A DNA stretch of 61,929 bases, filler included, from Platydemus manokwari (lineage: Eukaryota): NCBI GenBank assembly GCA_037951405.1. It is 5 parts of 5 records of this genome, joined end to end, with 100 filler letters (N's around TTAATTAATTAA, not from the genome) between each part and the next. Parts side by side here need not be neighbours in the genome. Positions count along the whole stretch, not along the records: positions 49,080 to 61,929 come from JBBMOY011942493.1; 4 more parts are not named here. One strand, given 5' to 3'. Positions 1 to 61,929 of the stretch are shown piece after piece. Positions within the stretch are counted from its first letter, which is position 1; each line of letters starts with the position of its first letter. Below the pieces are notes generated by a model. That model made no database searches and had not been told where the DNA came from. It saw nothing but the letters and a program-made list of their open reading frames with translations. Made by a program: the position numbers and the translations under genes.

Positions 1-2163
1 TAAAATAAACGTTTTAAATTTAGTTTTTTCCAAAATGTTTGCTTTCGTAACCATAAAAAAACAAACTAGCAATATTTGAGAGAGCGGGTGGGTGAACTGT
101 ACACCAGCTGAAAATTCCAGACCTGACAACATTTCTTTTGACACATAATTTACCATTGTTTTATTTGGAGTGGATTTGAGGCAGGCCTCAGTGTTTAATA
201 CAGAATGTTTAATAAACCACATGATCTGCGGCTGACTGATTCTTTAAAGGACAGGCTTTAGCTACCACAGTTATAAAAAAAATGTCATAGTACTTTTAGT
301 ATACGGTTTACGGGAATAAAGGTTGGGGTTATGCTGCAGTGTAGCATTTCACCTGTTAAGGTCCAAAATGAGCTAACAAGGAAAAGGAATATTTTTTTTT
401 TATATTGAAAAAATTGACATTTAAAAGTAATAATAAATCCATGAGTGATATTTTACTACATAATTGTATCAGTTAATCGGCATTATCAGAATTTTTTGAC
501 TATCAATACCTAAAATGGCAGCCCATGTAAATTCTTCTAGAGGAACAAAAGTATACCAGAAAGCTAAATTTTGACGTAAATCTACAAAGAGAAGAAACAA
601 ATTTGACGGAATAAAGCTTCGCTAAAACATTTTTGAAATTACGAAAGAGCCAGAACTGGGGAAAGCTGTAATTTATTTACCGTTACAGTAAGATAGTGCA
701 GATATGTTTGCACATTTTAGGAGTTGTAAACATGCAAAGTATTGTATATGTAGGGAATATAAAGAAAAGATGTATAGAAGATATAGCGAAGTTGTAAGGA
801 AGATTTAGAGAAAAAAAGTGAAGATATAAAGGTATCGAGAAGATACCTAGTAAAGAGGAAATAGAAAATTTTATATAGATAAATATCAGGAGAATTTGAT
901 ATAGAGATATTTGCGAATTTAAAGAGAATCGAAAATTTTAAAGAAAGGTGGTGTGAGGACTTATAGTAAATTGAAATAAAAAAATTATAATCAAATTTGT
1001 ATAAAATATTAATTTGTTTGAATCACTGTAATCAAAATATAATTTGGTTTCGTGGCTTATTAGTTAGTTCCAAATGTGTGTTTCATATAATAATAGTGAC
1101 TTACACATATGATATAATTACTATTAAATTTTTGAGTATGACAGTTATGAATTACAATAGAACTGATTAAAAATAAAACTTCTTGACTTTTTATCTCTAT
1201 ACAAATGTAGATGAGAAATAAGATAAACGAAATAAGATCTCGCAATTGAATCTTGTGCGCCATTATAATAAATACAATAACTTAAACAATTATTAGTCTA
1301 ATTCGTTGGTTAGATATTATTTCTTTGCGTGTTTCCATATTTCAAATTATGAATCATGTCTCGGTGAATAGGTCTGCGAATCAGAAAATTATCCTTGATT
1401 CAATCAATATTCTTGAATATTTACGATGAAACTCATGATGTTTAGAAGTAGAAATTAATTATAATTTCTTAAAATTATAATCACAGACCATTTGAAATTT
1501 GATATCTATTTCAATTTAATTTTATTTTCACCGACGTTATTACTGGTGAAAAATAAAAATGACAAATTAGAGAGATTTAACAATTTATAATCTTGCTTAT
1601 AATAATTGGTTTGAAGTGGAAATATCATCACAAACTTAAGCTTGGACGGATAATTTCAACAAAGTCAGACCAAATGTCAATATTGGAAAAGAAAAGTGAA
1701 ACAAACAACAAAACTTGTCAAATGATTTGTTAAGCGTTTTACAATTTGAGCGATTGCAGTTATTGACCTTTGTTATATTTGAATTTGTGAAAGTAAGGGT
1801 ATTTGATGCTATTGAAGATTATCGATCGATACATTCGCAAGAAACTTCTAGCAAGACTCAGTTGTGAAACAATTATATATAACTCTACTAACTTTAAAAA
1901 TTCAAATTCTTTAAATTATTGATTATTTATTTAGTGTGTGTATGTGTCATTTCAATTCCAATTATGCCACGATGTCACGCCATGTTTTATTGTCGTTTAT
2001 CTAAAAGCTTATTGTTAACCTTTATCTATGTTTAATAAAATTGTTCTATAATATGAATTAAATGCTTTATTCTAAACAATACATGATTAGTTCATACGAA
2101 GTTTTTCAAGGATAAATAAAACAAATTTTTTAAAAACAATTCTCAAATGGATTTTAAAATAAT

Positions 2164-2560
2164 ATGAAAATATCGGTAGTGGTGTGTGACTGGAATTCTT
2201 CAAAAAGCACAATCAAAAATATGGGAGTTAGGTTTATTGGGATTCACACATCGTTAGACAACACACACACTATCCTAAACCAAATTGCATATCTTCAATT
2301 AACAATCGTTGATTGCTTTACGGTTTTCGATAAGTCCATACCCACAGAAATCAGTGAGTATCGAAACGCACCAATGGCAAGGGAACTAGAAAGAAATTTA
2401 CCAGTAGGTTGGTCTTTAAACGATTCTAACAAATGACAAGTAAAATCTTAAATAATGTAAGGTCTAGTCTACAGCATAGTATATAAAAAAGTCAACTCTC
2501 AAGGACAACCCCCAGGGTTTTATAATCAGTAAATTATGTGATTATCTTTATTCTGGTGTT
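2164..2560 (+). mobile_element. Possible highly decayed reverse transcriptase fragment
   Basis: IVDCFTVFDKSIP (resembles D..AFD) followed by frameshifted GQPQGFIIS (resembles G.PQG..IS) and YVD-like remnants. Confidence 0.3.
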
Positions 2561-5012
2561 ACCGCTTTGTGAGGAATATTTAAAGGAACAAATTTAATCA
2601 TAATTTCAATAATTTAAAAATAATTTTAGAATGAAATTTGTAATATTTTAGAAATTTAAATTATAATATAAAAAAATGTTATGAAGTGATTTTTAAATAA
2701 TTTAAATATTTTTATTTAGAGATATATTAATATTTTAATTTCTTTAAAAATGCTTAATTTGTTTTAAATAATAAAAATTACGAAAATCGTCCAAATAAAT
2801 ACTTCTAACGAATCTCCAACTTCAAACGAGATAGCTACCTCTAACAATCTCCTTTAATTGTATGATTAATTTTCATTTGCAGTTCTTAGAGTAATTATAT
2901 TCAATGAAGTGAATATTTTGTAATTTGATGATCATCCTTATTTATTTTATTGATTTTATTACCATATGTATTGATTAATTTAATGAATCGATCAAATTGA
3001 TTTACCTTCGATAAAGTTATTAATCTAACGCAATATTCAATAAAATAAATTTATGATCTGATAAGACTTTAAAACATAAAATATAATTAATGATAAATGG
3101 AAAAAATATTAAAACCGTTAAAAAATAAAATAAAATAATCTAAATAAAGTTTGTTTAAAAAGCAAGGGTCTTTATTTAGACCTGAAAAGAACAGAAAAGA
3201 GACTTTATATAATATACATTGAGTAATTAAAATAACAAAAACAAAAAAAATTAACTTGTGTTTACAAAAATAAACAAGAAAAAGCGGAACATAAAAGAGA
3301 AACTAAATAGAAAAACTAAAATACAAAATGTAATATTGGATATAAAGTAATATTGGATATAAATCAAAAGCAGCAAACTGTTACGATCATTACTAAAACT
3401 GAATTCCTAAAATTATAATTTTAAAGTAACAACTCATCGAAATTCAATAATAGCACTGAGAAATCGTTAATGCGAATTACTAAGAAAACCAAATGTCAAA
3501 TCACAATGATTTTAGTATTCGAATGATAAACTTAATGACAGAAATTATCGATCATAGAAGATTGATGATTGTCTTCGAGATTTGACTCATTTTACAAACC
3601 TGTTGCTTAGCTTTGTTGTTTGATGCTTTGATTTTCTTTCTTTAAAACCGTTGGAAGACTAGGATGTTAATAAATTTCATTCTAACTATTATGTGATGTT
3701 CGTTGACATTCGTTGGTGTGTGGCAATTGACAATCGAAATGTAGTCGAAGATAGATAATTCGATGGCATATGATTGGCTACTGGCACGTATTATTTACTT
3801 GTTAGGTATATCACAGCAGTTGAGCTGTTCTAATAGCAGAACTCCGTAGTTATTACATTAAATTTTGCATATGATTTCTTCAACGTTGAAGTTATTTATA
3901 TAAACAACATATACTGTGATAAATGCCTTATTGTTATCTTAAATTTAAATTCTGTTTATATCCTACTTTTATTACATCGGAAACTTCAATTTAGTATGTG
4001 TACGACAAATCTGACTTTTTAGGGATTGTATTTAATACTACTTCCCAAAGTATTAATCAAATTAAAATTTAAATGTATCCAAAATAACTCGAAGAGAAAA
4101 ATAACAATAAAACTCCAATAATTCCTTCGATCTTAAGCCTGGCTTGTATTCTTGAACTTTTAACAAACACCCAATTTCTAAAACTAATCAATTAGATGGC
4201 AATTCAGCAAAGAAGGCATGAATTGATTCTAGATTTAGTATTTCTGTTTATTTCAGAAGTCATTATCAATCCTATTTAATCACAAAATATTAAATATCGA
4301 TCCATTCAAGTAAATTAAATTATCTCTAATGCTTTCACATAACTTCTTTATAATAAAAATGTATAATATAATTTTATAATTTCAAAACTACAGTTCAAAT
4401 TAGTCTGTCACTAACATCAATCGTAACTTTTTATAAAATCCCTTTTTTGTCAAATACGAAAGGATTACTAAAAATCAAGATTATTAAATATCAATACTTC
4501 ATGTAGTTGTTGAGAACAATAACTTTTCCACATCCTTAATAACATGAAAAATGATTCTAAAAAATTACAGAAAAATAGAAATAAGAATGTTTTATGAGGA
4601 AATATTCAATTATAATTGCTATCTAGAATCAAAAACACATCACATAAATAAATCCCATTCTCAAATGATGTAAGAAAGAAAATAATACATCTGTGATATT
4701 TAGAGGACAAAATAATTAACAGAAAGAATAAATTTAGAATAAAGAAAATCCATGTTACTCCAAAATTAATCTAAAACCAATTTAAACCTCACGAAAATTC
4801 AAGCAATAAAAACTTAATAAAAAAATTATCAAAGAAAAATTATTCGAAATTAAAAAAGCTAACAAACTATATTTTTATTTCATTTAAAAATCAAACAGCA
4901 ATGCAGCTAAAAATGAACATTAAATAAACGCGATTATCTGTGATGAATGCTTTATTAGAAATACATATTTATATATAGATAAATATAAATGCAATAGGAC
5001 ATTGTTCTTCAA

Positions 5013-8000
5013 TCACTGCATCGCCTGACTACTGCTGGGTGTCGCTTCTGAGAGTTGATTGTTGTGGGATTCAACTTGAATATTATAATACTTTTGAAGA
5101 GACTGGATAAATAATTGCTGAACTTCATGATTCAGCTGAATGGGATTAAGTTCGGGCTTACGAGAGAGAATGTACTTAACAAGGTTGTTATAGTTTTGAG
5201 CATAAAGAGTCGCTGAAAATAAAGAAGTGTGAATAATGAATGTTTTTGGATTCGTTATTTAATGTTTAAATTTCCAAAAAAGATCCAATTAAAATGAATG
5301 AAACAATATATTTTTCTAATTATTTCGGTCGTAAAAAATGATCATTGTTTACTTATCGGTGATCATAATCCAATTTAAAAAACGTCAAATATATATATAT
5401 ATATTTATGTTGTATTGATTATTGGACAAATAAATTATAAGGGGTGTCACATATGGAAAATGTCAAAAATGCTCTATAGAATAATAAATGGTAACAATTT
5501 TTCACTGAAAAGTCAATAATCTCTTAATAAGAGTGATCCAATCATAAGCCGATTTGAGAGATAAATAATATTCGAAAATATTCATCTATAAGTTAAAGAA
5601 AAAAAAAACTAATATAAAAATATAAATCAATAAATATGAGAAATCTTGAATGATTTATCGAATAATAATAATAATAATTCAAGAGTAGATTTTAAGTGAT
5701 TAAATGAAGGTGACTGCACAATTATTCCAATTTTCTTCATATAAAAGTTGAAGGAATATTTAAACCAACACTCCCTTCGAGATACCCTCCTTTCATACAC
5801 AGATTTTTCAACAAAAACCTTGAAACAAATAATTATTTCTTTTAATGTTCTAAATCATTAATTCCCTAAATGGGCTCTATTAAAAAGAAAATCATGACGA
5901 AAGCAATCAAATGTGCATTAATAATGTCTTATGATTAATGTTCAACCAACTAATGCCTTGCTATAACAATGATGGGAATTTTTCCAAAGATTCATTATAC
6001 TACGGTGATCAAATATAACCGGGAATTTTCAATTTAAAATTCATGAGTTTATCGCTTTATACAAATAATTTTTTAGGTATGTAATACAAAATGTCTTGTC
6101 ATATTTAATCACATATCTTAGTAGTTTAAAAAGTTCTGATCGATTGATGGTTGAGATACTAACTATCGGAAATAGGATATTAGTAAGGTCACCCAATAAC
6201 AATAACTCGTCTACAACAAGAAATTCTCTTTTAAAATTCATTGTGAGGAAATGATTTATTAAAATGGTACGGAATAAATAATTCTTAAGAACTACGAAAA
6301 ATTAAGTGACATAATTGGAAAAATGAAATCTACGGAAAGACATTTTTGTCAAATTTAATTCAAAAAGGAAATGACTTATATAGAATAAATGCTGATGACT
6401 TTGACCAACATTTAATCAATATCACCACTTATAAAGTGAAAAAATTCTAAAATTCTGACGTAGTATAAAATGGTATCACAGAAAAAATCATATTTCAGAT
6501 TTGCAGGGAACTAAATAATTTTTCCAATTAAAAAGATGAAATACAAAATAATAAAAATTGATAAATTTTATTACAACTCTGAAAAAATTTTAAATCAAAT
6601 CGCGTGGTTTTTTAAATAAAATTTTTCCATCAAATCATTAATTATTTTCTATTATGTTAAAATGAATATATTTTAATGAAAAAATAAAATAGAAATAAAA
6701 CAGAAATGGAATAAAAATAAGTAAAAAATTCATTAAAAATTACCGTATTGAGGATATTGTTGTAACATCATGCCAATCTGCAATTGTTGTATTCTGGCAG
6801 AATCTTGAATGGGTTTCTGTGGAATCTGATTATTTATGGGATATGGTCGTGTACCACGCACTTTCTCCTCTTCGAATTCTTTCCAAGCTTCCTGGCGCTC
6901 TGACTCAGTTAGCTCTTCGTCGGTTTTGTTTTGTAATAATGAATCATGCTCATGATATCCATGAATAAATTGAGGTAATTCTTGAATCAGCTCAGCAAGA
7001 AATCTATCTTTGGGCAAAATTGGTGTCTCTCGGACTTTATCGGGATCATAGATATCGGGTTCGAATTTATACAGCGATTTTAGGTCCTCTTCAGTAAAAT
7101 AACGACTAATTTGCTGTTCATCGACAACTCGTAATGACAGTGACTGTTTGGTAACTTGTCTTTCATATATTTTTTCTTCCATTGTACCCTGACTAACTAA
7201 TCGATAAATATATACCGGTTTAACTTGTCCAAATCTGTAAGAACGAAATATGGCTTGAATATCATGACTAGGATTCCACGATACATCAAAAATCACAACT
7301 CGATTAGCAGATACTAAGTTAATGCCCATTCCTCCTGCTCGAGTACTAATCAAGAAAAGACGAAGCCTTCGTTCATCTTCGGAATTAAATCTAGACTGGA
7401 TATCTGCTCGCACAAATGCCTGAGTATTACCATCCATTCGATCATAATCCAGTCCTTTGATCCAAGAATTATAACCAATATCACTGAAAAATCCATTATT
7501 TTTATTGTTTTGATCCTCATTAGAATTTGGAGATTTTTCCATAGATTCGTTTAATTTTTGCAGATCTTCTTGAACTTTTTCAGCAATTGTATGCAATTCT
7601 TGTAAATATTTCTCGATTATATCAAGCACCAATAGACTTTGGCTGAATATGATGATTTTATCACCAATGTCACTGGATTTCCGAAGAATTTGGAATAATA
7701 CTGTTAGTTTCCCACTTATCTCAATTTGGTGTTCATTTTCCGGCTAGAAATGAAATTAGATAGTAAATTTGGAAAGAGTCAAAATTTTATTAAGACAAAG
7801 GATCTACTAACAATATTTTGATCATCAATTGTAGATAAAAAGCACGAACTAAAGATTGTATTTAATGAAATTAACACGATGAAAAATATTATAAAAGACA
7901 TGTTTCTAAATTTTTTTAAAGCAACAATTTTAATAACAAAACTAAGAATATGTTCTCAAAATGGTGAAATCCATGAAAATTACAATTGATTTATTAAATC

Positions 8001-11000
8001 CCATTAGAAGCACATAATATTTATATTTAGATGAGTAAGATATTAACCAAAACATCAATAAATACTTCATAAACAGCATATCATATTAACCAATCACAAC
8101 ATACCACAAAACAATATTCTAATAATAAAACAATAATCAATAATTAACAACGACATTAATTGACAATGACATTGAAACATCAGACCCATTTCAATCAATA
8201 ATATAAATCACATTTCATAATAATTCAACAACGCCAACGATTATCTTTATCTGAATAAAAGCACCTGAGCAGAGGGAACGATGAAAACACATATCCAACC
8301 AAACATCACATTCATAAAACTGCACCATTATGGAATAATTTAAAATTTGAAGTCGATGTAAAAATATTGAAAAAAAAACAATGAAATAATAAACATAAAA
8401 TCTCAGGAAAATCGAAATGCAATAAAGTGATTAATTATAAACGAGATAATGAAAACAAATATAAACAATGAAAATGGTGAAAATTGATTTTGAATCAACA
8501 TTATTATTTATCATTAATAATAAAAATTATTATTTATTGATTTTGTTACTATTTTATTATTGGATGTGGTAATTAAATATTAAATCAAAATATTTTGAAA
8601 AATAGTTTACCATTATTATGTCAGACCACCAGTGTTTGTCCATTGTAGACCCATCTTTACAATCTTTAATACCGGTTAATACTGGCTCTTCGTCAGAATC
8701 AACTAGTTCATTTCGTTTCGCAGATCTACTCGATGTACTCCAATTTCGTACAACTTCATCTCCACTACTCTCCGATTCAGAACTGCCTTTATCTTGAGTT
8801 TTAGATTTTTTTTTCATTGGAGCATCAGTATCTGATTCATCAGAAATGAGATTAATCACACCCGTACTATTGGGTGATCGTTTTCCTAATCTGTGGATAA
8901 TTATTTATTTACATGCAAAGTAATTGTGCCAATTATCATACTGTTTTTCATCAGCATCTTTGCTCTCATTATCACTACCATCATTGATGAAAGAATCTTC
9001 ATACTCTTCATCTGTATCAACGAAAAACATCTGAAATATTTAAAGAGGAATTTAATATCTCGGAAATAACTCAAAACTCGATAAAAAAACCATCTCATTA
9101 TACGTAATAAAAACCCTTAATTACAATGGCAAACTATGCGCAATAAAACATAAAGTGCTTCTCTATGTTTTTTCCATTGGTAGATCCTGCTCAATCTAAT
9201 CCAGTGGCTTTCACTCATGGTTCCACACATTCAAGAGCCCCCACGAGAGTAGACTAAGAGGGTGTGAACCGCTTGATACCCAAGTTGCTTCCAAATAAAT
9301 AAAAGAACAAAAAAGTTCTTATTTAAAGTTTTATTTTAAAGGTCATTTTCAGTTACTTGTCTTATGTCATAGAAATGGATAAATAAATTAAAGCTAGAGA
9401 GGACAGTCATTCATGCTAATGTCATATATTGATTCCAAGACGAGCACATATTTTTGCATTGTCGGAATATTTTTTCTCCCTAAATATTCGTATTTCCTTA
9501 CTTATAATAGACCAGCCTTGAAAAAGTGAAAGAGATAATGATGAGTAGAATAGTCATGCGATGAACTAGATGTTTGTAAAGTATTTTATCCAAACAAAAA
9601 AGTTGAAAAACAGCGGCATGTAAGAAAGATTTTTTGTTCAAGTTGAGTTTAAAAAGTTCCAATCATTTTTATATTTTCACTAAAAACCATGGATATATTT
9701 TTTATTCATATTTAGGACAAGTTTTATCTAACGACAGGATATACAAACCACGATAAATCATAAAATATATTCGAATAAGAAATTAATAAAAGGATTATTG
9801 AAATATATAAATAAATTCGCAATTTCTTGCTTCTCCAAAGCGTACAATTTATAGTACGACTTCAAAGCTAATTAAAGGAGAACATTGATTAAAACAAAAT
9901 AATATTTCAAGGATTAAAGTATTTTGAAACACAATTTATTTTAATCAATACATGAGAACACGTTGATAATACAAATAAATTTAAAATAATTTTTATGGAA
10001 TATTTTTTGTCAATTTTTAATATTAAGGTTTTTTATAGAATATTTTCCGAAATAAACATGTTTTAATACTTGAAAATAATTTAACAGCGCTTCAGAAAAT
10101 ATAATTAGACAGCTTCACTGGAAACAGACAGCACGAAATCGTAATTCGAAATTTTACGCGTTTATTAATTGATAAAATTTATATCCGCACAGGCAAATAT
10201 AATGCAAAATACAATAAATAAATAAATTGTTTATATAGACTTCATGATTTATGGCTGAAATTGGCGGTTTATAACTGTGGGTAGTGAGTGGTACACTGTA
10301 GTCACTTGTAAATCAAAGTTAAATTTATTTATCATAAAATTTTCAAATAATTTAATCCAATAATTGAATAATAAATGAAGAAACTACTTTTTTATCCATG
10401 ATTTCTTGATGCATGCATATCACATATGGATGAGTCCAAATCCTGGAAAATGTAAGATGATCTTGAAACAAACTGTGTTTATTTTCTCGACACATGGATA
10501 TATATTGTCGATATAATTTCACTTGGATATCCGATAATCGTATTTTAATGACGTACTCGTATTTGGGGGGCAGATATTTGACTAAAGACGAATAATCTCT
10601 TCTCTAAATTTGTAGGAAATTTTATAATTATAAAAGCACTTTATTATTCACTGACATGTACACAACCATCAAGCATTTTAAACAAGATGTGGGAACGTTT
10701 CTTCATTAGATTGACATCATATGGTGTAGAATTGATATGTTGACCGTTATGAATGGGATTCACAAATCGGTTTAAAAATTCTTTCTGGGTCCCGAGAAGA
10801 TTCGGTTTGACAAATTGAACCATAGTATGATCTATGAAAATGACAATTTCCAATAACTCTCATCTATTTGATGTCAAATGACCTTACATTCCAATAATTT
10901 ATTTTGTAAAGGAGTTCCTGTCAAAACAATACGTCTGCGTGTGTTGATTTGTGTAATCACTTTATTAATGGCTGATTTATCATTTTTCAATAAATGACCT

Positions 11001-14000
11001 TCATCACACACAACAAAATCCGGTCCTGGATTAACCAAAATTTCATTCAGTTTCTGCTTAATAATCTTCCTTCGCACTGTTCTACTATCACCAGTGGCCA
11101 AAAGTCGGTACATTTGATAACCAATTATCAACACACCACCCTAATCGAATAGAAATGTCAAAACAAAAAGTAGGAAATTTTCAAAAATTACTAATTTGTA
11201 AGTCATGATTGTCTAATACAAAAAAATTACCATCATAATTAATCACTAATAAATTTCTATTTACTAAACATGTCATTTATCTATTATTTAGGTCATACTG
11301 TAGTTATAAATAATTATATCTAGTAATATATTAATACATATTCTAAAGCTAATAATAATTATTATTATATAATTAATATCATTAAAGTTGTAAAATTTAT
11401 AAAGGTTTTATAATTAAATCTTTCAACAACCATTTCACCAACATACCAATTTCAAAATTTTTCTATTACTCAGCATCGAACAGAACTTCGACTACATCAA
11501 TCAATAATTCACCCAATACGTGGATTGAAATATTGAACCAATGTTTACTTATATTCATTATCACTACTTTGCACTAACATTTGTTAACCTATAAACTTAA
11601 CACTCCCTTACAGCAATTTTATTATTGATTTATCTATATAATTATAAGATTGTTATTTAAAACTTACTTTAGCATACCAGTCTTGTACAACTTGTACTTT
11701 GGATTTTTTGCATTCTGTACTGCAAACTTCGAAAATATTAACAAGTTTATCTGCGGGCATCCACATTTCCCATTCTTTTTTCCAATTGAGAGCAGTATTA
11801 ACAGGGCAAACGACAAGACAGGTACGCAATTTTAAGCAGGAAGTTGTTAACATTGTGTGGATAAAAGCTATAAGAGAAAGAGTTTTGCCCAAACCCATGC
11901 AATGAGCCAGAACACATCCTCCGACGGCAGAAACTTTTTTATCTTCTTCTGAATTTGATTCATTGGATTTGCGTAAGCATTCAATATTTTCGATGACACA
12001 ATCCCACAGAAATTTTACAGCTAAACATTATAATTATTTAATAATCACATTGGAGATTTTTAGTTATTTTTACAGGCTTTATGAGTGATCAGACTCAGTC
12101 AAAATATAATTGTATTCATAAAAAGTTTCATATTCTATAAATGAAGAGTTGTGCCGTATCAAATAGCGACATGAGATCGGTATGAAATTCAGTTCAATCG
12201 TCAACAAAGTGTTGTAAAAATAATATTCAAAACATCAAAACCGTATAAACACCGAAAAAAATTGCAGAGTCCATAAATTTAAGTCAAAATGATTTAAGGA
12301 AAAATTTTAATTAACAACGAAAAAACAGAATTGCTATTCTAAAAAGCAAATAAAATAAATCAGATAACGTAAAGATAATAAATTGATAACGTATGATGTA
12401 ACATAATCACACGATTATATAACCATTGTCATGTTATACAAGTAATATCAGGTCGATTTTGCAAATAATCCAAATATTATTTCTTCATTACAAATTTAGG
12501 TCTTATTTTATAATTTTTCAAATCAAATAAATTATTAGTAATTGTTCATCACTCCGACAAGGATGTTTACTCTAAACTGATAAGAAATTATCAAATGAAA
12601 CAATGTTAATGCGATGAACAAAAATATCTCAAATGAAAAAGTATTCGAGAAACTTAAAATATTGATTGATAATATCTGTGATTGGTCTTTAATTTATAAC
12701 ATAACTCATGATTTAGATGAAAACAAATTGTTAATCGAAGCCGTAATAAGTGAAACTTCAAATTGCCATATATTTTCATTGAGAATTACCTTTGAAAATA
12801 CGATATAACTTATTGGATTATATGATTATAGTATCAATATATCAATGTAGGACATAAATTTTTACTTCGAAAAAATATCCGTCATTCTATAAATAAATTG
12901 ATTAATCTTAGAATATTTAAATCATGATGAGTTTGTAAAACTAAAATATATTATCATCGAATAATTTTAGTAATATAACTACAAACAATTACTATAACTT
13001 ATATATAATTAAATTTTTTAATTAAATTGCACTTAAATGGGTCACCAATAGTTTCATTGAAAAGATTACTTTTTTCAGAAACCTTTCTTCAATGACATAT
13101 AACGAGCAATGTTTTATGACATCGCAAATGTAAAATATAATATCAAATATTATAATAATGCCATTCGAACTGATTTATATGAAAAAAAAATCGAACCAAT
13201 AGGATTTATTTCATTTCATATTTAAAGGAATATATTAATGTAATGAGGAATTTCAAATGTTCAAAAGAGAGATTATACGAATAATATTGATGATAAATGT
13301 CATATATAAATAAATGGTTTTAAAAATAGATTCTTCACAAATGGGTTTAATTGAGAATTAAATTATTAATAATAGAATCAATAATAATAACAGAAATAAT
13401 AATAATAAAATATTAATAATAATAAAATAACCCAAATATTCATTCATATCAAATCTTTATGATAAATGTTATTGTGTGAAAATACCGATCTGATCAAAAA
13501 CGATTAAAACAAGAGATAAACAATTAATTGCATTATTTGTTTGACCAAAAAATTAATCAATAAATTGAAAGAATTTCAGTAGCCAAAATACAATTCTCGA
13601 ATAGAAATCTTGCGTACCATTTGAGAAATCAGAAGTCGTCATAAGATTAATTATGTATTACCATTATTTGATTAATAAATAATTATTTATAATTTATCAA
13701 TAACGTATCCGTTTCCATAGTAACGTAGAAAACATAACATGTCAGCTCTGAACAACCAGACATTCTGAATGATCCTCAACCGGCAATTTAACGAAATGTT
13801 AAATAAAAACATTAATTCAATATTTGATCATGAAATATAATCGATAAATATAATCAATAATAAAACACAAACCTTCCGTTTGGTGGGGTTTCAAATTAGA
13901 CCAAATCGATTTATCCACTTCCACAATTGGATTGCCATCCTCATCTTTCTCCAAAATTGGAGATTCTTTGTAGAGTTCACCCAGTTCATTTTGATCCAAA

Positions 14001-17000
14001 CCGCTGTGATTATACTGAATAAATATAATCAATTGGAAATATTTTTCACAATCAATATCAAACTTCTTTTTGTCGTTCCTCGATACGTTTTCGTCGTTCT
14101 GATTCTAGTTGAGCCGCTGTTTTCGTTGCTTTGGACAATTTAGAATTCGTTATTATTTTGTGGATATTTTTTCTTGTCTCCACCTCTTCCTCTTCTTTGT
14201 CTTCTTCTTTCGTGGATTTTTTGTCCCTGCTGTTCGAGACTGTCTTTTCAGGTTTGATTTTCTTGGAAACTTTCGATTTGATGCTTTTGGATTTTGTAGA
14301 ATATTTTTTCGGTGATATTTTCTTATACAAATCAGACAATGAAGCATCAGATTCACTGTCACCGCTAGCACTTGATGAACAATAAGTCGATCTTAAATGG
14401 ATTAAAATGAAATGTTTTACACGGATTCAAGACGAACTTTCGTTTACTAGCAGATTTCGGTTTTTTAGAATTGTTTGAAGATTTACCATTATCTTCAGAA
14501 TCGGAATTTGTCGGTTTGGGCATCGTCAATCTCAGACGAGTTTTGCGTTTATCGGTTTTATTATTCGATGATTGTTTTTTACCATTGGAAACAACCGGGC
14601 TTCCTTTATCAGATTCGAGCGATGTATCAGAATCAGTACTGCTTAATAATGGCTCAGACATTTGATTTATTTTAAAGTCGAAAATGGAATTTTGAGATTT
14701 ATTCTCTGAAAATTCACTACTAGCTTCAGAATCACTCTGAAATGATACAATGTGATAAATTTACCGATTTGTGCCAAATATAGTAGTAATGTCGATTTTA
14801 TCAGTGAAATTGTTTTAATTATCGTAAAATCGCAATGCACACAATTAAAACGAATTTACATTATATTCGTTCATGAAAAAGATTTTGTTTTCTATATCGA
14901 TCAATATTACAAGAATAAATATTAAAATATTGAAAAGGCTAAAGTTTTTTTTGTTTGAGAATTGGTGTTTTTGAAATAAAATCCATTTTAGTGATGGAGT
15001 CAAGCAAAATAATTAAAAAAAATTTTAATTCCACACTGTTTAAAATAGTTACAATTAATGAAGTAATTCATTTGATTGTATTGAGAATAATGTATGAATT
15101 TTCGTTTAATAAAGATGTGTGGCTATCAAAAATAATAAATCAATAAATAATAATGATAATATATAACTCTTATATCAATTCACTAAATAAATACTGTTTG
15201 TAAAAGTCTTGTCCAAACCATAACAAGACATCTTAACAGCTCATAAACAAAGACAAATGCGTTGATATTTTGTTATTGTATCTTAATTATTATTAAATCG
15301 TTTATAATTGAGAAATTAATTGATAAAAGTGACAAAACAAAAATATTTAGTACATCAATTTCAAAACAATAAAAACATAAGCTAAACAATATTATTGAAC
15401 AATGGCAAGGTTTTCACTTAAATTTTATTATTCATTCCAGAAAATATTAAAGCTCTGAGATTTTTGGAAATGTTTTTTTTTATATTTTCCCAACTGTAAA
15501 TCAATGAGCACATGGAATATAAGATACACATTTTTTAAAATAACCAAAAGATTAATAATTAAAGGAAAATGATTTATCAATATACTATTGCAACCAACAA
15601 ATGCAATAAACCGGCTTTGAAATTATAATAGACTACCATGTGAATTGAATTATAAATTAAAAAATATAAATCAAAATAATTCAATTCAATAAAATGGAAC
15701 AAGAATCATCAATTTAATAAAATTATTTTAGCAAAAACTGAGAATTAAGAGCAACTTTAACGAAGCACAGAAATTTGACCTACATTTTTAGGTTATCCAC
15801 TAGTTGTCATGGTAAAGAGATTACTAATTTTTGTCCACACATGCATTTCATAAACACACAAAGCCAAATTCAACAAATCGTATGTTCGCTATGAACGTTA
15901 AAATTAATTAAATTGACACAATAGAACATAGACATATGGAACAAATGAATCAATAGATGAAATATCCAAACTATATAAATTTAACCTGATTCACAGTATG
16001 TTTGTATAATTGATAAATAATATTTTTTCAATCGATAAATTCGTGACAAAGAATATTAACCGTTACTAGCATCAATTATTTTATTTATTGAACACAGGTG
16101 AACAGATTCACTAAAATTTGACCTACATTTTAGATTAATTTTTGTAATCATGGCAATGAGATAGAAAGTGATTTTATGAATTGATCTTTATGTACATAAG
16201 AAAATATCAATGTTTTCAAGGTGTTTTAATAATAATTCGACAAAGAAAATTTACCTGATATATATTGGATAATTTCTTTATGCTATTATTTAATTTAGAC
16301 TTTTTGTGGCTTTCTACAAAAAACTGGCTAAGATATTAACATATATAATTGTGAAAATCACCATTTTTCGTGGAAATTATTTTGTTTTTTAATTTTGGAA
16401 TACGACACAAATGATTAATTTCTTTTTCAAGCTTCTGTAAATTCTGTAAATTGCTTAAAAGATAAAAAATAGCAATTCAAATAGTACTTGTATTTCACTA
16501 ATATTATCGTTCGAATTTAGCTTGGAAATATCTAAAAAACAAAACAAATTAAGAATCGTGAATTATCTTTGAGTAAAATACCAAATAAAACAACACTGCA
16601 TTCTTTAATTATGGGATTTGGTTCTTTATAACCTATAAAAACCGGATTTAAACCTAATGAAAAAGAAATTACGGATTTTACTTTCACATTCTACGACAGA
16701 TTCTGTATCACTATCTTTAAGAATTGCTTCTTTGGCTGCATAATTGAGAATAAGTAAATCATCTCCAAAATTATGTCCTTCTTTATAAATGGACTCTGAT
16801 TTTAAAGTTAACGTATAAATGCAGTTTTATTGAAAAGAAAAAACCTGAATCTAGTTTGTTAAGAATAATAGATGAATCGGTAGAAATGTCATTTAAAACA
16901 ACTTGCACGTCGCAAAAAATATCTTTCGTATTAGAATTATCGATCGTTATCACATTATTCGCAACCATATCATTATTTTCTTCACAATTCCTAGTTTCTT

Positions 17001-17373
17001 TAAAATATTTTCAAAACGTTTGGACAACACAATTTAGCAAACCTTGCACGGTATTGGATTCCTTAGAATCTACTACTTTATCAATAATGTCACATATAAT
17101 CTCTTTTATAAATAATGAGTCTTTATTTACATTATATGTATTATTTATATATAATTTATCTTCCTTAGCTTTAAATTTCATGGGGGCTTTTTTTAAATAT
17201 GATAAACGCGATTCTATAAGCACGAATTTAGATCGTGCTTCAGATAGTTTTTTTTCTTTAACTTTTACATCCAAACTATTAGATGTCATGTCATTTTCAA
17301 GTGTAGTAAATAATTCTAAAGTATTGGTTAATAAACCTTTTGTAGATTTAATAAAATCTAATATTTTATCCAT
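5013..17373 (-). CDS. ATRX: ATRX/XNP SNF2-family chromatin remodeller, multi-exon
   Basis: GT-AG exon chain, coordinates approximate: 17373-17043, 16997-16845, 16795-16682, 16632-16582, 16531-16488, 16443-16362, 16313-16255, 14736-14423, 14370-14064, 14015-13875, 12021-11667, 11141-10887, 10831-10656, 10604-10389, 9031-8912, 8886-8611, 7744-6744, 5212-5013 (TGA). Motifs: KPHQ, VKFLWD, GCVLAHCMGLGKT (motif I), PGPDFVVCDEGHLLKN (II), LTGTPLQN (III), IIFSQS, LISTRAGGMGINL, SWNPSHDIQAIFRSYRFGQ, and the ATRX-type C-terminal LPKD..LAEL / EHDSLL..ELTESER..AW. Confidence 0.93.
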
Positions 17374-17769
17374 CTAAAAAGGTAAACTGAGAAATAAATT
17401 AAAAAAATTATAATAACAAACCTTATTTAAGAAATAAGAATTGCAAAACCTCCAAAAAATGATGGTTTAAAATAAATATTTTATAGAAGGTTTATGATTT
17501 ATTTGTAGTATTTAAACAAATATAAGAAAGTAAATAATGGTGTGTGGACTAATCCCATAAATTTTCTTAAATCTTGCTTTGTTCGAAATATTAACAATTT
17601 TTAGCAACTATTCTTAATTGACAATTGTTTCTTAAGTTTTGTAATACTAGGCACATAGTTTTATAATTTAAATTATTAAATTTTAATTATATTTAACAAA
17701 AATTAAATTGAAATGGAGGAAATGGTAAAAGTCGTGTAAAATGAAAAAAAAGTTGTCTATAATCTACTA

Positions 17770-17869
17770 NNNNNNNNNNNNNNNNNNNNNNNNNNNNNNN
17801 NNNNNNNNNNNNNTTAATTAATTAANNNNNNNNNNNNNNNNNNNNNNNNNNNNNNNNNNNNNNNNNNNN
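17770..17869. other. Artificial scaffold spacer N44-TTAATTAATTAA-N44
   Basis: The identical 100-nt construct with a six-frame stop linker occurs four times. Confidence 0.97.
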
Positions 17870-20800
17870 ATGCTTAAATTGCTAAAACAAGGGTTTCAAG
17901 GTACGAAATCGTTTTTCTTTTTCAGGATTTTGTCTTCACTCAACATTAACAATGATAAATTCTGATGTCATAAGAATAAATTTTTCAGCTACACAGTTAG
18001 CTCTCGGTTTAGTGTGATTTCAGTAAATGACATCCTATATTATAGAATCTAAATAAGTAATAAATTTTCGATATTTGTGAAATAGCTAGAGGTTCCTTAG
18101 TAAATTGATAATTAGCTGATCTAATGTAAATTTTTCCTTTATGTCGTACAAATAGGCAATCGATTTCAAATTTTGTACCATTTGTTTATTAATGCAATTC
18201 TCTTTCTTGAAAGTGTTTTAATAATTATATTAATAATTATTTATTCCTTATTTAAAATTTTATTAAAGACAATTTGTTTGTTTTTTGGTTAATTTATGGT
18301 GATTATTTTATTTAAATTTGCTTCGTTTTATTAAATAATTATTTATTATTAAGTTTTGGGTTATATTGCTTACAAACCACATTTAATTAAGAATTTCGAT
18401 TTATTCCGATATTCCCAAAATACTGCACCCACAAAACAAATTGTAAGCAAAATTAAACACATTTTTTAAAAATAAATTGCTTAAATGGTTCTCAAGATAT
18501 AAACATTCCCCTATTGTTTTCCATCTTCCATTTACTTGAAGAAGTAAAAATAATTTATATTCTGAGTAAAAATGCTCACGATCTGGTCTGAAAAAGTCTT
18601 CAAATCAACTTTAATTGTTATAATTTTCCTTTGTTGGATAAATTCCTTTTCTGAGAGCAATTTAATCTTCAAAAGTCGAATGAAACAATTCCAGGGGTTA
18701 AAATTGTTGAGTCGAGAAATCGGTAATGACATGAAGTTTTTGAACCGTTTGTGAGTTGAAGTGTCATAAGATATGACCTTCAAAGCAGTCTTTGGAAATG
18801 GAATTGTTTAAGGTTCAGATGGCTTTGATGATTTTGTTTATCAATTTTCTTATCCATCTGTACTTTCTTTAGGACTGTTTCGTAGATCTGTGTTTTGCAA
18901 TAAAGTGAATAGTTCCACAGTCCATTCGAACCACATTCTTTTGATCACTTGTCGAAGGTCTGAATATTATTCTATGTTCTTTTATCTGTTTCGGCCATTA
19001 GTGCAGGTTCATTCATGTGGCATTTTACATCTATTAGAAGGATCATAGATTTTCTATCATTTATTTATTGAAAATTCGCTCTAAGTTTGGATTGCGTGAA
19101 ATGGCACTCTTTCCCCACATAGACTCTATAGTCTATATTGTTAACAATTCCATTGGCCAATATATCCATTATTCTGAGGTACCGATGGAGTATAAAAGAG
19201 TGGGGTGGTTTGTAGTAGGTGAAAATGTGTGTTGGCTATTCCACTTCATATAAGCATTTTATGCATGCCATCCTTCTCATTTATTTTTAGTTGATCTGAT
19301 TATTGACTAATCCATTTGAGGTATTAGAGTCATTTTGATTGTGTAATTAATTGATTTGCATTTAGGTTTGTAATCAGCTTGAGTTTATTTTTTTTATAAT
19401 TTTTTTGATTTTAGAAAATTTGAATTGTGGGTATTTGAGTTTATTGGAATTTTATTTTTATTTATTGATCATTAATTAGATCTAGTGGATTTGCCGATAA
19501 GTTTAAGGCCAATTTTTTATGATTTGTATGATGGCAACGTATAAGGGAATTCGCTTAATATTTTAGATTTGCCAGAAAGTTATTTGATGTATGGATATCA
19601 TTTTATTTAATAAATATGGAAATAAGAATTGATTTTCATTTTGTATTTCTGAATAGTTAATGCATTTTCACAAAATGGGATCAAAGCAATCAATGGTTCT
19701 TGTCAATAAAATATTTTCAATTTGTTAATTAATTCATGTTTGTAGATTTTCACTTAATTTTATTTCCTTACAAATTGTCTTCAAATAACCATTTCATTTT
19801 TCCGGAATTGATATTATTGAATATTTTCCTTTCCCCAGTCAATAACATTTGTCAATAGATATTATATCAGAAATTTACTTAACAATTTTTTGAGAATATC
19901 ATTCAATGGTTTTTGTGGAAATCACATATCAATATTTGTCCAACCAAATAATTCCAATTTATGACAATTTCCGCATTGTTATTGAAAGATTTTTCAGCAA
20001 TCGCATTATGGATTTCCGAGGTTGTAATTTTAAAATACATTTTTATTATCTTTAATTGCTCATCAAAAATGATTTTTTACAATTGATAAAAGTTTTTCAT
20101 GATTTGATTGTAGACAGTAAAAATTGAAAAAAATAATTTCAAAAGAATGACAATTGAAAAGAGTTCGAAGTAAAATGAAACCAGATGTTTATAAATCTAC
20201 ACATGGTAGATTTTATAAAATATCTTGTATATTGTTAATAAATTCTGACAAATATTTAATTATTGCAATTCAAATTCATTGCTGTCTTGATTATCTATAG
20301 TTATTTACCCTAACTTCTGCAATGAGCAACTAATTTTAAATTACATCAGCACATCAATGATTAAAGTTTTGAAAACTTGTGCGTGAAAGCAGTTGATTAA
20401 TAATGAATTGGATTTTTTCCATGGTCAACATATTCTTTTCGCCTTAACAGTAATTTGATTATCATATGCCTCAATATTATACCAAGAAAAGTAAAAGTAG
20501 TCTGATATTATTACTTATTTAAATTAACTTTTAATAATTAAAATAATTTAAAAAATATTCGTCAAATAATTTAGTGAAATAAACTTTCCAGATAATGCAG
20601 CTAAATTTTACTTTATCAACACATTATAAGATAAAATAACTAAATTATTATTAACTTTGTTTTACTCATACCCTTTTCAATATTTTATTAAATTTCCAAA
20701 ATAAAATACAAATTTGTCGAGATTGATAAGCTTTAGATAATTTTTATCGACTTTAGTCCACGTAATTATAAACATTGTTATAAAAAATTAATTGTTACAA

Positions 20801-21260
20801 CACGTGTAATAACAACGTCATTATTCTCATTATGCGGGATCTGCATTCATAAGTGTAAAAATAGGCACACTTGTAACCATTTAAAATATATTAATCATTG
20901 CAACCAAATGGGAACTTAGTTAACACTAAAAGAAAATGTATCACGAATAAAATATTACAATCTCTCACACAACACAATTGAATTGCAAAAGTTATTCTTT
21001 AAATCAACCATAAAAAAGCAAAACATTGGCAAATCAAGCAATTATTTTTAAGAATGAACACATTAATGTAATTGAACAAATATATACATACATAATATAA
21101 CACAAACACACACACATTCCGATACCGAGAGAGCTTGTATTGAAATAACATTTTTTTATCCAATCATAGTCAATTATAATTTAAACTAATTTTAACATCG
21201 GGCAAAACAACATATAAGAGTGGTCACATTTGCCCACGTAATAACTTCGATTTATTGTAT

Positions 21261-22097
21261 TTACTCAATCAATTTCTTTGATTTGAAATATCGTCTCAAA
21301 TAGAGCACTTGCCAAACAGCTAGACCCAACAAACATGCCATAGAAAATATGGAAAAATAAAAGACTCGATTATGTGTGGATTCTAAAAAAATTGGAAATT
21401 AAAAATCCTTTATCTTAAGTTTACCGTTTGTATCACGCATTTTTTCTTCTCTATCTCGCATATATTGGAAATCTTTGACAATTTCATCACTTAAATCTTC
21501 TAAACGTTTCAACTCAACTTCTAATGGTTTCAATTTTTCTGCTTGTGCCAACTAATTTACAATATAAATGTAATTTTTATTCAATTATAAAAGATAATAA
21601 ACATAATTTATAACTATACAATTAATTACTAACACTATCATAATTTTTAGTCTCCACACCATGTTTGATGTCTAAGAAAACTTCACGATCTTGACCTTTA
21701 CCACCTAAATTCAATCATGATATTAATAAATTTAGTAAAATATTCTTAACCTCCAACAAGCTTAGTTTCGATGCAAACATCAAACATTTCGTATTCTTCC
21801 GTTGTAAAGGCAAATTTTCCTTTAGCTATATCATCTTTCTGATAAAGAACATGAGCTTTAGAATCTGTTACCTAGTTAGAAGTCTAAAAATTTTAATTCT
21901 TAAAAATTTGTATTTACCTGAATTGATGCTTTTTGGCCTGGTGCATCAGTAATATCATATTCACCAGTCACTAATACATTTTTATGAATTTCTTCTTTAA
22001 GACATTTCTTTCCACCACCAGGGGTCACGTAAAATCTTATTGCAGATGTCAAGTACAAGAAATTTAAAATGATAAAGCTAATAATATACAAATTCAT
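21261..22097 (-). CDS. TMED10: p24 delta / TMED10 (TMP21) ER-Golgi cargo receptor, 5 exons with short introns
   Basis: Signal peptide, then [18 protein letters not shown] (exon 22097-21918), [104 protein letters not shown]-stop with a KKxx retrieval tail. All junctions are GT-AG. Confidence 0.96.
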
Positions 22098-23074
22098 TAC
22101 AAAATGATACGTAACTAAATTTTAAAATATGATTAAAACTGCACAATATATGTGTTGGTAATAAAATAAGTTTGACGTAATAAAACAACTTCTATTTTAA
22201 AATCTTACGTAGAAATATAAATTTGTTTCATTCAAAGTGAATTTATCTAAATGGTTGAAAAACAGCTAAATTTAGAACCATACTCGAAAGTTATTTGAGA
22301 AAGTGATTAGAATTTCCAAATTAATATAAAACGTATAAAATATTAGATTCAAGATTTATCAAAATAAAACTTCTTTAACTTCAAATTAAGTAATCAATTA
22401 ACTAAATTTATTAACTTATTCTTTATTAATAAGCTTCAACATCATGTAAATTCTTCAATAATGAGTTAAGTATTTTTATTTCATTATAACGTGGCCTACG
22501 ATATTTATACATTCTTGGAAAAAGTCTTGCTATATTTAACTTAATGAAGTTAAATATTTTGAAAATATATAAATAATTTATCGGGGATTATCCTCTTTTC
22601 ACAGAAGACTAGCTTTTCCAGTAACTTAAGCACATTTTTAATGAAGACTCATGTAATTAATATTTAAATTTTGAAAATTTCATGATATAATTTACTATAT
22701 ATTTAGAATTTTACATTGTGTAACACACTTAAATGAATCAAGAAATTGACAAAATCTTAACAATGTCAATGTTGTAAATATAAACCATTCATTTGAATAC
22801 CAAATAAGCAATAATTTTCTAAATAAGATTCCAATAATTGAATGAAGCTCTGAAGTATCAACAGTTGTGCTTGTAACTGGACATCAATGAGTATTTATTA
22901 ATACTAAAAACGTGAATAATTAATTAATAACTGATTTTATACTAGTCTACTTTGAGAATTCCTACAATTGTTATTTTCTGTTCTACGTAAACGCTTTCTT
23001 CAAAGAGTAATGTTTCGAACAAAATTTATAACTTTGAATATGGTTCTAAAAGAGAAGATTTTGTTGCATACATT

Positions 23075-23680
23075 TGTTAGGATCCGAACCCACAGTGAGT
23101 CACGCAACGACAAATAACAGGTTACGCCCACAAACATAACCACATCGCAGACAGACTAGGACAAGATACCAAATTAGAGAGCAAAAATTAGTCACGGCAA
23201 GAAGCATTAGTCAGCTACGAGACAAGCATAACGTAACAGAAAACCCCATCACAAGCCGACTTTATTCAGCGAGATATAGACCGAATTGTAAATAGTTTCA
23301 TATCGTGTCGAAAGATTCGATATTAAATAATCAATTCTTCGTTTTGCTCCTACCTTTTTAATAGTTTTCATTCATTGTACGGTTAAGTGAGTCAACATTT
23401 CGCTAGTTCCGTGTTCACACAATCATATTAATAACTTTGCTAATTTTATATTATAGTTATTTGATTATTAATTATACTTTTCAGTTAATCCGTGTTATTG
23501 TTATTTATTATATCTACATTTATATATAAAATCGCAACCTATATTACTTCACACGAAATACAACAAATTGTTTGGAGTCTGATTTGTAAAAACAACGAGC
23601 AACTCAACAACCAGTCACATCTCATTCAAATAAAACCAAAACTCAATACGCTAAAATGTGTCTATGCCTTTCTTATATAA
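23075..23680. mobile_element. LTR-like repeat, family A copy 1
   Basis: Begins TGTTAGGATCCGAA. Shares gttacgcccacaaacataa, acgagacaagcata, ttcatatcgt and tttttaatagtttt..ttcattgtacggtt with 37277-38108. Lies next to the Gypsy relic. Confidence 0.7.
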
Positions 23681-24099
23681 TAACAATTTTCGACTTTGTA
23701 AGTGTATTCATTTCATTTATTTTTTCTTAATAAGTTCGAAGTTTTACTATCTTTTGCTTAACTATTTTATAAATTCTTTCACCATTCATTTGATTCACGT
23801 CTGCTGATGTCATGTCTTTTATATTTTATTTCTATTGTGAGTATATAAGCATAGAATAAGTATGTTTAACATAATCAAACATAATCACAACAATAATTGC
23901 AATTATAATTAGATTGTGGGCGTGTGTGATCATAGCACTAAAACTATTTAAAACATTATTGTTCAACGCGTTGCCACTGTAATCATTGGAACAACTATAG
24001 TATTTTTAAAATTAAATGTAAGCAAGTGAAACGATATAAATCACCATGGTTAAGGAATTAATAAATTAGTCATCCATCCAAAAATAACATAGTATATAA

Positions 24100-26260
24100 G
24101 CAGTCACAAATCATAAATTTCAGTACAAAAACTCAGTACATATCAGCATATTATCGACCACCTTCAGCTCATCTATAATTCTCGAAAGTGAATGTTTGTT
24201 CCAGAATTTCTCACTAGTTAGAGTTGTTTCACCATCTAGAAATCTGAACGTCTCCACTAGAGTGCATCTTTATTGTATGCTTTCTAGATTTTCTCCATTA
24301 TCTAAAATTTTATTTGTATTTGGGATAAACATCTGGCTTTAGGCTTTTCCTTTTTTGCTCCATGATGTCTCGCCTTGCACTGGGAACATAGTGTCTCGTT
24401 GATCTTAGACAATCCATCTGCGCTGCTATGATTCTCTCCTTTTCTGTATTTTAAATCGAAATCGTATTCTAATAGCGCCGTCATCAATGTTTCAAATTGA
24501 AGGCTGATCGGTTTTCGTGTCGAGTTCAAGAATTCAAGGGCCTTGTGATCGATCCTCGCAATGAATTTCTTCCTTTACAAGTATTGTCATTCTTGTAGTT
24601 TCTTCCTGGTAACAAAATATCCTTTCTCGTGACTAGTCAGTAATCGAGACTCATAGGCTATAATTCTTTTTGTTCCTACTTCAGGAACTTGGTTTAGAAC
24701 AGCACCGATTGCATCAAAACTCGATCCCGTATCGAGGATAATCAAAAATTGATGCTTCACAGAGTGCCAACTTTAGCTTCAAAAAACTTGTTTGACACGG
24801 TTTTGGCTATTGTAATTCCTTGTCTTCAACAGCGGTTGCAGCGTATAGTGAAGCCACTATTACTGTCTAATCCTTGATGAATCACTTGTAATAGTTTGTC
24901 AGCCCTAAAAATTATCGCAGTTTGCTCGTACACTGTGGTACTGAAGCATCTCGTATCTGTTCGATTTTGTCATAATTAGTCTATATGCTCTTTGCACCGT
25001 GTGGCCTTAAAACCTTACTTCATCTTTGAATAGCCTACATTTCTCTGGATTCACTTTCAAATCCGACTCTTGAAATCGTCAAAACATGACTTCCAGTAGA
25101 TCGTCATGCTCTTGGTGAGATTTTCCTGAAATCAGCACATCATCCAAATATATCACAACGCCCTTAAAGATCAATTCATTCAACAGCTTATACATTAGTT
25201 TTTGAAAAATTGGTAGTGCTGTAGATAGTCCGAACGGGAGTCCGTTAAAACAGTATTACCTAATTCTTATGCTAAAAGTTGTCCAATCTTGGGATCTCGA
25301 ACTTAGGTCGACTTGACAATAAGCCTGCCCCAAGTCCATAGATGAGAAATATTTAGCATCCGCCAAACAATTTAGAAGTTGATGAATATCAGGCATAGGA
25401 AGCTAAATTTTCCTGTCACTCCCCTGAGTCTTGGATTATCCACACACATCCAGATAGACCCGTCCTTCTTTCCTATGATGATTAGTGGTGAATTCCAAGG
25501 ACTCTTATATAGTCTTATTACTCTTATTTTGAGCAAGTTTTTTTTTATCACATCTTTAATTTTTGCTTTTAAGTGCATAGATTGTCTTCTAAAATTCTGC
25601 AAAATAAGATTTCTGGTAGCTAAAATATCGCGAACAACTAAATTAGTTTTTCCTAAATCCAATTTCGAAGCCATAAATATTTTTCCGTAATATGCCATTT
25701 CAACCCCGTATTCCCAGTCTTGATCGTTTCCACTGGATGTTTCGATCTTTCCTCATCTGTAAATTACTCGTTAAATTGTGATGAATTGATTGTGGCCACG
25801 CTCTTTCAGCTGAATCCTGAATGGATTCATACTGTCAACACCCCTCATGAATCTATTGATTCGAACTTACCGACGAAATGTGTGCGATGGAGTTGTGGTT
25901 TTTAGTTCTTCTCAACTTAAATCGAACTTCTGTTGTAAAGCTATTGGCTATGAGTTCCGTGTTCTGATTGTATGTGGCGGTTTATAATTCATTGACTCGA
26001 TGCTTTCTTTTTTGAATTGGTTATTCCACCGGTTGCTTCTTCTAGTTTTTAGCCCTTAAGCATAGCTGTCTCTACAGATTGTATGGACTGCCGGGAAATC
26101 TCGTTATAAACTTTGTTCTCGAATCACGAACACCTTTGCAGCACTCCTAACTTTTATTATATCCATGTCTGGCTTTAGAGCAAGAATCTCTTTTAACCCA
26201 TTTGATATTGTTCTCTTGCTGATGATATCTTTACTATGAAATATTGCTTCAATCCGTGAA
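24100..26260 (-). mobile_element. Degenerate Ty3/Gypsy LTR retrotransposon internal region (RT-RNase H)
   Basis: SPWNSPLIIIGKKDGSIWMCVD, YFSSMDLGQAY, RLPFGL, YLDDVLI, TGSSFDAIGAVL, DHKAL, LLEYDFDLKYRKGENHSSADGLSK, with many stops and frameshifts. Confidence 0.92.
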
Positions 26261-28529
26261 ATAAAAAAAATCAGAAAAAAATTAAAAGTTCAAAAGAACT
26301 TAAAAAATACAAAATATAATTTTTTTTAATAAAACTCGATTTAAATTTGCGTGTTCAAGGGATTCTTAATTACGATATTTTTAACTTAAGCAAGCAGAAA
26401 GCTATTCATATTCTTGTAAATTGCTTATCATTCTACCGGATAATTTTTTATGTAGCCCCAAACTATACATGCTTAATAAAAGTAATCAATTTAAGCATAA
26501 ATTTACCAGTTTTTTTGACTACCTCCCTCTTAAAAGTAGTGATATTCAACAGAACTTTTACAACCGGATAAATATTTTTTATGTGAAACTCGAATTATGA
26601 TGCAGTAAATGTCACCCGTAATTGCAGTAAAATGTGATTCCCTTAAAAAACTGTATTTTTTGAGTACATAAATTTCTTTTGCTTTTACTTAACTCTGATC
26701 TCCTTATAATTAATTGATTCTGTAGTGTGCTTTTCACAAAACATGCATGCATCATGAATTTTAGCGTGCTTATTTTTACCTTAATTTTCACTTTTCTCAT
26801 ATTAGTTGATTTTATAATGAGTTCAAGATTTATGAGATATCAAATAGAATTTACTTACATTAAAAACAAAAATAGGTCAGTGAAAAAGATTTATCTTAAA
26901 ATATTTGTATACCGTCATGATACAAAATAAATATTTAAAAGCTTTAAGGGTTAATTAAAATTTATTAAGAAATTTTAACAAATCTAGGATGATTAGCGAA
27001 TAAAATTGATATATAAAAAAACAACAATACCAATCAGTGGGTGGCAGCGCCACAGTTTAACTCTTTAAAGAAAGGCAAAACAATGAATATTATCATTACC
27101 AGAAATATCAATAATAAAAATGAGCTGTCCAGATATCTAGCAAAATATTATTTTTGGAAATTTTGCGTGGTAAATATACAACGTAAACAATGAAGAATTA
27201 GAGCATAAAATATTAAACGCATGATAAAACATGTATCATTCTATGTCGGTAATTCAATGTCTTTTCGTTATTTTATCCTATTATTGAATAATTACTCGAT
27301 TTATTTTTACTGTGGAGACTTGATAAATCTTTGACATTTTGTATTGATATCGTGGAAATGGTTAGAGAAATAAGGAGGTTATTAGTCACTAGAGAATCAA
27401 GAAAATAATTATCACTGCATTTTGTTTCTGTTGTTATAAATTGTTATAAATTGTTACCATTGATGTATTATTAATAATGACAATTATCAGTAAGACATTG
27501 TTCTAAACTTGGCGAGAACTCCCTTTTTAACTCTTGAAGCAAATTCAGAAATACTCCAAATTTTTATAATTATTTTATAAAATAAGTGATGTTTGATTTT
27601 AAACACGCAAGAAGTTTATCGAGTCGATTTATAATTAGAAAAGAACGAAAATTTACAAAATCAAAAAATCATAAAGAAGTATTGTGATTGGAATAGGATT
27701 TTAGTTTTACATTTGTTCTTTCTCCTTTTTGAACATCCTAAAATGTGTGCTGTCAAATGACCTCCGCGAATTAATAAAAGGTCATAAAATGATTAAACAA
27801 AATGACAGAAATAAAATTAAATAGTTAAAAAAATTTATAGGTGCGATTGTTGGTTTTTATTCTAAAGCCGAAATGTGATGTACCTAAATGTAAAATTTAC
27901 AAGATAAAGAAAAAATTATCATTAGATGTATTGCTTTAAATTTAATTGAAGATTGGTAAGTCCGGGTCAATAATTTATAATCTTTATTAGACGTTCTTGG
28001 ATATCCACAATGCTTTATTCAAATTGTATCATCAATTCCAAAAACCTACAACACTTAATTCATAAAATTTTGATGTAAAATTAAAATCATTTATAAAAAT
28101 GAATTTTTACGAGAAATCCAAGAAAAATATGCATAAAATTAAATTATAAAATTACTTAATACGCGAAAATTCATCATGATTAAAATAGATGATAAGATCT
28201 CTTTTCTAAAACTCAAGTATAATGCAAATTATTGATCGTTAAAAAAATATCCAAAACTCATTTAATATTCCATCATCGATTATTATTGCTATTAGAATTG
28301 TTCTAAAAAATTAAGTGCATCGAACACTTTCTTTTGATCAATTGAAATTATGGATTTTTAATTTGTGAAGTGTAAATGAAAACTGTAGCATTAATATTTG
28401 AATTTGAATGATTGAAAGATCTTTTACACTTAAAATTTAGGCAACTTTCTTTCCATTGAAAAGATCGATACATATGAGAATTTTATCTTATAATTATAAT
28501 GTAGAATCAGAAAGATTTTTCGACTTAAT

Positions 28530-28629
28530 NNNNNNNNNNNNNNNNNNNNNNNNNNNNNNNNNNNNNNNNNNNNTTAATTAATTAANNNNNNNNNNNNNNN
28601 NNNNNNNNNNNNNNNNNNNNNNNNNNNNN
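28530..28629. other. Artificial scaffold spacer
   Basis: Same construct. Confidence 0.97.
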
Positions 28630-28703
28630 AAATCAATTAAAATTATTAAATCTCCACAATGAAGAGATGCATCGATATATTATGCGATCAGTGATTAAAT
28701 TAC

Positions 28704-31700
28704 CTTTGAGCTCTATCGATTTCTTTGTCATATCTGTATTTCAATTGCAACATGACGTGGTGAGGTGATAACCAATCAGATGACAGTAAATTATTAAATC
28801 TCTTCTCATATGATACCAGTTTCCATATGATCATTTGATAATGATTCCTCACCCATTCAATTGATATCAATTTCGGGTCCACGTTTGGAAGTGCCATAAA
28901 TGAACTAGAACAACGAATTAATTAAAAGAGTCATTCTGGTTAGCGTTGTTAAAATAATACTGCTTTTTCTATTCAAATAAATCGCGAGATAAAAAGATAT
29001 TTTTTCCAAAAAATTACACCCGATTTATAAGAAACTAAAAATCCAAATGCCAGAATTGAAAAATTAAAGACAAAGAATCAGTTTCCAATTATCCAGTGGG
29101 GGATTTTAACCCACTGTGATGGTTTAATCCCTCTCTAACATTGGTAATTTATGATAACTCCCAATTGATAAATCATCATTGGTGATAACGTAATAAATAT
29201 GGATTAAACAAGTAGTCAAGCTTGTATAGACAAACAATATTTTAATCTGATATATTGGGGGTTGAGAACAACAATCTTATAACAAATTCATTAAAAAGTA
29301 TCAGTATTGGTCACACTGTCATTCTTGATCAATAGAATTAAAAGAGCTAAAAGATTATCATATTTATCGGAACTTTCTTATATCCAAATCAAATTATCGA
29401 ACCAAAAATTAATGTGAACAGTGTCGATACATTATGTAGAGATGCAATCAAATCTATGATTTAATAATTCTCTCATACAATACTGACGACAACTTGTCTA
29501 TTTGACAATTGTTCACAGATCATTATCAATACAATCTTAAATGTTGTATAAAGCTACCATTTCCAAGATAGTTTTCATCATCTCTCGACAGATAAATAAA
29601 CAATGAATCGATAAATAAGTCCGGAAAATCTAATCTGGGATCAAATTTTAAATCGTTTACAATCAATATCTATGAAAACTATTCAGTATCATACTGGATT
29701 ACAATGATAAGAATAAATCTTATTGGTTATAATAAATCCCTGATAAAATGATTATCTGTTACCATGGTGATGTGTTTCTTGGTAAATTGAATGTTATTGA
29801 GACTTATGAAATATTGATGGAGAGAAACCTTATGGAATGAACAACTGACTCGACCACATGAGAATGATTGATTGGATTCTCAGTTATTGACATATTTAAA
29901 CATTTCAGTTACCCATAAACAATCAATATATGTATATAATCGGGGGAAAAATATTTTTTTCAATAATAACTCTCTTTAAAAGGTGTTCTCGATCATGAAT
30001 AGATGGGTGACGAATTTGATTATAACAGTAATATATTAATTATTATAATAGCAGCAACGATAATAATAATATTATTATTATTATTAATAATAATTATAGT
30101 ATTAATAATATAATTAATTATGTTAATAATAATAACAATAATATTATTAATAATTATAGTAATAGCAATAATAATAATATTAACAATAATAACATTAATA
30201 ATAATAATTACATATGTAAATAATAAATCAATAATAATATTAATAATAATAACAATAATATTATTATTAATAATCATAATAATAGTAATAATAATAATAT
30301 TAATATCAATAATAACATTAATAACAATAATAATAATTATTATTATTACAGTGATATAAATAATAAATCAATAATAATATTATTAATAATTATAGTTATT
30401 GTAATAATAATAACACAAGTAATATTAATAATAATAATCGATTAATAATAATGAAACTCAATGAAACTTACTCAATAAATTGTTGCACACCGACATAACC
30501 ATCATCATCTGGCACCAACATTCCACCATCCCCTACCATGACACACACCATCGATCGATCACAAGCGAATTTCATCTCGAGAATAGACTGGAAATGAAAT
30601 ACATTCGAACAATTATCGGAATGATTTGTGTCGATATGTTTCGGTTTAGTGCCACACAATTTCACCAGATTTTTCAAGGGAAACAATCGATATTTATCCC
30701 GCCGTTTGATCTGCCATAAAAGACCAGCGTTAACGGAAATCGTTGTGTGATTCTTGTTGATGGTTTTTTGCTGAATAACAAGAGAAGCTTCGGCTCGATT
30801 GCTATGTGAACTAGAAGATCAATATTAAACCACTGAATATAATATATAAAGGTTCATTTACTGATTGATATTATTGTCTCTCAATGGAGAAGGATCTCGA
30901 TTTTGTGGAGTCTTCTTGATCGGTGTGCTGCACAACATGACAGTATCGACGTACTGATTGGCAGATTGAGCGGATCGAGTTTTTTGGGATTTATTAACGA
31001 TCGGTGATGGTATGCAATGTGAATCCCTGTTGCTCCCCAATAATTGTATGAAATGATTGGTTGGATCTTGTTTCGATTCAGATATAACCATATTATCCAT
31101 ATCCCATATTTCCGAGCAATCCCATGAGCAACTATCCATCTGTTCGACTTCAGCCATGATTTTATTGGTTTCGATTATGTCAGCATTTGATAAATGTTTC
31201 ATTTGATCATCACAATTGATTATATTGATTGGATCTTGATCTAGATCCACATGATTGGTTATCGATGGATTGATGGCAATATTTGTTGATGTGGAAACAT
31301 GATGATTATCAACAGCAGGAATGATCTGATTGGCTATTGAATGAGCTGGTCCCGATTTATTGATATCATCGATTGATGTACCCATCATTCCATATTCAAT
31401 ATCATTCAATTCTTCTTGCAAATCATTCTTTTTCAAATCATTATCAATACCATCGAAGATCATTTTTGCTTTTCTTTTGGCCATATCAGATATCGGTGCA
31501 ATGCGACCACTAGCCAACTGAAATCCCTTATTTAAATTGGGTCTCTCCAACTTGTCCTCAACTGCAATCGCTTCAAAAATATCATCAACCTTATCTTTCT
31601 GTTTGGAATCTGTTTTTCTAATCTCATTATCAATACTATCGAAGACGTTTTCGGTTTTTTCCTTACCTGGCTCTGAAATGAGTACATTGGAGCCACTAGC

Positions 31701-33013
31701 CAATTTCAGTCCTTCATTCGAGTTAGAGATGGAATCAATCTCATTCAATTTGCCACCCAACTTATCGTTCAACACTCCCATCTTTACATAATCATCATTA
31801 TCCAATTCCTTTCCTTTTAAATCAATCTTTTTGATATCAGTATTAATACTCTCAACCATCTTTTTCGCTTTACTTTCAGCAACCTCAGACATTGGAACAT
31901 TAGGACCGGCAACAAATTTAGAACCCATGGTGAATGAAGAGACAGAACTATGTTTCTCCAACTTGTTGTCTCTATTGGACAAACCTAGCCCGGAACAATC
32001 ATTCTCATTTAAATCTTGTAAATTTTTCTTTTTAATCTCATTATCAATACCTTCGAAGATCCTTATTGCTTTCTTTTCCGCAGTTTCTGAAGTCAAAATA
32101 TTGCGCCCAGCAGCTGTTTGAAATCCTACACCTAAATTTTCATTATTAATTTTAGTTTTATCACATTCATTCGGGGAATTATCGATTTCGAGGAACCATT
32201 CGTCTTTAAATCCATCGTTTCCATTGATCACATGATCAGCACGAAATTTATCTTTGACAATATTTTCCTCAATATTTTCAAAATGTTCTCCAGATTTTGT
32301 TTCTGGATATTTTAACGTTGAGATGTTTTCGGTATCTGATTTAATACTCTTAATAGATGGCAAGTTTTCTTTATTTGAAACAACTTTAGTGTATTGATTG
32401 CATAATTCTATAATTTCTTCACTGTCCTCAAAGCTATCATTAAATTCTCCCATATCATCAGTACAAATTACGGAATTGAGTTCCGAAAGTATTTTTAAAT
32501 TACCACCTTCCAATTCATTATCCAATTTTAAATTAACATCACTTTTTAAATATTCAATATTATTTATTGGCAATTTTGTTTTTAAAACTTCTGAATTTGC
32601 TTTCAAAAGTTGTTCAGTATTTGAAATTAAAAACTCAATATTTTGTCCATCATTAATGGGATTCCAGCAATTTATCATTGGATTTTGAGTATCATTAATC
32701 TCATTTTGAATATCTTCCTTGGATGGATAGATAAATTTCTTGTAGTTAAATTGATAATTTAATATAGATAAATTTTCACACTTTTTACTTAAATTATTTC
32801 TCATACAATCAATTTCGGTTTGCTTTTCAGTTGATTCAAAGATATTAGCAAGAACCTGTGCCATATCATTGTTACAAGAGTCCTATATTACAAATTATTA
32901 ACTTTATAATTATTATATATTAAGCTAAATTAAGTTGAATTTATTTAATAGCTAAATGTAAAAAAATATTTAAAAATTACATTGCTTACAGTTACATTTT
33001 CATTATTATCCAT
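28704..33013 (-). CDS. BRCA2: BRCA2 homolog, 5' part (BRC repeats and helical domain); 3' exons lost at the assembly gap
   Basis: Probable start exon 33013-32981. Large exon about 32883-30861 carries BRC repeats (GFQTAAGRNILTSETAEKKAIRIF; GFQLASGRIAPISDMAKRKAKMIF). Exon about 30811-30471 has GDGGMLVPDDDGYVG. Exon about 28905-28704 has PNVDPKLISIEWVRNHYQMIIWKL...LSPHHVMLQLKYRYDKEIDR, the BRCA2 helical-domain signature. Confidence 0.93.
30020..30450. repeat. Degenerate (AAT)n microsatellite in a BRCA2 intron
   Basis: Directly visible aat/att triplets. Confidence 0.95.
31443..32126 (-). repeat. Four tandem BRC repeat units (about 200 nt period) inside BRCA2
   Basis: Units start near 32126, 31930 (degenerate), 31712 and 31526. 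Similarity is visible in DNA, e.g. ttatcaataccttcgaagat (32041) versus ttatcaataccatcgaagat (31441). Confidence 0.85.
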
Positions 33014-36000
33014 TTTATGTAATTAAATTTTGTAGATTTTTATACTATTAATTTTAGCAAAAATATTTATCTTTGAATGAAAATATAATTCAAAAATTTT
33101 AAGTAAATTATTTTGAATTAAATTCGCATAAAGTTATTATTAAAACAAAATGCTTGGAATATAGCTTACAATCAAATTTTATAATCTAAAGTAGCAATTA
33201 AGTATAAAACAAGGACAAAATAAATAAAAATACCTAATAAATAATTATTTTAAGATATTTTAAATATCTCAAACAAGTTTTAATTGAGGATTTTAACTCC
33301 ATGATTTAGAAAGTTTGTATTGCTGCAAATTAATACGGGCAATTGATAACCAAAAAATTTAATCTTAGATCCGATTTGTTGAAGTTCTGTTAATTGGTTA
33401 ATTTTTAAAAAGTAGCAACATCGAAATCACAGACTAAGCCCATGAATTAAATTTCAACGCAAATAAGACTCAGCAAAATGTCAACTTGTGTATTATTGTT
33501 TCGTGAATTATTTATTGTTTTCTTCAGTTTTGATATTATGTAGAATCATGTATTTCTTTTTACTATATAATTGTGTATTGGTAGCTTCAAGTTTTTATGC
33601 GTCCATGAAATCGTGTGAAGATCAGAATAAGAAACTAAAATGAGTCTCTATCAATACAAATCCGATAACATTGAAAATTCCCACAAATTCAAATAGCTGA
33701 TGAAAATTTTACACACAAACACCAGGATAAATAAAAAATACTTGACATAAAATGATACAAATTTGCCCACAAATCCACCCCTTTTATCGGAGATAATTTT
33801 TAAAGCATTTTGAGATTATTATTAAAGAGATAATAAATTATTATGGTTATACGTGATATATTTAAATTGTTTAGTTACCCTGGGGGTATTCAGTCACACA
33901 CAAGCAGACAATGTTATTGGAAAATTATTAAAAATATCAAATAGTTCTTCGTTTAATTAATTTGTGGCATGAATTGTCTCTCCTACCACAAGAAATTGTA
34001 TGAATAGATTGAAAGAAAAAAAATTCCCAACAACAATCAACACTATAATCAGATTGCTCATAAATATTTTTGAAAACCTCACTGAATATCAAAATTTAAT
34101 CATCACTAAAGCAATTATCAAAGTAATATCTTTAAACTTCAACTAAATTGTAAGCCAAGATAGGTGCTGGAATATCAATAATATTTTCATTTTACCACTG
34201 GGATTGTTCTGGGTGAGAATTAGAGAATTTTACTGACATTAGGGAATAAAATTTGATTTAGGTTAAATTAGAATTTTGAGCTGGTAAAGATATTGTGATG
34301 TTTTTAGAAGTTATACTGAGTTGGTATTGAATGAACTATTAAGATAAATTTGAAGATCATTGGGTTTTTTTTATACTGAAATAAGTTTTATTAATTTTGG
34401 AGGAATAGTTTTATTTTATGACAATTTCATGTAGATTTGTAAATAAATTTTATATAGATGAAAATTATGTGAACTTAATCGTATTAAAATATATTCGCGA
34501 CAGTGGTTGTATTGGAAGGAATAGGATAAATATGATTATAATTAAAAATCAAATTACTCATTTGAAGTTCCATTAGCTTGTGGCTAATTTTACAAACCTA
34601 TAATATAACAGATTAATCAAAACATATCCTCTGATGTAAGTTATCATTTGTATTAAGCAGTAATCCAAAAAAAAAACAATAAGAACCAAGATTTCTTATC
34701 TAAGTAGCCACGATACTCAGTGCGTTTTCAACTTCAACAAACAGATACAACAAAGTCACAAGAAACCAAAAATTCATGACCACCTCAATATTTATTCGTT
34801 CCTGTCGAACCATTAACTGACAAAACATGATTTTGGAATTTATTATCTGCAATCTTGACCATTAAGAACTTTTTAAAATGTTTGCTTATAGAAGTAGAGT
34901 TTTTACATATTATAAGAAAACTGTTGTAAAAATTTTCTTCGTATCAAAGATGTGATTTTTAATTATTAATACTATTGAAATGATTTTTGTTATGATAAAT
35001 TTGTTTTCATTATGGATATGTAAAGCAATTTTTCTGTCTAAACGGTGACAGGGATGGAATGATCAACTGAGAAAGTTAAATAAACAATAGAGAGTAAATA
35101 TCAGGTAAAAAAATAAAGAATAAATCCATACAATGGTTAGTGGAAGCAAATAATAAAAGTTCAAAACAATACTATAAAATAGATGATAACAACACAAGAT
35201 TTATTAAATGAAAAACATTTAACAATCAGATAGAACAATAAACCGAATTGAAATTTAATAATATTAAATGAACCGCAAATAATTAGCGGTATAAATATTA
35301 GAATTAAAATGGTATGTCGCCAGCACAAAAACTAAAAGTTGGAATCAATCAGTTACTATTAGAGCCACGTTATTTAATACCAATATTAGTCAATTCACAA
35401 TTTTAAATTAAAGTCAAGAAAGTAGACAAATATTTGTTAAAATTACTTGCAGAAGTGGCAGTTGTTTTTATTCAGAAGCATTTAGTTAATTAATTTTTAT
35501 TCAACAAGAACTATTTCCAGCACATTATATTAGGAAAAGTAAATGCAACGGATATATAAACCTGAACAAATTATTAACCAAAACACACGGAATATAGCCA
35601 TAATTTGAACACAAATTTCTTATTGCCGAGAGATATTATTTACGTTAATATTTTAAATGTTATTCATAATTAAATACAAGTTAACAATTATATTAATGAC
35701 GTTAATTTGGATATATTAATTTCACGATTGCTATTCCCTTTACCATTTAAAGATGATCACATCGGTTATCAATCATTTCCATTAGCCGAATAAGTTTTTG
35801 GTTGTTGTCCATTATCGCTTATTCAGAATAATATCTTTCGATTGTTGAATTTCTTAATTCATTTTGTTAATGTTATTCGAAGTTATTGAATGATCACAAT
35901 CATCTTACATTAGAAATTGATTATAATATATAAGAAGCTAACAGCTCCTTACTCACCAGTTGACTTTTCGTCACAATAATTTTAAATACTCGAAGCAGCC

Positions 36001-37276
36001 TTTATACTAAATTGGAAATCATACGGAGATAAATTATTGATCACGTTTTATACTGAACTAAATCTATCTAATAAGTTTCATTCACAGTAACTTTATAATT
36101 CAAGCTTAAACTTGAAGTTTAAACATATTAATTCGATTTTTAAACCAATTTTATCTGTCATTGTTCTGACAAGTAACTGAAAAAAGGCCAAAAACATAAA
36201 ACCTTCGATTTGTTTTATATAAATAGAATCAAAAACCATTATACACATTTATAATCTAAATTAATTACTTTTATTATTTGCGTAAAATCTCCAAAAATTC
36301 AATTAATTATTTCAAAAATAAATAAAAGCTGTTAGTATTCGAATAAAATAAGAAAAAATGAGTTTTTTGCATGGATATCTCCGCAAAATTGATAGAAAAT
36401 GCAACGAAGCAAGTTAATTAAACAAGTAAGCAACGAAGTTTTATTTGGTCCATATGATCGAGATTTATGTTGAGCTCTCGATTTAATTTTATCAATACTC
36501 ATTTATGTGAATTGCAGTAGTAAATCAATTTCTTGGTTGTCAATATATTTTTTCCTTGTGATAAAAAATAATTTCACATGGATGTAAATAAATTTCCTTA
36601 TTTAATAAAATTAATGTTTCGGGTTTATTTTAATGAAGTAGATAAATAAAGCTTCAATTCGAAAGGTAAAATTTGGTTTAAAGCGTATTCATAAAAATTT
36701 ATTTATGGAATTACATGAGAATGTATTTATCTTATTGAATAATAACATGTAGGTTTTTAAAATAACATTTGACGACAAAATAGAATACCAACCACCGATC
36801 TATAATTTTTCTGAGTCACCACAAGCTATTAATGAAATATTGTTAATTCTTCGACATTAATTCTGAATTCAAAAGAATATAAATAATATTTGAAAACATA
36901 ACGTGTTTTATTATTCAAAAGTTGTTATGAGAAAACATTAAAATATATGTACTGATGAAATTCGAATGAAACAGGAAACAGACGTTGTTAATATAAAATT
37001 CATAAAAGCACTTTTATAATTCATTTACATAGATAGGAAGTGTTTCGTTGACGTAAAAATCTATCGATTGAAGTATCATCTTTCTATGAAAATCTTCGTT
37101 TATTTTAATAAATGAAAATTAATTGTTCGTGAAAAGCAGTAATACTAACAACGAAAATGAAAATTAGATATGAATCTTCACCTGATAAATTATAATTTAG
37201 GAAATGTGAGATATAAATATATACACTGGGTGTGTAACAACAACAAATAAGATAATTATAAAAATCTTGAAATAAC

Positions 37277-38108
37277 TATTAGGATCCGAATCCATTCCAT
37301 AATGAGTCACAAGCACATGTTACGCCCACAAACATAATCATATATTTTAAATCCCAAAAATAAATCAAATCCTATAAATAGAATTTATTAATTCCAAAAA
37401 TAGATCAGAAAATAAAAATAGGAATTTAAAATCCCAAAAATAGAAAAATCGTGATTGGCCACAGTTATAACGAGAATTAGTATAAAAGCAGCCGGAGAAA
37501 CAGAACAAATCACCAAAAAGTTAACTAAACATTATCAGATTAAAGCAATTAGCTAACAGGAAACTACGAGCAACGAGAAAAGTTAATTGGTGACGAGACA
37601 AGCATAGTCATCTCCGTAAAAAGCCAACCGATTTAAGCAGCGAGGTACAAAGTGACTTTTTGATTGATTTTCATATCGTATCGATAGATTCGGCATCAAC
37701 TAAATATCTCTTAGTTTTTATCCCATTTTTAATAGTTTTATTTCATTGTACGGTTCACCTGTATCTTGTCTTCTGGTTAAGCAAGCCGCGCTTCGCCAGT
37801 TCTTTGTTTACACAATCTTAATAATTCGATTGCTATTTACTTTGTAGATTGTATTGATTCATAATTATATTTTAGTATCACTGCGTTATTGTTATTTATT
37901 GTCTTATTATTATTATTTATATTTAAATTCATCTACTTCTAAGGAACGCAGCCAATCATTAGAAGTCTGGTTGGCACCACAAACTAGCACATTAAAAATA
38001 ACAAGCAACACCAAAACCAATAATACGATAGAAACCAATATAACTCAGAAAATATTCGATATACACAAAATTGATACGCTTACACGTCATTCAAGTGCCT
38101 CCTAAATA
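37277..38108. mobile_element. Solo LTR-like repeat, family A copy 2
   Basis: TATTAGGATCCGAA...TCCTAAATA with inverted termini. Collinear shared blocks with 23075-23680. Confidence 0.7.
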
Positions 38109-38109
38109 G

Positions 38110-38540
38110 CAATTCATAAATAGAATTCAATCATCAATTGAATAGATAAGAAACATCAGGATACGTCTATGGCATTTGAGTTAGATTAGAATTTACTAAC
38201 AAATCAGTATTTAATACTGTTTCAGCAAATAGGAAAGTTTAAGCCAACATGTAAACAGACATAGTAGATGTTTAAGAGTGTCAGATCTGAGAAGTCTGTC
38301 AGTCTTTCTTGGTAATTTTAGTTTGTCTTATTCTTTGAGTGATTATTTTAATGACCAATGTCTTATAGTAGTTTTTCCTGTTAAAAATCTTTTATTTCGG
38401 TTGCTGAACCCATTGTGAATTGATTATTGATATCGTGAGTGCGCTTTTAGATCCTGATTCTTTGACAATTTGATTTTGAGTGTAAAATTGAGATTGATAA
38501 TTAAGATTGTTTATTACCTATTATTACCTTGTCTAACTGA
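38110..38540 (-). mobile_element. LTR-like repeat fragment, family B, inverted
   Basis: Reverse complement contains accaagaaagactgacagac, resembling 58721 accaaaaagactggcagat and 51166 actaaaaagactgccaaat. Confidence 0.4.
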
Positions 38541-40109
38541 CCTACTTCATTTTCATAGATAATAATGTTTTTCTATTAATATTTATAGAAACGATAAATA
38601 GCTATTGTTAGCAGCTATTATCATAAACTAAAAAACGAATTGAAAAGTCAAGAAACAAAAATCTATTTAAATAGGAATATTTAAACAAATAAAATTAATT
38701 TTATTTAAATATGATTTTATGTAAAAATAGAATTAAATTCGAATTAAAAATTTAATTCATTTAACGTGAATTTAAAATCTTTGATTTTGTTAATTGTCTC
38801 TGTATCGAATACTCTACATATTTCATTACACGAAAACTCCTATCTTTTAATATCTTCTTTTACGTCTCATTTATATCTTCATTTATATCATCTTTTGTAT
38901 CTCCTTTACATCTTCTTTTATATCCCCTTTTTAATCTCTTCTACAACTTCTTCATATGGCTCAACATAGTCTCAGTATCTTCCTTCTTCATTTTCTATAA
39001 TTTTCGGCGATTGATCTTTTTTCAATCGAATCCAGATGCGATATTAATTTTATATAGATATGATTTTATATAAAATAAGAATTGAATTTGAATTAAAAAT
39101 TTAATTTCTTTAAATTATCTCACAGTTGTCGGTCATAAAAATCACAGTATCAATTATAATTGAAATTGAATGCTGAATCAGTCTTATAAAAATTCGTAAT
39201 AAATTTCGTTTACTGAGTAGTCATTTGTGACACTTCCTAATGATATACTTAAAAATGAAACAACATTCTTCAAATATTTTCCTTTCTTTTTTTTCATATC
39301 AATAAAGTAAAATATTTGAATCGCTTTAAACAGGAATTTTGATCCAAATTGATTTCAATATTTAATGAAATTTTGCAAAACAAAGTTTATCTTTTATTTG
39401 AAAAAAACTTGAATTATTATTTGAATTAATATTATATCAGAATCAACTGTTCTCGTTGATTCTATGTAACTGGCATAACAGATATACTTCAAATTACAAA
39501 ATTAGACCTATTTGTCGTTGGTTTTCTTTATATATCGATACTAAATACTTCATTAAAAATAATATTTTATTTGGTAAATCAAATTTTCTTATTCTTTTTC
39601 TTTTATTATTATTTTGGAGCATTATCACTACCAGTTTATGATTATTCTTTATATGTATACAATCAATTGGAACATGTAGAGTAATAACGCAATGTCAATC
39701 TAATATAAATAAGATCATTATTTTTGGTTTGATATTCTAAAGGAAATAGCTTAAATAAAAGTCCAACTCTATCCAACTGATCAAATACGTAATTCGATTC
39801 ATAATTTGCATTCATAATGCATATTATGCGATGACAAGCTAAATTAAATTATGGACTTAGTCAAACAAAGGTTGAAAGTGCTTTGCAATGGTTTCATTCA
39901 TTAATTTTATCTGATAATATTTCTTATTATTTAAATTTATTTCATATTCTTTCGATAAAATAAATGTTAGATTTCAATTTATTCATTTGAGATAAAAATA
40001 AAATAATGATTTTTGAAAATTTTTTTCTACAAAATTCTAAAATTACTTATCATTTTAAATTTAGAGATGTACTGGAAAGTATTGATTATTATTAATACTG
40101 ACTTGGAAC

Positions 40110-40209
40110 NNNNNNNNNNNNNNNNNNNNNNNNNNNNNNNNNNNNNNNNNNNNTTAATTAATTAANNNNNNNNNNNNNNNNNNNNNNNNNNNNNNNNNNN
40201 NNNNNNNNN
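40110..40209. other. Artificial scaffold spacer
   Basis: Same construct. Confidence 0.97.
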
Positions 40210-40220
40210 CCTGGATAGAC

Positions 40221-40222
<2 letters not shown>

Positions 40223-40277
<55 letters not shown>

Positions 40278-40386
40278 ATGTATTATTATTATTATCAATA
40301 TTATTATCTTTATTATTATTGTTAATGTTACTACTATTATTATCACCATTATTATTATTACTATTATTATTATGTTATTATTATTA
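40223..40386. repeat. (ATT)n microsatellite at a contig edge
   Basis: Near-perfect att run followed by a degenerate tail. Confidence 0.95.
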
Positions 40387-41976
40387 CAGTCTTCGAAACA
40401 TTATCATTTCTACTTTTATATTATATCTGATTTGATCATCATTGTTTTTGTAATTATCGTTATGGTAACGATAAATCATTAAATGTCATCGAATTATATT
40501 AAATTGAAAAGTACATTTGATAAAATTCTAAATTTTGTTTCTAATTCATCAATATTTAGATTGAGTCTACCATTGTTCTGGTAGTATATATTGATTGATA
40601 TTTTTCTAAGTGTTTTTAACATCGGAAAGTCAATAATCGACCACACTCACCATCATCAAACCACACTCACAAAGTCAAAGAGCGATATTAAATAAACAAA
40701 CCGAAAAAACAAATAAGGAAACTGTTCTTTTATGGTTAAAATGATCTTATAATGTTTCACTATATAATAATATTGTATTTAGCGTTACCTACTATTATTT
40801 CATACAGCAAAAATTGAAAAAAAATAAGAATTTCAAACCACAAATGTATATTTATTCAAAATTTTCAAATAAATTAATTTGATAAATTTTATCTTTCAGA
40901 TTCAATATATTTCCCATAGAAAATGATCATTTAAACATTAATTGATTTGAACGTTCTCCTTTTTCTCTTCAATTTCTTGTTATCGAATTCTACATTTATT
41001 ATCTATATTCTCTACCTGAAATTCTTTATTTATTCTGTATCATATCCTCTATCTATCTATCCATCGAAGTTTAGCTTCAAAACTGAATACAATATGTGAC
41101 AAATCAGTAATGTGTTTTTCTTTTCCTCGTACAACCAATATAAACTGATCGTAAATGTCGTAGATTGATAACCTTGAAATGTTTAATTGTCCTATCACAA
41201 ATCATACACAACGACATTACATTGTTATCAATAAAACCATAATTTTCAATCCCTTCTTCTTCAAAACCTTATTTAAAGAATTTAATTATTTTATATAAAT
41301 ATAAAACATATGAGCAGGTCGATGTTGCACATATAAGATGAAGACGTAGCATTAATAATTTAAGCACGTGCTTTATGAGAGAGTGTTGTATTCCTATTAT
41401 CTCCACTACTCCATTCAATGTTCACGCGGTGTGTACAGAGATGAATTGCAATACTATTCTCTCTAATATTATCTGTCTTATCTATGTTTTATATCTTCAC
41501 ATATTTGTATTTAAATAATATATTTTTATTGCACTGCATCGGAATGAGTAAATCAATAATTAACAATGAACATGTTTTTAAAAATAATTCATACTTCTTG
41601 GAAAATATAAATAAAATTGTATGACTCGTTCTAATCGTTCAATGCTAGAACTATCGACGTCATTTGTGCGCTTTAAAAAATCTGTTAGCCATAAGATTGA
41701 AAAATAAATTTGGCTTATAATTCATTTCTGAATAGTTGAAACTATTTATAAAAAATCGATATAAATTCGAACAAAAATAGTTACATCACAACAAATTTCA
41801 CGAAAAATCAATGAATTATATGAATGTACAAGTTTCTTTAAATCTCATTTGCTCTACTCAATGAAAATCAATGTAGAAGGAATGTCTGAGATTTTTCCCT
41901 AATTTAATTTAATCTCATAATTTCAAAATCTGATGAAAATAATGCATACATATTTGACAAAATAATCCAATCTTAC

Positions 41977-42493
41977 ATTTGTCTTCATCTTTTATGTTTT
42001 CTATATCTGCAATATCGATATCAACACATTCGGTTTCACCTTCATCATTGATTAGTTCGATATCAATATTTCCAAGGGTATTTGTTCGTCTTGGTGGAGC
42101 CGGTTTGGGTTTCAAAATAAAACTTGGTGCAAGCGATGCACTGGAAACGGTGTCACCACCTTTCTTTAAATTAGCTGAATTACTTAATCGAATGTTCGTC
42201 GTGTCCGTTTGGTTGTTATCACCAATTATATGGAGGGGATCTGGTTGGGAAGTGTTTTTGGGATCTGTATTCGCCATAAGCACTGGTTGAGGATTGTACG
42301 ATGATGAACTGATTGATGGTTGATCTACTGTGCTACCATTAGAATGCAACGAATAGCCGGTTTCTTGTCGTTCTATCAATATTCCTTTATCACTTTCACC
42401 TTCACTGGTGATCAATGTTGGGATTTGAGGGTTTAAACTATCAATATTGGATTTATCTGTTTTGTCCTCCGTATTGCTAGTGGAAGTCAACCC
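41977..42493 (-). CDS. Probable coding exon of an unidentified gene (disordered, S/T/P/D-rich)
   Basis: About 170 open codons with raised GC, bounded by a tttcag acceptor (about 42494) and a gtaaga donor (about 41976). Contains LKPKPAPPRR. No recognisable domain. Confidence 0.6.
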
Positions 42494-43169
42494 TGAAAAT
42501 TAATTTGATAATTTTATTTAATTTTTTTAAATATTTTTTTTACAATACAACACAATTTTTAAAATAAATTTAATTAATTAAATACTTTCAACAAACAAAA
42601 TCACAAAATAACAAATGATTTAAACGAACGATTTTCAAAAATTTATATTTTTCTCTCCCCGTATAAGCATGCCATGTTAACCAATAAAATAATACGTGGG
42701 ATAAAATAATATCAAAATAAATTCTTTCTCAACTTAAGCACTTAAATATAGCTCCTAAATATATAGAATTATAATTCATGCAATGATTTATGGCTCACAA
42801 GATCAGAATATTGTTCTGATATTAAATATTCAACTGAAAACGAGTTTAAACAAATATGTTTTTGGGATTTTATTTTTTAAAATTGCAATTTCAATAGCAC
42901 AACACACACACTTGTCTATGGAAGACAATAATAGACTGTGTGTCGATTAACAACTGATATGCAAAATAGTGAAATCAATTTGAAATACATTTGTAAAACA
43001 CGATCAATGCAGGTGAATAATTTTACCAATATTTAATAATAATAATAATAAGAACAAGAAATAAGATCAGAGTAATAAAATATAATAAATGGTACAAATG
43101 ATCAATTGGATTTATTTGAATAAATTTATTAAATATACTTTTGTGATTAAATTTATATTTTTATAATTA

Positions 43170-43480
43170 ATTTCTTTTTAATTTTTGGATTTTTCATGTG
43201 ATTTTAGAGCTTGAATAGTTTTAAATGTTATATCACAATTTTTGCATCAATTGGATCTTCACCAATTTTAAATGTCTGATCTGAACTTCATGTTATTGCA
43301 ATGTAATCGCATTCAGTTGTTTTGTGATTAATATGTTGTAATAATAATTTAACACTTATCATCTTTGGCCGAATTTCATTCAATATATTTTGCAATATAC
43401 TTTTTGATTTTTTATGTGCTTTTAAAGCTTGAATAGTTTCAAATGTTATATCACCAATTTGGCATTTACTCGCGTTAATT
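43170..43480 (-). pseudogene. Decayed tandem C2H2 (matrin/U1-like) zinc-finger coding relic
   Basis: Two homologous units, CQIGDITFETIQALKAHKKSK and CKNCDITFKTIQALKSHEKSK, flanked by stops. The direct repeat is visible in DNA (43190-43245 versus 43405-43460). Confidence 0.5.
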
Positions 43481-45029
43481 TTCATTAGGTTTTATATTTA
43501 TTGATTTAAAAATATGTTTTATTCAATAGACTACTTACTGGCAACAAAATTGACGAGATCTTAATAAAAGCTTATTAATTATTATTTTGAATAAATACAG
43601 AGGAGAAAAACAAATAGTAGACCCCAACGGAGGGGAAGTTATTATTTGGAATAATTGTTGAATCTATCCAGTCGTAACAGTGTTCCATTGAGAATTGTCT
43701 GTTGATGTTGAATTTTGCTTTGGTTTCTTTTTTGTTTCAAATTTAAATCACGTCTACGAAATCAATACAATTTCCTCACAGAGACAATTCGGAATTGTAT
43801 TGACCGGCACAACAAATTTCCAAATTCCATAAACAATCACAGTGCAATAATTTTGGATATTTTCCAAAAACAAAAACAAAAAATTGTTTTAATAAATAAA
43901 ATCAATAGCAATTAGGAATTATCGCATATATTTAATAATTTAATATTAATTACAGATTATAAATTAACACAAATTATATGTATAAGATTAAATAATTTAA
44001 TTAATTAATTAATTAATTTTAATCGAAAAATTAATATAAATTAAAAAATAATATTTAATTAAATCATAATTAATTTTAATAAATAAAAATAAATAAAAAC
44101 TAATAGAAGAAATTTATCTATTTGTAAGTCGATCGAATCTTTGTCGAGAGATAAATATCTTCCAACTTAAAATGCCATTAAATATTTCATGAGTCTCATC
44201 ATTAACGATTATAAACAAAATATTATCATCGCATGTTTAATGATAAATGAATTGAATATCAACATAAAATTGATCCCACAGATTCACTACTGAATATACT
44301 ACGAATTAATTCGATAAATAATTTAATGATTCTACTGTAAAATGTTTTTCACAATAGCGCTTTGGTGAAATAATTTTTGGATATTATAAATGGTGATGGA
44401 GACATCGATTATCAAAATCAAACAAATCATTTACATGAGCAGACTGAAATAAATTTGTTTAATAATACAGTTGGATTATTTTTTCATATTATTTCATGAA
44501 ACCAATATAAATACTCGAGTTAATAATTCATCTGATCGATTCCATTTTAAGTTGATATTTTATGTTTAGTTCGAGTTCATTGGTATTCTAGATTTTGCTA
44601 ATAACAGCCTAATAAACAAATATTTGTAAAGGCGGATAATTCGATGAATTTTGAGCTTGAATTCAAAATTTCACCAAACCAATATTTATTCAATTTATTT
44701 GTTGAAGAAATCTGTCAATTTTTTATGATAAATTACTTCAATTTCTCTATTCCAAAAAATAGTTATAAAATTCAATTTAGTATGACCTTGACTAAGAATG
44801 TCTATGAATTGAATTTCGATATCTTTTATCAGTATTAGAGATAACAGTTTGACGATATTTTTAAAATGTTAGATATAAACATATTAATAATAATTAAGTT
44901 TTGATGAAAATAAAGACGACCTAAAATTTAAAAGGTTATTTAAATCACCAACTTGCGATTTCAAACAACTACATCATCGTTCATATTTTATAGTTTAAGA
45001 ACAAGATTAAAGTTAAAAAATAGATCTTA

Positions 45030-45560
45030 AAATAAAATTTTTGGTTAAAGTTAAAAAAGGTGTCTTAAAATAGAATTTTAAATTTGTTGAGTGTATTGCA
45101 AAAATCTATATAGTTTATTTAATGGTATTCTTTAAAAACATTTTGAATTATTTTTATTTAATTACTTATGAAGAATTTTGGTTATTTGAAATTAAAAATT
45201 AAATACGCTAGAGCCTCAAAATCTCCAAACATTTTTATATTTGAAAAGCAGGCCAAAGTAGATAAAATCGAAATTTATTGAAAATTGGCGAGGACTATTT
45301 TCGACATTAGAAACAAACTGATAGATACTCTATAGTTTTACTGTTATTTTATAAAAGGCTTAACTTAATAAAAAGGGTTTCATGTATAATTTAATTTCAA
45401 ATTATTTTTATAATGATATTTTTATTATATTTTGACTTGATATTCAATATTCGAGGTTTTTAAAGAATATAATCATATAGATTTATGCAATACCCTCAAC
45501 AAATTAAAAAAAATTATTTTAGGACCCCTCTTTCTTAACCTTAGCCTTAATTTTTAATTT
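45030..45560. mobile_element. MITE-like element with about 110-bp imperfect inverted arms
   Basis: 45043-45150 (aatttgttgagtgtattgcaaaaatctata..tattctttaaaaac) is the reverse complement of 45445-45550 (gtttttaaagaata..tatagatttatgcaataccctcaacaaatt). Confidence 0.75.
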
Positions 45561-48500
45561 TATTTGTACGAAGCCTTTGAAAACATATTCCAGAGAAACA
45601 TTCCAACAATGGTTTTAGGATGCAATGAACAACTTGTTGAATTCTTGATAGAAAAACAACTATCTATTAGACACGAAACAGTTTTGTATGAAGTTTATAG
45701 CTTATTTATAGTGATAAATATCATTATGGTTGACTTTAACAATTTATTAGATAATAAACTCACTGCTAGTTCTAACATTGTAATTAATCTAAAAAATATT
45801 AGAAATTTGGACTGTATTATGTAGTCTATAGTATATAATATATTTTAGTATACAACCGATAAACAAAATTTCTTGTATAATATTATCACAGATAATATTC
45901 ACCATCATATTTATAATAAAAATGTAGGAAAATATAAGATTAGGATTTTCTGTAATAGATGGCGAGTTATTTTTTTAATCAGTTTAAATCTGGTCTCGAT
46001 AATAACATCATGAAGAAAGAATCAAAAATATTTCTGAAAATACAAAATATTCCCTTTTTTAATTGGTTATCTTGCTACGTGGACCCTATAATTAAATTTC
46101 CCAAATCAATTTAATTTGGCCACTATATTAAAACAAACACAACACACAATTTAAATAAATCTTACAAATGCAGAACAATGATAGAAATTAATCAATCCGT
46201 ATTTGAAATGGACCGAAATCAAATATCTCAAATTCACTTATAACCGAAACTGAATTATAAAATTTTTTTAAAGTTATTAAATATAATTTGACATTTTTTA
46301 TTCTTTGTTTAAGAAAAAAAAATACCGACCAAAGAAAACATCGAAAAATACATTACTACTACTTCCGACGGAGTTAATGTAAAATTTTAATGAAAATTTT
46401 ATTTAGTGATTTTTATTTTATTTTAAAATTGAATAATATTTAATTTTAAAACAAATTGTAAAAAACAGCAATAACAACTTATAAATAAATCTAGCAAAAC
46501 GTCAGTAGCAACAAGTTTATTTAAATTTTCACAAATTATTATTAGGTAGGTTGATTTTATTCTGATTTATTTTTCAACAACGTACTACAATATCGACATA
46601 CATTGAGAACTAATGTGGAGTTATACACTATCAAGAGTATATTAAATTGAATAATAAAATTGTATTTTATTGTAAATCCATTATATTTCGTTTGATAAAA
46701 ATAAAGTTATATCATTCAAAAATTAACACTATAAATAACCACACAAATTACCATAGTGTTCAAAAACAATAATTTACATTTTTTTGAATTCAAAATAAAC
46801 TTGATAAAAACACAAAAGTTAAATTAAAATGGGACGGTTTTTATTAAGAAGTTATTTTCGTTTTGAAATTACAGTTATCACGAATTTCAGAAACAAACGT
46901 GTTATCACGACATTTATAATTTAATCTTCGATATCGTACGAGAAATTTTAAACAAAATCTTTTATATGTTATGTACAAATATTTGATGGTTAATTTTGGA
47001 ATTTATTAATCATCTTTAATTCTATTACTAATTGATATCAATATTAATAAATATTAACAATCTTTTTAATTATTTTTTAATGTAATTTATTCATTGAAAA
47101 CTAATCGAAATATTGAAAAATAAAAAAATACACAAAAAACTCACTTTCTATTGATATCAAATACTGTTAGTCAAATATATAAGAACTTATAAACTAATGT
47201 AGCAAATTGATTAAATATTGTATTGTCAATGATAATTATACGTAATTTAAAATCATTATTTCAAGTAGATTTGCAATTTTGTACTTTAATTCCGAACGAA
47301 ATTCCAATCTTTATTACAATCAATAATTTAGTTTTAATTTATAAATGATTGTTAATTTTGAAATAAATTTAAGCTTTTTGTAAAAAAAATTACTACAAAT
47401 TATATTCAATTAAAATTAACTTTGTTTATCTAAATCAATATTATTTGAATGTAAATAAATTTTAAGTTTATGAACTCCAAACATATCTATTTTCTCGAGT
47501 TGTAACAATAAATAAAATTTGTTACAAAAAAGCTATTGAAAACAATAAAAAGTTTTACATTAAGTCGATGAACAAAATGAATTTGAATTAATTAGTATTT
47601 AGATTGTCTGTTACTTAAACATTGTTATTTAAATTGATAAAAAAAATGAATATAAATTCAAAGCTGATCCGATCCAATCGATAATGTTGTTAATTGGCAT
47701 CTAATTATGTGTTCGGTTTTATGCAGCTAATTATTTTTTATGTTCTAAATTACAAACACAAGTTTTGTTTAATTATGAAATAACGAAACATTTTTCCGTG
47801 TTAGACTAACAATATTTGAAAGTGAATCATTTTTGATAAGTCATGTCTGCAATGGAAAAATTGATTAATATTCATCTCTCGGCTGAATTAAGTAAAAAGT
47901 ATATTTCTCGAATTAATACCAATTCGTCTTTTTGTAAAACAGCGCCAAGAAATTCATTTCGTTTTGTAAACTGAATTGGAAATTCTGCTTATTAATTATG
48001 AAGGAAATTTCGTCGGCATCGCGGCAATGAAATGGTAAAGGAATGCAACGCATAATTCTGATACTTGTAATTGTCGAACTGTATTTTTGGATATTATATA
48101 TATTTAATTGACAATTTCTCTGATATATCAATGAAGAAAATATGGGAAACTAATTATCTTAGTTTATTATTATCAAAAGTTAAAAAAATATATGAATTTT
48201 ATGGTCATGTAAAGCTTAGCAAATTTGTTATTAGTCGATTGGAATGGAAAAATAATGAAAATAGAAAGCATATTTTAAATATTTGTGCTAAAGTTATGAA
48301 AAGTGGTCCTTTCGTAATAATGAATTTTCGAGCATGAGATAATTTTATAAATTAATTTTCTTTATAAATGTGATGTTTGATTTATTCATATATTTCATTC
48401 AAGATATCGCATTTTAGGATGCTTAAAAAGGACAAAACATAGTTTTAAAATAGAGTTCCTTTTCTGATCACAACACTTCTATATGATTATTTGAGTTTTT

Positions 48501-48649
48501 AAATTCAAATTGTTTAATTATAAATCCGATTAGTTACTTATCGACATGATTAATTGTATAAATTACGAGTATCTCTCAATTTACTTCTGATGTTCAATAA
48601 AAGGAGTCTGCGATAATTTTCAATAAATTACAATTCGACCTACTTTTAA

Positions 48650-48762
48650 ATTCAAAATGTTTTTAAAGAATATAATTAAATAAACTATATTGATTTTTGC
48701 AATACACTCAATAAAATTTAAATTTTACTTTAGGACCCCTTTAATTAACGTTATCCAAAATT
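48650..48762. repeat. Additional copy of the MITE arm
   Basis: ttcaaaatgtttttaaagaata..tttttgcaatacactcaa..taggacccct is the near reverse complement of 45040-45150. Confidence 0.75.
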
Positions 48763-48979
48763 TACACACCAACTCAATTCACTTAATTATGAATGCGTGT
48801 CGGAAATATTTCATATTAACAAATGGTAATGATCATATATATATACCGTACGATTCATAAATCTACGTCTCTAAAACTAAAATAAAACAACAAAACACAA
48901 TGTAATTTATACTCACATATTTATACTCATTCATATTAATTATTATTCACTGATTAATGTACTTTATTTCTTATTTCTT

Positions 48980-49079
48980 NNNNNNNNNNNNNNNNNNNNN
49001 NNNNNNNNNNNNNNNNNNNNNNNTTAATTAATTAANNNNNNNNNNNNNNNNNNNNNNNNNNNNNNNNNNNNNNNNNNNN
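48980..49079. other. Artificial scaffold spacer
   Basis: Same construct. Confidence 0.97.
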
Positions 49080-49517
49080 ATAACTCCTTTATTTATCAAT
49101 GCAAGAACAATGAAAAATTCCCATTAAATAAATTATTCTATTAAATAAAAATTTTTCACCTTTTTTTCAATTTGAGTTGAGATGTATACATGAAAAGCCA
49201 ATTTAAAAAATACCGCTAACTACCTGATTGATAAATTGAACATTTTGAATCTTTCAAATTTTAATTAATTTTTATAATTGAATGTTATCTAGCAATAGAA
49301 TTGGCCTAGAAATGAACCATGAATTTATAAAATTCAAGTATTAAGAATTAGTTGAAAGCCTCATTTTACTTTTAATTATCGAGATATCTTTATAATCTTT
49401 TGTCTTATACTTATTTTTTACAAGTTCCTTAATAATCAAAATCGGTATTAAAATTGCAAAAATTCCAGATAACAAAATTAATTTATGAAATAATTAGAAA
49501 AAACAAATATCTCAGTT

Positions 49518-50607
49518 TCAATCGGTGAGATATTCTCCGCCACAATCCATCACTTCCTTCCACCGTTATGGCGGTTTGTCAATCTCACGTTTGAAATAGA
49601 TTGGTGATTTTTGGTCGGAAAATTCTTCAATCCACGTTGTTATTACTTTTTCGTTTTCAAATGTGATCCCAGAAAGATGGTTCGACATGAATCGGAATAG
49701 ATGAAAACCTGTTGGGGCTAAGCCTGGCGAGTATAGATGGTGTGGAAAAATTTCCCAGTCAGGCTCTTTAATAGCCAACTTTGTTATTATGACGACATGA
49801 GGCCAAGCATTGACACAATAAAATTCGGCATTGATTGTTTGGTTTTTTGGCAAGATTTTGTAATGAATAACACCAACTTGGTCTCACCAAACGCGCAACA
49901 GTGTTTCGCGTTGATGAACTTAGGTTTTCGGATGTGGTTGTGATTGCTTTTGAGGACTTACCCAAACTTTTTGTGTTTCAAATTTAAATACAGACACCAG
50001 TTCTCATCACTTGATACGATTCTGGAAAGGAAAGATTGATGTTGTTGCACAGTGAACGAGTAGTAATGCGGAAATTGAAACACTTTGATTTTTGCGACCC
50101 ATGCTGGAAGCTTTTGAACTTTTGCCATTTTCTTGAAATGTCTAGAAATAGTGGTGCAATCACAATCAATGGCTTATCCAAGCGCTTGTGGCGATTGACG
50201 CGGATCATCATGAATCAATTGGTTCAAACAGTCTTCATCAAAGTCACTAGGTCGGCCTGACCGAGTTGCATCGTTTAAGTCAAAATTTCCACTGTTAAAT
50301 TTCGAAAATCACTGTTGTGCTGTTTGTTCACTGACTGCCTTTTCTCTACAAACGCAGCAAATCATTCTGGTGCGTTCTGCAGCGTTTAAATGTTGATTAA
50401 AATAGAAAAGAAGTAGATGGCGGAAATGTTCATTTGTATCTCCCTGACACTCCATTTTAATGAGGGTAATAAAAGTGAAAGTTAGTCTAAAATGATTAAA
50501 ATCGATAACTCAGCTGAATGAATGTAACTGAAATCAGTAAAAACACGAAGTTGATGTGTTTTCTTTGCAACAAATAAAACTGTACGAATTTATGCACCAA
50601 CCCAATA
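49518..50607 (-). mobile_element. Defective mariner (Tc1/mariner, cecropia-like) DNA transposon
   Basis: TA plus TIR TTGGGTTGGTGCATAAATTCGTACAGTTTT at 50607-50576. ATG at 50455. HFRHLLLFYF, FNSGNFDLND..RSGRP, IVSSDENW, NQTINAEFYC, HHLYSPGLAPTGFHLF, RWKEVMDCGGEY. Contains stops and frameshifts. The second TIR was not found. Confidence 0.93.
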
Positions 50608-50941
50608 GTTAAATCAATATATGTCTAATTTTCACGACTATTACTAACAATATCATCATATATTATATAATTAATCTTGACTTTATTGTACCCTTTGCTT
50701 TGATTCAAGTAAAATAAAATTTATAGCGAAATATTTTTTTTTCAATTAACACAAAATAAACTTTTTTGACCATTATAATTAATTAAAGGAGTACGCAATT
50801 TATCATTCCTGATAACACCTGATAAAATCATAACTTCAGTGACAAATATAAAAGTTTTATAATATTATTTTTTTGTTTATACTACTAGGCATACCTGGAC
50901 TATTTGAACAATTAGTAAGGTGAAATTCTCAAAGTTGCCAT

Positions 50942-51653
50942 TGTTAGAATTATCAACTTATGCTAAATACCAAATTAATAATTTAAGATCACAATCGCTT
51001 ACAAAACCGAATCGTCAATAATCACAGTTCAAAATCACACTCAATAATCAATGAATAATCATCACAAGGCGGGATCATCATCTGAAAATTAAACATCGAC
51101 ATAGAAAGCTATTAAAACTGGTTGGTAGAAAATCAAGTAAAAGACTCACATAATGAAAATGATCAACTAAAAAGACTGCCAAATGCTCGTGAGATGCAAC
51201 TCCTTTTGAATGCTTATCATGTGTGTTCACTTGATGACTCAAGGACTTATTCTTACTTCACACGTCGGTCTGTTAGCAAATTTTCTTATATCTCTTGTTT
51301 TATATCTAGCGTATTTTGATGTTTGATGCCTGTTCTTGATATACACCATTTGATTATCGAGTTCTAGATGTGAATTGATATACAGGAAAAATTGATTGGC
51401 TATTTCCATAAGCGTTGTCGAATCTGTGCGAATCAACTTTGAGGGTTATTTTCATGATTTACGTGGATATTTTGCTTGTTTTTAAGATCTATCAAACATG
51501 ATTGTAAAGTAAATCTACAACACTCAAAATCTTAAATCAAACTTATTTAGAAAAGCAAAAGTTCCAAGAGTCAAATTTCAAAACACAATTGGCTCACCTC
51601 AAAAAGATAAAAAAAAAATAGCCACAAAAATTACTAATCACTGAAGTCTGACA
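50942..51653 (+). mobile_element. Solo LTR-like repeat, family B
   Basis: TGTTAGA...TCTGACA inverted TG..CA termini. Internal similarity to 58510-59100. Confidence 0.55.
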
Positions 51654-54018
51654 GTCTTGAAGCTTTGTTTTTCATTTGTTCGAATTGTCTGAAGACCAGC
51701 CAATTGACGAATTTCCTTCTATATTGCAAGATATTGGTATTCCTGAATGTTCATTATCTGTTGTTACTGTGCATCTATTTTCAATCGAAATACATCTCGT
51801 GTTTGATAATTCGAAGGCATATTATTGGAACGTGTGTTTATCTTTCCTGTGTGTAGTAACCTTTTGAAGGTTACTCCGATGGTTTCGATAATTATTCTTC
51901 ACCTTTTATCACATACTTCACATATCCCCCTTATCCCATAAGACTTTTTCACAAAATCTTAGGTTTCTTGTCGCTATCCATGTTACTTTCGATACCAATT
52001 GAAACGATTCAAAGAATGTAAAGTTTTTGGCTTGCACATATTATCACCAATATAATAAACAGCAATAAATTATAATAATAATAATAATCTAAATATTAAT
52101 AATAACACTAATAATGATAAAAATAATATCAGCGACATCGTGTGCAGAAACAATAATGATAACCATAATAATCACGGGGATAATAGAATTGCAATAGAAA
52201 GTATAAACAGCAATATGACTAATATCGCAATGATGTTTATAATAAAATAATAAACCTGATGATAATTAATAATTGTAGAGTTGAAAAAAAGGTTTGCCCT
52301 GCTAATATTAGTAATTAAATTATATTAATAATAAATTTATTAATTAAATAAAAATAATTTTTCATTTTTTTGGTTATCTGTTAAGAGAAAGAATGGTTTA
52401 TGGCTTTTGGCAACTGATTGTCGGATCAAAGCTCCACCACCCACCTGCATTTCCGCAATTCATATTTAATACTCGATTCTGGCAACTGCGAAGCTTATTA
52501 AAGTAGTGGGAGATGCCCATTTCTTTATCGAAATTAAATAATAAATATCTTTGTTGGATAACCCAATTGGTTGGCCATTCAGATTTGAGTTAAATGGTTT
52601 TATTTTTTTCTCGTTCCTCACTTATTTTTTATGCATGTTTTCCAGCTTTCCACTAGCTCAAAGTTATGTATCTGTCGTGGATTCTTAGCGCATTTAATTT
52701 AATTTTTTTAGGAGAATGACCATTGAAATCCTCATTGATTACCTGTGTCTTTTTTCATCTTCCGTGCATTTCAGTTGAAATAATATTGTAGTTAGTGCAA
52801 TATGAATTTGTACTTTGTTTTTCACTTCTATCAGCATCACAACTTTACTCACTTGATAGGACCAGGTCCATCGATTTGGATCATATTTCTCATTATCTTT
52901 TAATTTCATCTCATAATATGATATTAATGACAAATATTTTGTATATGACCGAAGATTTTTAAATGTTACATGTGTAATTTTGTAAATTGGCTGTGTTGTA
53001 TCATGCCCGTCTTTTTGGCCTAGTTTTATCTTGACTCTTATTTTTCGTGCCAAATGTGAAATGTTTGTAAGAAGTCACATCATTTGAACTCATAAAATGG
53101 GTCTTATCAAAATGCTATCTTTCAAATGAATAGACTATATTAAGATAAATTTCCGATTCGAGCTTTATTCGTGTAATCGTCCAATATGAATGCATGAGAA
53201 ATACTCTGATGTTTTTAACCAAATTCGATCTGAGCCAGATTTGTTATGTTTATAAATCCTAATGAATTTGGTGTGGAACAAACGCTTAAACATTCTACTA
53301 GTTCTATTTCTGTCCTTGGGTGTATCATAATAGTATAAACCTGTTTAATTCACAGCATCATTAAATTCAATACAAAATTAAAATAATTATTTAATGGTGC
53401 AGTCGAAAAAGAAATTAGGAATGAACAAGAAAATGATAAATAAAATAGCTCTTTCTTGCATAAAGTCTAATATAAATGCGAGCTATCTACTATGGAGGTT
53501 CCACGTGGGAAAGAGAACAAATACAGTCTTAAAAATAATTGAAGAGGATATCCAAGATAACATCGACTGGATAGCGGAGACAGAATCGATTGAAATGTTG
53601 AATCGATCGTACGATTGAACTAGCTAACTGTGATTCATGGATCGATCGAAAGAAATAACTATTTACATCCCATATTTTGATGTATGGGTATCTCGAATAT
53701 TAAGGTTTATGAATAAATATTAGTAGTAGTATTAGTATTGAAAATTTTGTTTATCTTTAATGAAATTAACTCCCAATCATTTATTAATGGTATTTATTGA
53801 TTAAATTTTTTCTGAAAAATACTGAAACTTATTTATTTTTATTCTTTTATTTTATCCCCTTTTTAAAAATAGGCATTTTGTTTTGGAATTTAAGTAGTAA
53901 TATGTTAAAATAAACGACACAATGTCTTACGTAAAAAATTTTAAAATAAAGTAAAATTTATTATTCTAAAAATAAGTCATTTTAATTGATAAAATATTTC
54001 TTTTTTATTGTCAATAAT

Positions 54019-54855
54019 TTATATGCCACCTTTCACTCTAGATTCTTCCTCTTTATAAATTCTTTTATAGTGATTATAAACGTATTCATCATCTATGTCT
54101 TTTTCACAAATCATATTATATGCTAACCCTTGATGTATTATATTCATGAAAAATGAATTGAAATGATATAAGATTCCCATTCCACAGAGGCCTTTATAAT
54201 GTTTACGGTATACATGTGAAAAAAATGGGATAATATTTTTATATGTTGGTGCCATTGCATCCATATAGTCTGATGGGAATTCTTCTTCTATTCCTGGCAT
54301 AAGGTTAGAATCAGTACGAATAATTAATAAATGCTCAATATATTTTTCAATATACTCTGGATACGTATCGATTGCATTACAACCTTCCGGATCATGAGAA
54401 GTATGATACCATTCTTTGTCAAATATGCAATGATTTTTTCTATCATGAATTTGATCTTTCAATTCCTTTGGTAAAGGATTAGCTGGTGGCACTCCGTAGT
54501 ACTTCACAGATCTTGCTTTATTAAGGCGACATTCTGAGCTGCTATCCAGGCAGAAATACATTAATATATTCCAATAATTTATTAAGCGGTCATACAAATG
54601 AAACATGGTATATGCAATCCATTCATTGTGAGAAGAGTCATTTGGTGCTATTGCAAAATAACGTGTTCTTATTCCTATTCTTAATGTGTCTGGCATTGGA
54701 CCCTCTTCATCTTCGAGTTCTGCTATATCTTTATGTTGGATATGTTCTGCCTGCATGAATTGTAAACGTGATCGTTTTATAGGTGAATCATAATCTTGCC
54801 CTTCTGGGAGACTTAAATTAGACCCAGGAATTTGACGATTTTTTCTGCAGGCCAT
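54019..54855 (-). CDS. Divergent intronless MOB1/phocein-family (Mob kinase activator-like) protein, 278 aa
   Basis: APNDSSHNEWIAYTMFHLYDRLINYWNILMYFC aligns with MOB1 [39 protein letters not shown] resembles APKYID. FPSDYM...SHVYRKH resembles FPKNFM...AHIYHQH. HFNSFF resembles HLNTSF. Intact ATG-TAA ORF with AATAAA just after the stop. Confidence 0.82.
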   Translation of the reverse strand: MACRKNRQIPGSNLSLPEGQDYDSPIKRSRLQFMQAEHIQHKDIAELEDEEGPMPDTLRIGIRTRYFAIAPNDSSHNEWIAYTMFHLYDRLINYWNILMYFCLDSSSECRLNKARSVKYYGVPPANPLPKELKDQIHDRKNHCIFDKEWYHTSHDPEGCNAIDTYPEYIEKYIEHLLIIRTDSNLMPGIEEEFPSDYMDAMAPTYKNIIPFFSHVYRKHYKGLCGMGILYHFNSFFMNIIHQGLAYNMICEKDIDDEYVYNHYKRIYKEEESRVKGGI

Positions 54856-55126
54856 ACTTATACAATGTTGCTTAACTCAATCGATTATTTAAAATTTAAA
54901 ATAATTTAAAGATCAAAAATATTTTCTCGCGGATTAATGGTTAATTCAAACCACAGAATTGTATTTTAACTTCAGGTTATTAATTATTTAAAACCAATTA
55001 TTTTAATTGAATTTATTTTAATAGGTTTTTATATTACTATAAATGAATTCTATGATTTACCAAATCTAGATAAATTTAATTGATTAAAATTTTAGTTTAA
55101 GGTATTAAAAACGTCCTTTAATTCCA

Positions 55127-55940
55127 TCACAAAAATTTATTAAAATTTTGAAAAATTACATTGTTCAAAATATTCAAACAAACTGAAATGCTTTGTGACA
55201 TATTTGGCCAGAAGTAAATATTTTGAATGTAATCGTCCAATTTCTTATTACCGATATGGCATAATTCCTCATGAAGGCATCTCGTTAATTTTTGCGAATG
55301 AACCTCTGGCACAACAATTCACTTCTTTCCATTCTCGTTGTACACCACTATATTCGTACACACCAAACAATTCGTATTTCTCTAAACTGTTAAAATATTT
55401 AATTTTCTTGACCGATGAATTGACTCCTATTTCCGTTTTCTGTAACCATTTATAAATAGAACCAACGACACTATCTTTTTGTCAAATCTTCCTCATTTCG
55501 TCATTATTCGCAATGGAATGCTCGACAATATTAACAAAACCAATTTTTGGTTTACCTTCTTTAGCCCCTTGGTGCTGAGTTAAACACTATGAAAGCAATG
55601 CTTCACCTAACCTTGAAAGTCCAACCACATTTCCATGACCTCATTCCTTCCGATCTTGAAGTTCGAAATTTAATCCGGATAAGTTTGTAAACCATGTTTG
55701 TTAGTTTTCTTCATGTATGTCAAGGCCTTGTGATCAATGCTAATCACAAATTTCTTTCCCAACAGATAATGCTTAAAATGCATTGTAAACTCGTGAATTG
55801 CCAAAAGCTTCTTCCTCCTGATGCAATAACCTTTTTCATTACTATTAAGAGTTCTAGAAGCATAGGCTACTCTCTCTCTTTTTCAGTGCCATCCAACTGG
55901 GTTAGAACGGCACCAATCGCTCCGAAACTAGCGTCGTCAA
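55127..55940 (-). mobile_element. Degenerate Gypsy pol fragment (RNase H and integrase zinc-binding start)
   Basis: DASFGAIGAVLTQ, DHKAL, HGNVVGLSR, LHEELCHIG...YFWPNM. The HQGAKEGKPK segment is homologous to HHGAKKEKPK in the 24.3 kb element. Confidence 0.88.
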
Positions 55941-55944
55941 TATT

Positions 55945-58420
55945 CAAAACGAGCTCCGCGCAAATTTCAGAAAAATTCAAACCAGATACCAAGACAACTC
56001 AAATCTAAAGGTTATCAATCTCACTGAGATTAAGCACACCTTAAAAAAACTGGAAAACTCGGTACCTGAAAACGATTGGATCACTTACAAAGACTAGAGA
56101 TTAATCGATCCCCAGCAAATCTTCCTCCAATCAATGTTCAACAGAATTCTCAAGAACAAAACAATACCGGATCAGTCGAAAGAATGCAACACAAATCTTC
56201 TCCTGCAACCTGGGAAATAATCAACATCCCACAAGATCACATCCTGGCGTCCCATTGCTCTCAATGACTCGTCTTACCGAATCTTCACTACAATACTAAA
56301 CCTAAGGTCACTGAAATGGATAGATGCTGGAAACTTACTGTCATCAAACCAAACAGCAACGCTCGCATCAGAGAGATGCGCAGAGCACAATGCATATCTA
56401 TTCTCACTGCAAGAATACTGCACAACAACAAACTATATCTCTGCTGGGCTGACCTCAAAGAAGCCTTCCAAAGCTTACCACACGAGGTCATCTGGTTTAC
56501 GCTTAAAAAAATGAGTTTCAGTATTCTTTACATTGAGATGATCAAGGCCATATACCAGGACTCCAAATCAACTTATACTTGTGGAATGCTCAAGACACCA
56601 CCAATTCCAATCTACCGGGAAGTAAAACAAGGATGCCTTCTGTCAATGACACTCTTCTGCCTGTCAATTGATTTCCTCATGTACCTCTCACAATATATGA
56701 CACTCAATTCTCAACACTGGCCAACACTGACGATGTCATTATCATAGCAAATTCTGGAGAGAACTTGGATAACCGGCTAAATCAACTTATTAATCACACA
56801 ACGGATATTATAAACACAATAAACATCTCCAAATGTGGCTACTTCTGCAAAAAATAATAAGAATCGAATCGATCTAACAGTATTCGGAGAATCCGTGCCA
56901 ATCTTGGATAGTGACAATATCTACAAATATCTCGGAGTGCTCTTCAGTCTACCCAAGCGATTACCGGTCGACCACATCCTGGAATCAATCATCACAGACT
57001 TTGAAGCTATCGCAGACTGTATGTTAAACAAAAATTCCAAGCTTACAATATTTTTTTGCACTCGAAATTGCCTTTCCACCTTCGAATCCAACAAGTAGAA
57101 ACTACCAAACTGGATTCAAGAAGACGGATCTCATATCAAAATTAATCAGTACAATCATTTGACAATAAAAATGCGTCAAATATCTCGTAAAATTCTAAAA
57201 ATGGACTGTTGAAACTCAACCAACAACAACTTCTTCTATATACCTACCACACTTGGCCGGATTGGACTCACCAGGTCCCTCGTGGAATATTGCATATAGA
57301 ACATTGTCGATGTCTTCCGCTATCTCACAATCCCGGACCAAGAATTTAGAACATTTACGTCAAACCACATAACCAATATTGTGAAGCACCGAATGACTGA
57401 ATCAAATGATCTCGTAACAGCACTTCTCCGGATCTCTGACAAACTACCAACTGAAAAAGCATCCTCTGCAGTAATATGGTGGACCAATACTAACTATGCA
57501 GTCAGAAAACTTAGGAAGAGCCAAATCGATGTAGAATTCTACAACCCCCACACTGAAAGTTTCCTAAAACTCCCGTTGGACAACAACAAGACTTACCATT
57601 TCAACTTCGACAATCGTGGTAAACTCTCAGACATTCTATATCAGTATCAATGCATTACTACAACGAGTGGGTACTATGAAAAAAAAGGAAGACTGGTTCA
57701 CCGCTTCTCGACCAGTCATCTCTCGCAAAAACCTGTGAAAAACTTCCACTTGTCGCCAGAGGTCCGGATTTTAACCTATCAGGCCAGTAAAAACCTACTA
57801 TTACTGAATTACACACCGTATTTCATGAAGAAAGGGAAATTAACCTTATGCCGACGACGCGAGACAGAACAGGAAACTGATGCCCACATATTCATCCATT
57901 GTCCATCAGTCCCTGGTCTGACATCAAAAAGACACTCAATCGTTTTGGACCACCTAGACAACTACTTACAATCACTCGGACTGGATACCGATATTGATAC
58001 AAGCCCACCGGAACTAAATACAAGATTGCAACCGGATCTGATCATCGGGAACAAAACCAAGAGACATGCCTACATCATAGGCCTGAAGATCCCATATGAT
58101 ATCTCTGATAACTTTAAGAAACACTGGTTCTTGAACTTTGAAAAATATTGGACAATAGCGGCTAAAATCAAAACAAAAACCAAATATGAAACGTCACTGG
58201 ATGTACTCTGTATTGGAGTACTTGGATCTTGGGATCCGAAAAACAACAAAGTGCTTTCCAACATCGGTCTAGACAAGCCACATATCACCCCCTTCCTCTG
58301 TACTGTTGCACTCAATTTTGTTATTTTAGCAATCAAATGACAAGATCATGAAATTTTTAGCTATATTCTTGCATATCCCTACCTTTTACTGATCATCGTG
58401 TGTCAAACCTGCGTCTATAG
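55945..58420 (+). mobile_element. 5'-truncated degenerate non-LTR retrotransposon with restriction-like endonuclease (R2 group; NeSL/R5/Utopia-like)
   Basis: RT motifs WRPIAL, WADLKEAFQSLPH, VKQGCLLSMTLF, NTDD (for YADD), YKYLGV. Zinc knuckle CRR..ET.AHI..HC, then RH, RLQPDL, KIPYD, EKY and IGVLGSWDPKN (RLE domain). Confidence 0.9.
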
Positions 58421-58509
58421 AGTTTAAAATCGAGATATTTGCAACGCGGTGCAGAACAAACAACAGCTCCTGTGGTATGATCGCTTATCCACATTTGATA
58501 GAGCTACTG

Positions 58510-59100
58510 GGTTATCAATCAACACTTTAGATCTGAAAATTGTATTAACCAAAATATTACGATCAAATTTTCAATAACAACAGAAGAATCTTTTCGCAAC
58601 TCACAAAGTAAATCACTTAAGACGGAATCAGCGCTCTAAAGTGAAAAACAGAATAGAAAGTAATCAAAAAGACTACTTACTAAAAATCACACAAAGATAA
58701 GCTTACCACTCAAGTTACCAACCAAAAAGACTGGCAGATATTCATGGAACTCAACATCTTTTATAAATCTATCGGGTGTACCTGATTAATGTCATAGATT
58801 TTCGTTTTTCATTTGCTGAATTTGTTCGTGTATTGATCTACCCAGCATCTCTCATGCTATTGGCAGATATTTAAGCTTGTTGCCATTTGTATGTATATGC
58901 CCGTTGACTCTTATCTTCTAAATATGAATTAATATTAGAATGAATCTGATTGGTTAACGGCACGTGTGTTTATTAGGTCTGTGTGTATTGACCCTTTTTA
59001 GGATTCTTTCTTTGATTTCTATGACCCTTTTGATTGATTTGTAATCTACCAAACAGAAATTTCCTGAGTTTGGCCTTGTCTGCAGACTGTACTACGAACA
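58510..59100 (+). mobile_element. Solo LTR-like repeat, family B
   Basis: A-rich then T-rich halves as in 50942-51653, a shared aaaagactg.ca.at block, and an end at ...GAACA. Confidence 0.45.
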
Positions 59101-59209
59101 TTTGTCGTCTCAATTTTAATTTTATAAAATACAGACATTTTCAAATAGGTAAAAGATATTTTTTTTAATTCATTAGGAATCTGTAATATGGAAAAATGAA
59201 AATATTAAA

Positions 59210-59460
59210 TAAAATAGCTATCGATCTAGCAAAAAATAAAGATACAGTCACTCACATAAAATCATATCGAACCATTGACGATAAGCTTATTAGGAAAAAA
59301 TTGCTGGCCTATGGTAAAATATCAACTGACGCTGAAAACTGAAAATTGTAGTTATAAATCATAACAGATTTCAAAGCCCGAATTATCAATAAATACAGTC
59401 GAAACAACTCTAAATTTACAAGAAATAATCACCTATGGTGGTATCAGCAATCGAAAGTCA
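59210..59460 (+). mobile_element. Short LINE reverse transcriptase relic
   Basis: IAIDLAKNKDTVTH...KLLAYG resembles DLSKAFDTV.H..LL.KL..YG. Confidence 0.45.
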
Positions 59461-60290
59461 AACGGTAAAATAGAAGGCAAACTGGTCATCTAAAATATTA
59501 CGTTTAGTCTCACAAAATAAAATTACCGACTCAAGAGACTTGTAATTGCTCGTGATAGGCTATCACGTGTGTACACTTGATTTTTCAGAGCTTCAATTTT
59601 CATTCGTCAGGATATTTTACATCTCGGTCTGTTAGGAAATTTTATTGTATCTCTCATGCCATTGACGAATTTCTATGTTTGTTTCCAGTAATTGGTATGT
59701 GCGAGTTGATTATTGAATTCTAAATATAGATTGAAATATAGGAATAATATGATTGACTATATGCAAGTACGGTTATTGAATCAGTGTTTATCAACTTATT
59801 TAAGGGTTTCTTCAATGGTTTCCATAAATATTTTTGTGTTTTTTAAGATTCATTTAACAACTATTTGAATAATTTCGGATTTAGAATTGTAATTGATAGT
59901 ATTAATATTTTTTTGTAACATCTGTAAATTTTGCTACAGATTTTTAACAAAATTATTAAAACTGTATTAAGGATCATCATGAGTATTTTATTGCAAATAT
60001 AAAAATTTCAGTAAGCAAATGGTGTCGCGCCTTTTATATTAACATATAAATTTGCTTATTTACCGAATTAGCACTAATTACATATTTTACATTTTCTAAT
60101 TTATTTGTATAATAAAAATTTAGAAATTTAAAATTATTTATAGTTTAATTAGAACATTTTAGTTGCTTAAAACATCTATTAACAATAATTGTAACTTCAT
60201 TGTTTTAATAATATTAACAAATATAAGCTTGTGTACAATTATTATCCGTAATTCTTATTTTAATTATGTGTTTAGGTGTTTTGATGTGTT

Positions 60291-60833
60291 ATGAATAGAG
60301 GCCGTGCTGAACCTGGAAGCGTAGAAAGGTACAAATATTTAGAAGAAATTGTTACAGAATTAAACAGTTCTGAATCACTTGAAATCAAAGATCAGATAAT
60401 TGCTAATTTAGCTAATTTTGCATACGATTGCAGAAATCATCACCATTTATTCCAATTAGGCATATTAGACATATTCTTTACAAATATAAAGTTATTTTAT
60501 AATCAGAAATTAGGTACAGATAGATACTTAAACAGAATCCATTTAAATTCTGTAATAGGAATCTGCAATCTTTCTGCTAATACAGATTATCATAAAGCTA
60601 TTTGTAATCACGATAAATTCTGGTTGATAATCAAAGGTCTTTCTTCTGATAATTTAGAAATTGTTGTAACCGTTGTTACAACATTTATTTACCTCTGTGA
60701 TAGTGAAGTTGGGAAGAAAAGTGTTATAATTTCAGGAATTATAAGCACTTGTCAAAAATTGTCAATAACCACTAATTGCAGATTGAAAAACGTAGTAACG
60801 ATATTTTTGGAAGACTATGTTTCGAAGCCCTAA
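60291..60833 (+). CDS. ARMC7: Armadillo repeat-containing protein 7, intronless CDS, 180 aa
   Basis: RYKYLEEIVTEL...KDQIIANLANFAYD.RN...L.QL.ILDIF, GICNL and C-terminal RLKNVVTIFLEDY match ARMC7 family motifs (YLQ.LVTEF, EQVLANLANFAYDP, RL.NLA.IFL.D). Confidence 0.92.
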   Translation: MNRGRAEPGSVERYKYLEEIVTELNSSESLEIKDQIIANLANFAYDCRNHHHLFQLGILDIFFTNIKLFYNQKLGTDRYLNRIHLNSVIGICNLSANTDYHKAICNHDKFWLIIKGLSSDNLEIVVTVVTTFIYLCDSEVGKKSVIISGIISTCQKLSITTNCRLKNVVTIFLEDYVSKP

Positions 60834-61399
60834 ATTTTTCAAAATAGCAACCCTAAATATTGTTAGAAACTTATCAGTTCCTAAAGTCTCTCCGATTCCT
60901 TCAAATTATCTGAAATCTGGATACATTAATTTCATTCGATTCGAAGCAGGTGATGAATTATGTATCGTTCGACCACAAAATTTGAAATCCGTACCTATTA
61001 AACCAGAATTATTGGAATATATACACAAGGATAATTGTTCTTATCAATCTATTAATAAATCTTCGATAACCGAAACTAGTAGTCAAACCATGGAAGATTA
61101 CACTTTTGAGAATTCTCGTAAGGTTTTTATGAAATACTATGAGGAAATTCTGAAATTAATTTTCAGATGCTAATAATTTATCAGTGTTGGATTCAATGTC
61201 TCACATATTAAAACCTTTAACAGTCAAACAACGATTTGAGGTGTATGGCAAGTTAGGGAAACTGCGATTAACAACTTTAGTAGTGATTAGTTCATTATCT
61301 GGCTTCGTTATGGCACCTTTACCAATAGAATGGAGTACAATTTTTCTTGCTAGTATTGGGACATTCTGCACCAGTATGGCAGCGAATACTATCAATCAG
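60817..61399 (+). CDS. COX10: Protoheme IX farnesyltransferase (heme O synthase), first two exons; gene continues beyond the window
   Basis: Exon 60817-61117 begins with a basic, acid-free presequence-like segment (MFRSPKFFKIATLNIVRNLSVPK). A 49-nt GTAAGG..TTTCAG intron (61118-61166) joins in frame to exon 61167-61399, YGKLGKLRLTTLVVISSLSGFVMAP...GTFCTSMAANTINQ then gt, the COX10/UbiA N-terminal motif. Confidence 0.88.
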
Positions 61400-61929
61400 G
61401 TACGGGATTATCATCATTAAATAAACCTTGTATTTAATGGCTTTGTATTTTGACATTTTATTTTATTTATTTTTGGTGATTTCAGCTTATCAATCATGGG
61501 ATTGTCTGAATTATAATTTGACCCAAAATAATAATAAATTATTATTCTCGAAATTTTAATTATATATTTATATTTTTGAATAATAATAATAATAATTGTA
61601 GAATATATCTTACATGATTTATGATGAATTTAATTCTCATTTTAATTCTCATCAATAATAAAAATAATAATAATAATAATCAATTTTGAATTGTAATTTG
61701 GAACATCTTGGACATCGAATACGTATTTCTTTTGCATTTGAATTGCATTTTGAATGAATTAAAATACTCATCACTGAATTCTGATTAATATATAATAATT
61801 ATTATTATTTGTGATTATATATCAAACCGATTTAATATTTTGTCAATATTAATGATTTCAGGATTCACATTTTGTTATTTATATATTATTATTGTTATTG
61901 TTTATCTGTATAAATTGATGGCTTTATCA

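What the first reader, a model, noticed from the sequence alone, without database searches (positions are those of the whole stretch)
54019..54855. Intact, intronless, highly divergent MOB-family gene lacking most of the phosphopeptide-binding pocket
Seen: a clean 278-aa ORF among decayed repeats, about 270 nt from a Gypsy pol relic, with no introns although the larger neighbouring genes are intron-rich. Ungapped alignment to human MOB1 from memory (FPKNFMSVAKTILKRLFRVYAHIYHQH versus FPSDYMDAMAPTYKNIIPFFSHVYRKH) keeps the zinc-ligand His pair and the K153 equivalent, but R154 becomes N and R157 becomes P. Those basic residues bind phosphorylated MST/Hippo. The Cys pair (FCLDSSSEC) and a T35-like site (DTLRIG, resembling ATLGSG) are retained, and there is an insertion of about 30 aa. 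Inference: a retrocopy or TE-captured MOB that may act as a Hippo-uncoupled or dominant-negative NDR/LATS adaptor. MOB proteins are normally very conserved, so this degree of divergence is unusual.
Basis: partly seen in the sequence, partly recalled or inferred. Interest (0 to 1): 0.72.

Follow-up and report, generated by a model that had tools for sequence, protein, structure and literature searches.

The report
Divergent single-copy MOB adaptor gene
This is a real, intact, single-copy gene for a very unusual member of the MOB family of kinase-adaptor proteins; it keeps the MOB fold but has lost most of the residues that tie ordinary MOB1 to the Hippo growth-control kinases, and it has almost no known relatives.

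Summary
A 278-aa ORF lies on the minus strand at 54019-54855. It is far longer than chance allows and shows a coding-type GC pattern across codon positions. It passes Pfam's Mob1_phocein threshold (47 bits, cutoff 27). An AlphaFold model superposes on MOB1 at Z 17.9, rmsd 2.5 A over 166 residues.

The protein is not an ordinary MOB1 or MOB4 orthologue. Among 1.84 billion representative proteins only one is close: P0001, 35% identical over the full length and carrying the same insertion. All other hits have E 2e-8 or worse. A second divergent group (P0015, P0027, P0042) joins it in a tree with 96/95 support. The combined clade sits with Mob2-type proteins, with moderate support (87/89).

TE capture is not supported. 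In the one public run that holds the locus, the ORF lies on one unique contig between highly repeated flanks. A retrocopy origin is neither shown nor excluded, and no poly-A tract or target-site duplication is visible. Expression and binding partners could not be tested. Mob2-type proteins also lack the phosphopeptide pocket, so that loss is not unique.

The parts
54019..54855 (-). Complete single-exon CDS (278 codons plus TAA) of the divergent MOB-fold protein
   Evidence: ORF listing. Pfam Mob1_phocein at 47.1 bits. ORF length and codon-position GC against shuffles. Full-length 35% match to P0001.
54706..54855 (-). N-terminal tail, residues 1-50, predicted mostly disordered. It contains a DY-x-SP-[IV]-KR-x-R motif shared with P0001 and P0023, which could be a CDK-type site or a nuclear localisation signal (inference only).
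   Evidence: pLDDT 39-51. Motif conserved in the pairwise alignment and in A2. P0001 and P0023 show no differences in their first 93 residues.
54673..54702 (-). GPMPDTLRIG motif, residues 52-61. T57 aligns to the MST1/2 phospho-site T35 of MOB1.
   Evidence: HMMER domain 1 alignment to MOB1A. Identical in P0001 and P0023; the position is His in the P0015 group.
54529..54672 (-). N-terminal part of the MOB core, residues 62-109. It includes the NEWIA motif (E78 and W79 correspond to E55 and W56), the long helix H2 (76-103) and the C102/C109 pair. This is the best-conserved stretch within the clade.
   Evidence: pLDDT 78-91. 55-56% identity to P0001 over residues 51-104. W79 and C102 are invariant in A1.
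54433..54528 (-). Clade-specific insertion between the Cys loop and the beta-hairpin, roughly residues 110-141. Its first half (R-x-N-x-x-RS-x-x-YYG-x-PP) is conserved with P0001.
   Evidence: Gap against all ordinary MOBs in A1. 43% identity to P0001 over residues 105-127. Low model confidence, pLDDT 42-63.
54022..54432 (-). C-terminal part of the MOB core, residues 142-278: beta-hairpin, helices 165-181, 197-226, 229-245 and 257-277, zinc-ligand His pair H214/H219, and degenerate phosphopeptide pocket K206/N207/P210.
   Evidence: pLDDT 85-95 for residues 170-270. VIA-align Z 17.9 to 5xqz_A. HMMER alignment. H214, Y216, H219 and N233 are invariant.
54004..54009 (-). AATAAA hexamer, starting 10 nt past the last base of the stop codon (9 nt lie between). 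Candidate polyadenylation signal by inference only, in very AT-rich DNA.
   Evidence: Read directly from the sequence.
55127..55312 (-). Short relic of an LTR-retrotransposon integrase zinc-binding domain, 272 nt upstream of the MOB start codon. It lies within highly repeated DNA and is not part of the gene.
   Evidence: Pfam Integrase_H2C2 at E 5e-6. Depth 751 to 64,851 in the bins that cover it, 55005-55338.
53335..53835 (.). Repeated DNA bordering the 3' side of the gene
   Evidence: Summed contig depth about 2,900-3,500, against about 12 over the ORF.
55005..56006 (.). Very highly repeated DNA bordering the 5' side of the gene
   Evidence: Summed contig depth 751 to 76,810, with many variant contigs and joints.

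Best explanation
The ORF is a functional, single-copy, single-exon gene for a highly divergent MOB-fold adaptor protein. It belongs to a small, poorly sampled clade made of this protein, P0001/P0023, and more distantly P0015/P0027/P0042. That clade branches on the Mob2 side of the MOB1/Mob2 split.

**Shown:** the MOB fold, the retained His pair and first Cys, a conserved clade-specific insertion, strongest conservation on the N-terminal strand and helix H2, and loss of the MOB1 residues that dock phosphorylated MST/Hippo kinases.

**Inferred:** like other MOBs it has no enzymatic activity and acts by binding a partner. The partner is most likely the N-terminal regulatory region of an NDR/LATS-type kinase, bound through the H1/H2 face. 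Binding would not involve recruitment by phospho-MST, so any activation would be independent of Hippo-kinase docking, as in Mob2-type proteins. Changes at the E51 and D63 positions make LATS-type binding less likely than NDR/Tricornered-type binding, and a different partner is possible.
For: **Gene is real**
- The ORF is 278 aa; the longest ORF in shuffles was 154 aa. Codon-position GC is coding-like.

**Family and fold**
- Pfam match of 47 bits against a cutoff of 27.
- AF2 core pLDDT is about 90.
- Foldseek gives probability 1.0 and TM 0.75-0.79 to MOB1.
- VIA-align gives Z 17.9 to MOB1, 16.9 to Mob2 and 13.7 to MOB4. The next unrelated fold scores Z 6.0.

**Constraint**
- P0001 is 35% identical from end to end, with only 7 gap positions and the same insertion.
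- Identity is uneven: 55% over residues 51-104 against 14-31% in most other segments (43% in the first half of the insertion and 47% in helix 228-246).
- P0001 and P0023 differ at 28 sites, none of them in residues 1-93. By my own arithmetic on those numbers, the chance of that under a uniform spread is about 7e-6.

**Single copy**
- One exact contig covers the ORF, at the same depth as unique DNA.

**Placement**
- The trio has 100/99 support. The six-member clade has 96/95. The clade plus Mob2-type sequences against 14 MOB1-like sequences has 87/89.
- The clade profile scores yeast Mob2 at 70 bits, above MOB1A at 58 bits. MOB4 is absent at E<=10.

**Residue roles** are taken from PMC6627106.
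Against: - There is no expression evidence. The only public run found holds the locus as DNA-like contigs.
- No DNA of relatives was available, so dN/dS was not computed.
- No partner was tested.
- Subfamily affinity is ambiguous. The single sequence scores MOB1A above Mob2 (31 against 25 bits), and so does P0042 (44 against 36 bits).
- The tree has no MOB3 or MOB4 references. It has long branches, so the 96/95 grouping with the P0015 group could be long-branch attraction.
- The second zinc Cys is not conserved in the closest relatives: it is K or N in P0001/P0023 and T in the P0015 group.
- E51 and D63, which are important for NDR/LATS binding in MOB1, are S74 and H86 here.
Confidence: 0.6

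Rival explanations
1. It is simply the fast-evolving Mob2 orthologue of this lineage and not an extra, lineage-specific paralogue. The missing phosphopeptide pocket and the changed E51 position would then be ancestral Mob2 traits.
For: - The clade sits with Mob2-type sequences in the tree, with 87/89 support.
- The clade profile scores best against yeast Mob2.
- Mob2-type sequences P0003, P0008 and P0010 also lack R154, R157 or both. P0003 was confirmed as Mob2-type at 245 against 169 bits.
- Vitulo et al. 2007 (PMC2684140) note that the Mob2 class is the least homogeneous.
Against: - Identity to any Mob2-type sequence is only about 17-21%. The best non-clade hit has E 2.4e-8 and is an amoebozoan MOB1-like protein.
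- The single sequences score MOB1 slightly above Mob2.
- The 31-residue insertion and the altered H2 motif are absent from all Mob2-type sequences seen.
Confidence: 0.22
2. It is a processed retrocopy that is drifting neutrally or only recently became non-functional. The intact ORF would then be luck or youth.
For: - The CDS is intronless, compact and surrounded by transposon debris.
- No expression data were found.
Against: - An 834-nt ORF in 32% GC DNA is far beyond chance.
- It cannot be young. No parent-like MOB lies closer than about 25% identity, and a 35%-identical relative keeps the same architecture with an open frame.
- Conservation is strongly patterned.
- No poly-A tract or target-site duplication is present.
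Confidence: 0.06
3. It is a host MOB gene captured and carried by a transposable element (a Gypsy-type or other repeat).
For: - An integrase zinc-finger relic lies 272 nt upstream on the same strand.
- Repeats abut both sides.
Against: - The ORF and about 150-180 nt on each side are unique DNA on a single exact contig. No other contig of the run matches it at 80% likeness or more, whereas the flanks match thousands of contigs.
- The integrase relic is a 61-aa fragment with no continuation on either side of the gene.
- No terminal repeats bracket the gene.
Confidence: 0.03

Closest known systems
MOB1 (human MOB1A/B, Drosophila Mats): Hippo-pathway co-activator of LATS/NDR kinases
   Same: - Same fold: Z 17.9, rmsd 2.5 A over 166 of 178 residues of 5xqz_A.
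- NEWIA motif kept (E55 and W56).
- First zinc Cys and both zinc His kept.
- A Thr aligns to T35, and the K153 equivalent is kept.
   Different: - Only about 17-19% identity.
- R154 is N and R157 is P; the K104/K105 equivalents are G and C.
- E51 is S and D63 is H.
- The Cys loop is CX6C.
- There is a net insertion of about 31 residues before the beta-hairpin.
- The N-terminal tail is longer and unrelated.
Mob2 (yeast Mob2-Cbk1, animal MOB2-NDR)
   Same: - Best score of the clade profile: 70 bits to 5ncm_A.
- Same side of the tree, with 87/89 support.
- Like Mob2-type sequences, it lacks a complete K153/R154/R157 pocket.
- Structural match of Z 16.9.
   Different: - About 20% identity.
- It has the clade-specific insertion and a changed H2 motif (AY-x-x-[YF]H-x-x-DR-x-x-x-x-W in place of A-x-N-x-x-x-F[FY]).
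- Membership of the Mob2 class is not established.
MOB4 / phocein (STRIPAK subunit)
   Same: Same general fold (Z 13.7 to 7k36_H).
   Different: - No sequence match at E<=10, with either the single sequence (E<=1) or the clade profile.
- Foldseek gives only E 1.3.
- hMOB4 keeps the three pocket residues (PMC6627106); this protein does not.
Unclassified divergent Mob-related proteins of nematodes, yeasts and protists noted by Vitulo et al. 2007 (PMC2684140)
   Same: They set a precedent for lineage-restricted MOB-domain proteins that fall outside the named classes.
   Different: None of the 22 HMMER hits other than P0001 is close.

Membership tests
MOB / Mob1_phocein superfamily (PF03637) | Match to the family profile above the curated threshold | tested here: met
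   47.1 bits against a cutoff of 27, E 3.5e-12. All 30 ESM-Atlas feature neighbours are Mob1_phocein clusters.
MOB / Mob1_phocein superfamily (PF03637) | Four-helix-bundle MOB fold with a capping hairpin | tested here: met
   The AF2 model has core pLDDT about 90. Foldseek gives probability 1.0. VIA-align gives Z 17.9, with unrelated folds at Z 6 or below. The model is predicted, not solved.
MOB / Mob1_phocein superfamily (PF03637) | Tetrahedral zinc site (C79, C84, H161, H166 in MOB1) | tested here: inconclusive
   All four ligand positions are occupied here (C102, C109, H214, H219), but with CX6C spacing. The second Cys is missing in P0001/P0023 and in the P0015 group. Zinc-site geometry and metal binding are not testable with these tools.
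MOB / Mob1_phocein superfamily (PF03637) | Binds the N-terminal regulatory region of an NDR/LATS kinase | not testable with these tools
MOB1 subfamily (Hippo co-activator) | Phospho-Ser/Thr pocket K153/R154/R157 plus K104/K105 for MST1/2 docking | tested here: not met
   The positions are K206, N207 and P210. The K104/K105 equivalents are G158 and C159 by the Y168/Y114 offset. In P0001 the three pocket positions are T, N and S. Residue roles come from PMC6627106.
MOB1 subfamily (Hippo co-activator) | High sequence conservation and the acidic NDR/LATS-binding residues E51 and D63 | tested here: not met
   Identity to MOB1 structures is 17-19%. E51 is S74 and D63 is H86.
Mob2 subfamily | Groups with named Mob2 proteins in phylogeny and profile comparison | tested here: inconclusive
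   The tree supports this at 87/89, and the profile scores Mob2 above MOB1. The single sequences score MOB1 above Mob2. No animal Mob2 with a curated name and no MOB3 or MOB4 references were in the tree.
MOB4 / phocein subfamily | Sequence similarity to phocein and a retained basic pocket | tested here: not met
   No PDB phocein hit at E<=10. Foldseek E 1.3. The pocket is not retained.
MOB3 subfamily | Groups with MOB3A-C | not tested
Processed retrogene | Intronless copy with a poly-A remnant and target-site duplications, and an intron-bearing parent | tested here: inconclusive
   The CDS is intronless. No poly-A tract or flanking direct repeats were found.

The most novel reading that the evidence does not exclude
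This protein, with P0001/P0023 and the P0015/P0027/P0042 group, represents a previously unrecognised class of animal MOB-fold proteins. The class would be old enough to have diverged to 22-35% identity within itself. It would be defined by an insertion before the hairpin and a remodelled H1/H2 face, with a degenerate zinc site. It would have lost both the MST-docking and the canonical LATS-binding determinants and now serve a partner other than NDR/LATS kinases.
Probability: 0.2. Interest if true: 0.6.

Novelty: new variant of a known kind. Interest (0 to 1): 0.45.

Why it matters
MOB proteins are among the most conserved signalling adaptors in eukaryotes, and they sit at the centre of Hippo and NDR kinase control of growth and cell shape. 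This gene keeps the fold but rewrites the surfaces that bind the upstream kinase, and partly those that bind the downstream kinase, while staying under constraint. It therefore offers a natural experiment on which MOB surfaces are needed for which partner. It may also mark a lineage-specific rewiring of NDR/LATS signalling. That said, it is a single gene of unknown expression in an unidentified invertebrate-like genome. Mob2-type proteins already show that MOBs can work without the phosphopeptide pocket. The interest is moderate, not high.

Tried and rejected
- **Word-index protein search** with the ORF found nothing. With P0001 it found only P0001 itself. With the clade profile it added only P0042.
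- **Metagenome contig scan** with the clade profile gave 208 pattern matches, none confirmed.
The samples, DNA and gene structures behind P0001, P0023, P0015 and P0042 could not be fetched, and dN/dS could not be computed.
- **The look-up of sequencing runs** with kind rna returned one coded run with no RNA record, so expression is untested. That run was used only to check copy number.
- **Rfam and tRNA scans** of the piece found nothing.
- **Phylum of the organism:** the ESM Atlas look-up of the neighbouring retrotransposon ORF gave only generic arthropod and chordate TE clusters. The organism remains unidentified.
- **Paper searches** for flatworm MOBs and for divergent or retrogene MOBs found nothing relevant. 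One review had none of the residue terms.
- **Complex prediction** was not used, because no NDR/LATS or MST sequence from this organism was available and neighbouring genes give no reason to expect a pair.
- **An unspliced in-frame intron as the source of the insertion** was considered and rejected. The first half of the insertion is conserved at the protein level in P0001.
- **Chance ORF, TE-captured gene and young retrocopy** were considered and rejected. See the rival explanations.

Full report
**1. The observation**

The piece 49080-61929 is AT-rich, at 31.8% GC. On the minus strand an ATG at 54855 opens a 278-codon frame that ends with TAA at 54021-54019. In 300 shuffles of the piece the longest ATG-ORF averaged 82 aa and never exceeded 154 aa. 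GC falls from 0.44 to 0.32 to 0.24 across codon positions, and the unique flanks have 0.18. This is a real coding frame and not a chance ORF.

**2. Family and fold**

- Pfam gives one family, Mob1_phocein, at E 3.5e-12 and 47.1 bits against a cutoff of 27, in two stretches.
- phmmer against PDB sequences finds MOB1A/B (best E 1.6e-6), then yeast Mob2 (1e-4). Phocein does not appear.
- An AlphaFold2 model was built on a 21-row alignment. Mean pLDDT is 70.8 and pTM 0.64. The helices 76-103, 165-181, 197-226, 229-245 and 257-277 have pLDDT about 85-95. Residues 1-58 and 105-160 have low confidence.
- Foldseek returns only MOB structures at the top: probability 1.0 and target-normalised TM 0.75-0.79.
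- VIA-align gives Z 17.9 and rmsd 2.5 A over 166 of 178 residues for MOB1 in the MOB1-NDR2 complex. Yeast Mob2 scores Z 16.9 and MOB4 scores Z 13.7. The first unrelated fold scores Z 6.0.
- All 30 ESM-Atlas feature neighbours are Mob1_phocein clusters.

**3.

The HMMER alignment to MOB1A and the MAFFT alignment A1 reproduce the claims.

| MOB1 residue | Here | Status |
|---|---|---|
| K153 | K206 | kept |
| R154 | N207 | lost |
| R157 | P210 | lost |
| H161 / H166 | H214 / H219 | kept, invariant in all 21 rows |
| C79 | C102 | kept, invariant |
| C84 | C109 | aligned, with two extra residues between the cysteines (CX6C) |
| T35 | T57 (in DTLRIG) | aligned |
| E51 | S74 | lost |
| D63 | H86 | lost |
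| K104 / K105 | G158 / C159 | lost |

The numbering offset to MOB1 rises from +23 at W79 to +54 at Y168, a net insertion of about 31 residues.

The review PMC6627106 gives the roles of these residues:
- K153, R154 and R157 form the phospho-Ser/Thr pocket. They are conserved in hMOB1 and hMOB4; hMOB3 proteins keep only two.
- Glu51 mediates NDR/LATS binding.
- Asp63 gives LATS selectivity.

The determinants of MST docking are therefore largely gone, and two of the known NDR/LATS contact residues are changed. E55 and W56 (the NEWIA motif) are kept.

**4. Relatives**

The word-index search of 5.8 billion clusters found nothing. Because the claim rests on divergence, I ran the exhaustive HMMER search of 1.84 billion representatives.

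- Twenty-two proteins reach E<=0.001, and only one is close. P0001 has 268 aa, E 6.6e-47 and 35% identity, aligned from residue 20 to 275.
- The next hit has E 2.4e-8 and 25% identity. It is an amoebozoan transcript; the rest are scattered fungal, amoebozoan, mollusc and metagenomic MOBs.
- P0001 and its 90%-identical partner P0023 exist only in Logan assemblies of public runs, on contigs of 911 and 928 nt. That is barely longer than the 807-nt CDS.
- The exact protein of the window is not in the 15-billion-protein collection.
- The pairwise alignment has only 7 gap positions. P0001 shares the N-terminal DY-x-SP-[IV]-KR-x-R motif, MPDTLRIG, NEWIAY and MYFCLD. It also shares the first half of the insertion (RS-x-x-YYG-x-PP), a Cys at the end of the insertion, the His pair and HFNS-x-F-x-NI.
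- In P0001 the three pocket positions are T, N and S, and the second zinc Cys is K.

A further pair, P0015/P0027 (225-227 aa), together with P0042 (255 aa, found with the clade profile), shares D-x-L-x-IG and the altered H2 motif. These proteins are only 22-25% identical to the window protein.

**5. Constraint**

Identity between the window protein and P0001 is uneven:
- 55-56% over residues 51-104
- 43% in the first half of the insertion
- 47% in helix 228-246
- 14-31% elsewhere

P0001 and P0023 differ at 28 of 268 positions, all between residues 94 and 268. By my arithmetic a uniform spread would leave the first 93 residues untouched with probability about 7e-6.

Two open frames have been retained across a divergence to 35% identity, with patterned conservation. 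That argues for purifying selection. dN/dS itself could not be computed, because no DNA of relatives was available.

**6. Placement**

I built a maximum-likelihood tree with LG+C20+F+G4 on 24 rows and 220 columns. I left out the fragments P0009, P0018 and P0021 and the redundant cluster members.

- The window protein groups with P0001/P0023 at 100/99 support.
- Those three group with the P0015 group at 96/95.
- The six together with Mob2-type sequences form one side of a branch against 14 MOB1-like sequences, at 87/89.
- The Mob2-type set comprised P0003 (confirmed by 245 against 169 bits to yeast Mob2 and MOB1A), Rhizopus 'mob2' P0008/P0035, and mollusc P0010 (marginal, 136 against 131 bits).
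- Forcing the trio with the Mob2-type rows while excluding the P0015 group is not rejected (AU p 0.10).
- The clade profile scores yeast Mob2 at 70 bits and MOB1A at 58 bits, with no phocein at E<=10.
- The single sequences slightly prefer MOB1.

No MOB3 or MOB4 reference was in the tree, and the branches are long. I conclude that the protein is not MOB1 and not MOB4. It is possibly derived from Mob2, and its class is unresolved. In A1 the Mob2-type rows also lack R154, R157 or both, so the pocket loss alone is not novel.

**7. Genomic setting**

An Integrase_H2C2 fragment of 61 aa lies at 55127-55312 (-), 272 nt upstream of the ATG. An RVT_1 fragment lies at 56316-56747 (+).

I laid the contigs of the only holder run (X1, coded) on 52500-57500 at 80% likeness or more:
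- The ORF bins have summed depth 11.6-12.9, equal to unique DNA at 52500-52666.
- One contig (53630-55135) covers the ORF with no differences.
- Depth is about 2,900-3,500 at 53335-53835.
- Depth is 751 to 76,810 at 55005-56006.
- Depth is 220-730 at 56007-57500.

The tool warns that depth is not a copy number. What it does show is that no second contig resembling the MOB ORF exists in that run, while the flanks are repeated many times. The gene is therefore unique DNA of about 1.2 kb wedged between repeats and is not cargo of a repeat.

No direct repeats bracket it. Only a short A run follows the AATAAA that begins 10 nt past the stop. Retroposition is unproven and, if real, ancient.

**8. 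Mechanism (inference)**

MOBs are non-catalytic adaptors. The conserved face here is the N-terminal strand plus H2. In MOB1 and Mob2 it belongs to the flat H1/H2 surface that carries most conserved residues (Vitulo et al. 2007, PMC2684140), and in solved complexes that surface binds the kinase N-terminal regulatory region.

I therefore rate an NDR-type kinase adaptor that cannot be recruited by phospho-MST as the most likely function (about 0.4 for this specific mechanism). A switched partner is the main alternative. The zinc site may be weakened in the clade.

**9. Limits**

- Expression was not tested, because no RNA run was found.
- The organism is unidentified.
- No complex prediction was run, for lack of a partner sequence.

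**Verdict**

This is a new, strongly divergent variant of a known family. Interest is moderate.

Noticed in passing
window 60291-60833 (+) and 60817-61420 (+): A 180-aa ARM-repeat-like ORF (weak ARM_ARMC5 hit) ends at 60833. An ATG at 60817, 17 nt before that stop, opens a 118-aa ORF. This is followed by a UbiA/COX10-like exon at 61184-61420. A candidate 44-nt GT..AG mini-intron at 61123-61166 does not by itself join the two frames, and a GT donor follows at about 61399. The two genes are therefore nearly abutting or overlapping on the same strand.
   Followed up: partly
window 55172-56006: Extremely repeated DNA. Summed contig depth in run X1 is 12,600 to 76,800, against about 12 for unique DNA, with many variant contigs and internal deletions. 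It includes the integrase H2C2 relic. The repeat family was not identified.
   Followed up: partly
window 56316-58340 (+): Higher-GC block (0.39-0.42) with an RVT_1 fragment at 56316-56747 and an intact 319-aa ORF at 57381-58340 that has no Pfam hit. The nearest ESM-Atlas clusters of that ORF are unnamed or zf-RVT retrotransposon proteins of arthropods and chordates. It is probably the 3' part of a moderately repeated non-LTR retrotransposon (depth 360-730).
   Followed up: partly
window 53335-53835: A repeat with depth about 3,000 directly downstream of the MOB gene. It contains a 74-aa ORF (53394-53618, +) with only sub-threshold Pfam hits.
   Followed up: no
window 49566-49853 (-): A 95-aa ORF whose sequence looks like the C-terminal part of a mariner/Tc1-type transposase (my reading of the translation). 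It had no Pfam hit at E<=0.1.
   Followed up: no
P0015, P0027, P0042 (Logan proteins, no locus): A second group of very divergent MOB-domain proteins (225-255 aa), known only from raw-run assemblies. They lack the second zinc Cys and have V/T-K-Q at the K153/R154/R157 positions. Their organisms are unknown.
   Followed up: partly

What the first reader, a model, noticed from the sequence alone, without database searches (positions are those of the whole stretch)
60268..61399. ARMC7 and COX10 overlap on the same strand: candidate bicistronic transcript
Seen: the COX10 ATG (60817) lies 17 nt inside the end of intronless ARMC7 (GAC TAT GTT TCG AAG CCC TAA, stop at 60833), in the +1 frame. An in-frame TAA at 60796 closes the COX10 frame upstream, and the segment after the ATG looks like a mitochondrial presequence. 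There is no intergenic space for an ARMC7 3' end or a COX10 promoter. A tttag acceptor-like site sits about 15 nt upstream of the ARMC7 ATG. Known: ARMC7 is a component of the activated U12-type spliceosome, COX10 makes heme O, and flatworms use spliced-leader trans-splicing. Inference: the two unrelated conserved proteins come from one transcription unit, decoded by termination-reinitiation, SL trans-splicing or alternative splicing from a shared leader. Alternatively, COX10 has a promoter inside the ARMC7 CDS. I know of no description of this pairing.
Basis: partly seen in the sequence, partly recalled or inferred. Interest (0 to 1): 0.8.

Follow-up and report, generated by a model that had tools for sequence, protein, structure and literature searches.

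The report
ARMC7–COX10 overlapping bicistronic gene pair
An intronless ARMC7 gene overlaps the start of the mitochondrial heme O synthase gene COX10 by 17 bases, and not one ATG lies between the two start codons, which is the known mark of a two-protein mRNA read by ribosomes scanning through the first gene.

Summary
ORF 60291-60833 is a full-length ARMC7 homologue. It overlaps by 17 nt an ORF that starts at ATG 60817. That ORF joins in frame, through a canonical 49-nt intron, to an exon of COX10 (protoheme IX farnesyltransferase).

The new result is an ATG-free zone. The + strand has no ATG in any frame between the ARMC7 ATG and the COX10 ATG. This 526-nt gap is the longest on either strand of the 12.85-kb piece. 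About 10.5 ATGs are expected, and 0 of 5000 dinucleotide shuffles had none. With the protein held fixed, only 0.12% of synonymous shuffles had none. ARMC7 here has no internal Met, whereas orthologues average 3.2.

This signature is known from Drosophila stoned and Snapin and from green-algal bicistrons. It indicates that ribosomes reach the COX10 AUG by scanning across the ARMC7 coding region of a shared mRNA. They could do so by leaky scanning, or by reinitiating after a 10-codon uORF that overlaps the ARMC7 AUG.

SL trans-splicing, termination-reinitiation and a promoter late in ARMC7 leave the ATG-free zone unexplained.

No RNA data exist for this organism, and no close relatives are in the databases. 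I file it as a new member of a known kind.

The parts
60266..60298 (+). Short upstream ORF of 10 codons. ATG 60266 has A at -3, and a second in-frame ATG lies at 60284. It ends at TAG 60296-98 and overlaps the ARMC7 start codon. It could carry ribosomes past the ARMC7 AUG, if the mRNA starts upstream of it.
   Evidence: Sequence read. These are the only ATGs in 60020-60290.
60271..60275 (+). Its use is untested.
   Evidence: TTTAG occurs 18 times on the + strand of the piece (1.4 per kb), so it is weak evidence by itself.
60291..60833 (+). ARMC7 coding sequence: 180 aa, intronless, full length, with no internal Met.
   Evidence: An in-frame TGA at 60282-84 rules out an N-terminal extension.
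60294..60816 (+). ATG-free zone. There is no ATG in any frame between the two start codons.
   Evidence: Zero ATGs observed against about 10.5 expected, and 0 of 5000 dinucleotide shuffles had none. It is the longest ATG-free gap on either strand of the piece (526 nt; the next is 339). ATG is the most depleted of the 64 trinucleotides.
60796..60798 (+). TAA in the COX10 frame, 21 nt upstream of ATG 60817. It closes that frame upstream.
60817..60833 (+). 17-nt overlap of the ARMC7 3' end (frame 0) and the COX10 5' end (frame +1).
60817..61117 (+). COX10 exon 1 coding part: the start codon, a presequence-like N-terminus and a poorly conserved linker (100 codons plus 1 nt).
   Evidence: The frame is open for 107 codons in DNA that is about 70% A+T.
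61118..61166 (+). COX10 intron 1, 49 nt, GTAAGG...TTTTCAG, phase 1.
   Evidence: It is the only GT-AG pair found here that joins the frame of ATG 60817 to the COX10 frame of exon 2.
61167..61399 (+). COX10 exon 2. It covers the first transmembrane region up to ...AANTINQ, just before the family's EVPFDSQMxRTKNR motif.
61400..61929 (+). Start of COX10 intron 2 (GTACGG...). The rest of the gene lies beyond the end of the piece.
   Evidence: no COX10-like frame appears in this stretch.
61054..61059 (+). AATAAA inside COX10 exon 1. It is a possible poly(A) signal for an ARMC7-only transcript isoform. This is speculative.
   Evidence: AATAAA occurs 2.3 times per kb on this strand, so it may be there by chance.

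Best explanation
ARMC7 and COX10 form one transcription unit whose mature mRNA carries both coding regions.

Some ribosomes that load at the 5' end start at the ARMC7 AUG (60291). It has G at -3 and A at +4, which is only a moderate context. The others pass it and scan about 520 nt through the ARMC7 coding region. They pass either by leaky scanning, or because they translated the 10-codon uORF 60266-60298 that ends 5 nt past the ARMC7 AUG and then resumed scanning. The ARMC7 region has been cleared of every ATG in all three frames, so the next start they meet is the COX10 AUG at 60817 (A at -3). That start yields a heme O synthase with a mitochondrial presequence.

Shown here: the gene identities, the overlap, the splice-frame link, and the ATG-free zone with its statistics.

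Inferred: the shared mRNA, scanning as the decoding route, and how ribosomes bypass the ARMC7 AUG.

A close variant is not excluded. Some transcripts may start just downstream of the ARMC7 AUG, so that the ARMC7 body serves purely as the COX10 5' leader.

ARMC7 is intronless here but has introns in the butterfly, and apparently in the crinoid, whose 197-aa gene spans 1387 nt. It may therefore have arrived as a retrocopy in the COX10 leader. This too is inference.
For: 1. No ATG lies between 60291 and 60817 on the + strand. This 526-nt gap is the longest on either strand of the 12.85-kb piece, the next being 339 nt, and it is bounded exactly by the two start codons.
2. Dinucleotide-preserving shuffles of 60294-60816 average 10.5 ATGs with a minimum of 2, and 0 of 5000 have none. 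ATG is the most depleted of the 64 trinucleotides (0 against 10.5 expected).
3. With the protein held fixed, synonymous-codon shuffles give a mean of 4.0 out-of-frame ATGs, and only 0.12% give none. The depletion is therefore at the nucleotide level, not just a lack of Met.
4. ARMC7 here has no internal Met. Among 120 orthologues the mean is 3.2, and only 3 have none.
5. Controls: other coding stretches of the same piece hold 10-30 ATG per kb. The butterfly ARMC7 CDS has almost the same base composition and also lacks internal Met, yet it has 10 out-of-frame ATGs.
6. ATG density is normal again after 60817, with ATGs at 60953, 60960, 61090 and onward.
7. ARMC7 homology reaches its last residues, so its stop really lies after the COX10 AUG. 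No room is left for a separate 3' end and promoter.
8. The frame of ATG 60817 is open for 107 codons and joins the COX10 exon through a canonical 49-nt intron. Its first 42 residues have 7 K/R and 0 D/E. The 126-residue N-terminal extension lies within the range seen in animal COX10 proteins.
9. The same signature, an upstream cistron poor in AUGs, was tied to leaky scanning by mutation in green algae. That paper reports the same for Drosophila stoned and Snapin (PMC11892635).
Against: No RNA evidence of any kind was available. The only public run that holds the locus is genomic DNA, so a transcript spanning both ORFs has not been seen.

No close relative of either protein is in the databases. 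Conservation of the arrangement and of the ATG-free zone could not be tested.

The ARMC7 AUG has a purine (G) at -3, so it is not in a clearly weak context. How a useful share of ribosomes passes it is unresolved.

On a bicistronic mRNA the ARMC7 stop would lie upstream of all COX10 exon junctions and of a very long 3' region. In many animals that invites nonsense-mediated decay.

If the animal uses SL trans-splicing, processing at an acceptor near 60813 could coexist with scanning.
Confidence: 0.6

Rival explanations
1. Operon-like polycistronic pre-mRNA resolved by spliced-leader trans-splicing. An SL is added at the acceptor-like site TTTTTGGAAG|ACT ATG (60813|60814), which makes a monocistronic COX10 mRNA. 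Because the ARMC7 stop lies downstream of that site, each pre-mRNA would give either ARMC7 or COX10, never both.
For: An AG preceded by a T-run sits 3 nt before the COX10 ATG, in frame with it. Flatworm operons resolved by SL are documented (PMC12582326; PMC8629364). Operons with no intercistronic spacer are known in Ciona and in C. elegans SL1-type operons (PMC12582326).
Against: Nothing in this model requires removing every ATG from the 523 nt upstream, so the strongest feature of the locus goes unexplained. AAG is, from general knowledge, a poor acceptor compared with the TTTTCAG used 350 nt downstream. In the one flatworm with UTR data, all 45 operon pairs had at least 5 nt between cistrons. 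The organism could not be shown to be a flatworm or to use SL trans-splicing. No RNA is available to look for SL reads.
Confidence: 0.14
2. COX10 has its own promoter or transcription start inside the ARMC7 coding region, and ARMC7 mRNAs end inside COX10 exon 1. The two would then be overlapping but separate transcription units.
For: An AATAAA at 61054 could end an ARMC7 mRNA. Overlapping same-strand genes with internal promoters are known in compact loci (general knowledge).
Against: A start site late in ARMC7 would need an ATG-free leader only from that site onward. Here the ATG-free zone reaches back exactly to the ARMC7 ATG. AATAAA occurs 2.3 times per kb on this strand by chance. A start just after the ARMC7 ATG would fit the data, but I count that as a variant of the shared-unit model.
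Confidence: 0.12
3. The true COX10 N-terminus comes from a distant upstream exon spliced to the acceptor at 60813|60814 (phase 0). Intronless ARMC7 would then be nested in COX10's first intron.
For: The acceptor-like AG at 60812-13 is in frame with the downstream ORF. Nested intronless genes are common in animals (general knowledge).
Against: The presequence-like segment starts directly at ATG 60817 (7 K/R and 0 D/E in 42 residues), so an extra N-terminal exon is unnecessary. The resulting N-terminal length already fits animal COX10 proteins. The region upstream of ARMC7 is retroelement debris. The ATG-free zone would be unexplained, because intron sequence is never scanned.
Confidence: 0.05
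4. Termination-reinitiation. Ribosomes finish ARMC7 at 60833, move back 17 nt and restart at AUG 60817, as in calicivirus and influenza B TURBS systems.
For: Start and stop lie close together and overlap. One TGGGA, the core of TURBS motif 1, occurs at 60710.
Against: After a 180-codon ORF, reinitiation in eukaryotes needs a dedicated tethering element (general knowledge; PMC3035654 abstract). A single TGGGA 107 nt upstream is at chance level (my estimate: about 0.3 expected in 543 nt). Ribosomes that translate ARMC7 never scan it, so the ATG-free zone would again be unexplained.
Confidence: 0.04
5. There is no functional link. The overlap and the ATG-free stretch are chance, and COX10 starts at a later ATG (61090 or 61196).
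For: There is no transcript evidence and no comparative data. N-terminal regions of COX10 are poorly conserved.
Against: Chance is rejected by the shuffles (0 of 5000, and 0.12% with the protein fixed). A start at 61090 gives an acidic N-terminus (MEDYTFENS...) with 5 D/E in 40 residues. The frame upstream of 61090 is open for 97 further codons in A+T-rich DNA and begins with a presequence-like segment.
Confidence: 0.05

Closest known systems
Drosophila dicistronic mRNAs stoned (stnA/stnB) and Snapin, read by leaky scanning (Wall et al. 2005, as described in PMC11892635; 159 dicistronic pairs in FlyBase, PMC4528330)
   Same: These are animal nuclear genes in which two unrelated proteins come from one mRNA. 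The upstream cistron is deficient in internal AUGs, and the downstream cistron depends on ribosomes scanning through it.
   Different: Here the two coding regions overlap by 17 nt rather than being separated. The pair (ARMC7 and COX10) is different. Neither the transcript nor the mechanism has been shown experimentally.
Green-algal bicistronic loci such as TOM22 and OST4 in Auxenochlorella and Chlamydomonas (PMC11892635)
   Same: Potential start codons are under-represented before ORF 2. In the TOM22 case there is no internal AUG at all in ORF 1 or the inter-ORF region. ORF 2 output was shown to fall when an AUG is reintroduced.
   Different: The algal ORF 1s have clearly weak Kozak-like contexts and short inter-ORF spacers. 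Here the ARMC7 AUG has G at -3, an overlapping uORF is present, and the ORFs overlap. The lineage is an animal.
SL-resolved operons of flatworms, nematodes and tunicates (PMC12582326, PMC8629364)
   Same: Two same-strand genes have essentially no intergenic space and are presumably co-transcribed.
   Different: In those operons the pre-mRNA is cut into monocistronic mRNAs, the cistrons do not overlap, and no ATG depletion of the upstream gene is expected. The locus here carries the mark of translation from an uncut bicistronic mRNA.
MOCS2A/MOCS2B overlapping bicistronic gene (mentioned in PMC4528330 for Drosophila Mocs2/CG42503; the overlap in human is from my own knowledge)
   Same: Two conserved proteins are encoded in overlapping frames of one locus, and the downstream ORF is reached by scanning.
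   Different: The MOCS2 products are subunits of one enzyme. ARMC7 and COX10 have no known functional relation.

Membership tests
ARMC7 (armadillo repeat-containing protein 7) | Full-length sequence homology to named ARMC7 proteins of about 175-210 aa | tested here: met
   33-36% identity over 93-98% of the query, 1503 relatives at E<=1e-5, and hits named ARMC7 from many animal phyla.
ARMC7 (armadillo repeat-containing protein 7) | Conserved family motifs kept along the whole length, including the C-terminal IFLED | tested here: met
   27 invariant columns are kept, including A38-D46 (ANLANFAYD) and F172, E174 and D175.
ARMC7 (armadillo repeat-containing protein 7) | Function with RBM48 in the minor (U12-type) spliceosome | not testable with these tools
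   This role is from general knowledge of the human protein. Nothing in the piece bears on it.
COX10 / protoheme IX farnesyltransferase (UbiA superfamily) | Sequence homology of the first transmembrane region to named COX10 proteins | tested here: met
   39-55% identity to animal 'protoheme IX farnesyltransferase, mitochondrial', with a collinear alignment. The Pfam UbiA match is only weak (E=0.0013) because just 77 residues are available.
COX10 / protoheme IX farnesyltransferase (UbiA superfamily) | Asp-rich catalytic motifs of the UbiA fold | not testable with these tools
   The piece ends in intron 2. Exon 2 stops at ...AANTINQ, immediately before the EVPFDSQMxRTKNR motif.
COX10 / protoheme IX farnesyltransferase (UbiA superfamily) | N-terminal mitochondrial targeting presequence | tested here: inconclusive
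   the composition (7 K/R and 0 D/E in 42 residues) and an amphipathic stretch fit a presequence. No dedicated predictor was available.
Bicistronic mRNA decoded by leaky scanning | Depletion of AUGs in all frames between the two start codons | tested here: met
   0 observed against 10.5 expected, 0 of 5000 shuffles with none, and ATG the most depleted trinucleotide.
Bicistronic mRNA decoded by leaky scanning | Weak initiation context at the upstream AUG and a better one at the downstream AUG | tested here: inconclusive
   ARMC7 has G at -3 and A at +4, and COX10 has A at -3 and T at +4. The difference is small, and the consensus for this organism is unknown.
Bicistronic mRNA decoded by leaky scanning | A mature transcript that spans both ORFs | not testable with these tools
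   the only run that holds the locus is genomic DNA.
SL trans-spliced operon | SL-bearing reads at an acceptor upstream of the downstream gene, and SL RNA genes in the genome | not testable with these tools
   There is no RNA run. The piece is only 12.85 kb, and the taxon is unverified.
SL trans-spliced operon | The upstream gene's 3' end lies before the downstream trans-splice site, so the cistrons do not overlap | tested here: not met
   the ARMC7 stop (60833) lies 17 nt after the COX10 AUG.

The most novel reading that the evidence does not exclude
In an animal lineage said to resolve its polycistrons by SL trans-splicing, a conserved spliceosome protein gene (ARMC7, probably a retrocopy) has been taken up as a translated 180-codon 'upstream ORF' of the heme O synthase mRNA. 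It was then remodelled into a Met-free, ATG-free sequence. One uncut mRNA would thus set the ratio of a nuclear RNA-processing factor to a mitochondrial respiratory-chain assembly enzyme, with a start-overlapping mini-uORF acting as the switch.
Probability: 0.3. Interest if true: 0.65.

Novelty: new member of a known kind. Interest (0 to 1): 0.5.

Why it matters
If RNA data confirm it, this is a very clean animal example of a bicistronic nuclear mRNA. A conserved 180-residue protein has lost every methionine and every out-of-frame ATG, so that ribosomes can reach an essential mitochondrial enzyme gene that overlaps its end. It shows that an 'ATG-free zone between two start codons' can be found from raw genome sequence alone. 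That gives a simple screen for such loci in unannotated genomes. It also warns annotators that this pair will be fused, truncated or mis-started by standard gene callers. The ARMC7-COX10 pairing was found in no paper and is absent from the two other animals checked.

Tried and rejected
- **RNA evidence.** The look-up of sequencing runs gave one run only. Laid on the locus, it is genomic DNA: its contigs cover intron and intergenic sequence at an even depth of about 10-13.
- **Exact-protein look-up of ARMC7.** It is not on record. The run's contigs break inside the ORF, which may be why.
- **Synteny.** ARMC7 neighbours are kinase, RPL37 and F-box genes in a crinoid, and eIF2A-like and MaoC dehydratase genes in a butterfly. 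Neither has COX10 nearby. The short Logan contigs with ARMC7 homologues were fetched, but their downstream sequence was not examined.
- **Butterfly ARMC7-MaoC pair.** The two genes lie 70 nt apart on the same strand. I checked them as a possible parallel bicistron and rejected it, because the ARMC7 CDS there has 10 out-of-frame ATGs, close to expectation. It serves as a control instead.
- **Taxon.** The profile search for ARMC7, the names of the COX10 hits and a search with the MOB-like ORF (blank) gave no flatworm relative and no close relative at all. The flatworm assignment stays unverified.
- **Termination-reinitiation.** One TGGGA at 60710 is at chance level.
- **Frameshift fusion of ARMC7 to COX10.** I rejected this on reasoning. 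The usable window is only 35 nt after the TAA at 60796, and the presequence would end up internal.
- **Acceptor at 61166 with donor at 61123.** This pairing is out of frame. The GTAAGG donor at 61118 is the one that fits.
- **Correction.** My first reading of the ARMC7 AUG context as weak (T at -3) was wrong. The base at -3 is G.
Full report
**What is there.** The piece (49080-61929) is about 70% A+T. On the + strand, ORF 60291-60833 encodes 180 residues without an intron. It is 33-36% identical, over 93-98% of its length, to proteins named armadillo repeat-containing protein 7. A profile built from it and five hits finds 1503 relatives, with named ARMC7 from many animal phyla among the best 120. 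The alignment keeps 27 invariant columns and runs to the very end. The invariant F172, E174 and D175 of the IFLED motif sit directly before the second ATG, and one orthologue ends at the same alignment column. An in-frame TGA at 60282-84 rules out a longer N-terminus (reading). ARMC7 is therefore complete, and its stop at 60831-33 is real.

**The COX10 side.** ATG 60817 lies in the +1 frame, 17 nt before the ARMC7 stop, and a TAA at 60796-98 closes that frame upstream. From 60817 the frame is open to 61173. The donor TC|GTAAGG at 61117|61118 and the acceptor TTTTCAG|AT at 61166|61167 remove 49 nt. This joins the frame, in phase 1, to the frame of the next exon, which ends at CAG|GTACGG after 61399. 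The alternative donor at 61123 is out of frame.

A search of 1.84 billion representatives with exon 2 returns 107 hits. The best ones carry the name protoheme IX farnesyltransferase, mitochondrial, or COX10, from a beetle, a lamprey, an eel, a goby and an annelid, at 39-55% identity. An alignment with twelve longer COX10 proteins is collinear (Y.KLsK.RLT.LVV...G...AP.P...GT...S.AAN.INQ). It shows that the exon stops just before the family's EVPFDSQMxRTKNR motif. The catalytic part of the gene lies beyond the end of the piece.

The N-terminal extension before this block is 126 residues here. In other animals it is roughly 40-200 residues. The first 42 residues have seven K/R, no D/E and an amphipathic stretch. 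A start at 61090 would instead give an acidic N-terminus.

**The new observation.** I counted start codons to see what a scanning ribosome would meet. Between the ARMC7 ATG and the COX10 ATG there is no ATG in any frame.
- This 526-nt gap is the longest ATG-free gap on either strand of the 12.85-kb piece, the next being 339 nt. Its two ends are exactly the two start codons.
- Dinucleotide-preserving shuffles of 60294-60816 hold 10.5 ATGs on average and never fewer than 2 in 5000 trials.
- A first-order Markov expectation is also 10.5, and ATG is the most depleted of the 64 trinucleotides.
- The strand-symmetric control CAT occurs 8 times.
- With the amino-acid sequence held fixed and synonymous codons shuffled, 4.0 out-of-frame ATGs are expected, and only 0.12% of shuffles have none.
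- The protein has no internal Met. Among 120 orthologues the mean is 3.2, and 3 have none.
- Other coding stretches of the same piece hold 10-30 ATG per kb.
- The butterfly ARMC7 CDS has almost the same base composition and also lacks internal Met, yet it has 10 out-of-frame ATGs.
- After 60817 the ATG density is normal again.
- Upstream, 60020-60290 holds only two ATGs, at 60266 and 60284. They share a frame and open a 10-codon uORF that ends at TAG 60296-98, across the ARMC7 ATG.

**What it means.** An upstream cistron cleared of AUGs is the recognised mark of a bicistronic mRNA whose second ORF is reached by scanning ribosomes. In green algae, potential start codons are under-represented before ORF 2, and reintroducing one AUG sharply lowers ORF 2 output. 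The same paper reports that the Drosophila stoned and Snapin loci have upstream ORFs deficient in internal AUGs and depend on leaky scanning (PMC11892635). Dicistronic mRNAs are not rare in animals: FlyBase lists 159 pairs (PMC4528330).

I therefore read the locus as one transcription unit whose mature mRNA carries both ORFs. Some ribosomes start at 60291. The rest pass it and start at 60817.

How they pass it is open. The ARMC7 AUG has G at -3 and A at +4, and the COX10 AUG has A at -3 and T at +4, so context alone is not decisive. The overlapping uORF, whose first AUG has A at -3, could carry ribosomes past the ARMC7 AUG and release them to reinitiate at the next AUG, which is COX10's. Transcripts that start just after 60291 would have the same effect.

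The steps shown are the gene identities, the overlap, the splice link and the ATG-free zone. The shared mRNA and the scanning route are inferred.

**Rivals.**
- *SL trans-splicing at TTTTTGGAAG|ACT ATG (60813|60814).* This is possible if the animal has SL trans-splicing. It would make ARMC7 and COX10 mRNAs mutually exclusive products of each pre-mRNA. It gives no reason for an ATG-free ARMC7, and AAG is (from general knowledge) a poor acceptor. In the flatworm with UTR data, all 45 operon pairs keep at least 5 nt between cistrons (PMC12582326).
- *A promoter late in ARMC7.* It would explain an ATG-free leader only from that point onward.
- *An upstream COX10 exon spliced in at 60814.* This makes the presequence-like start at 60817 redundant and again leaves the ATG-free zone unexplained.
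- *Termination-reinitiation.* It needs a tethering element. One TGGGA, 107 nt upstream of the restart AUG, is at chance level, and ribosomes translating ARMC7 do not scan it.
- *Chance.* It is rejected by the shuffles.

**Limits.**
- No RNA exists for this organism in the run index. The single run that holds the locus is genomic DNA.
- Neither protein has a close relative in the databases. A search with the MOB-like ORF for a taxonomic anchor was blank.
- In a crinoid and a butterfly, ARMC7 is not next to COX10, so the pairing is lineage-specific.
- No paper holds both gene names.
- ARMC7 is intronless here. It has two introns in the butterfly, and the crinoid gene spans 1387 nt for 197 residues. 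An origin as a retrocopy inserted in the COX10 leader is plausible but untested.

**Verdict.** In kind it is a new member of the known class of animal dicistronic mRNAs read by scanning. It is unusual for the overlap of the two ORFs, for the completeness of the ATG depletion over a conserved 180-codon gene, and for the gene pair. I give the scanning model a confidence of 0.6 and rate interest at 0.5.

Noticed in passing
window 54019-54855 (-): A 278-aa ORF whose C-terminal part (residues 166-254) matches Pfam Mob1_phocein at E=3.5e-12, and whose nearest Atlas clusters are MOB kinase activators. The word-based homologue search found nothing at E<=1e-5. It is either a very divergent MOB-family gene or an ORF that runs through an intron at its N-terminal half.
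   Followed up: partly
window about 55200-58340 (+), and 58500-59074: Broken non-LTR retroelement. ORF 56316-56747 matches RVT_1 weakly (E=1.7e-6) and a 319-aa ORF at 57381-58340 has no Pfam hit. G+C is raised (0.38-0.42) with a strong negative GC skew. The stretch 58500-59074 has a summed contig depth of 1,700-4,200 in the DNA run, against about 10-13 for the ARMC7-COX10 locus. It is a high-copy repeat that ends about 1.2 kb upstream of ARMC7.
   Followed up: partly
L006 10001-13984 (Parnassius mnemosyne, GCA_963668995.1): The butterfly ARMC7 (3 exons, no internal Met) is followed 70 nt downstream on the same strand by a 155-aa MaoC-dehydratase ORF. The ARMC7 CDS holds 10 out-of-frame ATGs and the spacer holds one more. 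This is not a leaky-scanning pair, although the tight spacing may still mean co-transcription.
   Followed up: partly
window 60291-60833 compared with L005 and L006: ARMC7 is intronless here. It has two introns in the butterfly, and the crinoid gene spans 1387 nt for 197 aa. This suggests the copy in the window could be a retrogene.
   Followed up: no
window 59650-59764 and 61524-61929: A small local rise in depth (154 against about 12) at 59650-59764. From 61524 onward there are low-complexity AAT/ATT-rich stretches where the run's contigs break or were skipped as repeats. These are short dispersed or simple repeats flanking the locus.
   Followed up: no
window 49566-49853 (-): A 95-aa ORF that looked to me like the C-terminal end of a mariner-type transposase. 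It has no Pfam match at E<=0.01, so this is unverified.
   Followed up: partly
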